Virus genome (UHGV): UHGV-0125821 | Source of the DNA: a virus | Direction: 5' to 3' (one strand) | DNA: 64,000 nt | Shown: in pieces, positions 1-64,000 of the stretch | How positions within the stretch are numbered: position 1 is the stretch's first letter | Layout of the letters: the number at the start of each line of letters is the position of its first letter | The notes under the pieces: generated by a model | The model's input: only the letters and a program-made list of their open reading frames with translations | The model's database searches: none | What the model was told of the DNA's origin: nothing | Made by a program: the position numbers and the translations under genes

Positions 1-85
1 GCAAAGACTTTAAACCTCGTTACGGCTGGCGTGGCAAACGCGACAACCGAGACAGAGCGGTGACGGGCGGAGAGAGTGCCGCATC

Positions 86-162
86 AAGAAAGAAGCCGAC
101 TTGTGATCCCTTTCAGCGGGCATTTGAAAGTGAATCTAGCTCAGGCAGTCGGCTTCTTTCTT
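86..162. repeat. perfect 15-bp inverted repeat around a 47-nt loop
   Basis: AAGAAAGAAGCCGAC at 86-100 and GTCGGCTTCTTTCTT at 148-162, read directly. Confidence 0.6.
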
Positions 163-182
163 GTGTGAGATGTAGCGTATTT

Positions 183-207
183 GCCCATCTTCGGGTGGGC
201 TTTTTTA
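183..207 (+). terminator. intrinsic terminator
   Basis: GC hairpin GCCCA..TGGGC followed by TTTTTT; lies inside track ORF 60..245. Confidence 0.55.
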
Positions 208-379
208 GGGTTTTCGTCATGGTTAGCGACTTTGCGGCGGTTTAGAAACCGACCATTAAAGTAAATGCAAACGATGATCTGATGATGGTAGCGGCCTAAG
301 AAGCCTGACGCCACGGGGTATGAGTCGTCCCCCGTCAAAAAATCGACCGCAGAGTGTCCCCGTCTGTGTATTAGGGAAC

Positions 380-477
380 GGGGAGGCATAACAGGCAAGG
401 GCGCTGGTGTGATTAACCAGATGAATGAGAAGGGTCAGGTCTTTCTGGTCAGCGCCCTTACCTGTTACGTCCCTCCC
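380..477. repeat. 98-nt imperfect palindrome (about 28 paired positions, ~39-nt loop)
   Basis: GGGGAGGCATAACAGGCAAGGGCGCTGG pairs with CAGCGCCCTTACCTGTTACGTCCCTCCC with 3-4 mismatches. Confidence 0.45.
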
Positions 478-666
478 GCGTAATAGCCATTGCTTAATGG
501 CATCCTGGGGGAATTTCTTGTAACGGGTATATCCCGTCATGCTGAAGGCGCTAATCACGCTGGAAGCCAGGGTTATGCATCCCCTGTTACTGAATTGCAG
601 CCAGGGCGCGGTGCGCCGAAAAGCATACGGAGGTGGAAGCCCTCGCCGGAGACGTACCCGGCAAGT

Positions 667-742
667 GATGGTGTAGCTCAGCGGTTAGAGCGGTTGACTG
701 TTAATCAACGGGTCGATGGTTCAAATCCATCCACCATCGCCA
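667..742 (+). tRNA. tRNA-Asn (anticodon GTT)
   Basis: hand-folded cloverleaf: acceptor GATGGTG/CACCATC, anticodon loop CTGTTAA, T-loop TTCAAAT, encoded CCA. Confidence 0.85.
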
Positions 743-744
743 AT

Positions 745-820
745 GCCGGTTTAGCTCAGTTGGTAGAGCGCCTGCCTTGTAAGCAGGATGTCAGCGGTTC
801 GAGTCCGTTAACCGGCACCA
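745..820 (+). tRNA. tRNA-Thr (anticodon TGT)
   Basis: acceptor GCCGGTT/AACCGGC, D-loop AGTTGGTA, anticodon loop CTTGTAA, T-loop TTCGAGT, encoded CCA; 2 nt after tRNA-Asn. Confidence 0.85.
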
Positions 821-828
821 ACACAACA

Positions 829-902
829 GGTAAGGGTATTTTGCGACGTCGGAGATCGCCGTGCTTGGCAGAGGGTTCGAATCCCTACGAAGTACCCTTA
901 CC
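829..902 (+). ncRNA. tRNA-like element that does not fold as a canonical tRNA
   Basis: 10-bp terminal stem GGTAAGGGTA/TACCCTTACC enclosing GGTTCGAATCC T-arm-like motif; no cloverleaf register fits. Confidence 0.3.
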
Positions 903-1241
903 GTTGTGATGAAGTGCAGCTCTTTGAAGCAACCAGAAGATAAGCATCTGGCTTCACAACATAAACCGCAGGAACGACCAATAAACGGTAGTCCGTATGG
1001 AGAACACCCCGTTGAGGAAGAGGCCTGGCCGGAACCGTAACCGGCACTACAACGTTAAGAACACTGGCGTAACGGGGTCATATCCCAATCTATGAATAAA
1101 TGTTGCGTTGCAGCGTGACAACCAGTGTTCTCAACATTGTGGTGAATGCACAGGCTGATGTGCCGCAACTACAGTAGTGCGCGCTTTGCGGGGCTTGCTA
1201 CAACCCTGTGTCGGAGTTCAGCACCGACCATCACAATCACT

Positions 1242-1328
1242 GGAGAGTAGGGAGCATGGTGCTCAAACGGTCTTGAAAACCGTCCCATTGCGCAAGCGAT
1301 GATGGTTCGATTCCATTACTCTCCGCCA
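1242..1328 (+). tRNA. class-II tRNA-like, Ser(TGA)-like anticodon arm, atypical D-arm
   Basis: acceptor GGAGAGT/ACTCTCC plus G plus CCA; anticodon arm ACGGT-CTTGAAA-ACCGT; variable hairpin with GCAA loop; D-loop only 5 nt. Confidence 0.4.
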
Positions 1329-1591
1329 GTGCAACGTTAAGAGTATTTGGCTAATTAAGCGAATGCCGGAAGCAGAACCGGATCACCAAATGCGTACAGG
1401 CGTCATCGCCGCCCAGCCAGCCAAGTGCTCTTACCATTGCGGTGAATGCGGTTAAGCGCACGCGGAACAGTTAAAACAATCCTCCTTAGTGGTTAAGTCA
1501 AACATCCCGGCGTTAATTGTTAACTGGTTAACGTCACCTGGAGGCACCAGGCACCGCAGCTTTTTTATTCGTTAAATAATGGAGTGAGAGG

Positions 1592-1828
1592 ATGCAGAAC
1601 AATCCGAACAAATGTCGAACGCTATGGGTGCGGTTATATATTTATGTCGCCCTCTGTTTGATTGTGTCACTGGTTCTGTATGTTTGGCTTTTGCCAAATA
1701 TGATCTCATCTGACAGCACAATACTTGTATTGTTGGGAGTCCTTCTCGCGCTCATTTACCCGGCTTTTGCAGTAGTCTTTTTTCGTGAAAAAACCAGGAA
1801 ATTGATTAATGAAAAAAACGTTGATTAG
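1592..1828 (+). CDS. small membrane protein with two predicted TM helices
   Basis: hydrophobic 78-aa ORF, SD-like GGAGTGAGAGG before ATG, overlaps start of SPFH gene. Confidence 0.5.
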   Translation: MQNNPNKCRTLWVRLYIYVALCLIVSLVLYVWLLPNMISSDSTILVLLGVLLALIYPAFAVVFFREKTRKLINEKNVD

Positions 1829-2615
1829 TGCAGCGATTATTTTTGGTTCTTTATGTCTGACCGGATGCGACCGGGTAGAACCAGGCAATGTAGGGATCAA
1901 AGTAAATAAGCTGGGGGATGATAAAGGTGTCGGCGAAGTAGTTGGCGTTGGTCGCTACTGGACAGGCTGGAACACAGAAGTTTATATCTTCCCGACCTTT
2001 AAGCAAATGAAGACCTATGATGATCCGTTCAGCTTCCAAATGAGCGACGGGACAACAATTGGTTACCACATTGGTGTAGCTTACAAGGTTGATCCGGCAA
2101 AAGTCACAACTGTATTTCAGACCTACCGCAAAGGCGTGGATGACATTACCGACACTGACCTGCGCCAGAAGATCGCCGATGCACTCAACCGACTGGCCAG
2201 CAAAATGACCACCGATAAGTTTATCGACGGTGGTAAGTCTGAACTGCTGGATTCAGCACTTAAAGATATTCAGGAAGAGATGACCCCCATCGGCATTCAG
2301 GTCATGAGCCTCTCTTATGTCGGTAAACCGGAATATCCGCCAACCGTTATCGACAGCATTAATGCAAAAGTCACGGCGAACCAGAAAACTCTGCAACGCG
2401 AAGCAGAAGCCAACATGCTGCGCGCAGAAGCTGCCGGACAGGCCGATGCCATTCGCACAAAAGCCCAGGCTGAAGCTGATGCCATTCGTTTACGCGGTGA
2501 GGCTCTGCGCCAGAACCCCGGCGTTATGGAGTTGGAAGCGATCAACAAATGGAACGGAACGCTACCGCAGTATATGACCAGTAATACCGCTGTTCCGTTT
2601 GTTCCGGTGAAATAA
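1809..2615 (+). CDS. SPFH/band-7 (prohibitin-like) lipoprotein
   Basis: lipobox LTGC after N-terminal signal; SPFH-type core and Ala/Glu-rich coiled-coil tail. Confidence 0.8.
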   Translation: MKKTLISAAIIFGSLCLTGCDRVEPGNVGIKVNKLGDDKGVGEVVGVGRYWTGWNTEVYIFPTFKQMKTYDDPFSFQMSDGTTIGYHIGVAYKVDPAKVTTVFQTYRKGVDDITDTDLRQKIADALNRLASKMTTDKFIDGGKSELLDSALKDIQEEMTPIGIQVMSLSYVGKPEYPPTVIDSINAKVTANQKTLQREAEANMLRAEAAGQADAIRTKAQAEADAIRLRGEALRQNPGVMELEAINKWNGTLPQYMTSNTAVPFVPVK

Positions 2616-2628
2616 CCAAATAGATAAC

Positions 2629-2760
2629 ATGATGGAATTTTGGACGTTTGCCGACAAGAACCCTTGGTGGACATTTTTATTTCTGCTGGTGGTTGCATAT
2701 GGGGTCGAGCAAGCAGCAAAAGCCTTACGCGGTCCTGGCAAAAAGCGTAAGCGGAATTAA
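2629..2760 (+). CDS. 43-aa membrane peptide with basic C-terminus
   Basis: MMEFWTFADKNPWWTFLFLLVVAYGV...KKRKRN; below track size cut-off, no clear SD. Confidence 0.3.
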   Translation: MMEFWTFADKNPWWTFLFLLVVAYGVEQAAKALRGPGKKRKRN

Positions 2761-2769
2761 CAGTAATCT

Positions 2770-2845
2770 GGCCCTTTAGCTCAGTGGTTAGAGCAGGCGA
2801 CTCATAATCGCACGGTCACCGGTTCAAATCCGGTAGGGGCCACCA
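2770..2845 (+). tRNA. tRNA with CAT anticodon, ileX-like (Ile2 lysidine type) or Met
   Basis: acceptor GGCCCTT/AGGGGCC, anticodon loop CTCATAA, T-loop TTCAAAT, CCA; resembles enterobacterial ileX from memory. Confidence 0.8.
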
Positions 2846-3300
2846 TATTTGGTTGTAACACGGCGTCTGGCACATGCGTCGTTAGCGGTCTGGTGACGTT
2901 AAAAGGGGTATCTTTGACTCTTGCTTAGGCAAACGGACCAGGTAGCCGGAATGTGCAAGCCCCGGTAACAGTGGCGGACCGAGGACTCACCATCCTGGCG
3001 ATTCGGTGTGACAGCCGGAAGAGCACGGCGCACAACAGGAAAAGGCGTTTAATTAGCGTGAGCGCCGTTTCCGTTGTGGTAATTGCGGCTATGCGCTCGT
3101 GACGAAGCCATTTTCATTCACTACGTTCTGATAAGTGACGTCGCCAGGAGTGGCTAACCTGGCAGGTGGAGGCACCACCGCCACAACTCCTTTCAATTCA
3201 TCATATAGCCGCTCAGGCTGTACCCCTTAATTAATACGAAGTTACGACATCACTACCGGTACTTCCGGGGGATAGTCGCGCGTGTAAAAAAGGAGACGTT

Positions 3301-3876
3301 ATGTTAATGGCGAACGATAACGCATATGCAGAAGAAGATCTCATTTTGAGTGACTTCATAGGGAAGCGTGAACGCTGGACCCAAAAGCGAGAGGAACTTT
3401 ACGCCTCATTAGTTCGCAAAGGCGTCAATATCGAAACCGCACAGAGCGGCGATATGACAGTGGTAAGCGTTGGATTGCACGGTGTAAGCGTGTCAGCAAT
3501 CAATCATGAGCCATACGTTGCGTTATCCGAGTCAATGGTAAGGTTAGTTAAGTTCCTGAAGTACACAGAAGCGAATAATGTAATCATTGGCAAAAAGAAT
3601 ATCCCTTTTTCCTCGGCTTTTTACTGGATGATGAAAGGGCTTGATGCCCGGCGGACATCATGGCCTAAAGGGAGCTATATATCGATGTTCCGTGGCAGCA
3701 TTGGCAGCAAAGAAAAGCTCTTCGAATTCTTGCCGGAAGAGGCATTCGATATTGTGGAAGGGTGCGATGTGATGGTGATGCCTCGCCTGGTAATGATGAA
3801 TGGTGATTTACAGGCGCAGACAGACTGGTTTGCAACTGGTGTGGATATTATCGCGACTGACTGGGAGGCTTTCTGA
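3301..3876 (+). CDS. hypothetical protein with Trp-rich C-terminal domain (DUF2829-like)
   Basis: SD AAGGAG before ATG; C-terminus W..G..RR..W ... D(I/L)(I/L)A.DW shared with ORF 11524..12186. Confidence 0.65.
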   Translation: MLMANDNAYAEEDLILSDFIGKRERWTQKREELYASLVRKGVNIETAQSGDMTVVSVGLHGVSVSAINHEPYVALSESMVRLVKFLKYTEANNVIIGKKNIPFSSAFYWMMKGLDARRTSWPKGSYISMFRGSIGSKEKLFEFLPEEAFDIVEGCDVMVMPRLVMMNGDLQAQTDWFATGVDIIATDWEAF

Positions 3877-4268
3877 TGTACGGGACTACCAAATTAAGCA
3901 CTCAACAGGCCACCAATATGGAGTGGTCTATCGCTAACTGTAAGATCGTGTCATGCAATGCCACGCGTACTGATGTGGGCCATAAAAGCACTATAACAGG
4001 CTATCTAGTAATGACCACCAGGGGGATGAGGGTTAGCTTTCGCTGGAAAGCAGAGCAAGTAACGCCATTCAGAGAGCCATCAATGCCGCTGCAGGTTGAG
4101 CAGGATTATCTATGTTTACCAGAAATAGATGGCGGAATGCTGGTGGAGTCTGATGGTAGTAAGGCTGATTTTGAAGCCAATTTGAAGCTGGCACAGGCCG
4201 TAATCAATAGTTATCGCGGAAAGTGGATCGCAAAAGTGAAACATGTTGTTCGTTTGTCTCGCTGGTAG
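3876..4268 (+). CDS. hypothetical protein
   Basis: ATG overlaps upstream stop (TGATG); no family recognised. Confidence 0.55.
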   Translation: MYGTTKLSTQQATNMEWSIANCKIVSCNATRTDVGHKSTITGYLVMTTRGMRVSFRWKAEQVTPFREPSMPLQVEQDYLCLPEIDGGMLVESDGSKADFEANLKLAQAVINSYRGKWIAKVKHVVRLSRW

Positions 4269-4376
4269 CGTTAGGTATTTAATATTAATTTTCTAATACA
4301 ATCATCTTTTTACCAGTCTATACAGTTTTAACATTCTCATTATCATCCCCTCGGTCATTTCCTGCCCGGGGGATTA

Positions 4377-4769
4377 ATGGAACAAATCAGCAGCGCAGAA
4401 ATTGCGGATATCATGATCAGGGCTGACTGCTATCTGACAGTCACTGAAATTACCACTCTCGCCAAAGAAAAATACCCTCATCTCCATGTTTCACGAGTAA
4501 GTGTAACTAACATCATTCGTCATTTTGTTCGTTCAAGCAGGGCAATCTGTGAGCTTGATGATCGTGTTTACCCACGAAAATACTGGTTGCATGGCCTGAA
4601 CGGATATCAGTTCAAGGTGCGTGGGCGAACCCCTGAATATGGCAGTTTACTGGTTAAAAACTGTAGCAGGAAATCAGTCGAACAGGCGCGAAAAGAGCAA
4701 CGAGAGCTGGTGGACATGGCGAATAAGCTGTGGAATGCCGCCGTTATAAAGCGTGGTGTTGCTTTATGA
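4377..4769 (+). CDS. hypothetical protein, Lpa-like by position upstream of terminase
   Basis: position only; stop overlaps pacA-like start (ATGA). Confidence 0.5.
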   Translation: MEQISSAEIADIMIRADCYLTVTEITTLAKEKYPHLHVSRVSVTNIIRHFVRSSRAICELDDRVYPRKYWLHGLNGYQFKVRGRTPEYGSLLVKNCSRKSVEQARKEQRELVDMANKLWNAAVIKRGVAL

Positions 4770-6130
4770 GTCTGGTTAATTGGGAGGAGCACCGCGCCCG
4801 CTTTATAGCGTTGCGTGAAGAAAAAGGGATCACTGTAAAGGAATACTGTGAGGAGCATGGCCTTAGCTTCAATACAGCCAGAAAGCATCTCAATATGAAA
4901 AAAAATGAGGTGCGGTCGCAGGTAAAGACAACAAAAAAAAGCACCAAATCACCTGAAAAAAAACGGGCGGGAAGAGCAACAAAAAAGCTGGAAGAGGGTG
5001 TAGAAAAAACAAAATTTACAGAAATTGACAATTCGCAGGGCGCAGGTTCTTTCCGAAGTATGCCGAGAAAGAAAACTTCGGATCATGAAAATAATTCAAA
5101 TAATAACAATAAGATAAAAGAATCTGTCAGGAGATCATTGCGCGAAAAAATGGCGAAAATGATCCCCGAAGAAGATAAAAACGCCCCAAAAATTGAGGGA
5201 TCTTCTGCAATGATCCATGACGGTGCTGTGCAGCGAGCCACATTGCCAACTACGAATGTGGCTCGCGATATGATGAAGAACGGCGCAGAAGAACACCTGC
5301 GGTTAGCAATTCAAATGGCGCAAGAGCGCGCACTTCAGTATCAAAGCATTGTTGATCAGGAGGCCGAACGTCTACAGGCGGAAATAGACGCCTTGGGCGA
5401 TAAAGAGCCAGAAGGAATGCACCCTGGGCAGCGCCTTCTCGGTCTAATCAGTGACGCGGCCTACTACATGAATGATTTTATCAGTAGGTTGGCAGCTATA
5501 TATCAGTCCGAACAAAAGCTGCGACAGGGGGATGAAAAGCTTCGTCAGAGCGCTCGCCAGCAAGCATTCAAAGAGGCTGAGGCCAGAGAAAAACTCGAAT
5601 TAGCACGCCTACAGGCCGAACAGCGTGGCAAAGAGATTGAATATCGCATTGGCGCTGACGCACGCGCAGCCAGAGTTATCGCCGCCGCTATACGTATGCG
5701 TGAGCGCGAGGAACTGGATGATATCGGTGTTGCTGAATACATCGAGCGCCAGGGTGTCAGCGTCCCGGCTATCCTCGCGGCGCGCGCGGCGAAAGCTATC
5801 ACTCTTCTCGAACCACCTGTTTCTGACGTCAATGATGTTGATGATGAACAGCTGGACAAAGAGGCAAGGGAGTTTGCAACGCTTCAGGCTAACCATCCGC
5901 AATGGCTGGCAGAGCGCCGGGCGGATGTGGCAACCATTGTTGAAGAATTGGGGTGCGGAGATTACGACCGCAATGGCGAGCGTAAAGCTGGAGAATTCGA
6001 GGCCAACGACGAAGAGCTGGATATTGACCCTTCGGCAACGGCTGAAATTTACGGTGATTATGATGCATCTGATGCAGGGTATGACGCCGGAGATGATGAT
6101 ATCGCGATAGAACCGCCGGAGGATGATTAA
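4766..6130 (+). CDS. pacA: terminase small subunit (PacA-like)
   Basis: precedes and is translationally coupled to large terminase; N-terminal HTH-like region, acidic C-terminus; start moved to ATG 4766. Confidence 0.65.
   Translation: MSLVNWEEHRARFIALREEKGITVKEYCEEHGLSFNTARKHLNMKKNEVRSQVKTTKKSTKSPEKKRAGRATKKLEEGVEKTKFTEIDNSQGAGSFRSMPRKKTSDHENNSNNNNKIKESVRRSLREKMAKMIPEEDKNAPKIEGSSAMIHDGAVQRATLPTTNVARDMMKNGAEEHLRLAIQMAQERALQYQSIVDQEAERLQAEIDALGDKEPEGMHPGQRLLGLISDAAYYMNDFISRLAAIYQSEQKLRQGDEKLRQSARQQAFKEAEAREKLELARLQAEQRGKEIEYRIGADARAARVIAAAIRMREREELDDIGVAEYIERQGVSVPAILAARAAKAITLLEPPVSDVNDVDDEQLDKEAREFATLQANHPQWLAERRADVATIVEELGCGDYDRNGERKAGEFEANDEELDIDPSATAEIYGDYDASDAGYDAGDDDIAIEPPEDD
5080..5217. 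other. candidate pac site: five GATC-containing hexamers in 136 bp
   Basis: GATC at 5081, 5134, 5162, 5200, 5213 inside 5-prime part of pacA-like gene. Confidence 0.4.
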
Positions 6131-7638
6131 TGGCTGGCGGGCGCAAGATTAAATGCGTCACCAGAGATCCACGCTGGCGCGATATGGTAATCAAATACCG
6201 CTACAACTTTACCCAGGCTGTTGTCGATATTTTTGGGATGTTCCCCTCCCAGCAGCAGCAGCAGATCATTCAGTCCGTACAGGAAACGGGGAGTAGGACT
6301 ACCGTCACGTCCGGACACGGAACGGGGAAGTCGTCCCTTACCGCGATGTTGCTGTTGATTTTTATGATCCTGTTCCCCGATGCCCGTGTCATCATTGTTG
6401 CTAACAAGATAGGCCAGGTAAAAACAGGCGTATTCAAATACGTTAAACAGTATTGGGCGAATGCAGTTAAGCGTCATGGGTGGTTGCAGACCTATTTTGT
6501 CCTCTCTGACACCATGTTTTATGAGCGCTCCCGTAAGGGGATTTGGGAAGTTCTCTGCAAAGGTTATCGACTCGGCAACGAAGAAGCGCTGGCGGGGGAA
6601 CACGCGGCACATTTGCTTCTAATTCTGGATGAAGCATCTGGTATATCTGATAAGGCGATCGGCGTAATGACCGGTGCTCTTACTGAAGAAGATAACCGGA
6701 TGTTGATGCTATCCCAGCCAACAAGGCCAAGTGGTTATTTCTACGATTCGCACCATTCTCGAGCAAAAACCCCAGACAACCCGAAAGGGATCTGGACAGC
6801 AATTGTTCTTAACTCGGAAGAATCACCGTTCGTCACACCACAATTCATCAAGGAGAAGCTTCTGGAATATGGCGGGCGCGATTCTATTGAGTACATGGTC
6901 AAGGTGCTTGGTCAGTTCCCACGAGAAATTAACGGCTATTTGCTTGGTCGTGATGAATGCGATCGCGCTGCTCGCCGCAAGGTGTTGTTGGAGAAAAACT
7001 GGGGATGGGTGGCAACGGCTGACGTTGGTAATGGGCGAGATAAGTCGGTCCTCAACATCTGCAAGGTATCAGGTCACAGGGATAAGCGGCGCGTTGTTAA
7101 CTTTAAGGTAATGGAGATGCCTGGCACTATGGACCCATTGGCCTTTGCTGACTTCATATATAACGAATGTACGCCGGAAAAATACCCGAATATAACAATC
7201 GCGGTTGATGCTGATGGTTTTGGTTCTGATACGTGTGCGCAGTTGGTGCGTCGTGGTGCGAACCCGGTACGTATTCGGTGGGGAAAACCCATGTTTGCGA
7301 ACAAAGACAGGGAGCGATTTGTTAATCAGCGTGCCTACGCAAATATTATGGCGCGTGATGCCATAAAGTCAGGGCGTATGCGGATAGACAGTGACCCTAA
7401 AACGGCAGAGCAAGCGTCAAAAATCCCCTTTTTACTGAATGAAGAAGGGAAAATGGCGATGATGCGCAAAGAGCACATGCGGCAAAAGCTAAACATCAAA
7501 TCGCCTGACCGATGGGATACCTACTGCTTCACTATGCTGGTGGACTATGTGCCTGCTAATGAAGATATTGGTGCCGAAATGGCAACTTTCCGAGATCAGG
7601 TTCTGGCGGATATCGAAATGCCGGATCTGGATATATAA
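6130..7638 (+). CDS. pacB: terminase large subunit (PacB-like)
   Basis: Walker A GHGTGKS, Walker B-like LLILDEA, nuclease-like C-terminal half. Confidence 0.75.
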   Translation: MAGGRKIKCVTRDPRWRDMVIKYRYNFTQAVVDIFGMFPSQQQQQIIQSVQETGSRTTVTSGHGTGKSSLTAMLLLIFMILFPDARVIIVANKIGQVKTGVFKYVKQYWANAVKRHGWLQTYFVLSDTMFYERSRKGIWEVLCKGYRLGNEEALAGEHAAHLLLILDEASGISDKAIGVMTGALTEEDNRMLMLSQPTRPSGYFYDSHHSRAKTPDNPKGIWTAIVLNSEESPFVTPQFIKEKLLEYGGRDSIEYMVKVLGQFPREINGYLLGRDECDRAARRKVLLEKNWGWVATADVGNGRDKSVLNICKVSGHRDKRRVVNFKVMEMPGTMDPLAFADFIYNECTPEKYPNITIAVDADGFGSDTCAQLVRRGANPVRIRWGKPMFANKDRERFVNQRAYANIMARDAIKSGRMRIDSDPKTAEQASKIPFLLNEEGKMAMMRKEHMRQKLNIKSPDRWDTYCFTMLVDYVPANEDIGAEMATFRDQVLADIEMPDLDI

Positions 7639-7665
7639 AGCCCCGCGATGCGGGGCCGGTTGTGA

Positions 7666-8703
7666 TTACCAGAGCTTCGCGGCGTACTGCGTTTGGGGGA
7701 ATGTGTATCCGTAACGTTCTTCGATTGCTTTGCCGTATTTTTTACGAGCTTCATTCAGTTTAATGCCGGTCAGGTCGTCTCCAGAGGCCATCATTACGTC
7801 TAACAATTCCAGATCCATTTTATCCAGCCTTGCCATTGCTTCACGTGATGTACGTATCTTACGCTCAATGATATGGCGAATAGCCGGATCGGCATCCTCC
7901 AGCATCTTAGCGGATTTCTGCTTAAGGCTTTCATTGCGAATATCGATGTTCCTTAAGATGTACGACTTCGCAACGTAGCTTGGCTGGTGTTTTTCCAGGT
8001 CACGAACACGATATAAGTTAAAATCGCCGAGAAGGCTGCAAGGTACCGATTCGACGCCAGAATAAATTGTAATGCTCCGGCGTTCACCAACATTATTGAC
8101 AACGGGGATCGTTGTCTTCGGTAGTCTTGCGAAAACCAATGCACCATGTGCGCCAACTCTAAAGCGAGAAAGGGCATTGCTGCCTTCGATGTTTGTTGTC
8201 AGCACAACATCTGTATATGCCTCTTTACGCGCCCGGTAGATCTCGCCTTCAGGCTCAGCTTCAAAGAAGCGCTGTTCTTCTTCAAGATCGCCTACGATTT
8301 GAGAAAAAACCCTATTTTTCAGGCTTTTCTTTATGATTTTGTCGTATTTTTTTAGCAATTGTTCACGTGTAAATGTACGTGTTGTTGTAGCGCTTTGCAC
8401 AACGACATGCGTGCTTTGATTGGTGTCCTCAATGATGAATGGGATCGGAGAATATACAGACTCAACAATGTTCGACGCTTTGCCGTCGGCATCGCGGCAC
8501 ATGTCAACGAAGGCTTTCCATTCAGCAAGACATTTTTCAGCTTCTTCTAATATGTTTTGGTCATGCGTTAATGCAACATGGCGGAATTCCTCGCCAGCAT
8601 AACTGGTATCATGGAAAACAGAGTTTGCGACCACCAGCTCTTTCCACCGTTCAGCGGTTTGCAGGAACCGTTTGTACTCTTTCTCGATCGACTTCTTACT
8701 CAT
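7666..8703 (-). CDS. hypothetical 345-aa protein at the position of the P1 c1 repressor
   Basis: antisense between pacB-like and rox/dre; operator-like motif 20 bp upstream of its start; function not established. Confidence 0.6.
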   Translation of the reverse strand: MSKKSIEKEYKRFLQTAERWKELVVANSVFHDTSYAGEEFRHVALTHDQNILEEAEKCLAEWKAFVDMCRDADGKASNIVESVYSPIPFIIEDTNQSTHVVVQSATTTRTFTREQLLKKYDKIIKKSLKNRVFSQIVGDLEEEQRFFEAEPEGEIYRARKEAYTDVVLTTNIEGSNALSRFRVGAHGALVFARLPKTTIPVVNNVGERRSITIYSGVESVPCSLLGDFNLYRVRDLEKHQPSYVAKSYILRNIDIRNESLKQKSAKMLEDADPAIRHIIERKIRTSREAMARLDKMDLELLDVMMASGDDLTGIKLNEARKKYGKAIEERYGYTFPQTQYAAKLW

Positions 8704-8718
8704 TATTCCTACTCGATT

Positions 8719-8738
8719 TAGTTTTCTAACATAAAATT
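8719..8738. promoter_or_regulatory. operator-like motif copy
   Basis: TTATGTTAGAAAACTAAATC on minus strand. Confidence 0.45.
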
Positions 8739-8914
8739 ACTATGACAAATTTATGTCGAATAACAGAGTGAGTAAAGGATCGAACTGTGATTTTTTGTCA
8801 TCAATTTTAGAAAACCAACCGTAGAAACCACACTTCGCAAATTAAAGACCATGAAGGCAACGTGTTACTGGTCATCATCAATCTATGATGGGTTAAAAAA
8901 AAATCGGCATTTTA

Positions 8915-8946
8915 TAACTTTAAATAATTGGCATTATTTAAAGTTA
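8915..8946. other. rox-like recombination site
   Basis: TAACTTTAAATAATTGGCATTATTTAAAGTTA; reverse complement equals the rox sequence as I recall it. Confidence 0.85.
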
Positions 8947-8955
8947 GGCTATAAT
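8928..8955 (+). promoter_or_regulatory. sigma70-like promoter overlapping rox
   Basis: -35 TTGGCA (8928-8933), 16-bp spacer, -10 TATAAT (8950-8955), pointing toward dre. Confidence 0.45.
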
Positions 8956-9098
8956 CATGTGTAGATGAACAGTATTGACATCACTGAAAATACGTACCTC
9001 GAATCAAAGGCTTGTATTTTGAAAATTAACTTATAGCTACCCTGTCATTTTTATATTTTTCGCGTAGCATCATCTGTATATAGAGGTGAAATAGTTTC

Positions 9099-10127
9099 AT
9101 GAGTGAATTGATTATCTCTGGCAGTTCCGGTGGTTTTCTGCGCAACATTGGCAAAGAGTACCAGGAAGCCGCAGAAAACTTTATGCGGTTCATGAATGAC
9201 CAGGGGGCTTATGCGCCGAATACTCTGCGCGACCTCCGGTTGGTGTTTCATTCCTGGGCGCGCTGGTGTCACGCTCGCCAGCTTGCCTGGTTTCCGATCT
9301 CACCAGAAATGGCCCGCGAGTATTTTCTTCAGTTGCATGATGCCGATCTGGCTTCGACCACCATTGATAAGCACTACGCCATGCTTAACATGCTGCTTTC
9401 TCATTGTGGCCTTCCGCCACTTTCGGATGATAAAAGTGTTTCTCTGGCTATGCGGCGTATCCGGCGCGAAGCGGCAACGGAAAAAGGCGAACGAACAGGC
9501 CAGGCTATACCGCTGCGATGGGACGACCTGAAACTGCTCGACGTCCTGTTGTCCAGGTCAGAACGGCTGGTGGACCTGCGCAACCGGGCTTTTCTCTTTG
9601 TTGCATACAATACGCTGATGCGTATGTCGGAAATCTCGCGTATTCGTGTAGGAGATCTGGACCAAACAGGTGACACCGTCACGCTACATATTTCACACAC
9701 GAAGACAATAACGACCGCCGCCGGGCTTGATAAGGTGCTTTCCCGTCGCACTACTGCTGTGCTGAATGACTGGCTGGATGTTTCCGGGCTTCGTGAACAT
9801 CCTGACGCGGTGCTGTTCCCGCCGATACACCGTAGCAATAAGGCCAGGATTACGACAACGCCCCTTACTGCACCTGCAATGGAGAAAATATTCAGCGACG
9901 CCTGGGTGTTGCTGAATAAAAGGGATGCCGCGCCAAACAAAGGGAGATACCGGACGTGGACCGGGCATAGTGCTCGTGTCGGGGCCGCTATCGATATGGC
10001 TGAAAAGCAGGTGTCTATGGTGGAGATCATGCAGGAAGGAACCTGGAAGAAACCGGAAACACTTATGCGGTATCTGCGCCGTGGCGGTGTGTCTGTGGGG
10101 GCTAATAGCCGCTTGATGGATTCGTAG
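9099..10127 (+). CDS. dre: Cre-family tyrosine recombinase (Dre-like)
   Basis: blocks shared with Cre from memory: SWARWC, WFP, AYNTLMRMSEISRIRV, WTGHSARVGAAIDMA. Confidence 0.9.
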   Translation: MSELIISGSSGGFLRNIGKEYQEAAENFMRFMNDQGAYAPNTLRDLRLVFHSWARWCHARQLAWFPISPEMAREYFLQLHDADLASTTIDKHYAMLNMLLSHCGLPPLSDDKSVSLAMRRIRREAATEKGERTGQAIPLRWDDLKLLDVLLSRSERLVDLRNRAFLFVAYNTLMRMSEISRIRVGDLDQTGDTVTLHISHTKTITTAAGLDKVLSRRTTAVLNDWLDVSGLREHPDAVLFPPIHRSNKARITTTPLTAPAMEKIFSDAWVLLNKRDAAPNKGRYRTWTGHSARVGAAIDMAEKQVSMVEIMQEGTWKKPETLMRYLRRGGVSVGANSRLMDS

Positions 10128-10130
10128 ATT

Positions 10131-10148
10131 AAATTTCTAACACATCTT
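10131..10148. promoter_or_regulatory. operator-like motif copy
   Basis: GATGTGTTAGAAATTT on minus strand, just after dre stop. Confidence 0.45.
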
Positions 10149-10200
10149 TTTAGATTGATGTCTTTGCTGTAAAGTACCCTCGCCTATTTCGGAGGGTGCT

Positions 10201-10545
10201 TTGCAGAGTCAAATCACGGAATCAAGACGCTTTAAGGTGGATGGTTACACCGTAACCTTCGCTGCTGGTGTTAAGAACAGTCATGCTGTCGTTGTATTCG
10301 GCATCATGACCGGGCTTGAGGCCGTCCCTGTGTTTACCCTCGAAAAAAACTGGCGAAATCTGGAGGAAGCAGAAAGCTACGTCCGGAAAGTAACCATCAT
10401 TGCCGCCGAAAAACTCCTGGCCCACTATCAGGAAAATTATCGCACTATGGTCGAGAAGATTAATCTCGCTTTCACTCGCCCCACTACCGGCTTTATTGCA
10501 CCGGATACTAATGCAGGTCGCTATCCTGCAAGGGGGCGTCGGTGA
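10201..10545 (+). CDS. hypothetical protein
   Basis: ORF downstream of dre. Confidence 0.55.
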   Translation: MQSQITESRRFKVDGYTVTFAAGVKNSHAVVVFGIMTGLEAVPVFTLEKNWRNLEEAESYVRKVTIIAAEKLLAHYQENYRTMVEKINLAFTRPTTGFIAPDTNAGRYPARGRR

Positions 10546-11018
10546 AAACTTATTACCCATCTCTGAATTGTTACCCGTCTTCCTATCCAGGATTGTCCGG
10601 GAAGCTGTTAGCTCTATTAGCTAAAGCACCTACGGAATGGTTTAAGCCAGTCGTTATCAATCCACACTTCCTGGATTACGGATCTGTTCGCACTCGTAAC
10701 GAACTCAAAAACTTACTGGCGCATGGATTCATTCGACACCGTGCCGGTAAAGGCTATCAGTTATCGATTGCGCCAGAAGAGGCCGTGCGGCTATTCGCAT
10801 ATCGTGACAGCCAGACAAAAGCTCGGGTAATAGCTCAAATACTTCATAACGGCAGCACCTATGCCCGCCAGTTTGGCGGCGACACGTCGCAGTTCTTGCG
10901 GGCGGTGCGATCGCTGGAGGAGCAAGGAGTTATTGAAAGTTCCTGTCTTCCTGTTCCTACCGTTCCACATATCAAACGTCGGGTTTACACCTTCACGCAG
11001 AGAGCTAAAAAACAATGA
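10542..11018 (+). CDS. hypothetical protein
   Basis: coupled ORF (overlapping stop/start). Confidence 0.6.
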   Translation: MKTYYPSLNCYPSSYPGLSGKLLALLAKAPTEWFKPVVINPHFLDYGSVRTRNELKNLLAHGFIRHRAGKGYQLSIAPEEAVRLFAYRDSQTKARVIAQILHNGSTYARQFGGDTSQFLRAVRSLEEQGVIESSCLPVPTVPHIKRRVYTFTQRAKKQ

Positions 11019-11509
11019 TTTACGTAAAAGTGAAACGCCTACATCCGGCAGCAAAACTTCCAGCTTATGCCACCTCCGGATCGGCGGCGATGGATTTTGA
11101 GGCTGTTGAAATAAAACCATGTGTCGATAGCAATGGTGCAATTTCCTCAAGCTGGTGGGTATACACCGGACTGGCTATGGAGATCCCGCCCGGCTGGTGT
11201 CTGAAACTCTATCCGCGTTCCGGATTGGGCTGCAAAAAACATACTCGCCTGGCTAACTGCGTAGGAATTATCGACTCCGATTATCGCGGTGAAATCATGG
11301 CAAAACTGATTACAGATCCCGGTGGTGAAGGCGTTTGCCTCAAGCCAGGAATGGCGGTCATGCAAGGCATTTTTGAGCGTGTTGAACCGGTATCGCTGGT
11401 AGAAGTTGATGAACTCGATGAAACAGAGCGAGGCGCTGGTGGCTTTGGTAGCACATCGGAAGACCGCGTTGAAATCAAGCGTACACCGCTTCAGTACGCA
11501 AAGTTTTAA
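11015..11509 (+). CDS. dut: dUTP diphosphatase
   Basis: motifs PRSGLG, GIIDSDYRGE, RGAGGFGSTS. Confidence 0.85.
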   Translation: MIYVKVKRLHPAAKLPAYATSGSAAMDFEAVEIKPCVDSNGAISSSWWVYTGLAMEIPPGWCLKLYPRSGLGCKKHTRLANCVGIIDSDYRGEIMAKLITDPGGEGVCLKPGMAVMQGIFERVEPVSLVEVDELDETERGAGGFGSTSEDRVEIKRTPLQYAKF

Positions 11510-11523
11510 GTAGAGGAAGGATT

Positions 11524-12186
11524 ATGGTCAGCACTTTTCAGGTGTTCCCCAAATACAAATGCCACAGCATCATTCGGGCATCGAAAATCAAAGATATTGT
11601 TATTGTCGGCAAAGCTTATGCGCCCATTTTTGGCAGTATCGAAGTCGTTGAGCCAAAAGGAATGACGCTTCGTGTTGATGGTGTGTTCTTGGAAAAATTC
11701 CGACCGCAAATAGGAGGATATCTCGTCACTGCTGAAAATGGCTATCTGGTCTATGTGCCAGAGAAAGCATTTGAAAAATGCTATAGCCGGGTTAACGACG
11801 CCTCCGAAAATGGGGTATCGCTCAGCATTGAAGGTCACAATGGGGTGACATTCATTACAGCCAGGGACGTAACTATTTCTGCTGGCGGTATCGCTACTCT
11901 ACAAGAAGAAATCGACCTTGAAGCAGCCGACTTTTCTGACGCGCTGATGTGGCTGAAGGATGGCAAGAAAGTTGCCCGGCGCGGGTGGAACGGCGAAAAC
12001 CAATTCTGCTGGCTGGTTCCTGAAGGACAGTACCCGGCACGAATGGAAGCCATTAAGGGATATTTCCCCGGCGATCTCGTTCCGTATGGTGCTTATTTCG
12101 CCTTAAAAAATGCACAAGGTGTAGTTGTTCCGTGGTTGCCTTCTGTAGGCGACTTACTGGCATGTGACTGGTTTGTAGTGGAGTGA
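11524..12186 (+). CDS. hypothetical protein with DUF2829-like C-terminal domain
   Basis: ALMWLKDGKKVARRGWNG ... DLLACDWFVVE. Confidence 0.65.
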   Translation: MVSTFQVFPKYKCHSIIRASKIKDIVIVGKAYAPIFGSIEVVEPKGMTLRVDGVFLEKFRPQIGGYLVTAENGYLVYVPEKAFEKCYSRVNDASENGVSLSIEGHNGVTFITARDVTISAGGIATLQEEIDLEAADFSDALMWLKDGKKVARRGWNGENQFCWLVPEGQYPARMEAIKGYFPGDLVPYGAYFALKNAQGVVVPWLPSVGDLLACDWFVVE

Positions 12187-12192
12187 TTTAAC

Positions 12193-12993
12193 GTGGAAAA
12201 TACTAAAGCAATTCAATACCGCTTGCGTAATGGCCTGCTGGTGGCTGTGAACGCCGACATGTCACTGCCGTTTGACACGATTGAACGTACTATCATGACG
12301 TATCTCGGCTTTAATGAAGAGCTGAATGAAGAGCATGGCGTAGCTATATGGAGTGATGCAGAAAGCGGCGTTCATCGTTACATCACCGCCAGGGGCAAAG
12401 ACTACTCTCTGGAAGAACTGTTTACCCTTGCACAGTCTTTCGAATGTGTAGCATTAGACATGTTTAATGATCCTGCTATAGCGCAACGACTTATACGCGA
12501 GCTTGGGCTATCCGTTACACCAATTATCTTTAAGAATGGCAGCCTGACTGGCACATGGCGCGTAGAACGCATCTCAAACTACCTTCCATATAACCGACAG
12601 TTAAATGGAGTAATCTCCGGCGTTAATCAGCCCGTAGCGTGTGAAAATGTAAACCTGGTTGCCGCTGTTTTGGCAACCGCATGTCGTGTTATCGGTTTGG
12701 CTAAACAGGCATTTATTCATTTCCCAAATGGTGCAGAAGGTAGCGCAGAGATTATCGCGTGTGATTTCGAATTTACCTGGATGCTACGCGAATATCTGGA
12801 CCAAACAGTATTCCGTGCCGAAGAACTGGATATGTATATCACGTCAACGATTCCAGACGATGTGCGAGCTGAAGCAATCGCTACAGCCAGGGCGAAATGC
12901 CGTGCGGCGATTGCAGAGCAGGCCAAAGAAGAACCGTCCGATGAAGCCGTGGCTGATGTTGAAGCAGAGGTAGCGGAGGATGCTGACGCCTAA
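12193..12993 (+). CDS. hypothetical acidic protein
   Basis: GTG start, 266 aa, acidic C-terminus. Confidence 0.6.
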   Translation: MENTKAIQYRLRNGLLVAVNADMSLPFDTIERTIMTYLGFNEELNEEHGVAIWSDAESGVHRYITARGKDYSLEELFTLAQSFECVALDMFNDPAIAQRLIRELGLSVTPIIFKNGSLTGTWRVERISNYLPYNRQLNGVISGVNQPVACENVNLVAAVLATACRVIGLAKQAFIHFPNGAEGSAEIIACDFEFTWMLREYLDQTVFRAEELDMYITSTIPDDVRAEAIATARAKCRAAIAEQAKEEPSDEAVADVEAEVAEDADA

Positions 12994-13047
12994 AAACATC
13001 ACCGAATTAGCTGGCTGACAGCAGAAAAAATCATTGAGTGATAGTAG

Positions 13048-13076
13048 GAAGCCCGCCTGGTTGAGCGGGCTTCTTT
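13048..13076. terminator. bidirectional intrinsic terminator between convergent genes
   Basis: GCCCGC ctggttga GCGGGC followed by TTCTTTTC. Confidence 0.5.
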
Positions 13077-13457
13077 TCAAATATTGGAACCAAATAATTC
13101 ACGTAGTTTTTCCGCTACTGAAGATACGGGGATTTCTCCAGTTGCGGCCCCCACCGCAAGTTCCACCAGCACGGGAGAATCATATACCTGTATACCGTTA
13201 CGGCGTAGAAATAGCAGCGCACTGTTTAGCGCGGTACGCTTATTGGCATCATTGAATATATGCCCTCTCGCCGTAGCCACCAGGTAGGTGGCGGAGACTT
13301 CGAAAAGGTCGGTGATCTCTTCGTAGGCAACTCTGGCCTGAACTCTCCCGATAATGGCCTCTGCCCTACCCGGATCTGACATTCCCGGCAGGCCGCCGTA
13401 GCGGCTTATATTCGCATCATGAAGCGCAATAAGTTCTTCCGGTGATATATGCCTCAT
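13077..13457 (-). CDS. doc: Doc toxin (Fic-fold kinase)
   Basis: near-identical over most of its length to P1 Doc as I recall it. Confidence 0.9.
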
Positions 13458-13678
13458 TATCGGTTAACCAGTTCCTTGTTGGTGGAGTCCAGGGTGTCAA
13501 ACAGGGATGCAAATTCAGCATCCAGCGCCGCTTTTTTGTAGGCTTCAAAAGTAGCCTTGCTGACAATTACTGCTGGCTCTCGGCCTCTGCGGGTGATTTC
13601 AACCTCTTCCCCGGCTTCAACATTGTTGAGCACTTCAGAAAGGTTGCCGCGCGCGGTACGGAAGTTAATGGATTGCAT
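13457..13678 (-). CDS. phd: Phd antitoxin
   Basis: [49 protein letters not shown]... matches P1 Phd from memory; start set at second Met. Confidence 0.9.
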
Positions 13679-13786
13679 AAACACCTCGTGTGCTCGTTAT
13701 GTGTACGCAATTATAGGTTTTAATGATGCTGAATACCACTTCTTGGTGCCTTAAATCCTCGAGATGCAGTCTTGCAATTGCTGGGA

Positions 13787-14209
13787 TTAAGCAGAATAAG
13801 TGGTTGGAATTCTGAGCAGTAATCCAATCTTGGCTATGTGTGCATATGGCAGCTCTCCGGTTTTACCATCATGTATCGAGGCTATCAGATTCAATTCTTG
13901 CGCCGCTTTACGAATTTCAGTTTCTGATGGAACAAGGCGAAAACCGGTGTGTAACATTTTGATATAGAAAGGTAATAGTTCGTACTTCACCCGTAACTGT
14001 GCTGCCGCATCTTTCAAATCATGGATGATTTCTTGTTTTAAGTCAGAGCGGGGATTCGATAGCTTTGCTTGGTTAGACAATAACAGATGCGATATTTCCC
14101 CCAACTGTTCCTTGAATGAAATGTAAGACTCAACCCCCTTGATGATGAGTCGACCTAGGACAAAAACGCTTACTCCAGTGACAACAGTGACAAAAGCAGA
14201 CGAACTCAT
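13787..14209 (-). CDS. membrane-anchored hypothetical protein (N-terminal TM helix)
   Basis: 140 aa, hydrophobic N-terminus; lies between humD and phd-doc. Confidence 0.55.
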   Translation of the reverse strand: MSSSAFVTVVTGVSVFVLGRLIIKGVESYISFKEQLGEISHLLLSNQAKLSNPRSDLKQEIIHDLKDAAAQLRVKYELLPFYIKMLHTGFRLVPSETEIRKAAQELNLIASIHDGKTGELPYAHIAKIGLLLRIPTTYSA

Positions 14210-14343
14210 TCGCGTACCTAAAAAGAGAATTATAACCTCATCTTATCTTCAAGTGAGTAACCGCGTCTAATGGGAGGAATCATTTAAATGGCCAGGGCGA
14301 TATAGAGCCAGTCATGCCTCTCTATGGTTTCTCTGAAAACAAA

Positions 14344-14733
14344 TCATATAGCAGGACTATCATCAAATTCACCGCCCCTGGCGTCATTGATAATGTGGGT
14401 GATCACACCAAAAACAGCATTACTACCCGTGTAACCATCGTCATCTACTGGTAACGCCTCTTTCTTCCCGGTGCTTAAATCCTCCAGGTGCTGGCGCGGA
14501 TACTTCCGGTATCTTTTTACGCGATATTCCCCCTCCATAGCGCATATAAGCAGTGAGCCATCAACCGGAGTAAGTGAGGAATCAACCACCAGCAAAGCAC
14601 CTTGCAATATTCCCTCACGGTGATGGCTGTCTGCCGCCCGCATGAAGTAGGTCGCTGAAGGATGTCTGATTAGTTGCTGATCAAGAGAAATACGGCTCTC
14701 TGCATAATCCGCCGCAGGAGAAGGGAAGCCCAT
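14344..14733 (-). CDS. humD: UmuD-prime-like protein
   Basis: GFPSPAADY...HPSATYF...FGV(I/V)xH core of UmuD C-terminal domain, no N-terminal cleavage arm. Confidence 0.8.
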   Translation of the reverse strand: MGFPSPAADYAESRISLDQQLIRHPSATYFMRAADSHHREGILQGALLVVDSSLTPVDGSLLICAMEGEYRVKRYRKYPRQHLEDLSTGKKEALPVDDDGYTGSNAVFGVITHIINDARGGEFDDSPAI

Positions 14734-14751
14734 AGCGTTTTACCTCAATGA

Positions 14752-14771
14752 TACTGTTTATTCATACAGTA
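14752..14771. promoter_or_regulatory. LexA box
   Basis: TACTGTTTATTCATACAGTA (CTGT-N8-ACAG) about 20 bp upstream of humD start. Confidence 0.6.
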
Positions 14772-14832
14772 TACATTGAAAAGGCATAGTTTGTGAAAGC
14801 GGGGTTTGCAGGCGCGCCACGCTGGGGGCTAA

Positions 14833-15225
14833 TCACATTGGTGGCGTGAACTTGCCATTCATATATTGCAAAATGCTTGACTCAATTTTTTCATTAAAAT
14901 CAGAATGATGCTCCTCAAGGACAAAGCGCGCCTTATTGTTGCGCACAATAACCTCCGCCAACGGACTAACCAGAGATGTGGAGTTAGAGATTTTCTCGGC
15001 GCGCTCTACATCGCTTTTAAACGTTACGATGAAGTGCTGGTGGCCTGGTGACCGGCGACACAACATGCGTCGCACTTCCACGGTATCTTCACGGCCTTGA
15101 GTATGTACAGGAAAGCTATCGACCACCGCTGTATTGGTGCGGATTGTCTGCATAGAACGCGTGTTGTCGTGATAGTTAAGCATGTTTAATGTCTTCCCCA
15201 TCTTGCCGTTATTTTCTTGGTGCAT
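14833..15225 (-). CDS. hypothetical protein
   Basis: ORF between humD and hot. Confidence 0.55.
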
Positions 15226-15460
15226 CCTCGTTCTGATACACCGGATGGCTCCCTTTTGGCAACTGGAGGCTTAACTGCCGGTAGTGCCGTAACCGTTCCA
15301 TGAAATAGGTGCGCAGGTTCTCTGGTTGCTCGCGGGCTACCTGTTCAGCCATGACAGGTATGTTCAATCGCTCTTTGTACGCCACACCGCTGGCAGCCAG
15401 ATCAACGTTAACCTTATCCCGTTCTTCCTGACTTTTAGCTGCAATATTCCAGTCGCTCAT
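15209..15460 (-). CDS. hot: DNA polymerase III theta-subunit homolog
   Basis: [36 protein letters not shown] closely parallels HolE. Confidence 0.8.
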
Positions 15461-15462
15461 AT

Positions 15463-15735
15463 TTAAGGCTCACATTTCCAGATGGTATTCTGAACACCCG
15501 AACCGGGCGCAAGATTAGGGTTAGCGTTCGCGCTATGCTGATATACTGCTTTAGACTTCCCATATTGCTGACAGGCTTTATCTGCGGTTTTTTGCAGGCT
15601 ATCCAGGCCATACCAACCATCTGACTGTATGCTTACCTTTTCACCGTCGTTGTATTGCACCATTGCACACCCAGATATAGCCAGTATCGCGCCGACAATA
15701 ACGCTTTTCCATAAAACTCTATGCAACATATACAA
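15463..15735 (-). CDS. small lipoprotein
   Basis: signal peptide with lipobox ISGC. Confidence 0.55.
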
Positions 15736-15774
15736 AAATCCCCTCTGTGAATTGAGGGGATTTTAGCATGGTGA

Positions 15775-16605
15775 TCAGATATCGGCCTTATTCGGAATTT
15801 TATCAGCCACCAGCGGCAATAAAGCCTTCGCCATTTCATGAACCAACATGGCATCAATGACGCCTAGCGTATGGCCCGGCTTAATCTTTAATGCGGCCTC
15901 AAGATAGCCTCTTTCCAGAGTGGTTTTTACGCTTTTCTTGGGCGATTGTTGGGAACTATCCGGAAAATCCGGATGGTTGCCAGCCAGTCTACGCAAAACG
16001 GCCTTAACAGCCTCAATACGGTCATCATCGCAATTTTCCAGCGTATCTATGCGGTCGAGCATGATGATTGCGTTATCAATATCAGGATTGCCGGTCCACT
16101 CATTACCGCGATTGGATTCGGCAGCATGGTTGCCGCGTACTGGTTGATTCTCGGCTTTACCCTGTCTGTCGTCGCTGCATGAATGCCCTTCCAGCCAGGC
16201 CAATGCTTGTCGCATGAAATACGCAATATGTTTGCCGTGGTAATCGTCTTCATCGATGTGAAAAGCGATACTGCGGATGTATTCAATTGCGTTTTCAATG
16301 GCCTCCGGCGTTATCGGCGCTGGCGGTGCGGTATAAAACTTCGTCCCCAACGGCAACAACTTCATCGCTTTTTCTCCCTTAATGATGCGATAAGTTGATT
16401 TCCCGCCAAGGTCTACCGTCCCATCCATAACAAGGCCATGTTGCTTCTCTGAAACTTCACCAATAGGCTCTGCTTCCAGCGATGTCAGCGCAATCCGCGC
16501 CAGTTCTTCCGCTTCTTCTGCTGGCAGTACAACGTTGCTACCAGGTCCGTATGTTTCGCGCCACTGCTTGATTGTCAGTAGTCGCTCTTTGGTTATAGTG
16601 GTCAT
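15775..16605 (-). CDS. hypothetical protein
   Basis: 276-aa ORF. Confidence 0.6.
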   Translation of the reverse strand: MTTITKERLLTIKQWRETYGPGSNVVLPAEEAEELARIALTSLEAEPIGEVSEKQHGLVMDGTVDLGGKSTYRIIKGEKAMKLLPLGTKFYTAPPAPITPEAIENAIEYIRSIAFHIDEDDYHGKHIAYFMRQALAWLEGHSCSDDRQGKAENQPVRGNHAAESNRGNEWTGNPDIDNAIIMLDRIDTLENCDDDRIEAVKAVLRRLAGNHPDFPDSSQQSPKKSVKTTLERGYLEAALKIKPGHTLGVIDAMLVHEMAKALLPLVADKIPNKADI

Positions 16606-16883
16606 TTGTTAACCCTCAAAACTTTATGCCCGGGCGCAAAAGCACGCGTTTTGTCTTTGCTTATTCGCCAGCCATCCTTGCGCGCCTCTTTTGCACAGCC
16701 AGCCCATGACGTACCTATATACTCACCGAAGTCTGGCACTGGATATACACCTTCCGTGCACTGACGGCAGTCACAATAGAGATGCATGGTGTAACTTGCA
16801 GCGATAGCCATATCACTCTCCTTTAGTACGCAAGTGGTTTTTCCAGCGGTTTTGCGCCGCGCTGGGCTTTTTGCAAAAACCAC
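16602..16883 (-). CDS. hypothetical Cys-rich protein
   Basis: 93 aa with CDCRQC and other Cys. Confidence 0.45.
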   Translation of the reverse strand: MVFAKSPARRKTAGKTTCVLKESDMAIAASYTMHLYCDCRQCTEGVYPVPDFGEYIGTSWAGCAKEARKDGWRISKDKTRAFAPGHKVLRVNK

Positions 16884-16987
16884 AATCCATCATCCCGTAA
16901 TGTTTCATTAACCCCATCCGTCGGTTGCTGAGTCTCACCCACTGCCAGACGCCAGGAGCGTTTCTACGAACTAACAGAATCTTTGCT

Positions 16988-17740
16988 TTACGGTTTTTCA
17001 TCGTTTTGCTCTCCTGCGTCTCCTTTGATGCAAATGCCAGCGACGCATGGCACATTAACTTCCACGATGCGCACAGTTGGTTTGTACATCTCAATCGCTG
17101 TCAGCCAGTCAGCGCCAGTCATGCGCTTTTCTGCATCGCCATTAGTCCACTTAACCGGTACACCAATAGCCTTCATCGCGATTTCTATTTCCCCGGCGAT
17201 GGCGCTTTTTCCGCAACCAGTAAAACCAGAAACAACGACAAGAACTTCACCTTTGGCTGGTTTTATTTCCCGTGCTTCCAGTTCTGCAATGCGCTTCTCT
17301 GCGGCTTCCAGCTTCTCGCGCATATCGTCAACGTACTCGACCAGAGAACCGCCAGCAGGAATTTCGCACTCCTCGACCAGTTGGAAGTAGATATCAGCTG
17401 CGGCCCGTGTGTTGCTATGCCTAGCGTCGCCCATCTCACCTTCACGAAGAGCATCGCGTTCGGCGGTAAGATTGGCTATTTTGCTGTCTTTGCCTTCCAG
17501 CTCAACACGCAGCTTCCCTACCGTTAGCGCAATATCCTCGTTCTCCTGATCGCGGCTTTTGATGTATTGCAGGTTTCTTTCCCGTTCATCCAACAATGCC
17601 AGCGCGATATCTGGCGAAAAGTGCTTCATAAAATCGTTAAGCGCATTAATTCGCTGATCGAAAGGCATTACAGGTGCTTCACCAGCAATTTTTGTTTTTT
17701 CAGCGATTTCACGAAGCTTTTGATAATCAATCTTGCTCAC
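16988..17740 (-). CDS. Ea22-like family protein
   Basis: N-terminus SKIDYQKLRE, LLDERERNLQYIKSRDQENEDIALTVGKLRVEL block; GTG start overlapping upstream stop. Confidence 0.65.
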   Translation of the reverse strand: MSKIDYQKLREIAEKTKIAGEAPVMPFDQRINALNDFMKHFSPDIALALLDERERNLQYIKSRDQENEDIALTVGKLRVELEGKDSKIANLTAERDALREGEMGDARHSNTRAAADIYFQLVEECEIPAGGSLVEYVDDMREKLEAAEKRIAELEAREIKPAKGEVLVVVSGFTGCGKSAIAGEIEIAMKAIGVPVKWTNGDAEKRMTGADWLTAIEMYKPTVRIVEVNVPCVAGICIKGDAGEQNDEKP

Positions 17741-18381
17741 TGGTTGCCTCCTTTGCGAAGCTGCTCCGCACAATGCAGCAGGGCGTCCGTCGCTTCTTTC
17801 ACCGTAACGATGTCGCCATCGTCCAGCCCGGCAACCGTCGCGTCCTTAACGAACACCGAGCAAAGGTCATTAAACGCCTGCGCACGTACTTCAGCCAGGA
17901 GAGCGTCGGTGACCGGAGTTTCAGGAATCCGTCTCCTCATCCGTTCTATTGCATGATTGAACCCGAAATCTTCAGCAAGAGATACGTCATCCATATTGTC
18001 ATTGTCGTCCTCAATATCCCGTGGTTCTGGAATTGCAGACTTTATTACCGCATTCTCCGCTGCTAGCGCCGCGCACTTGGCCTCAAGAGCGGCAACCACT
18101 TCCTGATGGTCTTTGTACTTAACGTATGAGCCGGAGATGTCATCACCTTCGGTGTTTAGCCATGCGTCATTGCAATTCACTGCGTAGGTTCTGATGCTCA
18201 TGCTGATGCTCTCCCGCCCCTGACAGACGCCAGGCCAGTCAATAAAGTATCCGCAATGCCTACCCTCAGACGTGCGCGCAGGATAAATGCCGTTATGACC
18301 CGGCAAAATATATGCTACCCATTCATCTTGCGTTGCCTGTTTCGCCGCCTCGCGCAGTTCTTTATAGTTAATTTCGCTCAC
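17737..18381 (-). CDS. Ea22-like family protein
   Basis: N-terminus MSEINYKELRE, C-terminus LRKGGNQ; GTG start overlapping upstream stop. Confidence 0.65.
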   Translation of the reverse strand: MSEINYKELREAAKQATQDEWVAYILPGHNGIYPARTSEGRHCGYFIDWPGVCQGRESISMSIRTYAVNCNDAWLNTEGDDISGSYVKYKDHQEVVAALEAKCAALAAENAVIKSAIPEPRDIEDDNDNMDDVSLAEDFGFNHAIERMRRRIPETPVTDALLAEVRAQAFNDLCSVFVKDATVAGLDDGDIVTVKEATDALLHCAEQLRKGGNQ

Positions 18382-18617
18382 TGGTTGCCTCCTTTACGGA
18401 TCTGCGCTGCGATGCGCGAAAAAAAAGACTCCCGCGTATGACTGTTAAGAGCTGGCGCGAACGCTGCGTTAAGAACAGCAGCATCACAGCCGTCATCAAT
18501 ATAGAGCGCAATTTTTTTCTCCAGGCGCGCTTTGGCTTCCTGCAACTGCATACCCCGGCACGCACGCGGGATATAATCAGCAATTTGAGCGATAGCCTTT
18601 TCGTTCTGTTTAAACAT
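18378..18617 (-). CDS. hypothetical protein carrying the RKGGNQ C-terminal module
   Basis: 79 aa ending IRKGGNQ. Confidence 0.5.
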   Translation of the reverse strand: MFKQNEKAIAQIADYIPRACRGMQLQEAKARLEKKIALYIDDGCDAAVLNAAFAPALNSHTRESFFSRIAAQIRKGGNQ

Positions 18618-18813
18618 GCTTCACCTCGATAGGCTTGATGGTGTCTAACAGCAGTCGACGGCGCGTATTTTCTGCAAAGTGGCGGCGTCCGGTATCTTTG
18701 TGGTAAAACTCATTTTTGCCGACGACCCACATCCGCTCTGTTTGGTGCAGTTTTTTTACCTGCGGACCGTCTTTGGTGATCACGGTGCCGGTATGGGTTT
18801 TTACGATTGTCAT
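18610..18813 (-). CDS. hypothetical protein
   Basis: 67-aa ORF. Confidence 0.45.
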   Translation of the reverse strand: MTIVKTHTGTVITKDGPQVKKLHQTERMWVVGKNEFYHKDTGRRHFAENTRRRLLLDTIKPIEVKHV

Positions 18814-18896
18814 GCCACTACCTCTTCGAACAGATGAACGAGACAGGCCGATGCTCGTCCACCTAAAAAGCTGACGACTTGATGCATACTCACGGT

Positions 18897-19589
18897 TTAT
18901 TCCTGAATGCGCTTAAACTCAATTACCCATACCCACGGGTTAGATAGCCAGTTATCCTGCCCGTAAATACTGCGCCAGATATCACCAAAACCAACGCGAT
19001 AAACAGCTTCCGGCGGTGTAATTTTGTACATCGCCGGAGATGCGCCTTCTGCTTTAGCATCTGCCTCGCTCATATCACGCAGCCGTTCCACACGCACGTC
19101 GGTAATTTCCAGCAAAATGCGCGATGCCCAGCGCGGCATGTGAATTGATGGACACCACCCGCCATCAAATTTTTCATTCACAGTGTGAGGTTTCCAGTCG
19201 GCATCATCGGGTATCGACCACAAGCCGTAATCACCCGGCTTTTGCTCACAACTGGCCCGATAAATCCTTGCTGCGTTCTTCTCATCGCCACGACAAAGGT
19301 TGTCGTTCCAGTCCACACTGCAACCATCCTCATTGCCTAATATCGCCCACGCCTCACGGACCCATATGCGATCACCAACGTTACCGAACGGGCATAAACC
19401 ATGTTCAGGTGCATCCATAACGTGGGTATAGACACCATTGCGTTTCTTTGTCGGTTTACGGATAACCAGGCAGTTATCGGCCCTGACATTTTTTACAGGT
19501 CGGCGAGTCTGCGTCTTCCTTCCTTCGAGGATGGCCCTGACCATCTCATCGTTAAAAATCATCCCGCGTTCTTTCATTTTTTGATCCAC
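18897..19589 (-). CDS. hypothetical protein, ASCH/PUA-like N-terminus
   Basis: MIFNDEMVRAILEGRKTQTRR pattern; start codon uncertain. Confidence 0.55.
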   Translation of the reverse strand: MDQKMKERGMIFNDEMVRAILEGRKTQTRRPVKNVRADNCLVIRKPTKKRNGVYTHVMDAPEHGLCPFGNVGDRIWVREAWAILGNEDGCSVDWNDNLCRGDEKNAARIYRASCEQKPGDYGLWSIPDDADWKPHTVNEKFDGGWCPSIHMPRWASRILLEITDVRVERLRDMSEADAKAEGASPAMYKITPPEAVYRVGFGDIWRSIYGQDNWLSNPWVWVIEFKRIQE

Positions 19590-19593
19590 CTCA

Positions 19594-20589
19594 TCAGTTA
19601 TTGAAAGTGATCACTCCGCGCTCGATGGCGAAGTCAAAAAGCTGGTTAGCGGCTACGTAAAGGCGTATGCCATGTGCTTTTTCCCATGCCCGAACATCGT
19701 TTTCTGCGCTTCTGGCGCAGTCATCGCAAAGAGGAACAGCCCAGCGGTCGTGTTCGTTTAACGAGCGGGCGCGGTACATGAACGGGTGGTTAACTTTGCC
19801 ACCGCATCCGATGCACGGACGAGAAACCACAAACCGGAGATAAGCCGGGCTTTTACCGAGGACCGCTTTTGGTCGGCGCATATAAAGCAGACCGGAATCC
19901 TCATCTACAGACAGGTTGACGATCTGCTCTGCGGTTATGTCCACCAGCTCACGGGTGCTGTGCTCCCAGGTGATATCTGATTCTTTCAGCGTACCGGTAG
20001 GGATTTCAGTTTTTGGCTGACAAAATGCAATGCGACCGGCTTCATCTGGCAGCTCATCTTTCAGATTCCGGCGAATGGCCCAAAAAGTGAGTTCAACCAT
20101 GCTCAGATCGCGTTCTGGCGGTAGTTTTAACTCGCTCGCAGCCCAGTTCATAACCCAGTTGGCACGATTCAGGGATAACTGGTCGTCCAGCTTGCTGTAC
20201 CCCTTCATCATGTATTCCGCATCATGCTTCCAGCACAGGCGAACGGCAGAGCCGTTATAGAAATGGGTGGTTAGCTGGTGGCTGCAATCGCGCTTATCGT
20301 GCGCCTGGCAATCGTGGATATTGGAACTTACCCAATGAACAAGCGAATCTTCACCGCCCAACGCGTTAAATACGCGCTCGCTTTGAAAAAACGGTTTCAG
20401 AGACTGGTTGGCAACCAGCGAATAATTCAGATCCACTACGCCATCTGGCGTGTTTTCAGCCTGTTCACGCGGAAGTGGGGAGATAATGAAACGGCGACCT
20501 GCGCCAATGTAGTTGCTGGTGGGCTTGTCTACCGGAAAGACAGCCACACCAGCTCCGTTTACGAAATGAGGTGTGATTATTGCACTCAT
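19594..20589 (-). CDS. hypothetical protein with C-terminal Cys/His cluster (possible DUF968-like)
   Basis: CIGCGGKVNH ... CDDCA near C-terminus. Confidence 0.55.
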   Translation of the reverse strand: MSAIITPHFVNGAGVAVFPVDKPTSNYIGAGRRFIISPLPREQAENTPDGVVDLNYSLVANQSLKPFFQSERVFNALGGEDSLVHWVSSNIHDCQAHDKRDCSHQLTTHFYNGSAVRLCWKHDAEYMMKGYSKLDDQLSLNRANWVMNWAASELKLPPERDLSMVELTFWAIRRNLKDELPDEAGRIAFCQPKTEIPTGTLKESDITWEHSTRELVDITAEQIVNLSVDEDSGLLYMRRPKAVLGKSPAYLRFVVSRPCIGCGGKVNHPFMYRARSLNEHDRWAVPLCDDCARSAENDVRAWEKAHGIRLYVAANQLFDFAIERGVITFNN

Positions 20590-20630
20590 AATGTATACCG
20601 ACTCTGTTTTGTTCCGAGCGGTAAAATAAT

Positions 20631-20667
20631 ATGTTAGAAAACTAAAATCAATGTTCTAACACATTTT
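20631..20667. promoter_or_regulatory. inverted pair of operator-like motifs
   Basis: ATGTTAGAAAACTAAAAT and TGTTCTAACACA facing each other. Confidence 0.5.
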
Positions 20668-20686
20668 GAGTGCGTAAATGATTTGA

Positions 20687-21367
20687 TCAGACTTTAAGCT
20701 GCCCTCCCTTCACCTGCATTAGCGTCAGATTTCCACAAAAAACCGCGCCCGTGTCTATGTAGTGCTGATTCCAGTATGCTTTTGGTCTTCGTACCGGTGT
20801 GTGCCCAAAGATAAAGCGATCTGCGCCTGTGATTTCTCCACCAATGCCATCTATCGAATCACCGACGCGACTGCGCGACCAGACAACATCAAAAAGCGAT
20901 ACATCCTTACCGAACTGGTACTCTCCACCTGGATAGTCGGCATGGGCTATAACGATAGTTTCATGTCCGGTGTTCAACTCAATGATATATGGCAGACGCT
21001 TTACCAGCTCCACCAGCGCCTTGGCTAATATTTCCTGATCAGTGTCCAGCATGAAGAACCATTGTCCGCCATTCATTAGCCAGTTATTCACGTTGCCATC
21101 TGGACTTAACGCATCAAGCATCAACCGCTCATGGTTCCCCATTACTGCCCTGAACCAGGGCATCTGCAATAGTTCCAGACATTCGACATTTTCAGTACCG
21201 CGATCGATAAGGTCGCCAACCGATATCAGTAAATCCTGCGCCGGGTCAAAATCCACACGATGGAGTTCGGACATCAGTCTGGTGTAGCAACCATGCAGAT
21301 CACCAACTACCCATATGTTTCTGTAGCCAGAACCATCAATACGGCTATATAAATTCACTTCATGCAT
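20687..21367 (-). CDS. Ser/Thr protein phosphatase (lambda PPase-like)
   Basis: GDLHG, GDLIDRG, GNHE motifs; start set at MHEVNLYS. Confidence 0.8.
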
Positions 21368-21375
21368 AGCTTGGA

Positions 21376-21687
21376 TCATGCGGCAACCTTCTCCCGCAGC
21401 CAGATACAAACTGGACCATCTTCAGTGTCATGAATAGAGCCAACAAACCAGCCTTCACCCTCTGGTCGCTCCGGTTCCCAGGCGGCAATATCGGGACCAG
21501 CTGCGTCCATATCAAAATCATCTTCATCCATACTGCGAATAGTCCACTGAAGATTATTTTCCTTCATCCAGGCGTCAAATTCCTCAGTGGAAATATATTC
21601 ACGACCTGCGCAAAACTTCTCATACTCCGGATGTGTCCAGCAGCCATATTCATCACGTTCTACCGGCATTTCTTTAATTGTGTTCAC
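21376..21687 (-). CDS. hypothetical protein
   Basis: 103-aa ORF. Confidence 0.5.
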
Positions 21688-21908
21688 TCTTCATCCTCCA
21701 AATCAGCAACCGCGTCCATCACATCAGAACCGCGAATAACTTCAAAAGCGCGGCAGGCCATTTGAAATACCCGTTGCTCTTGCGGGTGCGGAGACTCCCA
21801 ATATTTGAAGCCTGGGCGATGCGTGTACCCCATCATGGAATAAAAATCGCCAGCAAGTTCAATCGCGGCATCAACAAGTTCGCGATTTGTCATCGTCTGT
21901 TCTGTCAT
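21684..21908 (-). CDS. hypothetical protein
   Basis: 74-aa ORF. Confidence 0.45.
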   Translation of the reverse strand: MTEQTMTNRELVDAAIELAGDFYSMMGYTHRPGFKYWESPHPQEQRVFQMACRAFEVIRGSDVMDAVADLEDEE

Positions 21909-22195
21909 TTGGTTTTCTCCTGTCTGAACATCACTATCATCAGGTCGCCTTTTGTCGCTATTCTGGCTGTTGTGCCTGGTTCAATGCTGCCAAGTTCAAA
22001 TGCGTCATAGAACGCTTCTAATGCCTTCTGGCGTAGTTCCTGTTTGCGCCGTTTTTTCCACTGTTTCAGGAAAATGGAACCCAGCCATCGCCATGTACGG
22101 GACATGATGTAAAGCCAACCGAGAAGTGCCAGACCGGAATTTAGGAGCGTATCGATCGTTATTGTCGTGTCGATATTCATTGGATTCTGCCTCAT
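21905..22195 (-). CDS. small membrane protein
   Basis: TM segment LLNSGLALLGWLYIM, basic stretch after it. Confidence 0.45.
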   Translation of the reverse strand: MRQNPMNIDTTITIDTLLNSGLALLGWLYIMSRTWRWLGSIFLKQWKKRRKQELRQKALEAFYDAFELGSIEPGTTARIATKGDLMIVMFRQEKTK

Positions 22196-22271
22196 CTTTT
22201 TTCATCGTATCCCCCTCCCATGCGGGGCGACGGTGCGCCCCGTTAAAATTCAAAGTGATCAAATTCGTCAT

Positions 22272-22595
22272 TCATTTTCTTAAGTCCTCTTCCCGGATAA
22301 CGTTGTTGCACGCATCCACACACTCGTCGCAGATGAAAACGTCTTCCCCGGCAATTAACTTTTTGACGGCGTGCTGTGGTTTATTGCAGAAGCTGCAATA
22401 AAGCGTTCGCCTGACTGATACGGATGGTGCGCCAGATGTCAGCCGCGCGATGTCGTTCTTGCGACGCAATATCACACGGCTGCACTCGACCAGCATCTCC
22501 GGGGATATCTTCTCCTCCGTAGCGAGCGTTTCTAATCGTTCGAGTATGTGGAAGGCTTTTTCCTGGGTAATTGCAGAATGCGATGTGGTCATCAT
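22272..22595 (-). CDS. ClpX N-terminal zinc-binding-domain-like protein
   Basis: C-terminal [39 protein letters not shown] parallels ClpX ZBD; no AAA+ module. Confidence 0.65.
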
Positions 22596-23260
22596 CTTTT
22601 CCCTTCAAAGTTCGGGCGCAGGCAGGATTGTCCTTTACGAAGCAGGGCTGCGAACCTGTCAGCCGCATCCGCGCAAGCAGAAGCAACGGAATCAAAAAAT
22701 GGATCATCTCCGGTATCGCGCATCGTCAAAGCGAATGCCTCCAATCCCTGAGCCTGTATTTCAACAAGGTAAGCTTCAGATGTAGTGCTTTTCGCCTCGC
22801 CTAATTTGTTATGAGCTATGTTCGCTACACATGCGATGTCTATATCTGGATGATTAATTGGGAGATGGCTAAGAATTTCCTCAAGTGCTGCTTTTTTGTT
22901 TTGGCATTCCGCCACCAGCGCCCCGCAATTGCTTTCCAGCTCTGCAATACACTTTTTAGCGGCTTCCAGCTCAACACGCAGATTCTCAAGCGTTAGAGCC
23001 ATCTCCACGTTCTCGTCCAGCAGTTCAATCACATCAGGATCGCTATCATCAACTACTGTTATGCGCGATTTTTTGTAATGCTCGTCAGCATAAGTTCGTC
23101 CAGTTTTGAAGCATCCGTCATCCTCCATGCCAGAACAGGCATAAACAACATGTGATCCAGATATGCGCTGCATTGACATTTCCTCGCCACAAACAGAGCA
23201 TTTAGGCGCTGGTTTCGGTGAAAAACGTTCACGTAACGTCTGATAATAAAGCTCGCTCAC
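22592..23260 (-). CDS. Ea22-like family protein
   Basis: N-terminus [11 protein letters not shown], coiled-coil middle; GTG start overlapping upstream stop. Confidence 0.6.
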
Positions 23261-23766
23261 TGGATGACTCCTTTACGAAGCTGTTCGGCGATATCTTCGA
23301 GAACGCCATCAGAGAATGAGCGATCAAAATCGCCTTCCGGCGCATTAGCCATAAACTCAGTAGAGGTAAGAATCATCCGGGCAATATCCGCGGCGTTCTT
23401 CGCAGTATCATCAATAAAACCAGCTTTCCAGGCAGCCAGCATTCTGTTCGCCACAAAGTAAGCGCCCTCCTTGCGTGCTTCAGTCTTCACTTCATCCAGG
23501 AAAGTGTCGGTCGCAGGAGTAGTTTTTTGTGGTGATAGGGCGATACGAATTGTTTCAAGAGCTGGATCTATTTCCACTGTTGGCACCTTGATAAAACCAA
23601 GCTGCACGCCATTCATAATGAACGTGCGGCGATCCTCACATATCGCCTTCAGTCTCGCATTCTCCGCAGCCAGCGCCGCGCGCTCTTTCTCAAGTCGGGA
23701 AATTTCCGTTACATACTCAGCGTTACGCTCTGCCAGTTGTGCGGGCGTTAAACCTTCAGACTTCAT
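23257..23766 (-). CDS. hypothetical protein with RKG..Q C-terminal module
   Basis: ends EQLRKGVIQ. Confidence 0.55.
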   Translation of the reverse strand: MKSEGLTPAQLAERNAEYVTEISRLEKERAALAAENARLKAICEDRRTFIMNGVQLGFIKVPTVEIDPALETIRIALSPQKTTPATDTFLDEVKTEARKEGAYFVANRMLAAWKAGFIDDTAKNAADIARMILTSTEFMANAPEGDFDRSFSDGVLEDIAEQLRKGVIQ

Positions 23767-24073
23767 ACACTCTCCTTTCGAAATAAACGTACTGATTAAT
23801 CATGCCCAGGGGCATTTCGAGTTTTTCCGCGATCTCACGGCGGGGAACACCACACTGATGAAGCTGCCGTGCCAGTTCTATATCGCTCTGCCGGTATTTG
23901 GCTGACGGATGAAAGTCTCCTTTCAGAATCATGCTGATCCCCAACTCCCGCGCTTTAGTCCTGACGGCATCACCGGTACGACCGATCAGCTTCCCAATAC
24001 TCTCGACCGTCATAGTTCCGGCGCACTGGCGGAGTATCATGATTTCTGCCCTTCCCCATCCCCGCCAGCTCAC
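23756..24073 (-). CDS. hypothetical protein, possible HTH
   Basis: two HTH-like segments. Confidence 0.45.
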   Translation of the reverse strand: MSWRGWGRAEIMILRQCAGTMTVESIGKLIGRTGDAVRTKARELGISMILKGDFHPSAKYRQSDIELARQLHQCGVPRREIAEKLEMPLGMINQYVYFERRVYEV

Positions 24074-24708
24074 GCAGAACTCCTTCTAACCAAAAGAACG
24101 CCATCTTCAGAAACAACGTTGCAGGACTTCAGGTAATTCATTGCCTCTTTCGGTAATGGATTCTTTGGATCGGCGTTTGCCAGGGATTTCGATAACCTCA
24201 TGATAAATTTGATCATTACCTTCTGGCGGAGCTTGTGCTCATGAGATAAAGAAAGGTAATAGGAAATGGTATGGGCTAAACGCTCACGAAGCTGTTCTGT
24301 GCCGTGATATACAGCAGCGATATCACGCAGTGCATTGACCAGTTCCCGGTAAATATGTGGAGCAACCTGGCATTCAATGTTGGTTGGTGACTCATAAATT
24401 ACAGTCAGCCCCAGCTTTTCAGCCAGCGCGTGCTCTGCACGAGCACCAACCGATTCTTCCCATTGATTGAGCAAATAGATCGCATCAGCAGAACGCACCA
24501 TTGCCAGGCAAATATCCATGTATTCACTCTGGCAAAGGCCACCAGGTAACACCGCTGGATTCAGAACGATATGCCCTTCAGCCATCAGCTCGCTCGCTTT
24601 CGCATTAAACGCCGCACGGTTGTAATCTGGATAACCAGTCATCGGCCCCGCGATGTAAATTTTCAAAACACGTTTCACCATCAAAATTTCCCCAAAATCG
24701 TGACGCAA
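24070..24708 (-). CDS. DUF4406-like (deoxyribosyltransferase-fold) protein with C-terminal extension
   Basis: KIYIAGPMTGYPDYNRAAF...HIVLNP; true start may be the internal Met. Confidence 0.55.
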   Translation of the reverse strand: MRHDFGEILMVKRVLKIYIAGPMTGYPDYNRAAFNAKASELMAEGHIVLNPAVLPGGLCQSEYMDICLAMVRSADAIYLLNQWEESVGARAEHALAEKLGLTVIYESPTNIECQVAPHIYRELVNALRDIAAVYHGTEQLRERLAHTISYYLSLSHEHKLRQKVMIKFIMRLSKSLANADPKNPLPKEAMNYLKSCNVVSEDGVLLVRRSSA

Positions 24709-24872
24709 AACATAAGCACTGCGAAAAGCTCAATACCAAGCTCAAGTAGCGCCAACGCCCCGAAAAACAACACATAGAACAGGCCAATCTCATTCACAGA
24801 TGGCTGGTGGATCGCACTTAAAGCTATAAGCATCATGTCCTCCAAACAGTTATCAGGAATGATATTAATGTT

Positions 24873-24906
24873 TTGTGTTAGAAAATCAATTTTGAATATC
24901 TAACTG
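24873..24906. promoter_or_regulatory. operator-like motif with partial inverted half-site
   Basis: TGTGTTAGAAAATCAA ... TATCTAACTG in divergent promoter region. Confidence 0.45.
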
Positions 24907-24953
24907 TTTTGATCAATCATAGAAAAATAGCTGAAAAGTAAGAGGCAGCCATC

Positions 24954-25532
24954 ATGCAGAAACAGAGCTATTGGGAGAAACAGAGACAAAAAGCCATGCA
25001 AAAATTGGCTGACCCAGCCTGGCGAGAGGAACAAAGGGCAAAGCGCCTTCAACAAGCTCAACGCCAGCAGCAACGAGCGAGAGAAAAAGCCGCATCGCCT
25101 GAATATCGGCAAAAGAGAATTGAAAAAGCAAAGCAATATGACCAGCGGAGAAAAGAGAAAACTGTATCCGCTCCGTCCAAAAAAACACGCACGTCACGCG
25201 GCCTGAAGGGCAGATCACTCACAGCCGATGAACGCCGGATACAGACCGCTATCGGTACTCTCCCCTGCATTGCCTGCCATATTCACGGGCAACATAGCCC
25301 AGTGGTATCCCTGCACCATATCTTCGGGAGAACGGCAGAGAACGCGCATAAATATGTCCTCCCTTTGTGTAAATGGCACCACCAGTACGCAGCGCCAGCC
25401 GAGGTCCGAGAACAATATCCCTGGCTGGTCCCTGTTCATGCTGACGGAAAAATAGGCGGAAAAGCAGATTTCATGCGGCACAATGCCGATGAAATGACGT
25501 TATATCAGATGGCGATTGAATTGATAAATTAG
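24954..25532 (+). CDS. ref: HNH-type endonuclease, Ref-like
   Basis: LPCIACHIHG ... LHHIFGRT ... LCKWHHQ His/Cys motifs; similarity to P1 Ref is from memory. Confidence 0.6.
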   Translation: MQKQSYWEKQRQKAMQKLADPAWREEQRAKRLQQAQRQQQRAREKAASPEYRQKRIEKAKQYDQRRKEKTVSAPSKKTRTSRGLKGRSLTADERRIQTAIGTLPCIACHIHGQHSPVVSLHHIFGRTAENAHKYVLPLCKWHHQYAAPAEVREQYPWLVPVHADGKIGGKADFMRHNADEMTLYQMAIELIN

Positions 25533-25548
25533 TTTTCTAACATTTTAA
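25531..25548. promoter_or_regulatory. operator-like motif copy
   Basis: AAATGTTAGAAAACT on minus strand. Confidence 0.45.
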
Positions 25549-25777
25549 GTTGAATTGTAAATTTCTCCGATGTACATTCACTACCGATTGGCACACCGGT
25601 CAACTTTTTGAGACAAACTGTTTAGTTTTTCGTATTATTGCCGCCGCCATACCTATGGCGGTGCAATATAGGTGGCTGAAAAGCCCCCGTTGACTCACGG
25701 TGTTCCAGCCTTTATTGCGCCGCCACCAGACCGTGGAACAGTCGATGGCGGCTCCGAAAGCAAGGAGTCACTACACT

Positions 25778-25867
25778 ATGAACAACTACAGTCTTTTCCC
25801 ATCACTCGTCGTCCACCACTCACGCGATAATCTGCATTCTTTACTCGCGCTGGGGGTGTCAAAATGA
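25778..25867 (+). CDS. 29-aa ORF coupled to next ORF
   Basis: SD AAGGAG 10 nt upstream; stop TGA overlaps next ATG. Confidence 0.3.
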   Translation: MNNYSLFPSLVVHHSRDNLHSLLALGVSK

Positions 25868-26031
25868 CTGTTCGCTACCTCAACTTTCAAATCAAGAACA
25901 TTACTGGCGGTTGCTATGACTGGTTTGTCACTCTCGGAAAAGAAGTGATCACCGGGAAGCTGGATGAAGTGAAAGCTAAAGCAATGGCCTACGCCTGCAA
26001 GCAAGCCCGGAAGAAATCCGCCAAAGCATAA
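25864..26031 (+). CDS. 55-aa hypothetical protein
   Basis: MTVRYLNFQIKNITGGCYDWFV...; followed by terminator. Confidence 0.35.
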   Translation: MTVRYLNFQIKNITGGCYDWFVTLGKEVITGKLDEVKAKAMAYACKQARKKSAKA

Positions 26032-26135
26032 AATACTGACTGTTGCGCCCTGGCATTATCGTGGGGTATATTTCTACGGCACCTTAGAAAAACGGGTGCC
26101 GGGATTGGAACCCCGGATAATGCAAAAGGCGACAC

Positions 26136-26160
26136 AGACGCCGAAAGCGTCTTTTTTTTT
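26136..26160 (+). terminator. intrinsic terminator
   Basis: GACGC cgaaa GCGTC followed by T9. Confidence 0.6.
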
Positions 26161-26345
26161 GTGTCATGCCATCGCACAGCCATACGTAGCGTTTAGCTCA
26201 GAGATCAATGGTAGTGCTGGCTGGGCTGCCGAAAGGCAGGCCGGTTCCCTTTTGCGCCGGTAGTTCCAACCCAGTCAGTGCTACCGCCATTGAGATTGGA
26301 ACCTCACGCGGTAGCTCCTTAAATTAGCAAAAGGAGGCTGCCAAT

Positions 26346-26516
26346 ATGGCTACTATCCCTACCCCAACTCATTCTGAATTTATCTGGCGTTTCTATTCCT
26401 GCCAAAAGCACCTGTATATCTGCGTCATGGCTGCTACCGAATCAGAGGCGCGCTCATACCTTCCCGAAGAACCCTGCATTTTTGCTGCTCGCTTCACTCT
26501 AATTGAAAGGTCTTAA
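26346..26516 (+). CDS. 56-aa hypothetical protein
   Basis: strong SD AGGAGG; MATIPTPTHSEFIWRFYSCQ... Confidence 0.4.
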   Translation: MATIPTPTHSEFIWRFYSCQKHLYICVMAATESEARSYLPEEPCIFAARFTLIERS

Positions 26517-26638
26517 CGATAGTCTGCCACGAATAGTTACTTCCACTGCCTAAAGTTATTTAATTGCATTACAAAGTGTAAATTAGTAACATTAGAATCT
26601 CACACAGCACTATAACTATATGTTTTTTATGTAAAAGG

Positions 26639-26998
26639 ATGATAATCGTGGCTACTAAAATTAAACTTGAAAACCCTCAAACTGGCGAATCAATCACCGG
26701 TTTTTATGGTTTTTCCTGGACTACATTCTTGTTTGGTGCTTTTCCAGCTTTGTTCAGGAAAGACTTTATAACTTTTATTGGGGTATTTGTAGTGATGCTG
26801 ATACTGGCATTCCTCACAGCCGGAATTGGCCCGTGGATTGCCTCATTTATCTGGGCGTTCATGTATAATAAATATTTCACCGTAAATAAGATAAAACAAG
26901 GCTTCATTTTTGCTGGTTCTCACACAGAAAATGAGTTGGCTGCTAGCAAGCTAGGATTGTCATTAAATCAAAACAACTGCAAAACTATTACCGAGTAA
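26639..26998 (+). CDS. membrane protein (2-3 TM helices), AT-rich gene
   Basis: 119 aa; low GC relative to backbone. Confidence 0.6.
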   Translation: MIIVATKIKLENPQTGESITGFYGFSWTTFLFGAFPALFRKDFITFIGVFVVMLILAFLTAGIGPWIASFIWAFMYNKYFTVNKIKQGFIFAGSHTENELAASKLGLSLNQNNCKTITE

Positions 26999-27006
26999 AG
27001 CCAAAA

Positions 27007-27030
27007 AGCAGGCTTAATAGTAAGCCTGCT
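27007..27030. terminator. 10-bp hairpin between convergent genes
   Basis: AGCAGGCTTA atag TAAGCCTGCT. Confidence 0.5.
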
Positions 27031-27037
27031 ATGTCAA

Positions 27038-27871
27038 TCACGAATCTCTCTGACAATTCAGAAACATAAACGCCCGCTTGTCTGTTAAATCCGTAACATA
27101 ATACTCTCTCATGCCTGTAGGTTTTATTCTACGAGCATATACAAACTTATGAACTGGTTGTTTTTCCCCATAACTTACATCAGTCCTAAATTCATCAACC
27201 ACGCTACCATCTTTTTCAGTTTCCTTTCTCACTAGCTGATTTTCTAATACAGGCTTTGATTCGTCCATGCCACTAAAAGCATCCTGACCTGTGCTGTTGC
27301 CTCGGTTTCCGCGTGGCAAATCCCATGAAAAATAAGTGCCATAGTCAGTAATCACACGATCCCATGTTCCGGAATCCCCCATATAGTTAGAACGCTCCCC
27401 CTTGTAAGTTACAGCCACCTTACAGGCATACGTTTCACCATTATTTTTTTTATCATGTCCAGCCATGCTTGCAGGAGTTGCAGGGGAATTATGAATAGAT
27501 GCGCTTACATCATCTTGCGTTAATTCCTCAACTGGAGCAAATTCATATATGGGTGTGCCGAGGCTATTTAAATATAACTTATATCTAACCCTAAGCGCAC
27601 TTCCATCAGAGAATTCATACGTTCCCAGACATTGGAGCTTATTTTTTTCTCTTATCTCATTGATCTGATTATAAGCATCAATTACAGAGATTGCTTCCTG
27701 ATCGTCCTTAAGCAGTTCATTATAATCATCGATTAACATCTGTCTGGTTTTAGGGGCATTACAGTCAATTTTGCTAAAATCATAAGCAAAGGCAAATGTG
27801 GGAACAGAGAGAGCAACAACAGTAGCAAGTATTGTTGAGGAACATCTTTTCCCATTTTTTATAAAAAACAT
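27038..27871 (-). CDS. secreted protein with cleavable signal peptide, AT-rich gene
   Basis: start set at MFFIKNGKR (SD GGAG); signal peptide ending AFA; 4 Cys in mature part. Confidence 0.6.
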   Translation of the reverse strand: MFFIKNGKRCSSTILATVVALSVPTFAFAYDFSKIDCNAPKTRQMLIDDYNELLKDDQEAISVIDAYNQINEIREKNKLQCLGTYEFSDGSALRVRYKLYLNSLGTPIYEFAPVEELTQDDVSASIHNSPATPASMAGHDKKNNGETYACKVAVTYKGERSNYMGDSGTWDRVITDYGTYFSWDLPRGNRGNSTGQDAFSGMDESKPVLENQLVRKETEKDGSVVDEFRTDVSYGEKQPVHKFVYARRIKPTGMREYYVTDLTDKRAFMFLNCQRDS

Positions 27872-28163
27872 TTCATTAACTCCATACTTTACCATCTTAG
27901 CCGCGAGCGCGGTCCCTAAAACCCTTAACTTCACTGCACCGTCCTTCATGCAATCAAAATGACTTTTATGTTATAAAAATAATCAGCAAAATCAACATGA
28001 TTTAGGCCAAATTTCGGTCAAAAATAAAATCCACAAAAAGTGGTTGACACTATTTTGGAAATCACAAACTGCACATAATCCATCGCGCTAACGGCTCCCG
28101 TTGAAGGTTCTTTTGACGATTAACTTTCAGCCGAAGCGCGGTAGGGAGTCATAACGCCAAAGC

Positions 28164-28188
28164 AGGCCGCCATGTGCGGCCTTTTTTT
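28164..28188 (+). terminator. intrinsic terminator immediately upstream of next gene
   Basis: AGGCCGC catgt GCGGCCT followed by T7. Confidence 0.55.
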
Positions 28189-28215
28189 GTATCCGTCATC
28201 CGTGGAGGAAGGACA

Positions 28216-28869
28216 ATGGAAAAGATCGCAATATTCAGCCTGACCACCAGCAAGCCTCAAATGCTCACTGCAATACTGAAAGACGGTGCTCTCATTATTA
28301 ACGAAGTAAAACCCCTCCCCGCGTCAGCATTGGAGCAAAAGCAAAAAATTCCTCCAGCTATAGCAGCCCTGCGGAAAAGCAAATTTAAGGTACTGGTAGA
28401 CGAAATTACGCCAACGATCTCCGCTGGCACCGGAGCAAGCCAGGTGACTCTCAAGACCCGTCATGCCGATGGCAGAGCAGCAATCATCGTCGGGATGGAA
28501 AGATACAGAGAGTTAAAACTCCAGAAGCTATTATCCCTGCCGCAAAATAACAAAGGTGCTTTCGAAATCCCTGACTCCATCGTTGACACCGAATACAACG
28601 GTAACGGAGAAGAAGTCTACCGGGTGAACTGGCAGGATATCAGGCCGGAGCATATTCTGATGATCCTGTGTTGCTACGCAACCGTATACCACAACGTTGC
28701 CAGTGCGGATTACGTAGAGCAGATGATCGGTACAGTCGAGAAAGAGCAAAAAACAGGCATACTCGCTTCGTTCCTGTCCATTATTGGGCATGAAAAAGTT
28801 AAAGCAGGCACCTCCCAGCCAAAGTCACTGACTGGGAAAGAAGTTGATGAAGATACCGTGATACTTTGA
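28216..28869 (+). CDS. hypothetical protein
   Basis: start set at MEKIAIF with SD GGAGGAAGG. Confidence 0.6.
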   Translation: MEKIAIFSLTTSKPQMLTAILKDGALIINEVKPLPASALEQKQKIPPAIAALRKSKFKVLVDEITPTISAGTGASQVTLKTRHADGRAAIIVGMERYRELKLQKLLSLPQNNKGAFEIPDSIVDTEYNGNGEEVYRVNWQDIRPEHILMILCCYATVYHNVASADYVEQMIGTVEKEQKTGILASFLSIIGHEKVKAGTSQPKSLTGKEVDEDTVIL

Positions 28870-29004
28870 TCACATTAGTAGCTTTGTTAACTCCCTCAAT
28901 ACCAGGTAGAAGAGTAACAAAAATATTGACGCGAGTATTTGAGTGGTCAATGAAGCGTTCATAAACAGATCAATTAGCATTAATAATTCGAAGATAACAT
29001 CCAT
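28870..29004 (-). CDS. 44-aa hydrophobic peptide (single TM), type I toxin-like
   Basis: MDVIFELLMLIDLFMNASLTTQILASIFLLLFYLVLRELTKLLM; SD GGAG 9 nt upstream; hand translation, may be off by 1 nt. Confidence 0.35.
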   Translation of the reverse strand: MDVIFELLMLIDLFMNASLTTQILASIFLLLFYLVLRELTKLLM

Positions 29005-29197
29005 GTCATTCACTCCGTTTAATTTTTAATCTAATGCCAGCAAATGAAGCTGGCCCCCGCATAAAGATTAATGAAAGTCACTTGTCACCAGTGAGGGGAT
29101 TTATGAACCACATCCCCCTGAACTGGTGGCCTGTCTGTTTCTCGCATTTCACACCCTGCATACAGTTTCCCCCAGGTTATGACTGAGAGGCTTTGTT

Positions 29198-29527
29198 ATG
29201 GGCTATAGCAGACTCGACGATAGGTACATTGAAGACGATATTTTTCGTGCGCTGTTTCACCAGGAAATGATTAAGCGGGTATCGGAGTATCACTCTGATA
29301 ATTTCCAGTACACGATAAAGATTGATGAAGTATATCGTTCAGATCTTGCAGCCTACCGGGCGTATGGCAATGCAGATTTGCGCTGGGTATTCCGGGTGCT
29401 GGTGGGCCATGAGTCAGAAATGGAAGAAATGCCCGCAGGGACCACGTTAACTCTTCCTGATGTGGCATGGCTGAGGAACAAGATCCGTGATTACGCGAGC
29501 GCGGAACCGGAGATAGAAAATGCCTGA
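29198..29527 (+). CDS. hypothetical protein
   Basis: 109-aa ORF. Confidence 0.55.
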   Translation: MGYSRLDDRYIEDDIFRALFHQEMIKRVSEYHSDNFQYTIKIDEVYRSDLAAYRAYGNADLRWVFRVLVGHESEMEEMPAGTTLTLPDVAWLRNKIRDYASAEPEIENA

Positions 29528-30713
29528 TTTCCTGAAAAACCAGGACGGGCGCTATATCACTGACGGCCTGTCCTCTAAGGACTTCACGCGTTTATTCGAG
29601 CTTATCAGGAAAGAACAAACCCGTAAGCGCCGACAAGCTCACCGGACGCTGACGCCAGGTAGACTGAGGAACAAATCCGCCGAAGATATTCTCAAGTTAG
29701 GGAAGAAAAAAGGCGGCACGTTCTTCACGCGAGACGACCTGAAAGGTTTCGAAAAGCTACGGAGTAAAACGCGCGAAAAATACGACAGCAAGACGGCTGG
29801 CATCACATACGCCCAGCTGGTGGCATCCAGCCAGGCAATCGATATTAAGCGTGCAAATAACGCCGTGGATGACGGATCTGGTATCAAAAGAGCTACACCC
29901 GTATCTCTTCGCCACAATGTGATTAATATCCGCGTAGAAGCATCGGATATATCCGTCCACCAGCACCATATCGTCCGGATACGCTTTGAAGAATGGGATC
30001 AGATGGTTGATGACATCGCAGAAGACGATAAATCAGCTCTCAAAATCACTAAATCACTGTGCGCCGGGCGAGTGTCTTTCGATTGTGACTGTGGTCGTCA
30101 TCAATACTGGTATCGTTACATCGCCACTGCGGGTAACTTTGCCCTGGCACCGCCAAAAGAATACGCCTATCCAAAAGTTCGCAACCCGAAGCTGCAAGGC
30201 GTCGCCTGTAAACACGTGATCCACTCAATGACGCGGTTACAGTCCGCCAGTTGGCAAATGAGTATTGCTCGTGCGCTACAAAAGGCTGCAACGCAAATTG
30301 CATTTGGTGATGATCGCCGCCGTACAACCAAACACTTCTCAAAAGAAGACGAGAAGGAGTTTAATCGCAATCGTAGCAGTAAAACGAACGTTGAAGCCGC
30401 CAAACGCGAATGGAGGCTCTATCAGAAGCGCCAGGCAGCTTTAAGTACAAAACTGGCAAAGGACAACGGCAAGATCGACAAACTACGTGACCAATTGACC
30501 AAGGCCAGAAAGTTGTCAGATGCACAGAAAAAACGGGCGGCAGCAAAAGAAGCGGCCTTGCAACGTGAGAAACAGAAAAACAAGGAGCTTCAGCAACGCC
30601 TTGCCGATCAGTTCGCACTGAAGAAGCAGGCGTTCATTGATGCGCTTGTCATGGCTGGAACACCACCAGCACAAGCTGAAAAAATGTTCATGGAGTATGT
30701 AAAAAAAGCATAA
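29520..30713 (+). CDS. SWIM-type zinc-finger protein with basic coiled-coil C-terminus
   Basis: FDCDCGRHQ ... GVACKHVIH (CxC-Xn-CxH). Confidence 0.65.
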   Translation: MPDFLKNQDGRYITDGLSSKDFTRLFELIRKEQTRKRRQAHRTLTPGRLRNKSAEDILKLGKKKGGTFFTRDDLKGFEKLRSKTREKYDSKTAGITYAQLVASSQAIDIKRANNAVDDGSGIKRATPVSLRHNVINIRVEASDISVHQHHIVRIRFEEWDQMVDDIAEDDKSALKITKSLCAGRVSFDCDCGRHQYWYRYIATAGNFALAPPKEYAYPKVRNPKLQGVACKHVIHSMTRLQSASWQMSIARALQKAATQIAFGDDRRRTTKHFSKEDEKEFNRNRSSKTNVEAAKREWRLYQKRQAALSTKLAKDNGKIDKLRDQLTKARKLSDAQKKRAAAKEAALQREKQKNKELQQRLADQFALKKQAFIDALVMAGTPPAQAEKMFMEYVKKA

Positions 30714-30746
30714 ACCACACATAGCCTAGTAGTTTATGCTGGGCTT

Positions 30747-31475
30747 TCATTTTTTTGAAAGATCAATTCCAGTATTATCAAACAAACTGGAAATATCAGA
30801 CACCAATTTATTAAAATGCTTGTCATCATTATAGAATGATGTGCTTTTTATAGCGACTATAAAATCACATAAATCTTGCGGAGATTCAATGCTAACCCCC
30901 TTATTTTTATATAGTTCAATAATACTGCCAACATCAGTATGCAATAGTTTTATCGCGCCACAAATTTCTCGCTGTTTCGTAACCAAGTCATTAAGTTTAT
31001 TTTCATTTTCATCTAAGATTTGTTTTGAATATTTAGCGTCATTGGTTGCTTGATTTAACTTTGTTTTCTTTCTTTGCAATTCTATTCTTTTATCATAATC
31101 AGCAACTTCATCTAAATATCTTATTTCAGTGTATAATTTACTTGTTAGCTTAGATATCTTCAGTGTGAGAACAGGAGCTAACACAGATGCAAATACTCCA
31201 TAAACAAATGGGATTACAACGTGATAAACCCACGGGGATACAATCCAATTATCAATGAACGGGACATTACCACCAACAGAAACAATAGATAATGTATATA
31301 GGATGTCGTCCTTTGACTTTAATATAATTAAAATATCCTTCCAGTTAAAAATTAGAAAAGAAATGACAACATATGCAAAAACCTTGTTAAATATTTTATC
31401 TTTTATTATTTCAGAAAATGATTTTAGTTCTGTTTCATTTATAGACGGATTATCTTTAACTTTTTCTGACATCAT
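30747..31475 (-). CDS. membrane protein with cytoplasmic coiled-coil domain, very AT-rich gene
   Basis: 2-3 TM helices then Lys/Asn-rich coiled coil; SD AGGA before ATG. Confidence 0.6.
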   Translation of the reverse strand: MMSEKVKDNPSINETELKSFSEIIKDKIFNKVFAYVVISFLIFNWKDILIILKSKDDILYTLSIVSVGGNVPFIDNWIVSPWVYHVVIPFVYGVFASVLAPVLTLKISKLTSKLYTEIRYLDEVADYDKRIELQRKKTKLNQATNDAKYSKQILDENENKLNDLVTKQREICGAIKLLHTDVGSIIELYKNKGVSIESPQDLCDFIVAIKSTSFYNDDKHFNKLVSDISSLFDNTGIDLSKK

Positions 31476-31496
31476 AGCTTATCCTGATTACTTTTA

Positions 31497-31697
31497 TTAT
31501 GGATAGTTAAAAGATTCAACAGGTGATGGTGGTTGAATTGGGTAATGTTTCTTCTCGTACTCCTCAATGAGAAGACTCATAACCTCAAAGAAATCACCTT
31601 CCGGAGTATTCATTTCCGGTTCGTTATCGAACATCGGTTCGACCGCACGCAGTGCGGCCTCATAATCTTGTTCTGTACGGATAGGTTTAATGTTCAT
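31497..31697 (-). CDS. 66-aa protein resembling the N-terminal domain of HigA-type antitoxins, no HTH
   Basis: IRTEQDYEAALRAVEPMFDNEPEMNTPEGDFFEVMSLLIEEYEKKHYPI; no obvious SD. Confidence 0.45.
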   Translation of the reverse strand: MNIKPIRTEQDYEAALRAVEPMFDNEPEMNTPEGDFFEVMSLLIEEYEKKHYPIQPPSPVESFNYP

Positions 31698-31710
31698 TAA
31701 TTACAAAGGA

Positions 31711-31737
31711 AAGCCCACTTGCTAAGTGGGCTTTTTG
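31711..31737 (+). terminator. intrinsic terminator-like hairpin
   Basis: AAGCCCACT tgcta AGTGGGCTT followed by TTTT. Confidence 0.5.
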
Positions 31738-31753
31738 TATGTGTTTTACTATA

Positions 31754-32092
31754 TCAGGCTGCTTTTTTATTCAGGTTCCGCTGAGAAATAAATTTTTCAG
31801 CAGTATTGATACGACTTAACTCTTCCTGAACGCGCATATCATTTTCGACTTCCCACAGATCTACTGCGGTCTGAAGATTAATCCAAAAATCTACAGAAGT
31901 ATCGAATGCTTTTGCCAGGCGATATGCCATATCCATCGTTAGCTTACGATTGTTATTAACAAGAGCACTTACGGTGTTACGATGAACATGAAGTATTTCT
32001 GCTAACTCGTTGATCTTCAGCTCTAACGGCTCCAGGTATTCGTACAGCAGGATATCACCTACGGTCGTCGGTTTTCTGGTTGCCTGTTTCAT
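31754..32092 (-). CDS. higA: HigA-family antitoxin (XRE-type HTH)
   Basis: TTVGDILLYEYLEPLELKINELAEILHVHRNTVSALVNNNRKLT. Confidence 0.8.
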   Translation of the reverse strand: MKQATRKPTTVGDILLYEYLEPLELKINELAEILHVHRNTVSALVNNNRKLTMDMAYRLAKAFDTSVDFWINLQTAVDLWEVENDMRVQEELSRINTAEKFISQRNLNKKAA

Positions 32093-32162
32093 TTTTTGCC
32101 CTTACTAGCGTGCGTATTAAGTGGACTCTGGTCAGAACCCGGTCCGTAACCGGGTATCTGTT

Positions 32163-32465
32163 TTAGTATTTGTGAGGGTCGAGATACAAGTCCTCGGCCT
32201 TTCCGTTAACCCACTTAAAAATTAACCTATATTGCTTATTCACCCTTACTGATGAATAGCCATTTAGCTTCCCTGACAGTTCCTCATACCGATTACCTGG
32301 TGGTGATCTTAAATCCTTACAGGTAGTTGCGGCATTGATAATGTCCAACTTCCGTGACAATGTCATATGAATATCAGGAGGTATCTTTCTATGTGGTGTT
32401 GAAAATTCAAAAAAATCATCAAGCCACGCATCCCTGAAATCCTTTATGTTAATTTTTTTGGTCAT
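32163..32465 (-). CDS. higB: HigB-family toxin (RelE/ParE superfamily)
   Basis: DFRDAWLDDFF...HRKIPPDI...LRSPPGNRYEEL...RLIFKW...LYLDPHKY. Confidence 0.8.
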   Translation of the reverse strand: MTKKINIKDFRDAWLDDFFEFSTPHRKIPPDIHMTLSRKLDIINAATTCKDLRSPPGNRYEELSGKLNGYSSVRVNKQYRLIFKWVNGKAEDLYLDPHKY

Positions 32466-32627
32466 TAGTCATTTGATCCTCCGTGATGATTACCGAATGC
32501 CATAACTATAGCGCACCGTTGCACTGTGCGCAAGTGCATTTTATGAATTCCCCCTCCTTCATCCAAAATCACAATCTCCAGAAAATCTTCCTTTCGATAC
32601 CTGACAGATCGACCTTTGAGGATGCTT

Positions 32628-33419
32628 ATGGGCCGTTTTGACGAATGGTTTGCTGACGATGCAAACCTGGCAAGTAAGGAGTCAGAACATGACAGCACGC
32701 AGAGAGAAACGCCAGCGCCGATTGAAGCGAATGCAGGAGGCGCGCCGGAACATGGCAATACCGGTTCGGATTCATTCAGCATTCTGGAAGAGCAACCCGC
32801 CGCCCAAGCTGATAGCCATGATAATTTTGCTGATAGCAACGGTGGCCTTACTCCGGATGCTGGCGAATCAGATATAGCCATACTTCCATCTTCCCTGGCT
32901 GGCAGAGAACCGACTCCACAGTTAAAAGCACGCTATAACGGGCATAAAGCCTTTAACGACCAAATCCGCGCAGACTGGATGCTGATTATTGAATCCAGCC
33001 CAGACGCGTTTCAGGCTCTCTTATATCGACCAGATGTTGGCACATATGGGGTAGTCAGCGACGAAACAGGAGAAGAGTCATTCACTGAACTGGATAACAA
33101 CCAACGCGAACTGACTTACCAGGAACCTGAAATCGTTTATGTGCTGGATAACCCTGACGGGCGTGACTCTTTCCATGCGATTGACGCAGACGGTGAGCAG
33201 GATGGCTTAACCGATGATGTTCTGATTCTGCGTATTGCAGCAAATAACGTCCCCGTCGGCTCAATTCTTGAATGGAATGAAGAGATGGTAAACGGCGTAG
33301 CGCGCCGCTGGTGGTACGTGCACCGTATTTTTAGCTACGGCACACAGCATGTTGGTTCGCTTTACTACTGCATACCTGCCAGGAATTTTGATACGACTCA
33401 AAACGGAGTGATCGAATGA
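32628..33419 (+). CDS. hypothetical acidic protein, possible virion component
   Basis: start set at MGRFDEWF with SD GAGGA. Confidence 0.6.
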   Translation: MGRFDEWFADDANLASKESEHDSTQRETPAPIEANAGGAPEHGNTGSDSFSILEEQPAAQADSHDNFADSNGGLTPDAGESDIAILPSSLAGREPTPQLKARYNGHKAFNDQIRADWMLIIESSPDAFQALLYRPDVGTYGVVSDETGEESFTELDNNQRELTYQEPEIVYVLDNPDGRDSFHAIDADGEQDGLTDDVLILRIAANNVPVGSILEWNEEMVNGVARRWWYVHRIFSYGTQHVGSLYYCIPARNFDTTQNGVIE

Positions 33420-34183
33420 CTTCAAATAAAACCCTCCTGGCGCGAACAGGTGAATGGCAAACCTCACGCACAGGAAAATTCCAGACCACGGGCTTTGAAA
33501 ACGTGGATAACGCGTTTGCGACGCTAATCAGCAACATTTTTTCTGATATCTTACTGGTGGCCCCCGCGCCGGAAGAAAAACGCTTTGCGTCATTCCTGAA
33601 TCGTCCACCAGCAGAGCGTGTCTATGTGGCCCGTTTCGACAATGCGATCGAGTTTCTTAAAGCAGTTCGTCGCGCAAATGCCGGGCAAGGGAGAAAACCT
33701 GAAAACCAGAACATTAACCGGGATGCTCTCCCCCTGGTCAATATCTCACGCACTATGGATATCAATTATATCAACGATGATCAGCAGATTGACCGCAAAA
33801 AAGTAGCCAGTTTTTGCGAACCGGATACCGGAATGCCTTTAGCAGAACTGGAATACACCCAGGCCATTCTGACGTATGACGTTACGTTAATGGCAACTGA
33901 TAAAGCGACCATGAGTCTGATGTGTAATTCGCTGGGCGCACGGCTTCGCCTGATGACAGGTACACAATTTGAAGCAACCACTCACCTTGTTCGTGTCCCG
34001 GTCCCGCTGATTTGCTCGATACAGGATGCCAAAGAAGTCGGCTTTACGGATGTTTCAGCACCAATTGGAGAAGAGCGTATTTATGCCACACAAGCGCCGA
34101 TAAGTGTGATTGCAGACGTGATCACAGCATGGGAGTTGGACGCAAAACGTATTATTACCGAAACCTCGATATCTATGGGGTGA
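33416..34183 (+). CDS. hypothetical protein, possible baseplate or tail component
   Basis: coupled to neighbours in plus-strand block. Confidence 0.55.
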   Translation: MTSNKTLLARTGEWQTSRTGKFQTTGFENVDNAFATLISNIFSDILLVAPAPEEKRFASFLNRPPAERVYVARFDNAIEFLKAVRRANAGQGRKPENQNINRDALPLVNISRTMDINYINDDQQIDRKKVASFCEPDTGMPLAELEYTQAILTYDVTLMATDKATMSLMCNSLGARLRLMTGTQFEATTHLVRVPVPLICSIQDAKEVGFTDVSAPIGEERIYATQAPISVIADVITAWELDAKRIITETSISMG

Positions 34184-34186
34184 TAA

Positions 34187-35167
34187 GTGGCCCAGGAGTT
34201 ACAACAATATTTTCTACAGTCAGTGCTCATTAACGATAACAAAGTGCCACGAGACTGGATTTTTACCGCAGTATATGTAGAAAAAACCAGCCTCAAAGCC
34301 CCTTTGCTAAAACTGGAAATTCATGACGCTACCGGCACCGTAATTGATGACTGGAAAGCCAAATACGGTGCATCGCTGGTGGCTGAAATGGGCGATCCAA
34401 ACGGTAATGCAGGCACTTTTAAAACAGATTTCTTTGTTACGTCTGCAATGCTGGCTGGTGATGTTGTTACCGTTATTGCTGTCAGTGAAGACGTGCGCAG
34501 GTTTAAGATCCCCTCCCCGCGCACAAATTTACATACCAACAAAACACCAGACGCTATATTCAAGGCATATTCCGGCAAACTTAAAATTACCAGCAGCGTG
34601 CTAAAACGCGCAGTTACATATCATCTGAATGCCGGTGACAAACCGTCAAAAATGCTTTCGGAGATAGCGCGAGACAAAGGTGCATTGTGTTGGGTATGTC
34701 GGGGGGAATTTAACTTTTACACCCTGGCTGATCTGATGAAGCAAACGCCATCATTTACCTACGAGGGGAATAACCCTAAAGCAGAATACACTTTGTCCAA
34801 AATGCGCCTACTCCAACAGGAACATGCGACAACAGCAAAGAATCAATATCGTTTTGTTGGGTATTCCATGACCGATGGCTACGTCGAATATGGCGATAGC
34901 TCACTCCCAGTGCGTTATATATCCGACTCTGATATGGAAACTCTTCGCAATATGCAGCTGTCTCTCGTCCCCAAAATGGATATAGAAGTCGCAGGCAATC
35001 CTGATATAAAACCGGGGATGGTAATAGAGATTATCGTATACCGCTATGACCAGGAAAACCGCATTGATGAATCAATGCCCCGTAAGCTGATAGTAAAAAA
35101 TGTTGCGCACTTTGAGGACCGCGTAGGCTACACAACACGAATGATATTGGGAGTGCCTAACAAATGA
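34187..35167 (+). CDS. hypothetical protein, possible baseplate component
   Basis: 326 aa, adjacent to gpV-like gene. Confidence 0.55.
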   Translation: MAQELQQYFLQSVLINDNKVPRDWIFTAVYVEKTSLKAPLLKLEIHDATGTVIDDWKAKYGASLVAEMGDPNGNAGTFKTDFFVTSAMLAGDVVTVIAVSEDVRRFKIPSPRTNLHTNKTPDAIFKAYSGKLKITSSVLKRAVTYHLNAGDKPSKMLSEIARDKGALCWVCRGEFNFYTLADLMKQTPSFTYEGNNPKAEYTLSKMRLLQQEHATTAKNQYRFVGYSMTDGYVEYGDSSLPVRYISDSDMETLRNMQLSLVPKMDIEVAGNPDIKPGMVIEIIVYRYDQENRIDESMPRKLIVKNVAHFEDRVGYTTRMILGVPNK

Positions 35168-35817
35168 AGCGTAGAGCGCAAATTGTTGGAACTGTGCACC
35201 CGGCAGGGCTTATGCGTGCTCAAGTCCGTGTTTTACCTGACTGGAATGGCGTTCCTGATGACGATCTACCCTGGGCGGAATACCAGTTACCCATCGGGAA
35301 CGCTTTTGTACCTACAGTCAAAGGTGACCTGGTCTGGGTAGAGTTTCCTTATTTAGATGTTAACGGTCGAATAGACACCAGACGCCCAATGATAGTTGGT
35401 GCCGCTCAGGATGCACCGGGAGGAATTCCAAACGTTGCACCAGAAGCATCTGGCAAAGGCAACGGCTGGACGCCGCCGGAAGTAGATGGAGCACCTCCCC
35501 GCCCCCAAATCTCAGCAACGAAAGACTTCGTTATTCACCGCAACAATATTCTTGAAGTACGAACTGCTGGTGGCGGCTATGAAATTGCCAATACGGCAGC
35601 AGGCTCAAGGATTGGCATGAATGAGTCCGGGCAGATATATATCATTGGTCCGGCTGATGTAATCGTGAATGCAGGAGGGAGTGTTAACGTCAAATCAGCC
35701 AACAACATCAATGTTAATGGGGAAAATATAGCTGTCACCGCTAACGGAGACATAGCTTTCAAGGCAGGAGGAACCTTTCAGGCCACTGCTGGCAACTTCG
35801 ATTTCAAGAAAGGATAG
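35164..35817 (+). CDS. baseplate spike/hub protein (gpV-like)
   Basis: N-terminal OB-like VRVLPDW...LPWAEY...VKGDLVWVEF, C-terminal beta-helix repeats. Confidence 0.65.
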   Translation: MKRRAQIVGTVHPAGLMRAQVRVLPDWNGVPDDDLPWAEYQLPIGNAFVPTVKGDLVWVEFPYLDVNGRIDTRRPMIVGAAQDAPGGIPNVAPEASGKGNGWTPPEVDGAPPRPQISATKDFVIHRNNILEVRTAGGGYEIANTAAGSRIGMNESGQIYIIGPADVIVNAGGSVNVKSANNINVNGENIAVTANGDIAFKAGGTFQATAGNFDFKKG

Positions 35818-35826
35818 AAAATGCAC

Positions 35827-35870
35827 CCATTTGTGTTAGATAATTAATATGTATTTTCTAACACAAATGG
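35827..35870. promoter_or_regulatory. palindromic operator pair
   Basis: CCATTTGTGTTAGA, 16-bp spacer, TCTAACACAAATGG; ends 7 bp before rdgC ATG. Confidence 0.55.
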
Positions 35871-35876
35871 TGAGAC

Positions 35877-36782
35877 ATGAGATCAGTCGCTTTCAAAAAT
35901 ATCTTCATCTATCGTCTTTCACGCGAAGTTAGCTGGGATACTGCAGAAGTAAATGCAGCCCTTAGCAAGTTTGTGTTTACCCCATGCGGTTCTCAGGATA
36001 TGGCTAAAGCTGGTTGGACCTCCGTTCTTGGTGACAACCTCACCCATGAATACCAGGGTTTTCTTCTGATACAGCATAAACGAGAGGAAAAAATCCTACC
36101 CTCTCAAGTGCTCAAAGAAGAGTTACAGAAAAAAATCCTGACACTTGAAGAAGAGCAAGACAGAAAGCTGAAGAAGACTGAAAAAGATTCGCTGAAGGAT
36201 GAAGTGCTTCACTCTCTGCTTCCTCGTGCTTTCACGAGAAAATCAGTCGCTAAAATCCTGATAGACCGAAGCAATCATCTGGTTTTTGTCGAGGCCAGCA
36301 GTGCTAAAAAAGCAGAGGATCAGCTGGCTTTGTTACGGAAATCGCTTGGCAGCTTGCCCGTTGTCCCCTTCTCTCCGAAAGACCCATTAGAACTGACCAT
36401 CACTGGCTGGATTAAAAATGGCTTCCCGAACGGTTTCCGTGCCGGTGAGGAAGCGACCTTAAAAGCATTGCTTGATGATGGCGGCGCGGTCCGCTGCAAA
36501 AAAGTGGACCTGCTATCCGACGAGATCATGAGTCATATAGAAGCTGGTAAGGTTGCAACCACAGTTGCGGTTAACTGGCAAGACCGTGCATTTTTCAGAC
36601 TGAATGACGATATGAGTATCAAGGCTTTGTCGTTCAGCGACGAATTGTACGACCAGAACGACGATATTGATCGAGAGGATGTTGCGCAACGATTTGACGC
36701 TGACTTTATCCTGTTTACTGCTGAATTATCCGCGATGTTCACTTCGCTGGTGGAGGCCGTTGGTGGTGAAGCTGAACGTTAA
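35877..36782 (+). CDS. rdgC: recombination-associated protein RdgC
   Basis: [14 protein letters not shown] ... [21 protein letters not shown] ... [18 protein letters not shown] parallels E. coli RdgC. Confidence 0.9.
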
Positions 36783-36795
36783 CAATAGACCTCTG

Positions 36796-37446
36796 ATGGT
36801 GAGTCTTTGTGATTTCACGGGGAAAATGGTCGCCCCCTGGCTGGAGCATGGTATAGATGCTGTTATCGTCGATCCACAACACGCAGAGACCAGAGATGAG
36901 CTGATGCAATCAGGCGCAGTTCTGACACGTATCAGTGCGATTATCGATAGTGATGAAGTTTATGCTTTTCTCCGAAATAATTTACAACGTATTGTGTTTT
37001 TAGCTGGTTTTCCGCCGTGCACGGACCTTGCTGTTTCCGGTGCGCGCTGGTTTGCGCATAAGGCTGACAAAGATCCGTTTTTCCAGTTCAAAGCAATGCA
37101 GGTTGTCTGGCAGTGTTATGACATTGCAAAGATGATCGGTTGTCCGTACATGATTGAAAATCCGGTCAGCAAAATATCGACATTCTGGCGTAAGCCAGAT
37201 CACATCTTTCACCCTTACTTCTTCACTGCATATTGTCAGGAAGATAACTACACCAAAAAAACATGCCTCTGGAGCGGCCAGGGCTTTGTCATGCCTGATG
37301 CCCTAATGGACGAATCATTAGGCAAGCCAGATAACAGAATCCATGCCGCGCCACCAGGGCCTGACAGGGCTAATTTTCGAAGTGCTACTCCACATGGATT
37401 CGCAAAGGCAGTTTTCGAAGCGAATAAGGGGGTGCTCTATGAGTAA
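36796..37446 (+). CDS. small C5-cytosine-methyltransferase-like protein
   Basis: FTG, GFPPC and ENP motif-like segments; too short for a full MTase; start set at MVSLCDF. Confidence 0.4.
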   Translation: MVSLCDFTGKMVAPWLEHGIDAVIVDPQHAETRDELMQSGAVLTRISAIIDSDEVYAFLRNNLQRIVFLAGFPPCTDLAVSGARWFAHKADKDPFFQFKAMQVVWQCYDIAKMIGCPYMIENPVSKISTFWRKPDHIFHPYFFTAYCQEDNYTKKTCLWSGQGFVMPDALMDESLGKPDNRIHAAPPGPDRANFRSATPHGFAKAVFEANKGVLYE

Positions 37447-38344
37447 ATCTATAGCAAGCATAGCCATAGAAAAACAGGATACGATGGCTGAAATTAGCTA
37501 TATGCGCACCATTCGGACTCCGGATGAATATGAGCGTCCGATATTCAAATGGGTAGGTGGTAAATTCTCAGAATTGCCTACAGTGCTTGAGCATCTACCA
37601 CACGGTAAGCGGTTAATAGAACCATTCGTTGGTGGCGGTTCCGTATTTACGAATGCAGGATTTTGCCACAACCTGCTTAATGATATTAACGGTGACCTGA
37701 TTAACTTCTATCAGACATTGCAGCGAGAAGGACATTCGCTCGTCACGCTGTCATATAGTTTTTTCCAAAATTACAACAACGCTGACGCTTACCTCGAAGT
37801 GCGTGAGGCATTTAACAGAGGAAAGTATGACCAGCTACATCATGCTGCCGCCTTTTTGTACCTTAATCGGCACTGTTTTAATGGCGTAACGCGGTACAAC
37901 CAAAATGGCGAGTTCAACGTGGGGTATGGCAAATACAAAGCGCCCTACTTCCCACATGCAGAGATGGAGGCATTTTTGGCTGATGACGTACTCAAAAACA
38001 CGTCCTTTGTATCAGGTGACTTTGCTGGCGTCATCGAGGCGGCTGGTGAAGGCGATGTGATTTTTTGCGATCCGCCGTATGAACCGCTGCCGGATACAGA
38101 AGGGTTTACCAGTTATTCAGGAAATAGCTTCCGTTTCGACGAACAGAAACGGCTGGTATCTCTATTGGTGGAAGCCCACCAGCGCGGCGCTAAGGTAGTG
38201 ATAACAAATAGTGGTGCGCCAAACATCCGTGAACTATATGAAGGAAACGGGTTTAAAGTACATCATATGGCAGCCAGACGGTCGGTGTCCTGCAAGGCGT
38301 CAACACGTGTAGTTGCTAACGATATAATTGCAATAATGAAGTAA
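37439..38344 (+). CDS. dam: DNA adenine methyltransferase (Dam family)
   Basis: FKWVGGK, EPFVGGGSVF, DPPY motifs; start set at MSKSIAS. Confidence 0.85.
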   Translation: MSKSIASIAIEKQDTMAEISYMRTIRTPDEYERPIFKWVGGKFSELPTVLEHLPHGKRLIEPFVGGGSVFTNAGFCHNLLNDINGDLINFYQTLQREGHSLVTLSYSFFQNYNNADAYLEVREAFNRGKYDQLHHAAAFLYLNRHCFNGVTRYNQNGEFNVGYGKYKAPYFPHAEMEAFLADDVLKNTSFVSGDFAGVIEAAGEGDVIFCDPPYEPLPDTEGFTSYSGNSFRFDEQKRLVSLLVEAHQRGAKVVITNSGAPNIRELYEGNGFKVHHMAARRSVSCKASTRVVANDIIAIMK

Positions 38345-38346
38345 AA

Positions 38347-38376
38347 AACGCCGCAGTAGCGGCGTTTACTTTTTTA
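38347..38376. terminator. bidirectional intrinsic terminator between dam and glnS
   Basis: AACGCCGC agta GCGGCGTT with T-runs on both strands. Confidence 0.6.
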
Positions 38377-38392
38377 TGTGGCGAAATACCTA

Positions 38393-40054
38393 TTAACCTA
38401 ACTTCGCCCAGGTATCACGCAGCCCAACGGTGCGGTTAAATACCGGTTTTTCCGCCGTAGAATGGCGGCTGTCGAGGCAGAAATAACCTTCACGCTCAAA
38501 CTGGAATGCTTTACCCGCTACCGCTTCTTTCAGCGACGGTTCAGCAAAACCCTGTTTGATCACCAGCGATTCCGGGTTAATCACCGACAGGAAATCATCC
38601 GCAGCACCTGGGTTCGGCACGCTGAACAGACGATCGTACAGGCGGATTTCAACCGGCAGCGCATGTGCCGCGCTCACCCAGTGAATAACGCCTTTCACTT
38701 TACGACCATCTGCCGGATCTTTGCTTAAGGTGTCGGCGTCATAAGTACAGAAGATGGTGGTGATATTGCCTTCGGCATCTTTCTCCACGCGTTCAGCCTT
38801 AATGACGTAAGCATTACGCAGACGCACTTCTTTACCCAGCACCAGACGTTTGTACTGCTTGTTAGCTTCTTCGCGGAAATCGGCGCGGTCGATCCAAATC
38901 TCACCGCTAAACGGCACCTGACGGCTACCCATTTCCGGTTTGTTCGGATGGTTCGGCATGGTGACCATTTCGCCTTCGCCCTGGTAGTTTTCGATAACCA
39001 GTTTCACCGGATCGATAACCGCCATTGCGCGCGGCGCATTTTCGTTGAGATCTTCACGGATGCAGGATTCCAGCGACGCCATCTCAATGGTGTTGTCCTG
39101 CTTGGTCACGCCGATGCGTTTGCAGAACTCACGAATAGAAGCCGCAGTGTAACCACGACGACGCAGACCGGAAATGGTCGGCATACGCGGGTCATCCCAG
39201 CCTTCAACGTGCTTGTCGGTCACCAGCAGGTTCAGCTTACGCTTGGACATCACGGTGTATTCCAGATTCAGGCGCGAGAATTCGTACTGGCGCGGGTGAA
39301 CAGGAATGGTGATGTTGTCCAGCACCCAGTCGTACAGGCGACGGTTGTCCTGGAACTCAAGCGTACACAGAGAGTGCGTAATACCTTCCAGCGCATCGCT
39401 GATGCAATGGGTGAAGTCGTACATCGGGTAGATGCACCACTTGTTGCCAGTCTGGTGGTGTTCAGCAAATTTAATGCGGTACAGCACCGGATCGCGCATT
39501 ACGATAAATGGCGACGCCATGTCGATTTTCGCACGCAGGCAGGCTTTACCTTCTTCAAAACCACCGGTACGCATTTTTTCGAACAGCGCCAGGTTCTCTT
39601 CAACGCTGCGGTCGCGGTACGGGCTGTTTTTACCCGGCTGCGTCAGGGTGCCGCGGTATTCGCGGATCTGTTCCGGCGTCAGTTCATCAACGTACGCCAG
39701 GCCTTTATTGATCAGTTCGATCGCATAGGCGTGGAGCTGATCAAAATAATCGGAGGAGTAACGGACGTTACCAGACCAGTGAAAACCTAACCACTCAACG
39801 TCGTTTTTGATCGACTCAACATACTCGATATCTTCTTTTACCGGGTTAGTGTCGTCGAAACGCAGGTTGCACTGGCCTTTATAGTCCTGGGCGATCCCGA
39901 AGTTCAGGCAGATAGATTTCGCATGACCAATATGCAGATAGCCATTCGGTTCCGGCGGGAAACGGGTATGTACTGTGGTGTGCTTACCACTGGCCAGATC
40001 TTCATCGATGATCTGACGAATAAAGTTAGTCGGGCGGGCTTCTGCCTCACTCAT
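38393..40054 (-). CDS. glnS: glutaminyl-tRNA synthetase
   Basis: 553 aa essentially identical to enterobacterial GlnS as recalled; last residues read KLG. Confidence 0.95.
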
Positions 40055-40225
40055 TGTGGATTCCTCAAAGCGTAAACTACGTATAACAGCGTATGATCTT
40101 ATAAGCCGAATAGGCTGACAACCACTAGTTGATTAGAAATTGCTTTCTATCGTTATTTCAATAATGAGCTTTTTCATGAAGCCCACTTTTGCGCATAAGT
40201 AAATTAATGACAAATGGTACACAAT

Positions 40226-40285
40226 TGGAACCAAAAAGGATGTAAAGGTGCACCAAATTAGTGGTGTATTGGTGCACCTTTGGTT
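40226..40285. repeat. GGTGCACC-type short repeats
   Basis: TTGGAACCA, GGTGCACCA, GGTGCACC downstream of parG-like gene. Confidence 0.4.
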
Positions 40286-40322
40286 CAAGACTTTTTAAGT
40301 TCTAAAACCAACCTGAAAGACT

Positions 40323-40610
40323 TTATTTTGCTTCCTCAGACTCCGCTAACATGAGGATAGCATGGCGGATCATATTCAATTTGCTGCGATTATGCTTTTT
40401 ACTTAACGCATCAAGTACCTGGTACTCGTATTCATTGAAACCAACACGAATAGATTTAAAATCACGTGGAGCGTCCTTATCGAGCACTTTGTTGTCTTCT
40501 GGTTGCTCACCTGGCACCAAATCAGCCTTACTGGCAAAATCCTCAATTCGGCGTTCAAGATCGGGGTCTTTTACTTCGGGGGCTTTTACCGATTTACGAG
40601 GCTTAATCAC
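40323..40610 (-). CDS. parG: ParG-like ribbon-helix-helix partition protein
   Basis: C-terminal RHH-like SIRVGFNEYEYQVLDALSKKHNRSKLNMIRHAI; coupled to ParF-like gene. Confidence 0.7.
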   Translation of the reverse strand: MIKPRKSVKAPEVKDPDLERRIEDFASKADLVPGEQPEDNKVLDKDAPRDFKSIRVGFNEYEYQVLDALSKKHNRSKLNMIRHAILMLAESEEAK

Positions 40611-41244
40611 TTAATAACTCCTTAACCAACATCTGGATTTCACCTTTAGCTTTCCCGTTGTCCATCTCAACAACGCCCTTCCCTTCAGCCATGCAATCGC
40701 GGTAAACCTTACGATCACGAATGATGGTTTTCAGCAACTTCAGTTGCGGATATTCAGCCAGGTACTCTTTGGCCTCATTGGTTTCATTCACAACCGGATT
40801 GGATGGGGCCATTGTTAAGACTGCGAACGCCTTAATGCTAGGATTAGGCATCAGGTCCAAAGCCTCTTCAAACACTTCAACAAAGTGTGCCAGCGTGTCT
40901 AAATCTGGTTGAGATGGTCTGAATGGGACCAACACAATATCTGCAGCGGTTATGCCTGTACGCATCTCTTTGCTATCGCGCCCGGCTGTATCAACAACTA
41001 CAAATTCATAACGCTTATCCAGATCGAGAAGTGTTTCTCGAATATTACCAAACTTCTGGACACAATGAATAACAGGAGAAACCTCTGCCGTGTTACGGTC
41101 AGCTGCCCAGCGGGCAGCTGTTCCTTGCTTGTCTGCATCTAGTAACACTACATCCTTATTTGCGCGGGCAAGCTCCGCACAGATGTTTACGCTTGTGGTT
41201 GATTTTCCACAGCCACCTTTTTGGCTGACTACCAATATAATCAT
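40603..41244 (-). CDS. parF: ParF-like (type Ib ParA) partition ATPase
   Basis: Walker A KGGCGKST; start set at ATG with SD GAGGAA. Confidence 0.8.
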   Translation of the reverse strand: MIILVVSQKGGCGKSTTSVNICAELARANKDVVLLDADKQGTAARWAADRNTAEVSPVIHCVQKFGNIRETLLDLDKRYEFVVVDTAGRDSKEMRTGITAADIVLVPFRPSQPDLDTLAHFVEVFEEALDLMPNPSIKAFAVLTMAPSNPVVNETNEAKEYLAEYPQLKLLKTIIRDRKVYRDCMAEGKGVVEMDNGKAKGEIQMLVKELLSD

Positions 41245-41404
41245 ATCCGTTCCTCGGTGTGATTTTGGTATCAAAACGGTTCCAGATAAGAGCCTTTTTG
41301 ATGCGGGACAGGCTCTATAATGGAGTCATGAATGTTTGGCAAAGTATAACATCAATCAGACCAAATACACCTTATATTGCATCCTATTTAACACGAAATC
41401 AGCC

Positions 41405-41485
41405 CCAAATTGGAACCAGATACAAAACTGCACCATAACAGCACCTAACTGGTGCCAGATAAACACCAATTAGGCACCATTAAGG
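41405..41485. repeat. centromere-like array of GG(T/C)(G/A)CCA motifs upstream of parF
   Basis: TGGAACCAG, TGCACCAT, GGTGCCAG, ACACCAAT, GGCACCAT. Confidence 0.45.
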
Positions 41486-41513
41486 CATAAAAAAGGCTGC
41501 AATTTGCAGCCTT
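41485..41513 (-). terminator. intrinsic terminator after parR
   Basis: AAGGCTGC aattt GCAGCCTT followed by T-run on minus strand. Confidence 0.55.
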
Positions 41514-41531
41514 AAACCAGCACATCTTCTG

Positions 41532-41876
41532 TCAATCAGGTAGAGAGTCAGCCAGATTGCGCGCCGACGCGCTTTTGGCAACAACTTGCTCCTTCACTGG
41601 CTCAATGGAGGCAGGGCGCTCCTCAACCGCAGCTGGTAGTTCCAGGAAGGATGCCAGCATTTTTCGGATCAGCTCCGGATTATTATCTTCGGTCAGCAGG
41701 GAAGCCAGTAATCCTGGAAGCCTGCTATCGACTTCTCCCAGCGCAAGCCCTGCCAACAATGCGGTTCTTGCCATATCGCTATGTTTTTTTATCTTCTCGC
41801 TCGCCGCCTTTTCATTAGCATAAGCCTCTGGGCGAAGATAAATCATCACTTTCTTACGTTCCTGAGACATGGACAT
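41532..41876 (-). CDS. parR: ParR/StbB-like centromere-binding protein
   Basis: ARTALLAGLALGEVDSRLPGLLASLLTE parallels R1 ParR. Confidence 0.7.
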   Translation of the reverse strand: MSMSQERKKVMIYLRPEAYANEKAASEKIKKHSDMARTALLAGLALGEVDSRLPGLLASLLTEDNNPELIRKMLASFLELPAAVEERPASIEPVKEQVVAKSASARNLADSLPD

Positions 41877-41883
41877 TACCTCG

Positions 41884-42864
41884 TTAACCGATTGCTTTCA
41901 GGCCATGAACAAGAGCAAGTTGCGGGTCATCCGCCACGAAGAAACGGTCATCACGAATATTAACTTGCTCGCGAATTGCATCTGCCACCAGCGGTGCGCC
42001 ACCACCGATCACCATGACATGCGTATATCCTTTAAAGTCGCCAATCACATCAAGAACGCGGGTACGCAGACGGTCAATGCTTGCGGCAATGGCCTTTTTC
42101 ACATCACCAATCGCTGATGGGTCATTGATATTGTCGTTCAGATAATCTTCATCGTGGCGGTTAATAATGAGCTGATCGACATTGTAATTTGACGTTTCGG
42201 TATTGGCTCTGGCAAGTGCTTGCCTTACTTCCCTGGTAACCAGAGAGACGCCAAGATTCGAATCGCCAAAAACACGGGAAACTGCCGTCATTTGCCCGGC
42301 GACCATTGAAACATCAAGGGTAGTTCCACCCAAATCGACGATAAGAACAGAATGGGCAGGGTTCAGATTGTCGCACAGGCCAATTCCTGCCGGAATAGAC
42401 TCCGGGCGTACCGTAACTTTCTTAATCGTGAACACATTGCCTTTATTCAGCGTGACGGGGCGCATAAGGCTGGCTTTCTTGCGCTCGATGTTATCGAGAT
42501 TGTATTGCGCGTCGTCGTCGTAAAACTCCGCCAGAGGCAGCGTGACCACAATTTCTACTTCCTGCGGCTCAATGCCACTTGTCAGCAGGGCATGGTGAAC
42601 AGCCAGGACGTTAAGCGGGCTGTATTGCCATTCCACGTTATTCGTCGGCAGAACATCTGGCGAGATCAAATCATACGAATACTTTTCGTCGTCAATGACA
42701 TAGTTAAACGGCTTGCCCGCACCAAATGTTGCTGACCATCCGCGCTTAAAGCTGTTAGGGCTGATGTGAGTGCGAGTTTCCCCGTCGTGCTCCCACAGCA
42801 TTTTGATATTGGTTGAACCATCATCGATAAAAATGCGCATCTTCTTGCTCCACTTCTGAGACAC
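41884..42864 (-). CDS. parM: ParM/StbA actin-like partition ATPase
   Basis: FIDDGSTNIK ... IVDLGGTTLD ... VMVIGGGA parallels R1 ParM. Confidence 0.85.
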   Translation of the reverse strand: MSQKWSKKMRIFIDDGSTNIKMLWEHDGETRTHISPNSFKRGWSATFGAGKPFNYVIDDEKYSYDLISPDVLPTNNVEWQYSPLNVLAVHHALLTSGIEPQEVEIVVTLPLAEFYDDDAQYNLDNIERKKASLMRPVTLNKGNVFTIKKVTVRPESIPAGIGLCDNLNPAHSVLIVDLGGTTLDVSMVAGQMTAVSRVFGDSNLGVSLVTREVRQALARANTETSNYNVDQLIINRHDEDYLNDNINDPSAIGDVKKAIAASIDRLRTRVLDVIGDFKGYTHVMVIGGGAPLVADAIREQVNIRDDRFFVADDPQLALVHGLKAIG

Positions 42865-42865
42865 A

Positions 42866-43020
42866 TTTGAGAATCAAAATGCAATTTTAAAAGAGAAGCA
42901 CCCAAAAATCCACACCAAAAGAGATAAAAAAGAGTGATTATTGAGTTCATTTTGAGAATATCTTAATCACCCAATGAATGATGGTCTGACAGTGAGATTT
43001 ATTTGAGAATGAATTGAGAA
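42866..43020. repeat. parC-like repeats upstream of parM
   Basis: at least four copies of TTGAGAAT. Confidence 0.45.
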
Positions 43021-43106
43021 TACAAAAATATTCCGAAATTTAACTCTCAGTTTGAATGACGAAATAACAAAGTGATGACAATAGGAGGATAACCAGGAGG
43101 TGAAGA

Positions 43107-43391
43107 ATGAGCGCAATAGCCACCAGCGACACCCTTTGTTCTGGTCACGGAGGATTTCCGCCGCGACTGGTAGCTGAAACTGTTCCCTGGTTCACCGTTA
43201 ACGGTAAGCCAATTGTTGTAGATGGTGCCATGTTTCCCAGTCACACTGACGGTAACAGTGCACATCCAGGGGCAGCTGTATCGACGCGAGTATGGTTTTC
43301 GATAGGTGGAAAGGGAGTTGTCTGTGTAGGCGATCCGCTTTCTTGTGGTTCTGTTATCGCCAACGGCGAGGATATTTTTCAGGTTGCATAA
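43107..43391 (+). CDS. PAAR-like baseplate spike-tip protein
   Basis: 94 aa, SD AGGAGG, Gly/His-rich PAAR-like pattern. Confidence 0.6.
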   Translation: MSAIATSDTLCSGHGGFPPRLVAETVPWFTVNGKPIVVDGAMFPSHTDGNSAHPGAAVSTRVWFSIGGKGVVCVGDPLSCGSVIANGEDIFQVA

Positions 43392-44194
43392 TGCTTGATT
43401 CAATAGGTGAAGTTAAAGCCTTCAAAATTCTGTCAGATGCCGGTATCTCTACACCAGAATCTATAACCATAAGCCGGGCAGCTTCTGTAAAAGCCTCATC
43501 GCTCGCCAGCGCCATACAGGGAATAGTTCACGCCGATAAAGCCTATCCTGATTCTGTTTCGGCCTGGACTACTCAATTGCTTGGCTTTTCTGAACAGCTC
43601 AATGAGGCCAGCAAAGCGTCTTCATTACTGGCTGATTCTCTTTCCCCATACACCAAGCCATCAGAGCTGTTACAGATGAAGATTGGCTGGGAATGCTACG
43701 TAAAAGGTAACGAGCTGACCCCCATACCTGCTTTCGCCCTTGTTGAGGGGATGGGGAATGTTTCCATTCCGCAATCTCTAACGGACGCATTGACGGCGCT
43801 AAAACTTGATGCTCTGAAAACCGCCATGAACGCCATTAACGCAAAAATAGAAGCTGCTGGAAGTGCTGGTGGTTATAGCAATGGTGGACAGGGTGGTGCT
43901 GGGGGCGCTCAGGCTCCAGTCATTACTCAGGATGAAATTGATGCTTTACGGGAAGCCGTGACAGCCGCCGAAGTTTTACTCTCCGAAATTAACTCAGCAA
44001 GTGAGAGTGTCGTAGCCCTTACAGGTCGCATTAAAACGTCAACCACTCAGGCAACCAAAGGTTTAGAGAACGCTGTCGCCATCACGTTAACTGGTTCTCT
44101 ACTGGATGATGCAGTAATGAGTCCGGCAATCAGTTTAATCATGCCACAAGGCGTTATCGATGCGCTCCAAAAGAACACCAAAAAGGAACAATAG
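43391..44194 (+). CDS. hypothetical protein
   Basis: start set at ATG overlapping PAAR stop (TAATG). Confidence 0.55.
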   Translation: MLDSIGEVKAFKILSDAGISTPESITISRAASVKASSLASAIQGIVHADKAYPDSVSAWTTQLLGFSEQLNEASKASSLLADSLSPYTKPSELLQMKIGWECYVKGNELTPIPAFALVEGMGNVSIPQSLTDALTALKLDALKTAMNAINAKIEAAGSAGGYSNGGQGGAGGAQAPVITQDEIDALREAVTAAEVLLSEINSASESVVALTGRIKTSTTQATKGLENAVAITLTGSLLDDAVMSPAISLIMPQGVIDALQKNTKKEQ

Positions 44195-44249
44195 CAACAC
44201 CACTTAGGAACACAAAAGGATGTGAATTGGTACATGTTTAACACCAAAA

Positions 44250-44723
44250 ATGAACCTGAAGAGGATGGTTTTGAAAAAGATAATTTTGATTGTAATTGCG
44301 CTTTTAGCCATTTCTGGAATTTACCGAACAACGACGGCAGTTATCGAACACATCAGGTATGTCCGATCGCTTGAAGACTCAAAATCACAACTGGAAAGCA
44401 CGAACAACACACTTTCTACCGCATTACAGTTAAGTGAGAACGCTCGCTCAGCCATGCTGACCGAAAACGAAAGAATTAAAGCACTGGAAAAGGAGTACCA
44501 GCGCAAAACAGCAGAACTGAATGCCAACCTAATCAAACAACGGGAGGAAAGCCAGAATGAAATCACTCGCCTTGAAAATGCGTTACGCCGTGCTGGGATT
44601 AACGATGTGCGTGTGCCTGATGACGTTATCAGGATGCAGCGGGAACGGGCAAAAGCCATCAACCAGCGTGCCAGTGAAAATTACCGTAGAAGCCACCAGC
44701 AGGCCGCAGGCAAATCTGATTGA
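44250..44723 (+). CDS. i-spanin (Rz-like)
   Basis: N-terminal TM helix then coiled-coil periplasmic domain. Confidence 0.65.
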   Translation: MNLKRMVLKKIILIVIALLAISGIYRTTTAVIEHIRYVRSLEDSKSQLESTNNTLSTALQLSENARSAMLTENERIKALEKEYQRKTAELNANLIKQREESQNEITRLENALRRAGINDVRVPDDVIRMQRERAKAINQRASENYRRSHQQAAGKSD

Positions 44724-44889
44724 TTACTCCCCTTGTTTAGTGCCAGAAGACACGCCAGTGCTGTTAAACAAGTATCCGACATACGCTGAACAGTTATTCA
44801 GCACGATCGACGAATGCAACCAACGAAACGCACTGAATAACCAAAGAAACAGGGAGATTTGGGAAGGGAAGGGGGATCAAGGCTCCTGA
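44557..44889 (+). CDS. o-spanin (Rz1-like lipoprotein) overlapping the i-spanin gene
   Basis: SD GGGAGGA; lipobox LSGC; Pro-rich; starts inside Rz-like ORF in +1 frame. Confidence 0.6.
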   Translation: MKSLALKMRYAVLGLTMCVCLMTLSGCSGNGQKPSTSVPVKITVEATSRPQANLIDYSPCLVPEDTPVLLNKYPTYAEQLFSTIDECNQRNALNNQRNREIWEGKGDQGS

Positions 44890-45335
44890 AGCCAGATGTC
44901 CTGGCTGTCAGCTTCTTCGAAACCGTGACAGACGTTAAAGTCACTCAAACGATACTGACGCTGACGGCCCCTATTTCGCTCATGCCAATGCATATATCCA
45001 CCAGCAAATGCCAGCGGACAATCGCTATAGTCTATGTAACCAATACCATTCCCCAAACGTGCTTCGCGCGCACCAGCTTTCCAGGACAGTAGAAAAGAGT
45101 CACGATCCGCCAGCATAACAACAAAATCGTCCGGATCTCCGATACAGTGAAGAATACCAGCCTTACATAACTGCTTGAGCGCTTTTGACTGGCTCAGGAT
45201 GTCTTCTCCGTAATACTGAAAACAATCATCAACAACAGCGGGATAGCCTGTCGGGGGATTCAGGCTGGCTGGTATAGCTGACGCGATCGCCAGCATTAAG
45301 CGATATTGTGTTTTTGATGGGTTAACGTGACTCAT
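44877..45335 (-). CDS. hypothetical protein
   Basis: 152-aa ORF. Confidence 0.55.
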   Translation of the reverse strand: MSHVNPSKTQYRLMLAIASAIPASLNPPTGYPAVVDDCFQYYGEDILSQSKALKQLCKAGILHCIGDPDDFVVMLADRDSFLLSWKAGAREARLGNGIGYIDYSDCPLAFAGGYMHWHERNRGRQRQYRLSDFNVCHGFEEADSQDIWLQEP

Positions 45336-45351
45336 TTTGTCCCTTGTTTAC

Positions 45352-45744
45352 TCATTGTCGCCATGCATTTTTTAACTCAGGAATATCTGCCATTTCAATT
45401 AACTTGCGAAGTCCAGCACTGACTTTCCCATTGCCAACCATAGCAAGCCAATCTCTTACAGCTTTCGGCATGTAGAGCGTTGCAGTTACCGGCTCTTCAA
45501 CCCTGGCAGGACATCCGCATACAGGCCATTTAATTGATTCCATAACTTCGGATGCCGGGGTGAGGGCGGGGACATTGAGTATATCTCTACCAGAAAACTG
45601 GATAACGATCCGTTCAGCGAGCGAGAGTATCTCACTTTCGGCAAGAATTGATGCCAACTGCGCCTCAACAAGAAAGCGACTTGTTGTGTTCAGAGAGTGG
45701 CTCTTAGCGCCATTTTTATACGAAACAAAGATTCGATACGCCAT
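45352..45744 (-). CDS. hypothetical protein
   Basis: 130-aa ORF. Confidence 0.55.
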   Translation of the reverse strand: MAYRIFVSYKNGAKSHSLNTTSRFLVEAQLASILAESEILSLAERIVIQFSGRDILNVPALTPASEVMESIKWPVCGCPARVEEPVTATLYMPKAVRDWLAMVGNGKVSAGLRKLIEMADIPELKNAWRQ

Positions 45745-45764
45745 AACTCTAATGATTTGTGTTA

Positions 45765-45790
45765 GAAAACTAAAATTAAATCACATAACA
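45765..45790. promoter_or_regulatory. operator-like motif copy
   Basis: TTTGTGTTAGAAAACTAAAATTAAATC between divergent genes. Confidence 0.5.
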
Positions 45791-45902
45791 ACATGAGTGT
45801 TAATAGATTTTATTTTACTAAACCTATTGACTAAATCACAAAGTAAGTATTGTTAGCCCGTCAAAAGAACCTTCACGCCGCGCCCGAATTTAGGGCTTAA
45901 CC

Positions 45903-47600
45903 GTGAATAAAAACATTCAGCCAGCTCGTGATCGCGAGCGCGAGATTATGAATCGGGCGGCAAGCGTCATGGCTATGACCGTCGATCCGACCACCGATGC
46001 AGCAGGCAACATGATTGCTGACCAGGCAGTAATGATGGAAAACCTGGATAAAGCAATCCAGAAAGTGCCTATGTTTGAAGGCGTAAATCCAGAGGTCGCT
46101 CGTCAGATCACTGGTGGGTGGGCTATGTCTCTGCATGAGTATAAACGTCAACATGGTCATTACCCGGCAAGTGACATCCTGGCGAACGCACACATGGCTC
46201 TTGAGCGCCTGATGACTGAATGTGCCAGTGATACCCATGAAGGCACGGGTAAGGCAATGTTTGAGTCTGTCGCGCAATCAATGCGTAGCTCTGACGGCGT
46301 AATGAAAGTTGCTCAATATGCTGCTCTAATTCTGCCTGCCTCTCTGGGCGCTGCTACCAGTGATGCCTGTACTTTTGTTCCTTGTGATCGTGACGAGTCA
46401 AATATTTATGAACTGGTCAACGTAGCAGGCACAAAATTCGGCACCTTCAACCAAGGTGACGAACTGAATATGCAGTCAGCTGGTGTTTATTCTCAAATGA
46501 AGCGCCTGTATGCCCTTTCCACTAAAGGGGATGGCAGCACCAAAACCTTCCAGTTCAACATCCAAAAATTTGAGGGACAATCCTGCCCGCTTCGCGCTGG
46601 TTATAACAAACTGCTGATCAACCGCAAACCGTCCAAAGTTGACGACGGCGATGGCAACCTTTATTTCAATGCTAAAGACAGCAAAGGTAATACTTTCTCA
46701 GCGACTGCCAAAGTTGCCTATGACACTGGTGTCATTGACATTACATTTACCCAGGCTCCGCCAGAAGGTACTGAAATTGCTGTTCAGGTCGAAATTAACA
46801 TCGAGCGCAATCCAAGCCTGATTCCGGTGATCAACCAGGCTATGCGTAAGTACGAAGTTCGTCCGTCCCAGTACGTACTTGCTTCCGAACACACGGTAAT
46901 GTCCGCATCCGATTTAAGCCGTGAGCACGGCCTTGAATTAGCGGCACTTCAGTTCTCCGCGATGCGTAACTGGATCTCCCATGAAACCGACATCATGCGT
47001 CTGCGCACCCTGGTATTCCATACCGTTTATGGTCGTGAATTTGATGTGGCTCTGCCGGAAGCTCAAAACTATGAGTCCTGGGTCGGCCTCCTGCGTCACG
47101 TAGTAAACGCTCTGTCTCAAGAAATGGCAAATCGTACCCTGACAACGGGTATTCGTGGCGGCTTTGCTGGTAGTGACGCCGCGAACTTCCTGCGCTCTCT
47201 GCCTCCACAGCACTTCCAGATCGCACCAGGTTACGTTCAGTCGCCGTATGTACAGTACATCGGCACCCTGTTTGGCACGATTCGTATTTACGAAGTGCCG
47301 CAACCTGTCTGTGAGCAATTCCAGGCACAGGGATATGACTTCGGGCTGGATGACATCTTCTTCTATGGGCGTGGCGAAGGCATTGGTAAAGCCGGTCTGA
47401 TTGCTGGTGATGCAGTCCCAGCAATCCCTTACGTTCACGAAACCAATCCGTCTCTCGTTAACCGTACCACTCTCTGGGGCAGTGCCATCAACGAAGTACA
47501 TCCTCGCAACGGTGAAAACTACTTCACCCGCCTGCGTCTGACTCGTGCCAAAGAAGGTGCTTTCGACATGCTGACAGGCAAGGTTAACGAAAAAAAGTGA
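45903..47600 (+). CDS. major capsid protein candidate
   Basis: 565 aa, GTG start; assignment by size, late-block context and Ig-like fragments downstream. Confidence 0.55.
   Translation: MNKNIQPARDREREIMNRAASVMAMTVDPTTDAAGNMIADQAVMMENLDKAIQKVPMFEGVNPEVARQITGGWAMSLHEYKRQHGHYPASDILANAHMALERLMTECASDTHEGTGKAMFESVAQSMRSSDGVMKVAQYAALILPASLGAATSDACTFVPCDRDESNIYELVNVAGTKFGTFNQGDELNMQSAGVYSQMKRLYALSTKGDGSTKTFQFNIQKFEGQSCPLRAGYNKLLINRKPSKVDDGDGNLYFNAKDSKGNTFSATAKVAYDTGVIDITFTQAPPEGTEIAVQVEINIERNPSLIPVINQAMRKYEVRPSQYVLASEHTVMSASDLSREHGLELAALQFSAMRNWISHETDIMRLRTLVFHTVYGREFDVALPEAQNYESWVGLLRHVVNALSQEMANRTLTTGIRGGFAGSDAANFLRSLPPQHFQIAPGYVQSPYVQYIGTLFGTIRIYEVPQPVCEQFQAQGYDFGLDDIFFYGRGEGIGKAGLIAGDAVPAIPYVHETNPSLVNRTTLWGSAINEVHPRNGENYFTRLRLTRAKEGAFDMLTGKVNEKK
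47591..47597 (+). other. A_AAA_AAG slippery heptamer at last codons of capsid-candidate gene
   Basis: codons GAA AAA AAG TGA; -1 frame continues 35 codons. Confidence 0.35.
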
Positions 47601-47746
47601 TGGTGGCGAACGTGTCGGTATCACCAACGTCACTTGACGTAGATGAAGGTGAAACTATCGCCGCGAACACTTCAAAGGCACAGAAAAAAACAAAGCAGAA
47701 GTAAGGCAAAAACACGCCCCTGATTAAGGGGCGTTCAGGAGAAAAA

Positions 47747-48025
47747 ATGGCAAACATTCAAGTAACTATCACGCCATCTGACGCAACAGACAAATCTTTC
47801 ACTGTTGAGTCAGATCACCCTGAAATTGTCCGGGTTGATGGCACTACATGTACCGCTCTTAAGGCCGGGCAGGCAGTGCTGACAATCAAAACAAATGACG
47901 GCAATAAAACCGCACAGTGCACAGTCACTGTTAGGGAGGCACATAAAAGCGTAAGCACCGTCAGTGTTGAACCAACTACGAAAGAAGTAACCGTAGGCGA
48001 TAACTTCACGGTAAGCGAATCCTGA
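47747..48025 (+). CDS. Ig-like (Big_2-type) domain protein
   Basis: TITPSDATDKSFTVESDHPEIVRVDGTTCTALKAGQAVLTIKTNDGNKTAQCTVTV; SD AGGAG. Confidence 0.6.
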   Translation: MANIQVTITPSDATDKSFTVESDHPEIVRVDGTTCTALKAGQAVLTIKTNDGNKTAQCTVTVREAHKSVSTVSVEPTTKEVTVGDNFTVSES

Positions 48026-48092
48026 TCAGAGGCTGCCCATTAACCGTGGGTAGCCTTGCCTCGTTCTCTCGCTTTAGAGGATAAGAACCAGC

Positions 48093-49751
48093 ATGAATAA
48101 GATTAGTTTTTCGGTAGGGCAGGCAGCTGGCGTTGCTGTAATGTCAGTAAATGCTGACGCTACCCTCACCAATACCAGCGGTGGCGCATCCGTCTTTGCT
48201 GGGCTTGTAATATCGCGTCGTGGCGCACCGGGTAAGGTACTGAAAGTTGACGATACGACTTATCAAAGCGTATTAGGTTCACCGATTCACCCTCGCCAGG
48301 GCGCGGCATTTGAACCATATCGCCACGTGGAGCGTGCAGTAAAAGGCGGCTCTGGATATGTCGTTCGAGTTTGCGCTAAAGACATGAAGGTGCCGGGTAT
48401 TTCTGTTTCCGTTGTGGGCAGAGCAAAAGCGGCAAAGGCGAGTAAAGAACTTTCCGTTGAACCAACTGAAACCACAGTAAATCCAGGTGTCACATTAAGC
48501 GTTGGTGTTGCTTCAACTGCAACGACTCAATCAGTGACCTTCACACCCAAAGAGACGCCCCAGATTAAAGGTGAAGAGAAGGCATTATTCTTCATCAAAG
48601 ATGGTGATGCATCTCAAAATCGCACGTTATCACTAACTCGCGATGATGAAGAAAGCGAACTCTTTACGCTGACGCTGAAAGAAAAACAAACCGATGGGTC
48701 CATTGAGGTGCTGGAAAGCCACCAAGTGTCTTTCAATCCAGAAGGCACCAACGACATGGGCCAACCAGCATGGATTCCGACACTGCTTGAAAGCCAGTCC
48801 ACTCGCATTGGTGCCGTACTGGCAGATAATGCAGAAGCATCCGCTGCTCAACTCATTTTTGAGGATGTAGCTTTTGAAGGTGGTACTGATGGAAATCTAT
48901 CCGAAATTAACGCTGCAGACTATCTGGAAGCATTAAAGGTTCTCGAAGCTTCAGAGGTTAATTACACCGCATTGCTGTCATTGGGTTGTTATGACGCATC
49001 CGCCTTAGCCGCAATCAAAAAGCTGGCTGAAGATGTTCGCGTAGACATGTTCTATGACCTGAAGGGCAACCAGACACCTGAAAACGCTATTTCAGAAGCG
49101 AAAAGCCATAGTTTTGGCGGCTCACATCAACCAAGCCGTTACTACTTCCCGCTCTCCTGCCGAGATACTTTCACTGGAATGAATGTCGTCTATGGCATTA
49201 GCTGCGACGCATTCGTAGCGAAGGCAAAAGGAGTGGCGCTGGTACCGGATGTTGGTGGTTGGCATTACGCACCGGCAGGTATATCACGCGCGATTATTGA
49301 TCGACAGAACATTGCCCGAATTCCAAATATCGGTGCAGTTGATCGTGAAGCGTTCGTTCTTGCGCGCATTAATCCAGTTTCAGTTGCTGCTGACGGGTCC
49401 GTTTACATTGACGACTCTTTAACAACTTACAGCAAAAACAACTATCTGCGATTCCAGCATGTGTCTTCCTTGATGAACGCCATCGCCAGAGATTTCTATG
49501 AAGTAGCTCAGGCGATTAAGCACGAACCGGATGGCATTACCAAAGAAACGCTAATGAAAGCAATGACTGAATTGCTTGACCGTTACGTTGCAGCCGGTGC
49601 GCTGGTTACTCCACGAGACAAGTCCCAGGGTGAAGATCCATATGTTGTTCAGGTTGTCCAAAAGGACATCGATCTGTGGGAAGTGTCCTGGTCTGTTTGT
49701 CCGACCGGCACAGCTCGCCGAATCGTCGGTAAGCCAATTCTGATGCGCTGA
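48093..49751 (+). CDS. tail sheath protein candidate
   Basis: 552 aa upstream of tube-like genes. Confidence 0.6.
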   Translation: MNKISFSVGQAAGVAVMSVNADATLTNTSGGASVFAGLVISRRGAPGKVLKVDDTTYQSVLGSPIHPRQGAAFEPYRHVERAVKGGSGYVVRVCAKDMKVPGISVSVVGRAKAAKASKELSVEPTETTVNPGVTLSVGVASTATTQSVTFTPKETPQIKGEEKALFFIKDGDASQNRTLSLTRDDEESELFTLTLKEKQTDGSIEVLESHQVSFNPEGTNDMGQPAWIPTLLESQSTRIGAVLADNAEASAAQLIFEDVAFEGGTDGNLSEINAADYLEALKVLEASEVNYTALLSLGCYDASALAAIKKLAEDVRVDMFYDLKGNQTPENAISEAKSHSFGGSHQPSRYYFPLSCRDTFTGMNVVYGISCDAFVAKAKGVALVPDVGGWHYAPAGISRAIIDRQNIARIPNIGAVDREAFVLARINPVSVAADGSVYIDDSLTTYSKNNYLRFQHVSSLMNAIARDFYEVAQAIKHEPDGITKETLMKAMTELLDRYVAAGALVTPRDKSQGEDPYVVQVVQKDIDLWEVSWSVCPTGTARRIVGKPILMR

Positions 49752-49794
49752 TTTATAACCCCCGCTAAATGATGCGGGGGAGAGAGGTTTGAAT

Positions 49795-50529
49795 ATGAAA
49801 AATTATACTGCTGATCCTTTTATGCGTGCGATTTTCGGTTCTGGCTGCTTTGAAAGCGGTGATAAATCCACGCAGGACAATAATGATAACGCCATGCTGG
49901 AAAGCGCAGGACAGAAAGGAAAGGACACTCAACCAAAGCCCAAAGGCGACATTGAAACCGCGATGATGGAAGCGGTTGAATCCCGTGCACAAGGTGATAT
50001 GCGCAGCCTGGCAGCTTCCATGCTTGCTGGTTGGGTTGAAGATGGTGATCCGGAGGCTGACTCATTTGATGCATTAGCAATCACTATGGCTGGCCTGGCT
50101 GATATCGATGAAGACACCGATTTCACCGATGAGCAAATCGATGCTTATAACGATGCTCTCGCAGCTCTTGCTGATGCAGCTGTTGCGCTTGGCGCTGATC
50201 AGGACGATGTAACCGAAATGATCGACGATGAAGATGACTCAGCTGCCGAACGTGTTTATGACGCTCTTTCCGAAAGCGACACCGACATGATGGAAACAGC
50301 TATTGCCATTTACACCGTTGCTGGTGGTGATAGCGCAATGCTGGAAGCGGTACGTAAAAAAGTGGTTCGTGATGGCAAGGTTACCATCATCCGTAAACGC
50401 CCGCGTCCTCGCCGCATGACGTCATTGCAAAAACAGGCGCTGAAAAAAGCACGCCGCAAAGCACATACATCCGTAGCGAATATCAACCGCAAAAAATCAA
50501 TGCGCATTCGCAAAAAACGCGGTTTGTAA
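49795..50529 (+). CDS. highly acidic protein with strongly basic C-terminal tail
   Basis: Asp/Glu-rich body, C-terminus RKRPRPRRMTSLQKQALKKARRK...; start set at ATG with SD GAGAGG. Confidence 0.6.
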   Translation: MKNYTADPFMRAIFGSGCFESGDKSTQDNNDNAMLESAGQKGKDTQPKPKGDIETAMMEAVESRAQGDMRSLAASMLAGWVEDGDPEADSFDALAITMAGLADIDEDTDFTDEQIDAYNDALAALADAAVALGADQDDVTEMIDDEDDSAAERVYDALSESDTDMMETAIAIYTVAGGDSAMLEAVRKKVVRDGKVTIIRKRPRPRRMTSLQKQALKKARRKAHTSVANINRKKSMRIRKKRGL

Positions 50530-50578
50530 GTGACATAGGTCGCCTGCAAAGGTGGCCTCTACCTGGGAGAAATAGCGT

Positions 50579-51169
50579 TTGATTTGCGGCGCGATAATGC
50601 CTGACGGAATAAGTCCGTTAATGAAGGTTTATATCCTCTCTTCAGAGGATATGGTCGTCGGTTATATCGGTGAAGGATCTACCGCAGAACTGTCATCAAT
50701 GTGGCAATCACCATTTGAAAACCAGTCAGTAGGAGGTTTGCTTGGCGGTATTAGCGCTGCGGCTGGCTCTCTTGCAGATACGCTTCAGACCGCAACCGGC
50801 GTAACAACAAAAACCCTCTTCAACTCAATGCTTGTTTGGGAAGGTCAGCAACCGCCTGAATTTAATCTGGTAATTGATTTCATGGCGACAACGAACGCGC
50901 AACTTGAAGTGAACGCAGCCATTACAGCATTGCTGAAGATGGAATCGCCGGAACTGAACAATGTAGCGCCATTCGGTCGTCGCCCGGAGACAGTAACGTT
51001 AAACATAGGTAGGAACATAGCCCTTACCGACGTTGTTATCAAAAGCGTGAGTTACCAACTGGACGCCCCGCGCACACCGGAAGGCTATTTCACTCATAAC
51101 ACGGTAACCCTGCAATGCAGCGGTAACACATCGATCAACCGTAGCAATATCTCATCTGTTTTTGTGTAG
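50579..51169 (+). CDS. hypothetical tail-associated protein
   Basis: 196-aa ORF between sheath and tube candidates; start uncertain. Confidence 0.55.
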   Translation: MICGAIMPDGISPLMKVYILSSEDMVVGYIGEGSTAELSSMWQSPFENQSVGGLLGGISAAAGSLADTLQTATGVTTKTLFNSMLVWEGQQPPEFNLVIDFMATTNAQLEVNAAITALLKMESPELNNVAPFGRRPETVTLNIGRNIALTDVVIKSVSYQLDAPRTPEGYFTHNTVTLQCSGNTSINRSNISSVFV

Positions 51170-51177
51170 GAGTATTT

Positions 51178-51669
51178 ATGTCCGGTTTTGCAAATACAAA
51201 AGCCGATATGGCCTTTCTAAAATCCCGGTTTAATAAAAACCTGGCTGCAGGCGAAAAACTTATTGGTTCTGAATATTGGATGACCATTAAGGGTTACGAA
51301 CATCTGTCTGTACTAGTTCGTACAGCTCAGTTACCAGAAATGACACGTGAAGATGTGGAGGATTACGCCCCTGGTGGCATGAAATTCAACCAGCACGGAC
51401 CATTACGCAACTCTGGTGAATTTCAGGTCACATGCGCGGAAACTATCGAAGGCGCAGTTCTCGCCGCTGTAAAACAGATGGTATACGGAAAAGAATATCT
51501 GGAAATTACCTTACAGGCGGCGGCTGAATCGAATAGCGGTAACCATAAAGGTCTGACCCGCACATATTCTCATTGCAAAGTGTATTCCGACGCCGTGGAC
51601 TTCTCATCCGAAGACGTAACGGCGGTCGTTAAACCTTCCCTGCGCATTGTTTACAACTGGGCGGAATAA
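51178..51669 (+). CDS. tail tube protein candidate
   Basis: 163 aa, size and position typical of contractile-tail tube. Confidence 0.55.
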   Translation: MSGFANTKADMAFLKSRFNKNLAAGEKLIGSEYWMTIKGYEHLSVLVRTAQLPEMTREDVEDYAPGGMKFNQHGPLRNSGEFQVTCAETIEGAVLAAVKQMVYGKEYLEITLQAAAESNSGNHKGLTRTYSHCKVYSDAVDFSSEDVTAVVKPSLRIVYNWAE

Positions 51670-51723
51670 TCCCTATCCCGCCCTTGTGGCGGGAACATCC
51701 TTGTTATTGAGTTGTAGGCAACA

Positions 51724-52275
51724 ATGACACCAATTGAATTATTAGAAAGCGTTAAAGAGCGATTTAATCCGCTGCTTGTGCGTGAAGAAGAAACGTTGAA
51801 AGCATTCCTGATCAAAGCTCTGACCACGTATCAGGACAGGGCAGGGGTAGTGAAAACGTTAAAACTTGAAAAAGCTGGTGGTACTGCAATCCCGTTGCCA
51901 GAAGATTATCTCTCTCTGGTTCATGTTACCGACAACAACGGCTTGTTGGTCTATTCGGATGAATTATCCGGATTTATTGAATTAGAGCTAACAGGTTCAG
52001 AACGCTGGCCTTTTCGAATGCTGTATCTGGTTAATCTACGCGACAGAGAGCTGGATGAATGGCAAGTGCCTCCTGCAATCATTGGAATGCTGGAGGAATA
52101 TCTGGAGGCGCTTATCAATGTAAGAAATGTCGCCCGGCAGCGTAGAGCGTCCATCGACGGGAAATTTGACTACTCCGATCTGCCCGATGAAGCCACGCTA
52201 TATGCCCGCGTGCAGGAGATTGAGGAAAAAATGTCCTCAAACCGGGCCATTATTCCGGGGGCTACCATTTTTTAA
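51724..52275 (+). CDS. hypothetical tail assembly protein
   Basis: 183-aa ORF. Confidence 0.55.
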   Translation: MTPIELLESVKERFNPLLVREEETLKAFLIKALTTYQDRAGVVKTLKLEKAGGTAIPLPEDYLSLVHVTDNNGLLVYSDELSGFIELELTGSERWPFRMLYLVNLRDRELDEWQVPPAIIGMLEEYLEALINVRNVARQRRASIDGKFDYSDLPDEATLYARVQEIEEKMSSNRAIIPGATIF

Positions 52276-52290
52276 CGCTGGAGGCGCAGA

Positions 52291-52998
52291 GTGAGTATTT
52301 TCAGCAGCGTTGGTAGAACGTTGACCACCGCATTGTCATTTAACACGAAATCATTCACCAGCAACCTCATTAGCGACATTCTTGATAAAGCCATATCAGG
52401 CGGCGGGGTAAGCGGGAATTACAGTAGCGATATTGCCTACGGGAAAAATATTGTTGCTGCCGCTATGCGTATCCGTTACGCCCAGGGGTGGCAGTGGACC
52501 GTTGAAGTGGATGGCCTGAACGGCTTCGATATGTTCGTGAAGGATATCACCTACAGCAGTGGAAACATTGAGACAGAAAGCAAGGTGATCGGCAGCGTAG
52601 AATTCAGCAAGCCAACCTATGTTAGCGCCGGACCGGTCACTATGACCGTGAGGGATACCGAAGATGGCAAGATCATGGACTGGTTCAAAGAGCGTCGTTC
52701 TCGTGTAACAAATCCTGATGGAACAATAAACCTTCCTCCTGAATATCTGATGAAAATCCGTGTCTACCGGGTGACTCAGGACGGCGGAAAAGAACTGGAA
52801 GAAGAAATGCGCGTATTTCCTACGCAACTTGGGGAAATCACACGCTCACGTGATCAGGTGTCAGAGTTCTTGTCATACCCAATCACTTTCCAGAAATACA
52901 CATCCGCAGGCTCAGGTGTTTCTGCTTTGGTCAACGGTGCCGCTGGCATGGCTACAAGTGCGTTAAAGGGGGCTGTGAGTGGAGTGATCAAATTCTGA
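52291..52998 (+). CDS. hypothetical tail-associated protein
   Basis: GTG start with SD GGAGG. Confidence 0.55.
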   Translation: MSIFSSVGRTLTTALSFNTKSFTSNLISDILDKAISGGGVSGNYSSDIAYGKNIVAAAMRIRYAQGWQWTVEVDGLNGFDMFVKDITYSSGNIETESKVIGSVEFSKPTYVSAGPVTMTVRDTEDGKIMDWFKERRSRVTNPDGTINLPPEYLMKIRVYRVTQDGGKELEEEMRVFPTQLGEITRSRDQVSEFLSYPITFQKYTSAGSGVSALVNGAAGMATSALKGAVSGVIKF

Positions 52999-53087
52999 AT
53001 AGCTTTAATTATGTGTGCTGGAGGGTTGCTCATTTCCCGTCAGCACCCACGCCCTCAACGATAGCGGGTAGGGAAGGTAGCGCAATT

Positions 53088-53384
53088 TTGAGGGCATTTT
53101 TTACATCATCAATTCATCTGTAATGAAGGCATTCTTTACACATTTCAATAATATCAATCAGTTAACACAGTGAATGATAATAAAAAAGCGCAATAAGAAT
53201 GCACGATACGCACGATATTGGTTGAGGGCGATTTTTACATAGTCCTTACATATCAATACGTTATATAAAAACACAACTTGCTAATAACAAGATACATGCA
53301 ATTAAGATGTAAAAATTGCCCTCAATTGCCGATCGTTAAGGGCAAATTCTACACCTTGAGAGGGGTGTAAAAATTGCCCTTAAG
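53088..53384. repeat. iteron array downstream of repA (incA-like), five copies in both orientations
   Basis: TTGAGGGCATTTTTTACATC, TTGAGGGCGATTTTTACAT and relatives in AT-rich DNA; last copy overlaps repA stop. Confidence 0.6.
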
Positions 53385-54135
53385 ACTGCTGATAGGTAAA
53401 TTTTATCCTGGTAACTTTGCCGCCTTCCGTCACCTCTGAGAAGACTATTTTCATTTTTGTATTTTTTTCAATCTCTGCTACAGCCTTCGTTAAAAAACTT
53501 CTCTTAAATTCGGCATACCGCTGATAGCTTTTTGGTAACCCATAACGCTCCCGCATCCATTCGACGCCAAGTATGGCAAAGCCGCTTCCATCATCCTTCC
53601 TGTACTGGCATAAGGACTCATAAAGCCGCATAGAATAAGGATTTGTAAGGCGAGATACTTCGGTAAAATTCAGCCTTGTGAATCTCTTATCAAGCAGAGT
53701 AAAAAACGGCATGAGATATGGATTAAGATGAATAATGTAAGTCCCGCGACGTGGTGAATAGGCATCCTTAATCATCCAGGGATAAGACTCATAACTGTCT
53801 TCTGATTCGGTCGATTCATCAGGGTTATATATCGTAACTTTCTTCTCGCTAAGACCTGAAATGGCCTTACGAATATCCTTGCTGGCTTCAGCAGAGGGCA
53901 AATTATACATCTCTGCATATTCGTTGACCGTCAACTCACAGGCACCTGAACCAAGAACGCCATCCTTAGAAGCATAGCGAAGTCTTCCCACCACAATAAA
54001 CAACAGTCGCTTTTGGTCGCGAGTCAGGTGATAAGCAGCCTCCGTGATCTCATTGGCTTGTGCCAAACTACGACTAATAGGTGTCGCTGACTCAATCAGG
54101 CTGACGGCTTTTGCTGTTAATTCCGCTCTGTTCAT
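53380..54135 (-). CDS. repA: iteron-binding replication initiator RepA (Rep_3-like)
   Basis: TNPYSMRLYESLCQYR signature-like block; flanked by iterons; start set at internal ATG. Confidence 0.75.
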   Translation of the reverse strand: MNRAELTAKAVSLIESATPISRSLAQANEITEAAYHLTRDQKRLLFIVVGRLRYASKDGVLGSGACELTVNEYAEMYNLPSAEASKDIRKAISGLSEKKVTIYNPDESTESEDSYESYPWMIKDAYSPRRGTYIIHLNPYLMPFFTLLDKRFTRLNFTEVSRLTNPYSMRLYESLCQYRKDDGSGFAILGVEWMRERYGLPKSYQRYAEFKRSFLTKAVAEIEKNTKMKIVFSEVTEGGKVTRIKFTYQQS

Positions 54136-54159
54136 AACCCTGTGTGATCCTTCAAATGG

Positions 54160-54277
54160 TGAGGGCAATTTTTACATCACTTTGAGGGCAATTACTACAC
54201 CTTTTGAGGGCAAATCTTACACCTTCTGAGGGCAAATCTTACACCGACCGTATTTAATTGAGGGCAAATCTTACACC
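54160..54277. repeat. iteron array upstream of repA (incC/oriR-like), five direct copies
   Basis: TTGAGGGCAAATCTTACACC at 22-bp spacing; sixth inverted copy near 54400. Confidence 0.7.
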
Positions 54278-54372
54278 AGCCTCCTCTACAGCCCGCGCCA
54301 CTACTGGCTCCAGCGACGCCTAAAAAGGATCTAAAAAGGATTAAAAATGGAAAAAGGTTTATAAAAATACTC

Positions 54373-54381
54373 TGTGGATAT
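54373..54381. promoter_or_regulatory. DnaA-box-like 9-mer
   Basis: TGTGGATAT, 8 of 9 to TGTGGATAA, beside AAAAAGGAT repeats. Confidence 0.4.
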
Positions 54382-54523
54382 GTGAGTAGCGTCACTTAAG
54401 GTGTAAAAATCACCCTCAATAATCGCTTCTCGACCGGCAAAGATCTTCATTCAATCCCCATCGCAAATCACACACTCCCTATCCTCTGGAAAATGAACAG
54501 ATACCTGCTTTTCGGAGGAATAA

Positions 54524-55345
54524 TTGAACATTCCAAAATTCCCATTGCCTTCCCGTCCTGAGACAGAAATTCAGTTCCACGCCCCTACCGTGAAGGATGC
54601 GCTGAAATATTCTGACCTGAACCCGGCAGAAGATGAGGCAACTACTACAGAGTACCTTAACTCTATGCAGGATGGTGAAATTAACGACAGTGCTAACTGG
54701 ACAGTTCAGGATCGCAGAACTGCTCTTTGGTGGATATTTGTTAATTCGCGCCCCGATGCAGTAATGACCTACTCCTATGAGTGCAGTCACTGCGGTAATA
54801 CGCATCATGCAGATATTAACCTGAGCGACCTGGCCCAAACAGTAGAAATACTCACTGTACCTCCTTACGTGAAAACCAACGTACCAGTAAATGGAGTACC
54901 AACTGACTGGATACTTAAACCATTAACCGGGAAAGGCGCGGAACTCCTTGAACGAATGCGAGCGTCACTTCCTGATATGAAAAGCCCCGAATACAGTGCT
55001 GGCGTGGCACGGATGCGAATTGCTGAACTCGCTTTATGCACGGCGCTTGAAGACGATCCGGAGGACTTCACGCAGGCCGCTAACCGACGCTTTGACATCA
55101 TTGAAAGCATGGCGCTTGAAACCGAATTTACCCCGCTTGTGGCTCGCATACAGCTTATGCAAAAAGACCTACGCCACGGCCTGAAAATGTCTATTGAGAG
55201 AGGCTCAAGCCGACTGATCCTGCCTCCGCAACATTGCAAAAACGCTAAGGAGGGTGCAGATGTGACAACCACACTGTACGTCCCCTTTCTCAATAGAGAG
55301 TTTATCCCATCAATTAGATCTGAATGGATGGCTAACCATTATTAA
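54524..55345 (+). CDS. hypothetical protein upstream of tape measure
   Basis: 273-aa ORF, TTG start in track. Confidence 0.55.
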   Translation: MNIPKFPLPSRPETEIQFHAPTVKDALKYSDLNPAEDEATTTEYLNSMQDGEINDSANWTVQDRRTALWWIFVNSRPDAVMTYSYECSHCGNTHHADINLSDLAQTVEILTVPPYVKTNVPVNGVPTDWILKPLTGKGAELLERMRASLPDMKSPEYSAGVARMRIAELALCTALEDDPEDFTQAANRRFDIIESMALETEFTPLVARIQLMQKDLRHGLKMSIERGSSRLILPPQHCKNAKEGADVTTTLYVPFLNREFIPSIRSEWMANHY

Positions 55346-55359
55346 CAACCTGACTCTGT

Positions 55360-58300
55360 ATGGATATCAGCCCGTTAGTGACGTTGAACAATTGCCACAA
55401 TGGCGAGCACTCCATATGTCAAAAGCCCTGGAAGAAAAATACAAAGCTCAAGCCGGGAAACGTTGTCGCCGCTGGTAAAAGAGAGGTTATTTTGAAAGAG
55501 AATAAAGACCGTATCGCAATAATTGACGCTATTCAGGGGGCGAGCACAAACGAACTTAAGGCTCTTGCTGAGATCAAAGATGCCATTCTTTCTGGGGCAA
55601 GCACCATAACTCAACAGGCCGAAAGGCAAGGCAGAGTTAGCAACAGACTATCACGCAGGCGTAAAGAGTACGAGCAAAGTACATCTGATAGCGTTAGAGA
55701 TGTCCAAACTAACCCATATAAAAAACGTCTCCCTGCTAAAAAGGAAAGGGCACCGTTAAACCAAACCGTGGACCGCTCTATCGTTGCAACGAACACACCA
55801 GAAAGTGTTCGCTCCGTGCAATCACGTCAGACCATCCGAAAATCGGACGGTTTTATACCGGTAGCTGCTAATTCAGCCCCTCTTGAACCACAATCCCCCC
55901 AAAGTCTAAAAGGCCCGCTGCGGGATAGTAATGGACGTTTTGTATCCCAAAAAAGCAATGAGGATGTAGCCAGAAAAAAAGAATTGCAGAACGCACGTAA
56001 AGCCGACGCAAAATTACAAGCTGGCTTTCTCAGAAAGCTAGGTTCCATTATGGGGGTAGATGGCAATCGGTCTTCCAGTGAAGAGTCTTTAACAAATGCA
56101 GCTGGTGTCGGTGCTGGTGGGCCGTTCTGGATGGCGGCTCGTGGCATGTACGACATAACTAAAGAGATCACAGGTAAAGCAGAATCTCTTAAAGAATGGG
56201 TAGAAAAGGGGAAAAAAGAAACATCAACCTCGAAAGCAATATCACCAGTAATTACTTATCCGGCGGCGGTGAATTCTCAAAAAGCAACATCTGCAAAAGC
56301 GTTCAATAACGCTGTTGAGACAAAATCCGCACAAGCAGTAGAAGAGCAAACCAAAATCCTTCAGACCAATGACAACAAAATAATTGATGGTCTGGAAAAT
56401 GTTTCTGACGAGATAGTTAAGCTTCGGAAATCAGTGTCTTCTGGAAATAAGTTCGGCTTAAGTGATCTCTGGAAAAATCGAGCAAGCAGAAGAAATAAAA
56501 TCAATATTGGTGATCAGACGGGAAAAAATAAACGGAACAAATCGAAAAGGAAAGGACGCAATCTTGGGAAAAAAGCACTCTCCGCTGGCGAAAAAGTTGC
56601 TGCCGGTAGCGCTGCGGCTGGCACTGGTGTCGGAGCAGCAAAAGTAGTTAAAAATAAGATCAGCAAACCCAAAGATGTAAGCACTATCAGCGATACATCA
56701 AAGGGGATTGCAAAGGAAACAAAAAATACTGCTAAGGCCGTGAAGTCAGCTGGTGTTGTGGCTGAAGATGCCACCATTAAAACCGGCGAAGCCATTGCAA
56801 AGAAAAAAACTGAATCTGTAGCCCTCAAAAGTGCTGCAAAAATAGGTGTTAAATCAGCAGCATCCACAGCGGCAAGAGCGGTCCCTATCATCGGTTCGCT
56901 GGCAATGGCTGGATATGACGCCATAGATGGTTACACAGATACAGAGGCGCAAAAGGCAGCCTTTGGCTTAAGTGATGATAATGCTGTATCCACACAGCAA
57001 AAAACCGCTTATGCAGCAGCTAATGTGCTTGATATGGGCGGCTTAGTGTCGGGTGCAACCAACCTAATAGGCAAAGGGATTTCTGCGTTAGGCTTTGAAG
57101 GGGCAGGTGAAAAACTTCAGAATTTTAACACTGGAGATATTGCTCGTGACATAAATAGTTCTATAGACACGACAAAAACCGTATTCAGCAGCCTAAAAGA
57201 ATCGTTCTCATCAAGCAGCGAAGGCACTGCGCAGGTTAAGAAAGCCGTTGAAGATGGCACCAAGCAAACGGTAACCGCAATTAATAACCTGGGCCGACAG
57301 CTACAAGGCGGGCGTGATGGTGAAGATGGTGTTGGTGAGCACGGGTATACTTCCCCGGCTGAATTTAATGCGCCTACCAGTAACACCATTGCTGCGGATC
57401 TGAATATTGGTGGCAGCAACGCTAAAAACCGCAATTATCGGAATAATAATCTCGGGAACCTTGTTTTCGCCAATCAGGAAGGGGCGACGCTGGAAGCACC
57501 GAATGCAAAAGGTGAACAGCGTTTTGCTCGATTCAACACGCCTGAAGAAGGGATCAGGGCGTTGGCAAACCAAGTGTCAAGCTATTACAACGGCACCAGT
57601 GCCGCAGCAGGACATCAGAAGTTACAGACGGTATCAAGCATCATTTCCAAATGGGCGCCGCCAAATGAGAACAATACCAATCAATATATTGATAACGTCA
57701 GTAAATATCTTGGCGTCTCGCCTAATGAAAAAATAGACGTCAGCAACCCAGAGGTTATGACGCAATTAGTTCGTGCAATAGCGACGAAAGAAGGTGGAAA
57801 CCCGGCGGTTAACAATGAGTTCATAAAGAATGCTCTTGGGGCATTCAACGCAAATACTGGTCGTTGGGAAGGGCGGTTCTCCGATGAAACATTGGCGCGG
57901 CTTAATAAAATTCAGCAAGAGAATGGCGGTCAACTAATTGCTCGTGATTCGCAATATAGCGTTGGTCGCAAGGTGAAATATGCTGATGGTACATCTCCAG
58001 CACAACCTGTATTGAATGCAGTTCCAACAGCAACACCTAAGCCAATTGAAGTTGCACAACATGCCCAGGCCGCCAAAAAGCCACAAAAAAAAGGTAACCA
58101 ACCACAACCGATTAATCCAGAGAACGCTGATGTTAATACCGGCTCTCCATCGAGTTTGCTTGAGCGGTTAATCGCAATAAATGAAAGCGGAATCAGTGGT
58201 GCAAGTAATTTATTTGGCGGCGCGGCTACCAGCCTTGCTGGAACAAGTCTGGACCTGGTAAAGGATTTTGCGTCGGCTACTTCGTTTGGTTCTATATCTT

Positions 58301-59529
58301 CGCTTTCCGAAAAAGCGAAAGGAATGGATCAGGCTCTTACTGAAAAGATATCCGGCTTAACCGGTAAATCTTTTGGATTTAAAAAAGCTTCTCAAGTGGC
58401 TGATATCGCAACAGCCATACAACAAAAACGCACTGTTAATCACGATACAGAAATCATTGATCTACTTCCGGGAGATCAAGTATCCCCTTCTACTCCGAAA
58501 ACTCCACAGCAGGAGCAGGCTCTAGCAATCAGCCAGGCTATGGCGGGCTTTTCGTCTGCAGCGCCAGCACCGAAAACCCCACAGCAGGAGCAGGCTCTAG
58601 CAATCAGCCAGGCTATGGCGGGCTTTTCATCTGCAGCGCCAGCACCGAAAACCCCACAGCAGGAGCAGGCTCTAGCAATCAGTCAGGCTATGGCGGGCTT
58701 TTCGTCTGCAGCGCCAGCACCGAAAACCCCACAGCAGGAGCAGGCTCTAGCAATCAACCAGGCTATGGCGGGCTTTTCGTCTGCAGCACCAGCACCGAAA
58801 ACCCCACAGCAGGAGCAGGCTCTAGCAATCAACCAGGCTATGTCGGGAGCTGCGCCAGTAGTTACCTCTGGAAAACGAACTATCACGGCACCAAGTGATG
58901 TGCAGATTTATGACAACGGCTACAAGGTGGTTACAGGTGAGGATAAGAGCTTCTTTGGTTCGCTATTTGATTCCACGGTGTCAGGGCTTAAACAGGCAGG
59001 AACCGCAGTAATTCCTGCCGTTGGCGATAACCTTTCACGACTTGTTGGGGGGATTGATAGTACAGGGATATTGAACGATCTTGTAATGCAGTCTACTGGG
59101 CAGAATAGTGCGATTGCGCGAGCTATTAGCCCATTAACAAGAAATGTTGGAGACTGGCTGAATGGGGGGATTCAACAAACCGCTAATAGCATTAGGGGAA
59201 TAGCAACTGGTGCCAATAACGCCATATTTGGCTCTGCTTCAGCTGTGCAAGAACCTTTTCTTGCTATGCCGCCACAACTCCCTACTGTAACCGATCTCGC
59301 ACGAAGCGGAATAAGACAACCATTAACTACTGACACTATAAATAACGATCCTGCTATGTTGAAGGCGCTGGATAACATCTGCTCTATCCTGAACGATCTG
59401 CTGAATGTGAACAAGAACAATACAAAAGGCGATCCGGATAATGTTGTCAAAACATCGCAGCCGCAGCCGCGACCACGTGCGAGCACAACTATTAATGACC
59501 AGTCGCTGGATGCTCTGCTTGAGGATTAA
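55360..59529 (+). CDS. tail tape measure protein candidate
   Basis: 1389 aa, Ala/Gly/Lys-rich, upstream of baseplate genes; contains 25-aa tandem repeats. Confidence 0.7.
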   Translation: MDISPLVTLNNCHNGEHSICQKPWKKNTKLKPGNVVAAGKREVILKENKDRIAIIDAIQGASTNELKALAEIKDAILSGASTITQQAERQGRVSNRLSRRRKEYEQSTSDSVRDVQTNPYKKRLPAKKERAPLNQTVDRSIVATNTPESVRSVQSRQTIRKSDGFIPVAANSAPLEPQSPQSLKGPLRDSNGRFVSQKSNEDVARKKELQNARKADAKLQAGFLRKLGSIMGVDGNRSSSEESLTNAAGVGAGGPFWMAARGMYDITKEITGKAESLKEWVEKGKKETSTSKAISPVITYPAAVNSQKATSAKAFNNAVETKSAQAVEEQTKILQTNDNKIIDGLENVSDEIVKLRKSVSSGNKFGLSDLWKNRASRRNKINIGDQTGKNKRNKSKRKGRNLGKKALSAGEKVAAGSAAAGTGVGAAKVVKNKISKPKDVSTISDTSKGIAKETKNTAKAVKSAGVVAEDATIKTGEAIAKKKTESVALKSAAKIGVKSAASTAARAVPIIGSLAMAGYDAIDGYTDTEAQKAAFGLSDDNAVSTQQKTAYAAANVLDMGGLVSGATNLIGKGISALGFEGAGEKLQNFNTGDIARDINSSIDTTKTVFSSLKESFSSSSEGTAQVKKAVEDGTKQTVTAINNLGRQLQGGRDGEDGVGEHGYTSPAEFNAPTSNTIAADLNIGGSNAKNRNYRNNNLGNLVFANQEGATLEAPNAKGEQRFARFNTPEEGIRALANQVSSYYNGTSAAAGHQKLQTVSSIISKWAPPNENNTNQYIDNVSKYLGVSPNEKIDVSNPEVMTQLVRAIATKEGGNPAVNNEFIKNALGAFNANTGRWEGRFSDETLARLNKIQQENGGQLIARDSQYSVGRKVKYADGTSPAQPVLNAVPTATPKPIEVAQHAQAAKKPQKKGNQPQPINPENADVNTGSPSSLLERLIAINESGISGASNLFGGAATSLAGTSLDLVKDFASATSFGSISSLSEKAKGMDQALTEKISGLTGKSFGFKKASQVADIATAIQQKRTVNHDTEIIDLLPGDQVSPSTPKTPQQEQALAISQAMAGFSSAAPAPKTPQQEQALAISQAMAGFSSAAPAPKTPQQEQALAISQAMAGFSSAAPAPKTPQQEQALAINQAMAGFSSAAPAPKTPQQEQALAINQAMSGAAPVVTSGKRTITAPSDVQIYDNGYKVVTGEDKSFFGSLFDSTVSGLKQAGTAVIPAVGDNLSRLVGGIDSTGILNDLVMQSTGQNSAIARAISPLTRNVGDWLNGGIQQTANSIRGIATGANNAIFGSASAVQEPFLAMPPQLPTVTDLARSGIRQPLTTDTINNDPAMLKALDNICSILNDLLNVNKNNTKGDPDNVVKTSQPQPRPRASTTINDQSLDALLED
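58495..58869 (+). repeat. in-frame 75-bp tandem repeat, about 4.6 copies
   Basis: unit encodes PKTPQQEQALAISQAMAGFSSAAPA; copies differ by 1-3 substitutions. Confidence 0.85.
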
Positions 59530-59534
59530 TACTG

Positions 59535-59909
59535 ATGCTTTACGAAATAGACGCAAGACTTCAAACGAATGAGAGCGGTGTCATTATTGCAGAAGGAAGT
59601 ACCGCAGCATGGATGGCCCGACTTGACGAGTGGCTACGAACCCCTGAAGGGAGTGTTTATGGTTTACCCTCTTGGGGGAGTCCAATGGAAGAATTTAAGC
59701 ATGAACCATTCGGCTCTGAAACTTCGCACATAGTTGAAGTGGCTATTGAAGGGAGAATGATGAAAAAACTACGACAAGACTTGCCAGGTTTGGATGTGCA
59801 GGGGATTCGTTGCACATCAATTTCTGAAGATTCTTTATTAATTAGTTTTTATGCGAAAGGTGGGAGCATGGATATTGTTATGCAGAAATCAAGTGGGGTG
59901 GGCGCGTGA
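59535..59909 (+). CDS. baseplate wedge protein (gpW/gp25-like)
   Basis: 124 aa, position before gpJ-like gene. Confidence 0.55.
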   Translation: MLYEIDARLQTNESGVIIAEGSTAAWMARLDEWLRTPEGSVYGLPSWGSPMEEFKHEPFGSETSHIVEVAIEGRMMKKLRQDLPGLDVQGIRCTSISEDSLLISFYAKGGSMDIVMQKSSGVGA

Positions 59910-61336
59910 CGATTACAGAATTACTGGACAAATTTAACGCCAAGTTAAATGAAAACACATGGTGGTCACGATTTGTAAATAGTCAGTTTGTGCAGATGCA
60001 CGCTATATTCGGATCGCAGCTTATTTATATTGCCCGTACATTTGCAAGCCGCGGCCTCACTGAGGGACTTATTTCAACGGCAACGCGTCGCTCAAGTATT
60101 TTAGCGGTTGCTGAAGACCGTAGCTACGTAGGGCGATTTGTTAGTGCTTCATACGGAACAACGTCTATAACCAATAAAACTGATCGGGATATTACGTTAC
60201 CAGCCGGGGCTGAATTGCTTGCCAATGACCAAACACCTTTGGCAATTATTAACAGTGTTGTAATTCCTGCTGGAGGAACTGTTTCTGGCGTAGAAACTAA
60301 ACAGCATGAAGCTGTTAGCATTACATTTGATATTGAGAAGGAAACTTTATTTCTGACATTGTTGCTTTCCAGAGAGTTAACAAAAGAAGTCTCTAGCCTG
60401 GATGTTTATGTTATTACAGATGGAGTAGAAGAAAAATGGACATATAACCCATTATTTAGAATGTCCAGAGACAAGAGTAAGCACTATTCATTGGCATATA
60501 AACCTACAGAACAACTTGGAGTCAAGTTTGGTGATGGTTCTATGGGTATGATGCCTCCAGCAGGCTGTCAGGTTCGAATCGATGTTATGGCTAGCCTTGG
60601 CGACTATACTTTGGCTGAAGGACAAAAGTTAGAACCGGCTGGAAATATCGCTCAATATGTGGAGTCACTAGAGTTTAAAACTGATTCGATCATTACCGGT
60701 GGTAGTGGTATGGAAACTACAGAAGAAACTCGAAATCGTGCTCAGTATTATGTTGCATACGATGAACAAGTGGTATGGGGCGGTGATTATCGCCAATTCA
60801 TTCAGAATGTTGTTCATGGAACTTCATGGTTGAACGTTTGGGGCGAAGCGTTACAAGAGAAAATAACTGGGTTTGACGTTCGAAACATCAACAAAATTTT
60901 CTTTTGCGGACATAAGCCGGGTGTAAGCCAGGCTCAGCTAAAATCAGAAATACTGAAAGCTCTAGAGAATGTTCCAAATGAGTTGAACAAGCGGTTCGAG
61001 TATGTAGATACAAATGAACAGCCATTTACTATAAATTTTATAGGTATTGCACGTAAAAATGTTCTGATAGACGATGCTCAAAATGCTATTAAAGCAGCAT
61101 TGGAAGATAATTTTGGCCGTGATTCGTCATCATTCAGTTTATTACTACAGAGTGATGATGATTCCCAACAATGTTATGCACAGGTAAAAGTTAAAGATAT
61201 TTGGCGAGTAATAGAGTCTCTGGATATGTTTCTGTCTTACGACATAACAATACAAAATATGAAAGATGCTGTTTACTTTAATGACTTCATTTATCTTAAC
61301 GTAAAATCTTCAACGTTCAGCATTTCTTACCCGTAA
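59906..61336 (+). CDS. baseplate protein (gpJ-like)
   Basis: 476 aa, position and size. Confidence 0.6.
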   Translation: MTITELLDKFNAKLNENTWWSRFVNSQFVQMHAIFGSQLIYIARTFASRGLTEGLISTATRRSSILAVAEDRSYVGRFVSASYGTTSITNKTDRDITLPAGAELLANDQTPLAIINSVVIPAGGTVSGVETKQHEAVSITFDIEKETLFLTLLLSRELTKEVSSLDVYVITDGVEEKWTYNPLFRMSRDKSKHYSLAYKPTEQLGVKFGDGSMGMMPPAGCQVRIDVMASLGDYTLAEGQKLEPAGNIAQYVESLEFKTDSIITGGSGMETTEETRNRAQYYVAYDEQVVWGGDYRQFIQNVVHGTSWLNVWGEALQEKITGFDVRNINKIFFCGHKPGVSQAQLKSEILKALENVPNELNKRFEYVDTNEQPFTINFIGIARKNVLIDDAQNAIKAALEDNFGRDSSSFSLLLQSDDDSQQCYAQVKVKDIWRVIESLDMFLSYDITIQNMKDAVYFNDFIYLNVKSSTFSISYP

Positions 61337-61346
61337 TGAGGTTAGC

Positions 61347-62192
61347 ATGAAAGATAATTGGCTTAAGGAACGATTAACTAAAGTAAAACAGGATTCACAT
61401 CTCTGGAGTGCATTTATAGACGCTTTACAGGATGTCTGGAATGAGGCAGTAGAACCAATATTAACAAGAATAAGTAACAGAAAATCCTTCTTCACTATGG
61501 ACAGTGAGGATATGGATGCCCGCATTGCTGAATACGGGCGTTTTTTCGTTATCACTGAAAAAGATAAGGACCGTAGGCCAATGCTGCTGGCGCAACGTTT
61601 AGATGAAGTGCACTTTAAAGGCACTATCTTGCCTATTGAGCAGACATTCTGGCGTGAATTCGGTTGTATTCCTGTTAGTTGGGAACCGCTGTATGCACCT
61701 GTAAATATAGAAAAACACCCCTATGGTTCATATTTTGCGACCGAAATAGAAATACCTACGGCACAGGCTCAATTCGGTGAGTTCTTCCTGACATCAAGGG
61801 GGCTGGTCGTTGTTGATCAGAACAAGCTATATCGCTCATATGGAGAGCAGGATAAAGAAGCCGCTGTGCAGAAATTGTTATCTGACTTCGAAACAGTAAT
61901 AGCCCCTTTGTTGCCATTGCATATTGTTTTTGATGGCGTCTCGTTTCGGCTTAGTGCTGTATTCCCTGAAGTGGCAGAAATACTAAATTGCTTGTCTACG
62001 GATGTTTCGGTAATTGAAGGTGTTTATGTTACTGAGAGTATGGCTGATATGCTATCCCGTAGTGATACCTCCTGCCAGGTAAACAATATTTCTCTTAACG
62101 CCATACAGAACAGAACGGCAGAAAAGCAATTACATCTTGATGTAACCCCACTCGATGCGTGGCCTTTGGATTACCACCTTCAACCTGTTTAA
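61347..62192 (+). CDS. baseplate protein (gpI-like)
   Basis: 281 aa following gpJ-like gene. Confidence 0.5.
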   Translation: MKDNWLKERLTKVKQDSHLWSAFIDALQDVWNEAVEPILTRISNRKSFFTMDSEDMDARIAEYGRFFVITEKDKDRRPMLLAQRLDEVHFKGTILPIEQTFWREFGCIPVSWEPLYAPVNIEKHPYGSYFATEIEIPTAQAQFGEFFLTSRGLVVVDQNKLYRSYGEQDKEAAVQKLLSDFETVIAPLLPLHIVFDGVSFRLSAVFPEVAEILNCLSTDVSVIEGVYVTESMADMLSRSDTSCQVNNISLNAIQNRTAEKQLHLDVTPLDAWPLDYHLQPV

Positions 62193-62286
62193 TAATTCTT
62201 CCCCCAAATGCGGGGGAAGAACAACGGAAATCACAAACTGAGCATACTCTCCTTTGGTTCATTGCTTATGAAGGGGCTATGTTCGT

Positions 62287-62733
62287 ATGGCTGAAAATTT
62301 AAAGGCAAGAGATGGTAACCGCCTGTATAAGGCGCAATTGCTTTCCTACTATTATTCACGCCGCGCTGAGTCGGCGATCGGCAAAGGTGCGCGTTTTGTT
62401 ATCTCTAAGGCGTATTGGTGCAAATCTAGTCTGGTAACTGCTAATGGTGCAGGAGGCTGGAATATAGCGGACATTCCACTCGATTTTAAATTGAGAAACG
62501 CTCAACAGTTTGCTGTGTCCGATCTGATATTGTCCAGTGTGGATGGGATTATCACTATCAATGCAGCCTTCCCTCAAGAAAGAATGCCGGATAACACGCC
62601 TTACGACTTTAACACGCTTGTGCTTGTTGATGCTGAGGAACAGGCTTTTGCTGTGCTTTGCACCCAGCAAGACACCCTCTATAAAGGTAAACGTTACAGT
62701 ATTCTCATGACAATCGAGCAAGTTGAGGGGTGA
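62287..62733 (+). CDS. hypothetical tail protein
   Basis: 148-aa ORF before tail fibre gene. Confidence 0.5.
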   Translation: MAENLKARDGNRLYKAQLLSYYYSRRAESAIGKGARFVISKAYWCKSSLVTANGAGGWNIADIPLDFKLRNAQQFAVSDLILSSVDGIITINAAFPQERMPDNTPYDFNTLVLVDAEEQAFAVLCTQQDTLYKGKRYSILMTIEQVEG

Positions 62734-62735
62734 TT

Positions 62736-64000
62736 ATGGGTGCTGATAAAACGAACAACATAATGACACTATCCTCTGGTGTCTCACAGCCGTTGCTTGC
62801 TGATGTTCAATATTTCGAACTCTATAGTAGTTCGGCTCTTAACAGAAAACTTAAAAATATTGTTTTGCCGGGCTTTTACTGTGGATTTGAACCAGTTCCC
62901 GGCACAGGGTTGAGCGTCCGTATAACTTCTGAAAACTCAGAAGGTAAAGGGGCTGCTTCAGTAGATGTAAATAATGTTCAGATATCCGTTCAGCAAATAG
63001 AAGATGTGACTGTCTCGGTAAAGGCTGGGGCTACCAACATTATTGTGCTGGAAGCCAATTTTGAACATGGTGTAAAAACGACACAGGTAGAGAGCGCATC
63101 TTCTGTCAGTGCTGCAAGAATTTACGCGCGTACGGACAATACTATTGGGCAGAATCAAATTGAATTATGTCGAGTTATCGTGCCTAACGGCGCAACGGCT
63201 GTGACTAAAGAAATGATTGTGCTTAAATACCGGGTTAACCGTGCTGTTGGTGTCGAATTCTCTAATGAAATAAGCAGTACAGAAGAAAGAAAAGCGGCTA
63301 CACCTCTGGCTGTCAAAACTCTCCATGATTTGGTTGATACAAAAGCTCCGCTCGATAGTCCACATCTGTCAGGTACGCCGACTTCGCCGACACCTGAACC
63401 CGGTACAAACAACACACAGATCGCAAATGCGGCCTTTGTTAAGGCAGCTATAACGGCACTTATCAACGGTGCACCTGGCACATTGGATACGCTGAAAGAA
63501 ATAGCGGCTGCGATCAATAACGACCCGAATTTCAGCACAACTATCAACAATGCTCTGGCCCTTAAAGCGCCTTTAGCAAGTCCTGCATTAACGGGAATAC
63601 CTACTGCGCCTACCGCTGCACAGGGTACGAATAACACGCAGATTGCTACGACCGCTTATGTAAGAGCTGCTATCTCTGCATTGGTCGGCTCATCACCTGA
63701 AGCTCTTGATACCCTGAATGAGCTTGCAGCAGCACTGGGCAATGACCCGAACTTTGCGACAACAATGACAAATGCGCTGGCAGGCAAACAGCCTCTGGAT
63801 GCAACTTTAACCGCGCTCGCTGCCCTTGCGACTGGTGCAAACAAACTGCCTTATTTCACTGGTAAGGATACGGTAGCGCAGACTGATTTAACGTCAGTCG
63901 GTCGCGATATTCTGGCTAAAACAAGCACACTGGCCGTTATCCAATACCTTGGTTTAAGAGAACTCGGTACCAGCGGTGAAAAGATCCCCCTGTTGAGCAC
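62736..64000 (+). CDS. tail fibre protein, 3-prime partial (runs off window)
   Basis: open frame from ATG 62736 to window end; two copies of a ~55-aa GTNNTQIA...NDPNF...T(I/M)(N/T)NALA motif. Confidence 0.7.
   Translation, partial: MGADKTNNIMTLSSGVSQPLLADVQYFELYSSSALNRKLKNIVLPGFYCGFEPVPGTGLSVRITSENSEGKGAASVDVNNVQISVQQIEDVTVSVKAGATNIIVLEANFEHGVKTTQVESASSVSAARIYARTDNTIGQNQIELCRVIVPNGATAVTKEMIVLKYRVNRAVGVEFSNEISSTEERKAATPLAVKTLHDLVDTKAPLDSPHLSGTPTSPTPEPGTNNTQIANAAFVKAAITALINGAPGTLDTLKEIAAAINNDPNFSTTINNALALKAPLASPALTGIPTAPTAAQGTNNTQIATTAYVRAAISALVGSSPEALDTLNELAAALGNDPNFATTMTNALAGKQPLDATLTALAALATGANKLPYFTGKDTVAQTDLTSVGRDILAKTSTLAVIQYLGLRELGTSGEKIPLLS

What the first reader, a model, noticed from the sequence alone, without database searches (positions are those of the whole stretch)
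14744..14775. Near-consensus LexA box in front of humD
TACTGTTTATTCATACAGTA (CTGT-N8-ACAG with flanking TA/TA) lies about 20 bp upstream of the UmuD-prime-like gene, placing humD and probably the downstream hot and phd-doc genes under host SOS control.
Basis: seen in the sequence. Interest (0 to 1): 0.4.

Follow-up and report, generated by a model that had tools for sequence, protein, structure and literature searches.

The report
LexA operator of phage humD gene
This is the host SOS-repressor (LexA) binding site in front of the error-prone-repair gene humD of a P1/D6-like phage-plasmid; the sequence is real and conserved, but the same site is already annotated in phages P1 and P7, so it is ordinary.

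Summary
The box is real. TACTGTTTATTCATACAGTA lies at 14752..14771, 18 nt before the ATG (14733) of a minus-strand 129-aa UmuD'-type gene, humD. It is the only TACTGT-N8-ACAGTA in the 64 kb (0 of 100 shuffles). It overlaps the -10 hexamer and the predicted start site of a good promoter-like site (TTCACA-18-TATACT).

The window is a D6/P1-like phage-plasmid, 99.9% identical to E. coli plasmid ptetA over the 1.4 kb compared. The orthologous site, with two spacer changes, is annotated as a LexA binding site in the P1 and P7 GenBank records.

All 80 close relatives from IMG/VR keep a perfect CTGT-N8-ACAG. So do 16 of 17 humD homologues from annotated phage and plasmid records, down to 42% protein identity. 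Spacer and flanks vary; the eight core bases never do.

Best explanation: a classic SOS operator where LexA occludes the humD promoter. This is the only SOS checkpoint for a pre-truncated UmuD'.

orf140 and phd-doc each carry promoter-like sequences of their own, and no terminator separates them from humD, so SOS read-through is possible but unshown.

LexA binding and damage induction were not testable here. Already known; low interest.

The parts
14752..14771 (.). LexA (SOS) box TACTGTTTATTCATACAGTA; on the humD strand it reads TACTGTATGAATAAACAGTA
   Evidence: Unique match in the window, 0/100 shuffles. Orthologous to the annotated LexA sites of P1 and P7. Core invariant in 80/80 IMG/VR loci and in 28 haplotypes.
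14792..14797 (-). Predicted -35 hexamer TTCACA of the humD promoter
   Evidence: Consensus scan, 10 of 12 matches with an 18-nt spacer. This allele is shared by 35 of 80 related loci. Prediction only.
14768..14773 (-). Predicted -10 hexamer TATACT, overlapping the box by 4 nt; the predicted start site near 14761 lies inside the box
   Evidence: TATACT is present in 27 of 28 haplotypes. Prediction only.
14344..14733 (-). humD: 129-aa UmuD'-type protein that starts at the residue equivalent to UmuD Gly25
   Evidence: NCBIfam HumD equivalog NF051876, 211.7 bits against a cutoff of 120. Pfam Peptidase_S24. Residue 2 aligns with residue 1 of UmuD' (1umu) and residue 25 of UmuD (8gmt_B).
14742..14746 (-). 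Shine-Dalgarno GAGGT, 8 nt before the humD ATG
   Evidence: Read from the sequence. One G of this element is invariant in the 13-phage alignment.
13787..14209 (-). orf140 (phrog_7512, unknown function, hydrophobic N-terminus), directly downstream of humD; possibly co-transcribed but probably has its own promoter
   Evidence: No terminator between it and humD. Relatives at 73-74% identity in other contexts keep about 45 nt of upstream sequence but have no humD or box.
13077..13678 (-). phd-doc addiction operon with its own Pphd -10 and operator sequence; not shown to depend on the box
   Evidence: Pfam PhdYeFM and Fic/DOC. Compared with the annotated P1 Pphd.
14833..15460 (-). hot (15460..15209, DNA pol III theta homologue) and orf130 (15225..14833, phrog_2594). 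Both lie upstream of the box, so they are not regulated by it; their transcripts may read into humD.
   Evidence: No terminator-like structure at 14774..14840.

Best explanation
The 20-bp palindrome is the operator at which the host LexA dimer represses the humD promoter of a D6/P1-like phage-plasmid.

The box covers the last four bases of the -10 hexamer (TATACT) and the predicted transcription start. Bound LexA would therefore keep RNA polymerase off the promoter in undamaged lysogens. After DNA damage, RecA-stimulated self-cleavage of LexA would free the promoter and HumD would be made.

HumD begins at the residue that corresponds to the first residue of processed UmuD'. It therefore needs no RecA-dependent cleavage, and the LexA operator is the only SOS checkpoint on it. 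It would then pair with host UmuC for translesion synthesis.

Shown here: the sequence, its uniqueness, its position relative to a promoter-like site and to humD, its orthology to annotated LexA sites, and selective conservation of the core. Inferred: LexA binding, promoter use, induction, and the HumD-UmuC step. The last rests on published P1 work that I could not re-read here.
For: - Unique TACTGT-N8-ACAGTA in the window, 0/100 shuffles.
- The box overlaps the -10 of a 10-of-12 promoter-like site 38-65 nt before the humD ATG.
- The gene is a HumD equivalog, and its residue 2 aligns with UmuD Gly25.
- P1 (87545..87564, 'LexA binding site in the regulatory region of lxr and humD') and P7 ('LexA; regulation of humD expression') annotate the orthologous 20-mer, which differs at two spacer positions.
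- phiKO2 annotates a lexA site before its umuD-like gp23.
- 16 of 17 humD homologues from annotated phage and plasmid records (down to 42% protein identity) have a perfect CTGT-N8-ACAG upstream; the Aeromonas phage has 7 of 8. Most lie 15-40 nt before the start codon.
- In a 13-phage alignment, the only invariant upstream columns are TACTGT, T, ACAG and one Shine-Dalgarno G.
- 80 of 80 IMG/VR relatives keep the perfect core, with 12 box variants.
- Among 28 haplotypes, 0 of 8 core positions vary against 36 of 57 other positions. That is roughly P = 3e-4 if positions were independent.
- The genes upstream and downstream of box+humD are mosaic while the box stays constant.
- The literature states that humD is a LexA-regulated SOS gene (PMC9603915).
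Against: - No binding or expression data exist for this element, and I could not read the primary P1 papers.
- The promoter is only a consensus match. The scan found fewer promoter-like sites in the region than in shuffles (2 against 4.2), so it is not significant on its own.
- The P1 record places its predicted PhumD about 480 nt further upstream, inside lxr. That would make LexA a roadblock rather than a promoter occluder.
- No terminator separates hot-orf130 from humD, so LexA-independent read-through into humD is possible.
- Many of the 80 loci are close relatives, so the conservation counts are not independent events.
Confidence: 0.9

Rival explanations
1. LexA binds the box but acts as a roadblock or attenuator on transcripts that start further upstream (from the hot/orf130 unit, or a promoter like the one the P1 record predicts about 480 nt upstream), rather than by occluding a promoter that overlaps the box.
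For: - The P1 annotation puts the predicted PhumD inside lxr, far upstream of the LexA site.
- No terminator-like structure lies between orf130 and the box.
- orf90-hot-orf130 are tightly packed and point towards humD.
Against: - A 10-of-12 promoter-like site overlaps the box, and its -10 is kept in 27 of 28 haplotypes.
- In distant phages (N15, HK639, Huey, pAEv1818) the box follows a tail-fibre or tail-spike gene; in BTP1 and vB_Ecl_MII_003 it follows a divergent glucosyl-transfer (gtr-type) gene. In the cases read (N15, HK639, BTP1) a -35-like hexamer sits 16-18 nt before a -10 that overlaps the left arm of the box.
- The region upstream of the box is mosaic, so a distant promoter would not be conserved.
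Confidence: 0.07
2. The box is a bidirectional operator that also controls a divergent gene, as annotated for lxr in P1 and as in phiKO2, where the site lies between a dinI-like and a umuD-like gene.
For: - The P1 record calls it the site 'in the regulatory region of lxr and humD'.
- phiKO2 has divergent dinI-like gp22 and umuD-like gp23 around one lexA site.
- 33 of 80 related loci carry lxr next to the box.
Against: - In this window there is no lxr.
- The next gene beyond the box is orf130, on the same strand as humD.
- The only plus-strand ORFs there are 48-54 aa, antisense to orf130.
- The nearest plus-strand promoter-like site (14877..14906) is more than 100 nt from the box.
Confidence: 0.02
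3. The palindrome is a chance match, or serves something other than LexA: an RNA hairpin or terminator for the hot-orf130 transcript, or a site for a phage-encoded regulator.
For: - The bare core motif is expected 0.64 times per window by chance.
- A 6-bp stem with an 8-nt loop could form in RNA.
Against: - The full 12-base motif appears in 0 of 100 shuffles.
- There is no T-run after the palindrome and no terminator call.
- There is no Rfam match.
- Conservation falls on the LexA-contact bases CTGT/ACAG, while the spacer changes freely and without compensation. That fits a protein site, not a hairpin.
- The same motif precedes humD homologues in unrelated phages of several host genera.
Confidence: 0.01

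Closest known systems
LexA binding site upstream of humD in phage P1 (AF234172 87545..87564) and P7 (AF503408 94404..94423)
   Same: Orthologous position, 18-19 nt before the humD ATG. Identical arms (TACTGT / ACAGTA) and the same downstream Shine-Dalgarno and gene. HumD is 94-95% identical in protein.
   Different: - Two spacer substitutions (humD strand: ATGAATAA here, ATAAATGA in P1).
- A different -35 region: TTCACA with an 18-nt spacer here, TTGCAC with a 19-nt spacer in P1. The match to consensus is better here.
- P1 c1.100 has -10 TGTACT.
- P1 has a divergent lxr upstream and phd directly downstream. Here orf130 (same strand) is upstream and orf140 is inserted downstream.
E. coli umuDC operator (SOS box overlapping the umuDC promoter)
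   Same: A near-consensus CTGT-N8-ACAG box with TA flanks, close to the start of a umuD-type gene and overlapping the promoter. It gives tight repression of a mutagenesis factor (established knowledge; box sequence recalled from memory).
   Different: The chromosomal operon encodes full-length UmuD, which needs RecA-mediated cleavage, together with UmuC. Here the gene encodes a ready-made UmuD' equivalent with no adjacent umuC. Transcription is therefore the only SOS checkpoint.
LexA sites before UmuD'-like genes of other temperate phages (phiKO2 gp23, N15 gp26, HK639, BTP1, HK140 and others)
   Same: Each has a CTGT-N8-ACAG box upstream of a gene whose product starts MGFPSPA... The phiKO2 site is annotated as lexA.
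   Different: Flanks and genomic context are unrelated (after a tail-fibre gene, or next to dinI or an integrase gene). In phiKO2 and HK140 the box lies beside a divergent dinI-like gene. N15 and phiKO2 have an annotated terminator straight after the gene, whereas none is seen here.

Membership tests
Gammaproteobacterial LexA (SOS) box | 16-bp core CTGT-N8-ACAG, an imperfect palindrome; the full consensus is TACTGTATATATATACAGTA | tested here: met
   8 of 8 core bases, both TA flanks, and 17 of 20 matches to the consensus.
Gammaproteobacterial LexA (SOS) box | A+T-rich spacer and a low heterology index (functional sites are generally below about 12-15) | tested here: met
   The spacer is 7/8 A+T. 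My own HI-type score is 2.5-3.2, against 0.4-10 for the recalled E. coli operators and 11.0 for the next best site in the window. The matrix was rebuilt from memory, so the values are approximate.
Gammaproteobacterial LexA (SOS) box | Located at or overlapping the promoter of the regulated gene | tested here: met
   The box overlaps the predicted -10 (14773..14768) and the predicted start site, and ends 18 nt before the ATG. The promoter is a prediction only.
Gammaproteobacterial LexA (SOS) box | Conserved at the orthologous position, with selection on the contact bases | tested here: met
   Perfect core in 80 of 80 close loci and in 16 of 17 annotated phage and plasmid records. 0 of 8 core positions vary against 36 of 57 others.
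Gammaproteobacterial LexA (SOS) box | Binds purified LexA (EMSA or footprint) | not testable with these tools
The primary P1 papers (PMC94175, PMC523184) are not in the library.
Gammaproteobacterial LexA (SOS) box | The downstream gene is induced by DNA damage in a recA+ lexA+ dependent manner | not testable with these tools
   Only a secondary statement is available, that humD is a LexA-regulated SOS gene (PMC9603915).
HumD (phage UmuD'-type protein) | S24-fold UmuD homologue scoring above the NCBIfam HumD equivalog cutoff | tested here: met
   NF051876, 211.7 bits against a cutoff of 120, covering 1-128 of 129 residues. Pfam PF00717.
HumD (phage UmuD'-type protein) | Lacks the N-terminal arm and the Cys24-Gly25 cleavage site; starts at the UmuD' N-terminus | tested here: met
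   Residue 2 (G) aligns with residue 1 of UmuD' (1umu) and residue 25 of full-length UmuD (8gmt_B).
HumD (phage UmuD'-type protein) | No cognate umuC gene adjacent | tested here: met
   The neighbours are orf130/hot and orf140/phd/doc.
HumD (phage UmuD'-type protein) | Complements UmuD' in SOS mutagenesis | not testable with these tools
   Reported for P1 HumD by McLenigan et al. 1999 (title cited). The text is not available here.

The most novel reading that the evidence does not exclude
In this D6-type arrangement no terminator separates humD from orf140 (a membrane-anchored protein of unknown function) or from phd-doc. LexA release might therefore drive a long SOS-induced transcript through orf140 and the addiction module, tying a toxin-antitoxin pair and an unknown membrane protein to host DNA damage. 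The window-type promoter allele (TTCACA-18-TATACT) is closer to consensus than the P1 allele, so it could also make this lineage a stronger SOS mutator than P1.
Probability: 0.15. Interest if true: 0.35.

Novelty: already known. Interest (0 to 1): 0.1.

Why it matters
It confirms that this phage-plasmid, like P1 and P7, puts a ready-made UmuD' under host SOS control. P1/D6-like plasmids are widespread in E. coli and Salmonella and often carry resistance genes. A lysogen can therefore gain mutagenic translesion capacity as soon as LexA is cleaved.

The comparative result is a clean phylogenetic footprint: the box core is invariant across more than 90 loci and several host genera, while everything around it is reshuffled. 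It only re-derives an annotated feature and opens no new question.

Tried and rejected
- I tried to read the primary sources: McLenigan 1999 (PMC94175), Lobocka 2004 (PMC523184), Chikova and Schaaper 2007 (PMC2072811), and Gilcrease and Casjens 2018 (PMC5800970). None is held. Experimental support for P1 is therefore cited only through GenBank annotation and secondary papers.
- Ronayne 2016 measured humD, phd and hot by rt-qPCR, but only after thermal induction and without numbers in the text. That is not informative for SOS control.
- I looked for terminators between orf130/humD, humD/orf140 and orf140/phd. The scan found none, and folding energies were no better than shuffles (z = +0.6 to +1.4).
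- I looked for a divergent gene that might share the box, as lxr does in P1. None is present.
- An Rfam scan of 12500..16500 gave only two sub-threshold leader matches elsewhere.
- Pfam, NCBIfam and PADLOC give nothing for orf130, orf140 or orf90; PHROGs gives only families of unknown function.
- I searched the window for further LexA boxes. Nothing is convincing; the best other site scores 11.0, at 8955..8974.
- I rejected the hairpin/terminator reading and the chance reading (see rivals).

Full report
**Observation**

It has the full CTGT-N8-ACAG core, TA on both outer sides and a 7/8 A+T spacer. It matches the textbook LexA consensus TACTGTATATATATACAGTA at 17 of 20 positions.

- The 12-base pattern TACTGT-N8-ACAGTA occurs once in the 64 kb and in none of 100 dinucleotide-preserving shuffles.
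- The bare 8-base core would be expected 0.64 times per window by chance. The core alone proves nothing; the flanks, the position and the conservation carry the case.
- I built a heterology-index-type score from 23 E. coli operators recalled from memory, so it is approximate. The box scores 2.5-3.2, in the range of the tightest operators. The next best site in the whole window scores 11.0.

**Context**

The window is a D6/P1-like phage-plasmid.

- The 1.4 kb around the box is 99.9% identical to E. coli plasmid ptetA (NZ_CP047013).
- The left part, up to 14808, is 97% identical to phage D6.

On the minus strand the gene order is as follows:

| Feature | Coordinates | Note |
|---|---|---|
| orf90 | 15735..15463 | |
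| hot | 15460..15209 | Pfam DNA_pol3_theta, E = 1e-33 |
| orf130 | 15225..14833 | phrog_2594, unknown function |
| LexA box | 14771..14752 | |
| humD | 14733..14344 | |
| orf140 | 14209..13787 | phrog_7512, unknown function |
| phd | 13678..13457 | |
| doc | 13457..13077 | |

The humD product (129 aa) scores 211.7 bits on the NCBIfam HumD equivalog, against a cutoff of 120. Its residue 2 aligns with residue 1 of UmuD' (1umu) and with Gly25 of full-length UmuD (8gmt_B). It is therefore a ready-made UmuD' with no cleavable arm and no adjacent umuC.

**Anatomy of the control region**

Reading the humD strand, the layout is:

- -35 TTCACA (14797..14792)
- an 18-nt spacer
- -10 TATACT (14773..14768)
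- the box (14771..14752)
- Shine-Dalgarno GAGGT
- ATG (14733)

The promoter-like site matches 10 of 12 consensus positions. The box covers the last four bases of the -10 and the predicted start site near 14761. This is the arrangement typical of tightly repressed SOS genes.

The promoter is only a consensus match. The scan found fewer such sites in the region than in shuffles, so it is not significant on its own.

**Comparison with relatives**

The P1 record annotates TACTGTTCATTTATACAGTA (87545..87564) as 'LexA binding site in the regulatory region of lxr and humD'. The P7 record annotates the same 20-mer as 'LexA; regulation of humD expression'. That site is orthologous to the one here and differs at two spacer positions. 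phiKO2 likewise annotates a lexA site before its umuD-like gp23.

I fetched 16 further loci with humD homologues, from 99% down to 42% protein identity. The hosts are Escherichia, Salmonella, Klebsiella, Enterobacter, Hafnia and Aeromonas.

- Counting the window, 16 of 17 have a perfect CTGT-N8-ACAG upstream. The Aeromonas phage has 7 of 8.
- Fourteen of the 17 boxes end 15-20 nt before the start codon.
- In HK140 the box precedes a small upstream ORF.
- In phiKO2 and HK140 the box lies next to a divergent dinI-like gene.

In a 13-phage alignment of -130..+30, the only invariant upstream columns are TACTGT, one T, ACAG and one Shine-Dalgarno G. Everything else upstream has diverged beyond recognition.

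A scan of IMG/VR gave 80 close relatives.

- All 80 keep the perfect core, with 12 different 20-mers.
- Over 28 distinct haplotypes of a 65-nt stretch, 0 of 8 core positions vary.
- By comparison, 5 of 8 spacer positions, 3 of 4 outer flank positions and 28 of 45 positions outside the box vary.
- That is roughly P = 3e-4 if positions were independent, which they are not entirely.

The genes around box+humD are mosaic, while the box stays constant:

- Upstream: hot alone, lxr, hot+lxr, hot+orf130, or neither.
- Downstream: phd-doc directly, or orf140 and then phd-doc.

**Mechanism**

The best explanation is a classic LexA operator that occludes the humD promoter. LexA self-cleavage after DNA damage frees the promoter.

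HumD is already in the UmuD' form. Transcription is therefore the only SOS checkpoint before it can join host UmuC.

LexA binding, promoter use and induction are inferred, not shown. I could not open the primary P1 papers. A secondary paper states that humD is a LexA-regulated SOS gene (PMC9603915).

hot is upstream of the box in the direction of transcription, here and in P1. It cannot be repressed from this operator.

For phd-doc the evidence points both ways:

- The window keeps the P1 Pphd -10 (TATAAT) and the adjacent operator-like sequence.
- orf140, which separates humD from phd in D6-type elements only, appears to carry its own upstream region. Its 73-74% relatives sit in other contexts without humD or a box, yet keep about 45 nt of upstream sequence, TTAGAC-N19-TAAGAT.
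- On the other hand, no intrinsic terminator was found between orf130 and humD, humD and orf140, or orf140 and phd.
- Read-through in either direction of the argument therefore stays open. Transcripts from hot/orf130 may enter humD, and SOS-induced transcripts may run on into orf140 and phd-doc.

**Rivals**

- Roadblock. LexA might act on transcripts from a distant promoter, as the P1 record's predicted PhumD about 480 nt upstream would imply. This is less likely. A good promoter-like site overlaps the box. The region upstream of the box is not conserved. Distant phages have the box straight after an unrelated gene.
- Shared divergent operator. This fits P1 and phiKO2 but not this window, which has no divergent gene.
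- Chance, an RNA hairpin, or another regulator. These are excluded by the shuffles, the absence of a T-run or Rfam match, and conservation that falls on the LexA contact bases while the spacer changes without compensation.

**Verdict**

The core interpretation, LexA control of humD, is well supported and already annotated for P1 and P7. The extension to hot is wrong, and the extension to phd-doc is unsupported. Novelty: already known. Interest: low.

Noticed in passing
window 8915..8946 (-) and ORF 9099..10127 (+): An exact rox site (TAACTTTAAATAATGCCAATTATTTAAAGTTA) lies next to a 342-aa tyrosine recombinase gene. This is the Dre/rox system of phage D6, used as a genome-engineering tool.
   Followed up: partly
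window 8955..8974: A weak LexA-like half site, TCATGTGTAGATGAACAGTA, lies just beside rox, between the recombinase gene and the 345-aa minus-strand ORF. It is the second-best score in the window (11.0 on my approximate scale), with only the ACAG arm intact. Probably chance.
   Followed up: no
window 13787..14209 (-); loci L104, L106: orf140 (phrog_7512, hydrophobic N-terminus, no Pfam, NCBIfam or PADLOC match) is inserted between humD and phd only in D6-type elements. Relatives at 73-74% identity sit elsewhere but keep about 45 nt of upstream sequence (TTAGAC-N19-TAAGAT). It looks like a moron with its own promoter.
   Followed up: partly
L003 (phage D6) 4573..4719: The D6 record annotates a 48-aa 'theta subunit-like' ORF (D6_107) that runs across the humD promoter and LexA box. 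It looks like a remnant of hot left by a deletion; the window has an intact hot plus orf130 instead.
   Followed up: partly
window 14774..14800 versus L001 (P1) 2561..2600: There are two promoter alleles upstream of the box among relatives. The window type is TTCACA-18-TATACT (35 of 80 loci) and the P1 type is TTGCAC-19-TATACT. P1 c1.100 alone among the 28 haplotypes has TGTACT as its -10, which may relate to weak HumD expression in P1.
   Followed up: partly
window 15463..15735 (-): orf90 (phrog_7757, unknown function) has a lipoprotein-like signal (...AILAISGC...). It abuts hot, and a terminator-like hairpin (15764..15735) lies just upstream of it.
   Followed up: no
window 13678 versus 13684: The mechanical ORF list starts phd at GTG 13684 (MFMQSINF...). 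The P1-annotated start corresponds to ATG 13678 (MQSINF...), giving the 73-aa Phd.
   Followed up: yes

Follow-up and report, generated by a model that had tools for sequence, protein, structure and literature searches.

A recurring gene junction in accessory operons of enterobacterial temperate phages: a probable translation-initiation cassette and recombination boundary

Described gene boundaries and the junction

Clark, Inwood, Cloutier and Dhillon reportedly proposed a boundary-sequence model for phage HK620 in 2001. Translational coupling through overlapping stop and start codons, with the SD sequence located in the upstream gene, operates at trpE-trpD and trpB-trpA of E. coli and in many phage operons. 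PMC3233612, PMC3029335 and PMC2327257 set out the model of short conserved boundary sequences (Susskind & Botstein 1978; Clark et al. 2001, HK620), and phage recombinases act on very short as well as on diverged sequences (PMC2327257). Lambda ea22 and its homologues (PF13935) are mosaic genes located in the exo-xis region (PMC7093339, PMC10834534); the Ea22 papers contain no discussion of start/stop overlaps or SD sequences, and give the C-terminal (K/R)GE motif as being of unknown significance (PMC7093339, PMC10834534).

The window, i.e., the whole stretch of 64,000 nucleotides that was analysed, is a phage D6-like phage-plasmid. Similar to lambdoid boundary sequences, the junction that recurs in it is a short gene-boundary sequence with unrelated flanking genes and a proposed focus of homologous module exchange, and HK620 itself carries this junction, between hkaH and hkaG; the difference is that here three copies lie within one operon of a D6-like phage-plasmid. 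As in trp-type coupling, the genes overlap by 4 nt (GTGA) and the final codons of the upstream ORF hold an SD at optimal distance, but one SD-spacer-start sequence is re-used near-exactly by dozens of unrelated gene pairs, and the coupling is what we infer for it. The window's downstream proteins match the published description of Ea22 in having a short N-terminal segment, a coiled coil and variable C-terminal domains. Lambda ea22 likewise starts with a GTG overlapping the stop of orf73, although the lambda junction after orf73 reads AGAGGTTCGAAGTGAGC. An analogy, and only an analogy, can be drawn with attC-bounded integron cassettes, in that promoterless cassettes lie between recurring short elements and are gained or lost as units in an operon; the junction, however, lacks an attC-type folded structure and is a coding and translation signal, not an integrase-recognised site. 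We know of no dedicated site-specific recombinase and no circular cassette intermediate for the junction.

We describe the anatomy of this junction, its conservation at the nucleotide level, its combinatorial gene partners, and the gain or loss of a cassette between two of its copies. The junction is probably a portable translation-initiation and coupling cassette that doubles as a recombination boundary, the roles in translation and in recombination both being putative.

Anatomy of the junctions in the window

The minus strand carries every gene concerned. A repeat search of the window returned a three-copy family of 61 nt with 77-80% identity, the copies of which span three gene boundaries (17737-17740, 18378-18381 and 23257-23260; Table 1) and contain the common core AAAGGAG(G/T)CA(A/T)CCAGTGAGC. 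The pattern CGYAAAGGAG(G/T)CA(A/T)CCAGTGAGCRA, with up to three mismatches allowed, was found in three copies per 64 kb versus 0.00 expected from 100 shuffles, and a looser 15-mer scan of the window yielded no additional genuine junction copy. The degenerate fourth copy, inside the 222-aa gene, is probably a fossil junction. The preliminary description, made from the sequence alone, had the same junction sequence used three times as direct repeats of about 30 bp: AAAGGAGG is present in two copies only, the third carrying AAAGGAGT, and the repeats are borne out as a longer family, whereas exact identity covers 20 nt between copies 1 and 2 and at most 11 nt between either of these and copy 3, which is short for RecA.

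Table 1. Junction copies and flanking genes in the window
Feature	Position	Strand	Description
Junction copy 1	17709..17769	(-)	214-aa Ea22-like gene end and 250-aa Ea22-like gene start
Copy 1, SD AAAGGAGG	17754-17747	(-)	
Copy 1, GTG	17740-17738	(-)	
Copy 1, TGA	17739-17737	(-)	
Junction copy 2	18350..18410	(-)	79-aa gene end and 214-aa Ea22-like gene start
Copy 2, SD AAAGGAGG	18395-18388	(-)	
Copy 2, GTG	18381-18379	(-)	
Copy 2, TGA	18380-18378	(-)	
Junction copy 3, variant AAAGGAGTCATCCAGTGA	23229..23289	(-)	169-aa gene end and 222-aa Ea22-like gene start
Copy 3, SD AAAGGAGT	23274-23267	(-)	
Copy 3, GTG	23260-23258	(-)	
Copy 3, TGA	23259-23257	(-)	
Degenerate fourth copy, upstream half of junction only	22631..22653	(-)	within 222-aa gene: ...FAALLRKG and 12 further codons
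250-aa gene, downstream, Ead/Ea22-like	16988..17740	(-)	PF13935, E 2e-17, 64.4 bits
214-aa gene, Ead/Ea22-like	17737..18381	(-)	PF13935, E 1e-24, 88.2 bits
79-aa gene, upstream	18378..18617	(-)	phrog_1344; no Pfam match
222-aa gene, downstream, Ead/Ea22-like, zinc-ribbon-like insert	22592..23260	(-)	PF13935, E 2e-12, 48.5 bits
169-aa gene, upstream, Eae-like C-terminal module	23257..23766	(-)	phrog_14548/614; no Pfam match

All three downstream proteins are above the gathering threshold of Pfam PF13935 (27 bits) and are named ead/Ea22-like by PGAP, whereas only one of the three upstream proteins, that of 214 aa, is above this threshold. The genes had been called Ea22-like paralogs without distinction; this holds for the downstream side and, upstream, for the 214-aa gene, the upstream partners being mostly not Ea22 paralogs. 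The downstream proteins are 21-26% identical overall and have in common an N-terminal MS(K/E)(I/L)xY(Q/K)xLRE, a coiled-coil stretch and ...LRKG, so that the previously noticed N-terminal module, S(E/K)(I/L)xY(Q/K)xLRE, was recovered in each of them. The 250-aa protein begins with MSKIDYQKLREIAEK and lacks the motif at its C-terminal end. Only the 214-aa gene has the junction at its start as well as at its end, and it constitutes a 641-bp cassette; its protein shares a coiled-coil/TPATD module with the 169-aa protein (33% identity). The ORF ending at 18378 closes with ...AAQIRKGGNQ, and the ORF ending at 17737 with ...AEQLRKGGNQ.

Each boundary has a GGAGG-type SD within the upstream ORF, a 6-nt spacer to the GTG and a 4-nt start/stop overlap (GTGA at 23260, 18381 and 17740, as originally read), and thus the features of a translationally coupled pair, i.e., a start/stop overlap and an SD inside the upstream ORF at 5-9 nt. 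Most neighbouring genes in the operon overlap by 4-14 nt. The SD-anti-SD pairing of copies 1 and 2, -11.6 kcal/mol, is the strongest among the operon's 17 gene starts, and that of copy 3 is -8.2; the starts outside the three junction copies range from -5.3 to -9.3 kcal/mol. The strength of this pairing 6 nt from the GTG, together with the retention of the nucleotides across reading frames, supports the proposal that the terminal codons of the upstream genes double as the RBS of the next gene.

For the 222-aa and 214-aa genes, no possible start codon lies between an in-frame stop and the GTG, and the NCBI (PGAP) annotation of an identical plasmid has the same three GTG starts. Codons 5-11 differ mostly by synonymous variants (GAC/GAT, TAT/TAC, CAG/CAA, five Leu codons, CGT/CGC, GAG/GAA) and are therefore translated, and position 1 of the Ead_Ea22 Pfam profile aligns to residue 2 of the downstream proteins; separate internal starts, which had been named as the observation that would speak against a dual-use junction, are therefore unneeded. 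These data suggest initiation at the GTG via the junction SD and translational coupling. No significant RNA fold was found at the three junctions (z-scores +0.44, +0.97 and -0.65), and independent initiation is also possible because no SD-occluding structure is predicted. As a separate observation, a 5-bp hairpin (GCUUC/GAGGC) is able to mask the SD in the CTTCGC variant and is not kept in other variants.

Spread of the junction and reassortment of gene partners

The junction was found in at least 120 IMG/VR contigs, in 283 phage records (Stx, lambdoid, P22-like, HK620) and in 1460 of 5426 complete E. coli genomes, with up to nine copies per genome; it should be noted that neither the IMG/VR contigs nor the E. 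coli genomes are phylogenetically independent samples and that two collections were gathered by the motif itself. The junction is thus kept in relatives, a lack of which the preliminary description had set beforehand as grounds for discarding its reading. In an independently gathered sample of 118 Ea22-type starts, collected by a DNA pattern inside the coding region, 47% used this junction and 17% a lambda orf73-type junction, the remainder having other overlaps. Because only 47% of these starts use the junction, the cassette is not required for Ea22 expression. A contig scan with the alignment of the Ea22 N-terminus produced 106 pattern matches, with two loci confirmed, the variable region of the confirmation sequence not being shared.

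The 153 distinct contexts of the junction comprise 25 upstream and 29 downstream sequence clusters in 70 combinations. For 91% of the 11,628 context pairs, similarity is confined to the island within -60 to +80; pairs that are alike beyond the island share the upstream gene only (553), the downstream gene only (388) or both (74). The conserved block extends from about -31 to +48 relative to the start codon, and no other 16-mer in about 200 loci has flanks as diverse as those of the core, which stands in 28 left and 28 right contexts. In the sense of Clark et al. 2001, the junction has the properties of a boundary sequence: (i) location at a gene boundary; (ii) retention among phages; (iii) non-homologous flanking modules.

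For example, the L221 plasmid, the flanks of which are 95-98% identical to those of the window, contains one junction versus the window's two plus the 214-aa gene, and the difference is exactly one 641-bp Ea22 cassette between two junction copies. In a three-way alignment of the window and L221, the partner switch falls inside the common core. The suggested shuffling of modules at the junction is directly visible in the 70 combinations of upstream and downstream partners and in this cassette difference, although the single clean case is compatible with homologous recombination and is not proof of it.

A possible, albeit doubtful, alternative is that the junction is a 5' initiation region travelling with Ea22-type and a few other genes, the mosaicism resulting from illegitimate or microhomology joins at any position followed by selection for intact genes (Hendrix/Juhala); the island would then be carried along and would not cause the exchanges. 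Illegitimate joining is the model that prevails in the literature (PMC3233612, PMC2327257), and there are traces of such events: an ASCH-like gene of L219 meets a truncated core through ~4 nt of microhomology, the ASCH-Ea22 join retaining only GGGGCAACCAGTGA of the core, and in L219 and L220 the body of the 169-aa gene is deleted at non-junction sites. Such joins are plainly not driven by homology, and illegitimate recombination followed by selection operates in these operons as well. Upstream genes end in either frame, as they would after random joins stopping at the first stop, and half of the Ea22 starts have other junctions. However, a 5' passenger would leave unexplained why the island continues for ~30 nt ahead of the start, within upstream genes of many kinds (...A(A/E)QLRKGGNQ). 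Furthermore, the cassette that distinguishes the window from L221 is bounded by two copies with the switch within the common core, and a given upstream module is found with many downstream ones, and a given downstream module with many upstream ones, the join lying at identical nucleotide positions each time.

Reading frames, mechanism and meaning

The portable initiation cassette would belong to the accessory early operon (ea / exo-xis type region) of enterobacterial temperate phages. Its ~20-nt core, AAAGGAGGCAACCAGTGAGC, would be a translation initiation region consisting of a near-consensus SD, a 6-nt spacer and a GTG over the upstream TGA; a ribosome ending the upstream gene would restart on the next one, which would couple the genes along an extended operon that lacks intergenic gaps. 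Being part of the upstream gene, the core dictates the last residues of that gene, either KGGNQ or, in the second frame, KEATSE(R/Q)(N/D), each followed by the stop. Its flanks are conserved as protein, with ...A(A/E)QLR on the upstream side and MS(K/E)I(D/N)YQALREAAE (the Ea22 N-terminal segment) on the downstream side, and core and flanks form an island of similarity of ~60-80 nt. This island is common to otherwise unrelated gene pairs, both within a genome and between co-infecting phages or prophages, and so it would offer a crossover point at which cassettes may be exchanged, inserted or deleted, as in the boundary-sequence model of lambdoid mosaicism. We infer that these exchanges proceed by homology-driven recombination at the island.

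Upstream genes use two reading frames across the core, ...RKGGNQ (frame A) or ...AKEATSE(R/Q)(N/D) (frame B), with 148 of 173 instances in frame A and 18-19 in frame B, where frames were assigned via PHROG full-length matches and the 79-aa family is open in both. The upstream families that precede the core are unrelated; in frame A they are phrog_1344, Eae-like mosaics and DUF2737, and in frame B Lar (PF14354), phrog_3126 and an ASCH-like protein. Since the same nucleotides are kept in differing upstream frames, the conservation is at the nucleotide level, which points to selection on DNA or RNA rather than on a C-terminal peptide. A literature search for the motif itself (KGGNQ, DNA core) returned chance matches only.

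It is quite improbable that (L/I)RKGGNQ is a functional C-terminal peptide, e.g., an interaction or degradation tag, with the SD-like sequence as a by-product: KGGNQ ends unrelated proteins (DUF2737, phrog_1344), the Lar-like, phrog_3126 and ASCH-like proteins read the same nucleotides as AKEATSE..., the residues after RKG change along with the downstream gene, and the 79-aa protein has only its last 10 residues (AAQIRKGGNQ) in common with the 214-aa Ea22-like protein. The A-A/E-Q-L-R part, in contrast, does resemble a conserved protein end; it varies synonymously (GCC/GCT/GCA/GCG; CGC/CGT/CGA), and these residues persist before a different tail in P22-like Eae (...ADQLRKGVHS at the terminus) and within the 222-aa protein (...FAALLRKG...).

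The three copies are very unlikely to have been left by one Ea22-like gene that recently duplicated in tandem at this locus, and to lack wider significance. Copies 1 and 2 do lie at a spacing of 641 bp around one Ea22-like gene, and the downstream genes belong to one Pfam family, but the paralogs are 21-26% identical outside short termini, two upstream genes are unrelated to Ea22, and the occurrence of the island in hundreds of phages with dozens of partners already contradicts this explanation. A programmed frameshift (cf. prfB, dnaX) fusing both proteins is barely conceivable and was rejected from the sequence, as the SD-like element 4 nt before the last sense codon, followed by UGA, is only superficially prfB-like, while a slippery codon is absent, CAG is unable to re-pair in the +1 or -1 frame, a +1 shift adds merely four codons until a stop, the z-scores given above indicate no structured RNA, and the downstream frame has its own start codon at proper SD distance.

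An extension of the portable-cassette explanation, which we consider unlikely, is that a frame-independent gene-end adaptor and its conserved flanks constitute a recombinase-driven cassette-exchange system for phage accessory genes. Such an adaptor would combine a strong SD, the GTG and stops in both other frames (TGA of GTGA; TGA/TAA over the invariant ATT-GAY/AAY, codons 4-5), and whatever ORF arrived upstream by recombination would automatically receive a stop and be coupled. If true, this system would parallel integron cassettes by way of homologous recombination and offer a concrete, testable case for the long-disputed linker model of phage mosaicism.

The junction is a clear example of known ideas, boundary sequences and translational coupling, and not a new type of element; what is quantified here is how the core is read in two frames and how widely it occurs (1460 E. 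coli genomes). The mechanism is otherwise that of ordinary phage gene organisation. These results carry a warning that C-terminal "motifs" of small phage proteins, such as RKGGNQ, can be the footprint of the next gene's RBS and not a functional peptide; the (K/R)GE end of Ea22 proteins is probably another such footprint. Homologous exchange at short linkers versus random illegitimate joining followed by selection has been debated since 1978, and the junction, which has dozens of partner genes, recurs several times in single operons and occurs in over a quarter of complete E. coli genomes, provides an abundant and sharply defined test case.

Junction anatomy and the putative initiation signal

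Three gene boundaries on the minus strand belong to a long operon with closely packed genes. They give a gapless alignment over CG(T/C)AAAGGAG(G/T)CA(A/T)CCAGTGAGC(G/A)A and form a three-copy, 61-nt repeat family with 77-80% identity (table below). At all three, the stop of one ORF overlaps the GTG of the next as GTGA; the preliminary description had treated the conserved gene ends and this overlap as one reused junction, and the gapless alignment bears this out. The 64-kb window contains three occurrences of the core at ≤3 mismatches, compared to 0.00 expected from shuffles, and a looser 15-mer scan of the window added matches at chance level only. Exactly the same three GTG starts are annotated by PGAP in the E. 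coli plasmid ptetA (NZ_CP047013.1, 93 kb), to which the window is 100% identical, and Escherichia phage D6 matches the remainder of the window at 97% identity; thus, the element is a D6-like phage-plasmid.

Positions of the junction copies and related features (in the window unless another element is named)
Feature	Position	Strand	Details
Junction copy 1 (214-aa/250-aa genes)	17709-17769	minus	upstream ORF ends 17737 (...AEQLRKGGNQ); GTG 17740
Junction copy 2 (79-aa/214-aa genes)	18350-18410	minus	upstream ORF ends 18378 (...AAQIRKGGNQ); GTG 18381
Junction copy 3 (169-aa/222-aa genes)	23229-23289	minus	upstream ORF ends 23257; GTG 23260
Walker-A-like domain of the 250-aa protein	16988-17300	minus	GFTGCGKS; phrog_11761
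(K/R)GE junction	16809-16824	minus	...RTKGE and stop, then ATG; exact copy
(K/R)GE junction, lambda (L217)	548-560		ATC in place of ATG
(K/R)GE junction, HK620 (L218)	2790-2805		6-nt spacer
GTGA junction, 74-aa/103-aa genes	21684-21687	minus
DUF4752 gene start	22180-22200	minus	preceded by GAGGCAGAATCCAATGA
DUF4752 overlap, related plasmid L221	6128-6143		GTGAATATCGAC
169-aa gene region, deleted in related plasmids L219/L220	23259-23727	minus	L219/L220 positions 7859/7435
Ea22-like N-terminus, L123	3001-3219		MSEINYQALREAAQNY

The terminal codons of the upstream gene had also been proposed to double as the Shine-Dalgarno (SD) sequence of the next gene, and the calculated pairing agrees with this. 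The energy of pairing between AAAGGAGG of copies 1 and 2 and the 16S rRNA 3' end is -11.6 kcal/mol; it is -8.2 for the variant in copy 3 and -5.3 to -9.3 for the operon's 14 gene starts outside the junction copies. The spacer from GGAGG to the GTG is 6 nt. In the 214-aa and 222-aa genes, no other start codon lies between an in-frame stop and this GTG. In 114 Ea22-type genes behind the junction, nearly all variation in codons 5-11 is synonymous (GAC/GAT, AAT/AAC, TAT/TAC, CAG/CAA, five Leu codons, CGT/CGC, and GAG/GAA), the signature of a translated N-terminus. No significant RNA structure was found around the junctions, and no promoter-like sites beyond chance were found between the operon genes. 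We infer that the GTG starts are used and that translation is coupled at the junctions.

The downstream 250-, 214-, and 222-aa proteins are members of the Pfam family Ead_Ea22, position 1 of the profile aligning to their residue 2. Their pairwise identity is only 21-26%; they have in common a coiled-coil stretch, ...LRKG, and the N-terminal MS(K/E)(I/L)xY(Q/K)xLRE, the shared module that the preliminary description ascribed to them. Its description of the genes as Ea22-like paralogs holds for all three downstream genes, whereas among the upstream genes only the 214-aa one qualifies. The 79-aa protein (phrog_1344) has the last ten residues, and nothing else, in common with the 214-aa protein, and the 169-aa protein shares with the latter a coiled-coil/TPATD module at 33% identity. 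The C-terminal third of the 250-aa protein contains a Walker-A-like motif in a short domain, an unusual cargo for an Ea22-like protein.

Distribution and conservation in two reading frames

The junction, whose conservation in relatives had been named as decisive, is conserved: the 80-nt sequence was matched in 283 phage records (Stx1/Stx2 converting phages, HK-series lambdoids, P22-like Salmonella phages, and Shigella phages) and at 2225 places spread over 1460 of the 5426 complete E. coli genomes (≤9 per genome), chiefly in chromosomal prophages. In HK620, it lies between hkaH and hkaG, with the boundary sequence AAAGGAGGCAGCCAGTGAGC. An independent sample of 118 Ea22-type starts, drawn by pattern inside the coding region only, contained this junction in 56 cases (47%) and the lambda type, in which orf73 ends ...KQRGSK and ea22 starts within AAGTGAGC, in 20 (17%); the remaining starts had ATGA/GTGA overlaps of other kinds. 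Ea22-type starts have more than one solution, of which this junction is the commonest.

A scan of IMG/VR with AAAGGAGNNANCCAGTGAGC matched at least 120 contigs, in which the upstream genes represent several unrelated families: Eae-like mosaics (ending ...F/IA(A/E)QLRKGGNQ), the 79-aa family, DUF2737 (...NAMWRKGGNQ), and a 174-aa family (...AQHKGDNQ). Of 173 instances, 18-19 have an upstream gene that uses a different frame (frame B) for these nucleotides and ends 14 nt inside the Ea22 gene. Frame B is used by Lar-like restriction-alleviation proteins (PF14354; ...AEWNQRAKEATSE(R/Q)(N/D) and stop), by phrog_3126 (...QKLEGPAKEATSE.. and stop; full-length profile match), and by an ASCH-like protein in a sister plasmid (...RIQGATSEQN). 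In the P22-like phage S149, which has a different downstream gene, the Eae protein retains ...ADQLRKG and ends in VHS at an ATGA overlap. Thus, the A(A/E)QLR part, with its synonymous variation, behaves as a conserved protein end, and KGGNQ with its stop reflects the initiation region of the following gene.

Among Ea22-type genes for which the search did not force codon 4, that codon is ATT in all 95. This codon keeps the frame-B stop (ATT-GAY gives TGA, ATT-AAY gives TAA), and an Ea22-like start with another junction has ATC; a tie between ATT retention and the frame-B stop is suggestive only, because the sequences are related. An Ea22-like N-terminus was also observed on a 226-kb contig labelled Vagococcus sp. 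(L123, NZ_JBQPOM010000071.1). It starts at ATG, has a TAA stop and then a separate AAGGAG SD ahead of it, and uses ATC for Ile. The assembly is labelled as a Firmicute, and this occurrence may be contamination or mislabelling.

Other junctions recur as well. The junction AAAGGAGAGTGA(N)ATG encodes the Ea22 C-terminal (K/R)GE, an end listed as a motif of unknown significance (PMC7093339). It is the SD of the next gene, hkaF, in HK620, and in lambda it looks like a fossil with no gene behind; the 169-aa gene is preceded by the related AAAGGAGAGTGTATG. In a 16-mer survey of ~200 loci, the (K/R)GE junction, never used for collecting loci, had 18 x 18 different flanks. The same survey found, at several places in loci L002-L216, the block CACTACAGCTTATCCAACCATCCGGAGTTACCG with 16-23 different flanks, which might be a further conserved linker within accessory genes and may lie in DUF551/EaA-type genes. 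The upstream end of the junction between the 74-aa and 103-aa genes also precedes Ea22-type starts in 7 of the 118 independently sampled loci, and homologues of the 74-aa gene stand behind the canonical junction at 6 loci.

Proposed cassette exchange at the junction and its alternatives

By sequence, the 153 distinct 800-nt contexts of the junction form 25 clusters upstream and 29 downstream, joined in 70 combinations, and information content exceeds background only between about -31 and +48. Similarity is limited to an island within -60..+80 in 91% of 11,628 context pairs; the upstream gene alone is common to 553 pairs, the downstream gene alone to 388, and both to 74. The junction core had the most diverse flanks in the 16-mer survey (28 left and 28 right contexts), many loci having been collected by the core itself, and the runner-up, the TIR-type sequence AAAGGAGAGTGATATG, was not used for collecting loci. 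The closely related plasmid L221 has a single junction in place of the window's junction, 214-aa gene, and junction, with both sides 95-98% identical; in a three-way alignment, its left side follows copy 2 and its right side copy 1, and it switches within the shared core. The module shuffling suggested in the preliminary description is thus supported by the 70 combinations and by a cassette difference bounded by two copies. An extra Ea22 cassette in L221 ends ...EQIRKGSSQ and overlaps the GTG of a DUF4752 gene; in the window, the start of this gene is preceded by a degenerate junction core, and the site lacks the cassette and instead carries a spacer of 95 nt that includes a GC-rich hairpin.

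The main alternative is that the island only travels with the downstream gene, the mosaics resulting from illegitimate recombination and selection. This is partly right for some joins that are not junction-mediated: L219 has a truncated core after the ASCH gene, and in L219 and L220 the body of the 169-aa gene is deleted, its first 13 codons being fused to the second codon of the 222-aa Ea22-like gene, with the two ends of the deletion not both within the junction. This alternative explains neither the conserved upstream flank nor the cassette difference bounded by repeats. The data contradict a purely peptide-level motif, a remnant of local duplication, and a frameshift signal.

The best-supported reading is a portable translation-initiation/coupling cassette that is also a recombination boundary for accessory-gene cassettes. 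The initiation and coupling cassette would lie within the last part of the upstream gene and, with short protein-constrained flanks, would give rise to the conserved island, at which accessory-gene cassettes would exchange. This reading corresponds to the model of short conserved boundary sequences (Susskind & Botstein 1978; Clark et al. 2001; summarised in PMC3233612, PMC3029335, PMC2327257); phage recombinases act on diverged and very short sequences (PMC2327257), and Ea22 genes are already termed mosaic (PMC7093339, PMC10834534). In the literature searched, we found no description of the junction, of its role as an SD, or of its being read in two frames, although the HK620 paper (Clark et al. 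2001) may list the junction. The concept behind the junction is already established.

Follow-up and report, generated by a model that had tools for sequence, protein, structure and literature searches.

In lambdoid phages, the PR'-tR' transcript (lambda 6S RNA; StxS) is a non-coding RNA that begins at a phage late promoter and ends at an intrinsic terminator just before late genes that need read-through; PR' is constitutive, and read-through is given by the Q antiterminator. The late-promoter-proximal terminated RNA of Stx phage (StxS, from PR' to its terminator) can itself act as an sRNA (PMC7547250). In the textbook phage P1, the late promoters LPmat and LPs, which depend on Lpa and host SspA, consist of a box that is a 9-bp inverted repeat (AAGTNACTT), a gap of 3 to 4 nt, and a -10 hexamer without a -35. 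P1 is said to have "strong indications" of antiterminators, of which none has been identified (PMC10695390). P1 and P7 also encode the C4 RNA (RF01695), in which a closing helix encloses two hairpins, one of them with a loop of 12 nt; located in the leader of the operon under its control, it is excised by processing and pairs with downstream mRNA sites. The put RNA of phage HK022, a cis-acting, protein-independent antiterminator, is a structured RNA of two stem-loops side by side, directly downstream of a phage promoter and before terminators. Type III toxin-antitoxin loci (ToxIN) are ordered as promoter, structured RNA, terminator, and protein gene and make the RNA in excess, and the phi29 pRNA is a three-way-junction RNA that works with the DNA-packaging machinery.

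The locus described here lies in a stretch of 64,000 nucleotides (the window, by which we mean this whole stretch) that belongs to a phage D6-like plasmid prophage. Positions 27900 to 28300 are 99% identical to Escherichia phage D6 and match 121 plasmid records from Escherichia, Salmonella, Shigella, and Enterobacter, genera in which P1/D6-type phage-plasmids are common. In D6 the locus is flanked by a simB-like gene (minus strand) and by mat (plus strand; "maturation of virion," similar to P1 mat); the conserved unit is intergenic and lies 5' of mat, and its nearest upstream gene in the window is on the opposite strand. An initial annotation of the region had proposed a promoter-to-terminator unit, with no ORF fitting in between. 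The unit is real, in the form of a conserved, structured RNA of ~104 nt (Table 1), and there is indeed no plus-strand ORF of at least 30 aa from the promoter to the terminator, but the promoter had been misassigned. No Rfam family matches this RNA, either in the window or in five other lineages, and a weak match to isrK (14.7 bits) covers the terminator only, so isrK was rejected as its family. We therefore treat it as an RNA family not described before, though of a general kind that is known (a terminated leader or small RNA close to the promoter of a phage late operon), and refer to it as the mat leader RNA. Its defining features, all of them found here, are a closing helix that begins at the predicted transcription start, a first hairpin with a UUUUGAC-type loop, a second hairpin with GCGCGG, a terminator, and mat within 30 nt. 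The C4 antisense RNA (RF01695) is also encoded in the window, at 26204 to 26291 (76.7 bits), 1.8 kb upstream of the mat leader RNA.

Table 1. Sequence features at and around the mat leader, with positions in the window
Feature	Positions	Strand	Remarks
TTGACA hexamer	28044-28049	+	Conserved; 24 nt from the -10 and so not the promoter's -35
Upstream box of D6-type late promoter, AAATCACAAACT	28059-28070	+	Where P1 late promoters have their Lpa-binding "-22 box"
-10 hexamer of late promoter, CATAAT	28074-28079	+	Predicted transcription start ~28085-28087
Whole conserved RNA (three-way junction and terminator), ~104 nt	28085-28188	+	Covariance models
Closing helix, 5' strand, GCGCUA..GGCUCCC	28085-28099	+	Pairs with 28144-28157
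Hairpin 1: 8-bp stem UGAAGGUU/AACUUUCA, 12-nt loop CUUUUGACGAUU (loop 28110-28121)	28102-28129	+	RNAalifold, covariation
Hairpin 2: GCCG/CGGU, loop AAGCG (28130-28133/28139-28142)	28130-28142	+	Includes the invariant GCGCGG
Closing helix, 3' strand, GGGAGUC.UAACGC	28144-28157	+	Covariation in model and MAFFT alignments
Intrinsic terminator, AGGCCGC-CAUGU-GCGGCCU and U7	28164-28189	+	7-bp stem, 6 G-C pairs, 5-nt loop
Shine-Dalgarno GGAGGA (28204-28209) and mat ATG (28216)	28204-28218	+	Sequence
mat, maturation control protein, 217 aa	28216-28869	+	99.5% identical to D6 Mat, 34% to P1 Mat
Six late-promoter motif sites in the window, upstream of mat, a upfC-like gene, the major capsid gene (23), the pmgB/sit operon, the R/S tail-fibre operon, and gene 7			

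The two hexamers that the initial annotation had paired, a TTGACA near 28044 and a CATAAT-like hexamer near 28073, are both present, but as a sigma-70 pair they would be separated by a spacer of 24 nt instead of the usual 16 to 18 nt, and a promoter scan called none there. CATAAT belongs to a different kind of promoter, with the layout AAATCACAAACT-N3-CATAAT. An exact second copy of the 15-mer GGAAATCACAAACTG (28057 to 28071) is found at 62226; 2 nt separate the first copy from CATAAT and the second from CATACT. The copy at 62226 comes just after a hairpin, with the gene 16 homologue on one side and the gene R homologue (46% identical to P1 R) on the other, and matches in position the archetypal late promoter LPs of P1. 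The motif AAATMACAAAST-N4-ANNNT has six matches in the window with at most one mismatch, all on the plus strand, against 0.15 expected, and the rest of D6 adds three further copies, located before the lysozyme-like, portal, and holin genes. The P1 annotation places LPmat directly upstream of mat with the geometry seen in the window, and in other lineages the box is kept at an equal distance from the leader RNA. Because the box is enriched before late genes, because LPmat occupies the matching place in P1, and because the box is kept across lineages, we conclude from sequence comparison that CATAAT is the -10 of a D6-type late promoter, and we infer that transcription starts near 28085. The gene 7 site among the six sits within a toxin-antitoxin insertion.

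The D6-type promoter shares with P1 late promoters its positions (directly before mat, and before gene R, past the hairpin that comes after gene 16) and its architecture, in which a box common to the late operons stands at a fixed distance from a -10 without a -35. It differs in the box itself, which in P1 is the 9-bp inverted repeat and in the D6 type is nonpalindromic, AAAT(C/A)ACA(A/T)A(C/G)T; some relatives carry a third box, AAAGTACAAACC, that shares only AAGT. The P1 palindromic box is not enriched in the window (24 matches against 25 expected), and an exact copy at 29075 was rejected since it lacks a -10. A search for further copies of a C1-operator-like repeat, TGATTTAGGCCAAATT, found none. 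The outcome is a D6-type late-promoter consensus distinct from the palindromic Lpa box of P1. As for the upstream hexamer, TTGAC(A/C) is retained 24 to 27 nt upstream of the -10 in most lineages (D6, L077/L148, L149/L210/L163, and L166) and 19 nt upstream in P1, and it is absent upstream of the -10 in L167, L207, and L209.

The conserved RNA is a three-way junction, formed by a closing helix around two hairpins, that a 6-nt linker joins to the terminator. Since the predicted start site coincides with the first position of the closing helix, the whole transcript would be the structured element. Within the closing helix, 28085 to 28090 pair with 28152 to 28157 and 28093 to 28099 pair with 28144 to 28150, and in the stem of hairpin 1, 28102 to 28109 pair with 28122 to 28129. 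The loop of hairpin 1 is near-invariant and is the best conserved single-stranded segment of the RNA; its core reads UUUUGAC in every lineage except three (L166, L167, and L209), which have UUUUGGC, and the loop-closing pair flips between U-A and A-U in a ratio of 7:7. The strong intrinsic terminator that the initial annotation had placed at 28164 to 28188 was recovered as a stem-loop at 28164 to 28182 (hairpin dG of -12.5 kcal/mol) and a T7 run at 28183 to 28189, that is, a G+C-rich hairpin directly followed by a U tract. Across lineages 99 to 100% of terminator cells pair, and the Enterobacter type shows G-C to A-U compensation. One type of lineage (L149) has an interrupted U tract (UUUCGCCUUUU) next to a hairpin that is still conserved, and its terminator may be a weak one.

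The MFE fold of the window sequence, which we call structure A (28082 to 28089 with 28135 to 28142, and 28092 to 28096 with 28129 to 28133), is supported by one double change in type-B variants and is not conserved outside the D6/Enterobacter group; single-sequence folds of diverged lineages, unlike the window MFE, agree on the three-way junction, which was adopted in place of structure A. Two further pairings of the hairpin 1 loop, a pseudoknot with the linker and a duplex with the mat start region, were rejected on inspection as short and not conserved.

A covariance model of the three-way-junction structure built from close relatives (R1) scores 129.9 bits on positions 28085 to 28188 (E value of 6e-26), and a second model (R2) scores 114.3 bits. 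In each diverged lineage R1 recovers a single full-length copy, located upstream of mat, and R2 also detects the leader in four newly fetched lineages; a second R2 match in the window, at 41443 to 41518, is a minus-strand terminator and was rejected as a homologue. Of the cells in the 14-member model alignment, 88.8% pair, against 31 to 49% with slid partners, and 15 of the 32 pairs are changed on both sides, a value that none of 500 shuffles reaches. An alignment with more lineages raises the count to 21 of 32, but one of its rows is a false match, so that the 14-member alignment gives the cleaner count. The double-sided changes are dense in the closing helix (10 of 13 pairs in the smaller alignment and 11 of 13 in the larger), where, for example, C28095-G28148 is replaced by U-G, U-A, or G-C and C28097-G28146 by A-U. 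Because model alignments lean towards the structure of the model, the count was repeated on a structure-blind MAFFT alignment, in which 79% of cells pair (against 35 to 54%) and 11 pairs are changed on both sides, with a covariation score of 0.255 against 0.133 (0 of 500); RNAalifold run on the same alignment independently gives hairpin 1 and the terminator. The covariation across relatives that the initial annotation had named as a check is thus borne out, and these comparisons establish both the RNA structure and the terminator at the level of sequence.

Homology among relatives starts sharply at 28044 and continues through the terminator while the DNA upstream diverges; in some relatives it begins exactly at TTGACA, and a distant Enterobacter plasmid matches only 28062 to 28193 of the intergenic query. 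Further lineages were gathered by way of Mat from IMG/VR, metagenomes, and a protein collection, with Mat identities of 77 to 88%, 63%, 50 to 56%, 42 to 44%, and 36%, and all of them have a recognizably related leader whose terminator ends 13 to 27 nt before the mat start. (A search of genome contigs with a single protein query returned just one near-identical locus.) In each D6-related lineage tested with more than 40% Mat identity, the covariance models detect a single copy, invariably just upstream of mat, and over lineages of 45 to 99% Mat identity there is one leader copy per locus, 13 to 27 nt before the mat start. Upstream neighbours differ between lineages and include simB-like, ref, rep, and HEPN genes. 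The leader is physically coupled to mat in every Mat-encoding lineage examined, including P1. In nucleotide identity the leader exceeds the mat coding sequence in 11 of 11 lineage comparisons (e.g., 97% versus 78%, 85% versus 72%, and 69% versus 61%), a sign of purifying selection. To judge from these sequence patterns, the junction, the UUUUGAC loop, and the GCGCGG segment are under strong selection.

The leader of P1 has a comparable layout. Downstream of the LPmat -10 are a 10-bp closing helix and two hairpins, the first with the loop CUUUUCAAAUAU (P1 has CUUUUCAAA in the loop equivalent to that of hairpin 1); then come a 21-nt linker, a terminator with the tail U4CU6, a Shine-Dalgarno sequence, and an ATG at 2827. 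A diverged P1-type variant has two compensatory pair changes in the closing helix and keeps the loop. The D6-based covariance model misses the P1 leader (10.9 bits; E value of 0.5), and a joint model for P1- and D6-type leaders failed on that score; common descent of the two leaders is plausible on account of their shared position, topology, and similar loop rather than of the score.

The AF2 model of Mat (pLDDT of 80) resembles large-terminase nuclease and RuvC-like domains (Foldseek probability of 1.0, E value of ~1e-3), a match to the RNase H-like nuclease fold that is moderate in quality (TM of ~0.45); Mat has no PADLOC match, no ToxN-like match, and no Pfam domain. In the D6-type phage group the leader unit probably also heads a mat-26-25 late operon. 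Only 26 nt separate the U tract from the mat ATG, a search of the interval between mat and gene 26 found no late-promoter motif there, and mat overlaps gene 26 in other lineages, so mat, and probably also genes 26 and 25, would be transcribed by read-through.

The reading that we prefer, which we would stop just short of calling probable, is that the unit is a late-promoter-proximal attenuating leader of mat, in which the junction serves as the recognition platform for a factor that sets read-through and from which a discrete late RNA of ~104 nt is released. During late lytic growth, RNA polymerase would start at the D6-type late promoter, presumably driven by a phage late activator of the Lpa type by analogy with LPmat of P1. 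The first ~73 nt would fold, from the very 5' end, into the three-way junction, and 6 nt further on the intrinsic terminator would stop most polymerases and release the discrete RNA. Transcription of mat would then fall only to those polymerases that read through the terminator. Termination would be efficient and read-through regulated, with the attenuator keeping Mat low or gating its expression; tight control is plausible for a protein that, from its predicted fold, looks like a nuclease of the terminase/RuvC type. The factor that acts in trans on the junction could be a phage or host protein or the polymerase itself. We assign this role to the junction because no antiterminator hairpin was found, yet the junction, UUUUGAC, and GCGCGG are strongly selected: an alternative pairing of the 5' strand with the 5' arm of the terminator is no better than shuffles in the D6 group and is marginal in two lineages. 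This negative result also counts against the reading, as does the want of any candidate antitermination protein, and a simple leaky terminator would not call for a conserved three-way junction, so that the junction could have its role elsewhere, for example in trans. The put RNA of HK022 is a possible model, by analogy, for a junction that promotes read-through, being likewise a structured RNA directly downstream of a phage promoter and ahead of a terminator, although its stem-loops lack a closing helix and no sequence similarity to it is known.

An attenuating leader of this kind would have a close parallel in form in the lambdoid PR'-tR' transcript, and the differences are several. The D6-type promoter would be, by analogy with the Lpa class of P1, of the activator type rather than constitutive; no Q homologue or Q-binding element is known for the mat unit; among the late promoters found here, only that of mat carries a terminator; and there is no sequence or Rfam relationship, the mat leader being a covarying three-way junction. 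With this arrangement, a strong terminator separates a late promoter from an essential maturation gene, and probably also from the baseplate genes 26 and 25, so that the antitermination long suspected in P1-like phages becomes testable at one short, defined site.

We consider it unlikely, but well worth keeping in view, that the terminated ~104-nt RNA is instead the functional product, pairing with phage or host mRNAs or titrating a protein by way of the hairpin 1 loop and other single-stranded nucleotides, in the manner of StxS, while mat is expressed by incidental read-through. StxS provides the precedent of a terminated late-promoter RNA that works as an sRNA (PMC7547250). The mat leader is a discrete unit from predicted start to terminator, with a base-paired 5' end, a U7 tail, and near-invariant loop nucleotides, and thus has the own promoter and terminator with a long U tail that are features of Hfq-type sRNAs; its conservation above that of the mat coding sequence and the like topology of the C4 RNA of the same phages point in the same direction. 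C4, however, is processed out of its transcript, whereas the mat leader has its own predicted start and terminator; the Rfam C4 model has no match at 27850 to 28350 even at an E value of ≤10, the leader model likewise misses the C4 locus, and no Rfam match at the level of isrK or C4 speaks for a known sRNA. Nor are complements of the hairpin 1 loop enriched in the window (nine matches with at most two mismatches, against 7.7 expected, none at a start codon), and there is no copy of the loop complement in the mat leader or start region. Even where gene order has been rearranged, the RNA is never found without mat, a linkage that an sRNA gene acting independently would not need. The choice posed by the initial annotation, between a stand-alone sRNA and a terminator-controlled leader, was the right one, and sequence alone cannot decide it, but "stand-alone" does not describe an RNA so coupled to mat.

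A purely passive role is, in our estimate, improbable. Here a constitutive, partly leaky terminator would lower mat expression and insulate mat from upstream transcription (from ref, for example, in P1-type and other lineages), and the 5' structure would only stabilize the RNA. Low expression is plausible for a nuclease-like Mat, several lineages have same-strand genes upstream (ref, rep, and HEPN) without another terminator before mat, and the antiterminator structure that a regulated switch might use was sought and not found. A passive element leaves unexplained why the junction is kept by compensatory changes in 15 to 21 of 32 pairs, and it likewise gives no reason for the invariant loop nucleotides, the invariant GCGCGG, and conservation above that of coding sequence.

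Two readings make the RNA a partner of the Mat protein. In the first, to which we give little credence, the RNA is an inhibitor, chaperone, or cofactor that binds Mat, and the terminator keeps the RNA in excess over the protein, as happens in type III toxin-antitoxin loci. The order of RNA, terminator, and protein gene is the same, the RNA is strictly coinherited with mat through rearrangements (down to ~34% Mat identity if P1 is counted), and Mat has a predicted nuclease fold of the RNase H-like type. But the leader RNA has no tandem repeats, unlike the RNAs of type III systems, Mat is not ToxN-like and matches nothing in PADLOC or Pfam, and the fold match is itself moderate; the locus was accordingly rejected as a type III toxin-antitoxin system. 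The second reading, fainter still, is that the three-way-junction RNA, present in excess, forms an RNP with the terminase/RuvC-like Mat, and that this complex has a part in maturing or packaging the DNA of P1/D6-type phages. Were this so, the RNA might guide, scaffold, or restrain the nuclease, as with the phi29 pRNA and its packaging motor or omega-RNAs and RuvC-type nucleases, and the linkage of RNA and gene through every rearrangement, the invariant loop nucleotides, and the sequence-conserved terminator stem would be explained.

It is very improbable that the terminator merely ends a longer upstream transcript, the scenario that the initial annotation had offered as its refutation, and that the hexamers occur by chance. 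Promoter-like hexamers are indeed not above chance in the region (4 sites found by the promoter scan against 7.3 expected). The upstream gene, however, is on the opposite strand, and the previous plus-strand gene has its own terminator at 27007 to 27030; the neighbour varies by lineage while box, RNA, and terminator stay with mat; and the promoter box is a significantly enriched late-gene motif.

That the region codes for protein, as an N-terminal extension of Mat or a leader peptide, is hardly credible: although P1 Mat in GenBank begins at an ATG 111 nt upstream, and a 17-codon TTG frame (28101 to 28154), the sole small frame there, is open in the window and in the Enterobacter relative, the frame upstream of the ATG at 28216 is open only back to a GTG at 28174, inside the terminator, and the TTG frame has no Shine-Dalgarno sequence and differs from the Enterobacter relative only by nonsynonymous changes. 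A leader peptide for ribosome-mediated attenuation was rejected on the same ground, there being no ORF preceded by a Shine-Dalgarno sequence. In P1 itself, the ATG at 2827 that follows the leader is Met38 of the annotated Mat; D6-type Mat aligns to P1 Mat only from Met38, where PHROG 1837 also starts, and in 50 of 82 P1-type loci the upstream ATG of the annotation lies in another frame than the downstream start. By these sequence comparisons, the first 37 codons of the annotated P1 Mat are very probably spurious and not translated, and the leader RNA sequence of P1 has so far been annotated as protein-coding.

The promoter-leader-mat module has a sharp upstream border, since the TTGACA hexamer at 28044 is the exact start of homology with several relatives, including E. 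coli RHB43 and Shigella dysenteriae plasmids, and the upstream neighbor differs by lineage (simB-like, ref, rep, or HEPN). Together, these observations mark 28044 as the site of a putative recombination joint at the border of the module. TTGAC(A/C) is kept 24 to 27 nt from the -10 element in most lineages and 19 nt from it in P1, with no role assigned. The simB-like ORF upstream (27038 to 27949, minus strand) has a candidate internal ATG near 27873, preceded by a Shine-Dalgarno sequence (GGAG), from which the N terminus would resemble a signal peptide (MFFIKNGKR...FAFA). The true start is probably this internal ATG, in which case the intergenic region would be ∼340 bp.

The late promoters of D6-type phages share the consensus AAAT(C/A)ACA(A/T)A(C/G)T-N3-(-10), which is nonpalindromic, whereas the Lpa box of P1 is a 9-bp palindrome. 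The motif precedes mat, possibly gene 7, a upfC-like gene, capsid gene 23, pmgB/sit, and R/S/U, as well as a lysozyme-like gene and the portal and holin genes. It is absent from the 330 bp that separate mat from gene 26 (28869 to 29198). This spacer holds a long, imperfect hairpin as well as, at 29075, an exact copy of the P1-type box (AAGTCACTT) that lacks a -10 element. Because mat and gene 26 overlap in other lineages, this spacer looks as if it had been inserted into a mat-26-25 operon.

Within the leader, the terminator stem GGCCGC/GCGGCC (28164 to 28182 and homologs) is nearly invariant even where the other helices have fully diverged, and one lineage (L149 type) retains the hairpin with a broken U tract (UUUCGCCUUUU); the hairpin may be under constraint beyond termination. 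The window sequence adopts, in its MFE fold, an alternative helix pairing 28082 to 28089 with 28135 to 28142. In type-B variants, a double change, U28089A plus A28135U, keeps this pairing intact. The helix is not conserved beyond the D6/Enterobacter group, and it may be either a second conformer or a coincidence.

In P1 (L011, AF234172), codons 1 to 37 of the annotated Mat (2716 to 2826) overlap with a structured leader RNA and a terminator, and the upstream ATG is out of frame in 50 of 82 P1-type loci; translation very probably begins at ATG 2827 (Met38). No Pfam domain was found in Mat of the window (28216 to 28869), but the fold that AlphaFold predicts for it is similar to the nuclease domain of large terminases and of RuvC-type resolvases, which suggests that this "maturation control" protein acts as a nuclease in DNA processing. 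The P1 ref leader (2008 to 2078) gave weak matches to the structure model and to Rfam. The title of a 1988 paper reports "attenuator-antiterminator control" of ref, and this leader may be a second one with a terminator in the same neighborhood as mat.

Locations of late-promoter motifs and RNA genes
Feature	Location	Strand	Detail
Late-promoter motif, window	28059, 32566, 43062, 45833, 54465, 62228	+	
Late-promoter motif, phage D6 (MF356679)	19215(+), 25241(-), 31531(-)		
isrK-family RNA	26079-26157	+	62.5 bits
C4 antisense RNA	26204-26291	+	76.7 bits
Phage-borne tRNA genes (n = 4)	667-2845		Asn-GTT, Thr-TGT, Ser-TGA, Met-CAT

The isrK-family RNA lies directly 5' of the C4 antisense RNA, and both precede icd-like and antirepressor genes; the arrangement, two Rfam RNAs in tandem, is that of an immI-type immunity region.

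Follow-up and report, generated by a model that had tools for sequence, protein, structure and literature searches.

We conclude from comparative analysis that orf77, a 44-codon frame on the minus strand of a D6-type plasmid prophage, is a genuine small-peptide gene, under purifying selection in two independent allele groups. By its promoter it is predicted to be an activator-dependent late gene. The explanation that we prefer, and to which we give about an even chance, is that orf77 is a gene of the D6 lineage served by a late promoter of the P1 type, and that its product is a small membrane peptide acting late in infection.

The window, by which we mean the whole 64,000-nucleotide stretch that was analyzed, is a D6-type plasmid prophage related to P1. 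Over positions 28100-29600, it is 100% identical to the Escherichia coli plasmid ptetA (NZ_CP047013) and 98.7% identical to phage D6 (MF356679), and the locus is carried by ~100 complete E. coli genomes and by 119 PLSDB plasmids from Escherichia, Salmonella, and Shigella. orf77 lies in a 328-bp gap that has mat on one side and a homologue of P1 baseplate gene 26, followed by gene 25, on the other. The features of the locus are as follows.

28216..28869, plus strand: mat (maturation control), convergent with orf77
28870..29004, minus strand: orf77 coding sequence, 44 aa, MDVIFELLMLIDLFMNASLTTQILASIFLLLFYLVLRELTKLLM, stop codon at 28870-28872; the same gene as D6_77
29013..29016, minus strand: Shine-Dalgarno sequence GGAG, 8 nt before the ATG, read from the sequence
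29036..29054, minus strand: 5' hairpin of the leader, GCCAGC-uucauuu-GCUGGC, preceded by a G run at 29055-29058
29058, minus strand: predicted start of transcription, placed by promoter geometry only at 7 nt past the -10; the leader would be 54 nt long
29065..29086, minus strand: LPorf77, predicted P1-type Lpa-dependent late promoter, gac-AAGTGACTT, tcat, TAATCT
29088..29126, no strand assigned: imperfect inverted repeat, CCAGTGAGGGGAT(11)ATCCCCCTGAACTGG, between the divergent promoters
29146..29166, plus strand: LP26, predicted D6-type late promoter, ATTTCACAC-cctgca-TACAGT, whose -10 ends 31 nt before the ATG at 29198
29198..29527, plus strand: homologue of P1 gene 26 (baseplate), 40.6% identical to P1 gp26 and the first gene served by LP26

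The stop codon of orf77 (28872-28870) abuts that of mat, and our terminator scan returned no terminator between the two; a transcript reading through mat would be antisense to orf77. The gap is a hot spot in which higBA cassettes adjoin orf77 in some plasmids, and its most conserved stretches are noncoding (29063-29100, with 2 of 38 columns variable, and 29117-29186, with 7 of 70). Elsewhere in the window, 12-mers of the gap turn up no more often than chance predicts, and neither the P1 C1 operator consensus nor the operator-like AATTAGCATTAATAATT led to recurrent sites. A scan of genome contigs with gp26 returned a single close relative. The published account of the ST213 D6-like element does not mention the locus, and the LF82 transcriptome paper deals with a phage-plasmid that is SSU5-like and not D6-like.

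The existence of the frame is by itself not significant, because 38% of Markov-random gaps with matching composition contain an ATG-initiated frame of at least 44 codons; a frame of that length that is also TM-like is found in 4%. The minus strand of the gap is T-rich, and T-richness alone favors hydrophobic codons. We accept orf77 as a gene because of the pattern of substitution in its relatives and not because of its length. For this comparison, the gap was aligned from relatives at 88-99% identity; L005 (MK356557), which has indels even inside mat, was left out of the frame analysis. The frame was open in all good-quality relatives (n = 10). Variable sites in allele A were distributed over the three codon positions as 5/5/15, with 15 of 25 at the third position (P = 0.006; 15 of 24 in a count by alignment column), and those in allele B as 7/3/13, with 13 of 23 at the third position (P = 0.02). 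The pN/pS of the frame was 0.08-0.24 within alleles (0.14-0.19 for allele B), while the other frames gave at least 0.4, except for the antisense frame that shares the wobble position, which is not open across the region. An earlier, sequence-only reading of this DNA had named conservation of the frame in relatives as a check, and the frame passes it with purifying selection in addition. That reading had also placed the minus-strand ATG at 29004 with GGAG upstream and had quoted the 44-codon peptide, all of which is exact in the sequence. Its description of the frame as hidden does not hold, since the gene is already annotated as D6_77/orf77, "hypothetical protein," in GenBank MF356679, PGAP calls the allele-B version in its 44-aa form (WP_032323274.1), and the family has its own PHROG, phrog_38362, with function unassigned there.

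The two alleles are both exactly 44 codons long. Allele B, MNTFNKLIDLLNKFISASLTKQVSTSVFLLLFYLVLRELTKLLM, is carried by the higBA-cassette plasmids; its N-terminal half is strongly diverged from that of allele A, and the C-terminal FLLLFYLVLRELTKLLM is common to both. What had looked like loss of the N-terminal half in the higBA plasmids is in fact this second allele. orf77 is present in all 119 of the D6-like PLSDB plasmids (~100 with allele A, 18 with allele B), and in one plasmid, CP125072, an IS element lies inside it, from which it follows that orf77 is dispensable for plasmid maintenance. We thus take orf77 to be an accessory rather than a core gene.

Other candidate frames in the gap fared less well. 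The remainder of the gap, said earlier to be free of open reading frames, does contain two, a 50-aa frame on the plus strand (29034-29186) and the 27-aa orf76 of D6 on the minus strand (29078..29161), but neither is conserved: the first is not kept in relatives, and the second, which overlaps both the inverted repeat and LP26, is interrupted or truncated in L003, L004, and L007, and we judge it spurious. We also rejected an 18-codon upstream frame in allele A, which breaks in L004 and L012, and a 63-aa N-terminal extension of allele B, which varies nonsynonymously, mainly in the hairpin loop, and in place of which PGAP calls the 44-aa form.

The orf77 peptide had been described as essentially a single TM helix. 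A hydrophobic, TM-like segment is indeed present, with a best 19-residue Kyte-Doolittle window of 2.07 in allele A and 1.66-1.91 in allele B (threshold 1.6), but AlphaFold models the peptide as two helices, residues 2-16 and 19-43 (pLDDT 94.9), with a break at the invariant A17-S18. We therefore picture the peptide as a predicted short amphipathic N-terminal helix followed by a predicted 25-residue hydrophobic C-terminal helix. The peptide had no match in Pfam, NCBIfam, or PADLOC at E values up to 10 and no similarity to PDB chains, and remote-HMM searches gave no relatives. An exhaustive profile search of 1.84 billion representatives recovered only eight near-identical orf77 variants, word-indexed searches recovered only variants at 80% identity or more, and tblastn against phages recovered D6 only; no homologue was found in P1-type phages. 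By these searches, orf77 is an orphan family restricted to D6-type elements.

A small hydrophobic peptide on a plasmid prophage invites the explanation that the sequence-only reading had put forward, namely that orf77 is a type I toxin. Under this explanation, an antisense RNA would restrain the translation of orf77, a membrane toxin, and the two together would keep the plasmid prophage stable. Several observations are consistent with it. Like Hok/Gef, TisB, ZorO, ShoB, Ldr, and DinQ, orf77 is shorter than ~60 aa, hydrophobic, and α-helical, has a TM-like helix, and resides on a mobile element; higBA cassettes adjoin the locus in the hot spot; with no intervening terminator, transcription from the convergent mat gene would yield RNA antisense to orf77; the orf77 start codon lies in a local stem; and a weak promoter-like site lies on the plus strand at 28958-28987. 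Against this, orf77 belongs to no described toxin family (Hok/Gef, Ldr, TisB, Ibs, ShoB, Zor, DinQ, Fst, or others), and an Rfam scan of 28600-29400 at E values up to 10 gave only eukaryotic snoRNA and miRNA noise. The plus-strand σ70-like site is lone, weak, and at the level expected by chance, and neither divergent allele A nor allele B has it (L007 and L009). We found no dedicated antisense or divergent sRNA gene with a conserved promoter; what would be antisense is mat read-through. The orf77 mRNA also lacks the character of a constitutive, stable, and translationally inert toxin message: folds of the whole leader and transcript do not reach significance (z = -1.3 to -1.9), the two ends of the mRNA are not joined by long-range 5'-3' pairing, and the conserved promoter is predicted to be an activator-dependent late promoter and not a constitutive one. 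A gene under the control of a late activator is expected to be silent in the lysogen, which is wrong for a postsegregational killer. We regard the type I explanation as unsupported. The plasmid, moreover, already has addiction modules of the phd/doc and higBA types. We therefore consider a type I toxin-antitoxin pair very unlikely, and of the earlier proposal we retain the small hydrophobic peptide gene, which is genuine, while the toxin family, the sRNA, and a suitable promoter were not found.

The promoter that argues against a type I system is also what points to late expression. LPorf77 reads gacAAGTGACTT-tcat-TAATCT from 29086 to 29065, pointing at orf77, with its box AAGTGACTT at 29083-29075 and its -10, TAATCT, at 29070-29065. 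It resembles the late promoters of P1, which Lpa activates together with host SspA late in infection, in each respect that we compared: (g/a)ac directly before a 9-bp inverted repeat A[A/T]GTGACTT that is centered near -22, a 4-nt spacer, a -10 of the form TAnnnT, and no -35. The promoters used for comparison were P1 LPmat (gacAAGTGACTT-cagt-CAGAAT in the annotated P1 record), LP23 (aacAAGTGACTT-tcaa-TAAAAT), LPpac (gacATGTGACTT-tcgt-TACCCT), and LP26 (AAATGACTA-gcgg-TAGAAT), as well as LPS. The box of LPorf77 is identical to those of LPmat and LP23, and its 4-nt spacer is the same as in LPpac and P1 LP26. Unlike the P1 promoters, LPorf77 lies in a D6-type genome and drives a tiny orphan gene on the other strand from the late operons. 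When the P1-type pattern was scanned over the whole of P1, it recovered the promoters of mat, prt, lyz, dar, S, pmgC, 23, 26, and pac. In the 91-kb D6-type genome, the same pattern matched once, at LPorf77, against a chance expectation of ~0.04; no other late promoter there is of the P1 dialect.

Conservation sets LPorf77 apart from its surroundings, and the first of the two conserved noncoding stretches (29063-29100) contains it. The box is invariant in 10 sequences covering both alleles, while the flanks diverge, and the -10 varies in allele B to TAAACT or TAACCT. Upstream of LPorf77, the sequence switches completely between higBA-bearing and higBA-free plasmids; mosaic breakpoints fall at the upstream edge of the promoter, in L018 exactly at the box. 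The leader hairpin follows the same pattern. In allele A, the core of its stem, CCAG(C)/(G)CTGG, is kept with a loop of 7, 10, or 12 nt, and in allele B a 9-bp stem, ACCAGCUC(6)GAGCUGGU, stands in its place at the same distance from the -10. The Shine-Dalgarno sequence is not strictly kept (AGTG in L006, AGAG in L018, and GGA-type in allele B), and its weak or degraded form in some relatives counts against the reading of orf77 as a late peptide. Taken together, box, -10, 5' hairpin, and 44-codon frame appear to constitute the functional module.

Scans of the window and of relatives on both strands gave no σ70 promoter for orf77. This result bears on the possibility that the lysogen already makes the small orf77 membrane protein, perhaps to exclude superinfecting phages, by way of a leaky late promoter or of a weak promoter that escapes recognition. 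Many prophage exclusion proteins are small membrane proteins of such a kind, and a small single-pass membrane protein encoded in an accessory hot spot, on the other strand from the late operons, would suit this function. Yet no conserved σ70-like promoter is present upstream, the element that is conserved is a late promoter, and orf77 has no homology to known exclusion proteins or defense families. We give expression in the lysogen very little credence.

To place LPorf77 within its own genome, we derived a D6-type late motif by aligning the regions upstream of late operons. This motif, AAATCACA[A/C/T]-N6-NAnnnT, occurs in eight exact copies in the 91-kb D6-type genome, and all eight are correctly oriented upstream of late genes (mat, 7, 23, pmgB, R, the endolysin-like orf16, the portal gene, and ddrB) with no stray matches. 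The distance to the start codon is 30-60 nt in every case but mat (~140 nt). A ninth site is the D6-type LP26, whose box has two mismatches to the consensus from the eight exact copies. LP26 lies inside the conserved block 29117-29186, is retained in plasmids in which 28932-29134 has been replaced, and is predicted to drive late transcription of the baseplate/tail operon (genes 26-25); its presence explains the second of the two conserved noncoding blocks. All nine promoters of the late genes of D6 itself thus have the AAATCACAM-N6 box and spacing, unlike LPorf77. What robustly separates the two dialects is a 2-bp shift in spacing.

These assignments fill the part of the gap that had seemed empty. 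The small hairpins noted earlier, at 29036-29054 and 29088-29126, are real, but the antisense or regulatory RNA of which they were taken as a sign has neither an Rfam match nor a conserved promoter. We read the gap as holding two divergent late promoters, LP26 and LPorf77, together with a leader hairpin and an inverted repeat, and not an sRNA gene. The inverted repeat at 29088-29126 is absent from higBA-carrying plasmids and half-deleted in L003 and for that reason lies outside the orf77 module. It does not have the properties of a terminator by the standards of our scan; possibly, it forms the end or an insulator of the mat transcript.

A transcript that starts at 29058 could also matter as RNA. 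No minus-strand terminator follows orf77 for several hundred bases, and the only candidate is a weak site at 28430-28408. It is conceivable, then, that a transcript switched on late or by a rival runs from 29058 through orf77 into mat, antisense to it, and damps mat, with the peptide secondary. That orf77 abuts the mat stop codon agrees with such a role, as does the presence in P1 of a perfect late box that points antisense into kilA. Selection on the peptide argues the other way: purifying selection is clear in both alleles, including the N-terminal half in which they differ, which would be unexpected if the transcript alone mattered. In addition, mat has a D6-type promoter of its own and is likewise a late gene, and it is hard to see why it would be opposed. 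We hold an antisense function to be highly improbable.

Our preferred explanation, late expression of a membrane peptide, would proceed as follows. orf77 would be silent in the lysogen. An Lpa-family activator, most simply the Lpa of D6 itself during lytic growth, would switch the gene on, and a leader of ~54 nt would be made whose 5' hairpin may stabilize the mRNA. The two-helix peptide would insert into the inner membrane with its C terminus (R37, K41) inside and would perturb or tune membrane integrity late, as a lysis-timing factor, a holin accessory, or a membrane effector of the exclusion type. D6 Lpa may or may not read LPorf77, given that the late boxes and spacing of D6 differ from those of LPorf77 and that the Lpa proteins of D6 and P1 share only ~32% identity. 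As to lysis, the D6 lysis genes lie elsewhere (orf16, lydA, lydB), and orf77 is not in the lysis cassette. Compared with holins, orf77 has a TMD but no similarity to LydC or to any Pfam holin, and its C terminus, RELTKLLM, is without the strongly charged end that is typical of them. A search for a second Lpa paralogue next to lpa led only to D6 orf5, which is unrelated to Lpa.

The reciprocal situation exists in P1. P1 contains exactly one exact D6-dialect box, AAATCACAA-agtaca-TACCGT, located 41 nt upstream of lydC, and this box is invariant in four P1-type lineages in which the lydC leader and coding sequence have diverged to ~78% identity. The curators of the P1 record annotate no late promoter for lydC. 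The gene is reported to be monocistronic and outside the late regulon, to be lethal when cloned, and to be only accessory for P1 lysis (PMC9025707). These facts suggest a further explanation for orf77, in which LPorf77 is a tripwire read by the Lpa of a coresident or superinfecting phage of the P1/P7 type, perhaps in addition to D6 Lpa. A membrane-damaging peptide, made by the D6 prophage only once the P1-type phage has entered its late phase, would then cause premature depolarization or lysis and so abort or exclude the infection, and P1 would do likewise to D6 by way of lydC. Such cross-sensing would fit with LPorf77 being alone in its dialect at a low chance expectation, with the N6 dialect of all of the late genes of D6, with the low identity of the two Lpa proteins, and with the single exact D6-dialect box before a gene that is lethal, accessory, and apparently outside the regulon of its own phage. 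It would fit, too, with the lack of an orf77 homologue in P1-type phages, which argues that the gene was not simply imported together with its promoter. On the other side, there is one case in each genome, and both were recognized post hoc. The boxes are related, in that the D6 box in reverse complement, TTGTGATTT, differs from P1 boxes at no more than two positions, so each phage's own Lpa might cross-read; the lydC box lies in a stretch whose conservation also serves the cin promoters; and the perfect conservation of LPorf77 suggests frequent use. Each Lpa could instead read both dialects, with the second dialect setting a different strength or timing. On balance, we think activation by a rival unlikely for orf77, although well short of negligible. 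Only tentatively, and against the larger part of our expectation, would we extend this idea to a mutual device for abortive infection or exclusion in which D6-type and P1-type prophages each wire one membrane-lesion gene to the late activator of the other.

The closest parallel to orf77 in organization is P1 LydC (93 aa), likewise the product of a lone small membrane-protein gene behind the single foreign-dialect late box of its genome, and itself accessory for the lysis of its own phage. The likeness does not extend to the proteins, which have no sequence similarity; LydC has two TM segments and belongs to a holin family, whereas orf77 is an orphan of 44 aa. Promoters matched to the late activator of another element are known from P2 Ogr and P4 delta and from satellites that use the late activators of their helpers. 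Those systems hijack structural genes, in contrast to the single membrane peptide of orf77, for which activation by a rival Lpa is only hypothesized.

As a gene, orf77 is a modest addition to the orphan small membrane proteins that temperate phages encode, although it provides a clean case in which a tiny frame of the kind often skipped by PGAP is shown to be coding by comparative analysis. LPorf77, in turn, exposes two late-promoter dialects in the P1/D6 family. If cross-sensing between rival phage-plasmids were true, it would constitute a new and directly testable form of conflict between phages and could account for the puzzling accessory holin LydC. The rules of competition are of practical relevance here, as P1/D6 elements frequently carry resistance genes in both E. 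coli and Salmonella. We observe, finally, that the single reciprocal exceptions to the dialects, LPorf77 and the lydC box, both precede genes for membrane proteins.

The D6 dialect of the late promoter, which has a 6-nt spacer (N6), follows the consensus AAATCACA[A/C/T]-N6-NAnnnT. We found eight exact copies, every one of them upstream of a late gene and in the correct orientation, and zero stray matches beyond these eight late-gene sites.

D6-type late promoters matching the consensus exactly
28059, 32566, 45833, 54465, and 62228, plus strand, in the window
19215, plus strand, in D6 MF356679
25241 and 27747, minus strand, in D6 MF356679

P1 itself contains a single exact box of the D6 dialect (AAATCACAA-agtaca-TACCGT), and lydC, the P1 holin homologue gene, starts 41 nt downstream of it. 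No promoter is annotated for lydC in the P1 record, and the box before the gene is unchanged across four P1-type lineages.

Late boxes in P1 OP279344
27030→27010 in L021 (equivalent to AF234172 ~31571–31591), minus strand, D6-dialect box of P1
46181 in L021/L022, minus strand, perfect P1 late box at kilA/repL

The second of these, AAGTGACTT-tagc-CAGCAT, occupies the kilA–repL interval and is directed antisense into kilA; P1 gene 7 contains a further P1 late box with one mismatch (P1 OP279344 73058, minus strand). Both are absent from the annotated P1 late promoters that we examined. The window also has a P1-like element, TAATGACTT-catt-TATCTT (61279–61297, plus strand), within the end of bplA and ~50 nt before gene 16 begins; this may be an internal late promoter or a chance match.

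A strong hairpin resembling an intrinsic terminator (AGGCCGCCATGTGCGGCCT followed by TTTTTTT; 28164–28192, plus strand) is present in the leader of the maturation-control gene mat. Because it separates the mat late promoter (28059–28079) from the mat start codon (28216), the arrangement suggests that mat may be under attenuation or antitermination control. The GTG at 28174 that is listed as the start of the mat ORF falls within this hairpin, and thus the ATG at 28216 is the likely start.

The locus of orf77, the 44-codon membrane-peptide gene, carries insertions in some relatives. In roughly 18 of 119 plasmids, an inserted higB/higA (RelE/ParE-HigA) cassette separates the orf77 promoter box from LP26, the late promoter of gene 26, and in L008 an IS element lies within orf77 while the rest of the plasmid is intact.

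Insertions at orf77
L009 2571–3569 (also in L010, L018, and L019), equivalent to window 29087–29134, higB/higA cassette
L008 (CP125072) 1164–2500, equivalent to window 28913/28914, IS element with a transposase of ~400 aa

L018 pairs the cassette with orf77 allele A, so the orf77 promoter box marks a mosaic breakpoint. A second RelE/HigA-type module (window 31754–32465, minus strand) separates the gene 26-25 late operon from that of gene 7; it includes an extra HigA-like gene, which is truncated in the 100% identical plasmid record. From mat to gene 7, this part of the tail region is a hot spot for accessory genes.

The GenBank 'orf76' of D6 (27 aa; window 29078–29161, minus strand) is probably a spurious annotation, since its frame is not conserved in relatives and it overlaps LP26 and an inverted repeat. 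Small indels are numerous throughout the locus in L005 (NZ_MK356557), even within mat and gene 26. The record probably consists of uncorrected long-read sequence, and reading frames cannot be judged from it. Among the orf77-like proteins (P0018 and P0037), one variant is encoded on a contig of 642 kb, possibly a chromosomal or a chimeric assembly. Another protein, of 157 aa, opens with the complete orf77 sequence; it probably arose when the stop codon was lost and the frame ran on into the antisense strand of mat.

Elsewhere in the window, a ~20-bp unit (GAGGGCAAATCTTACACC-like) is repeated four times in tandem (54169–54275, plus strand) next to a repA-like gene (53380–54168, minus strand); these repeats look like replication iterons.
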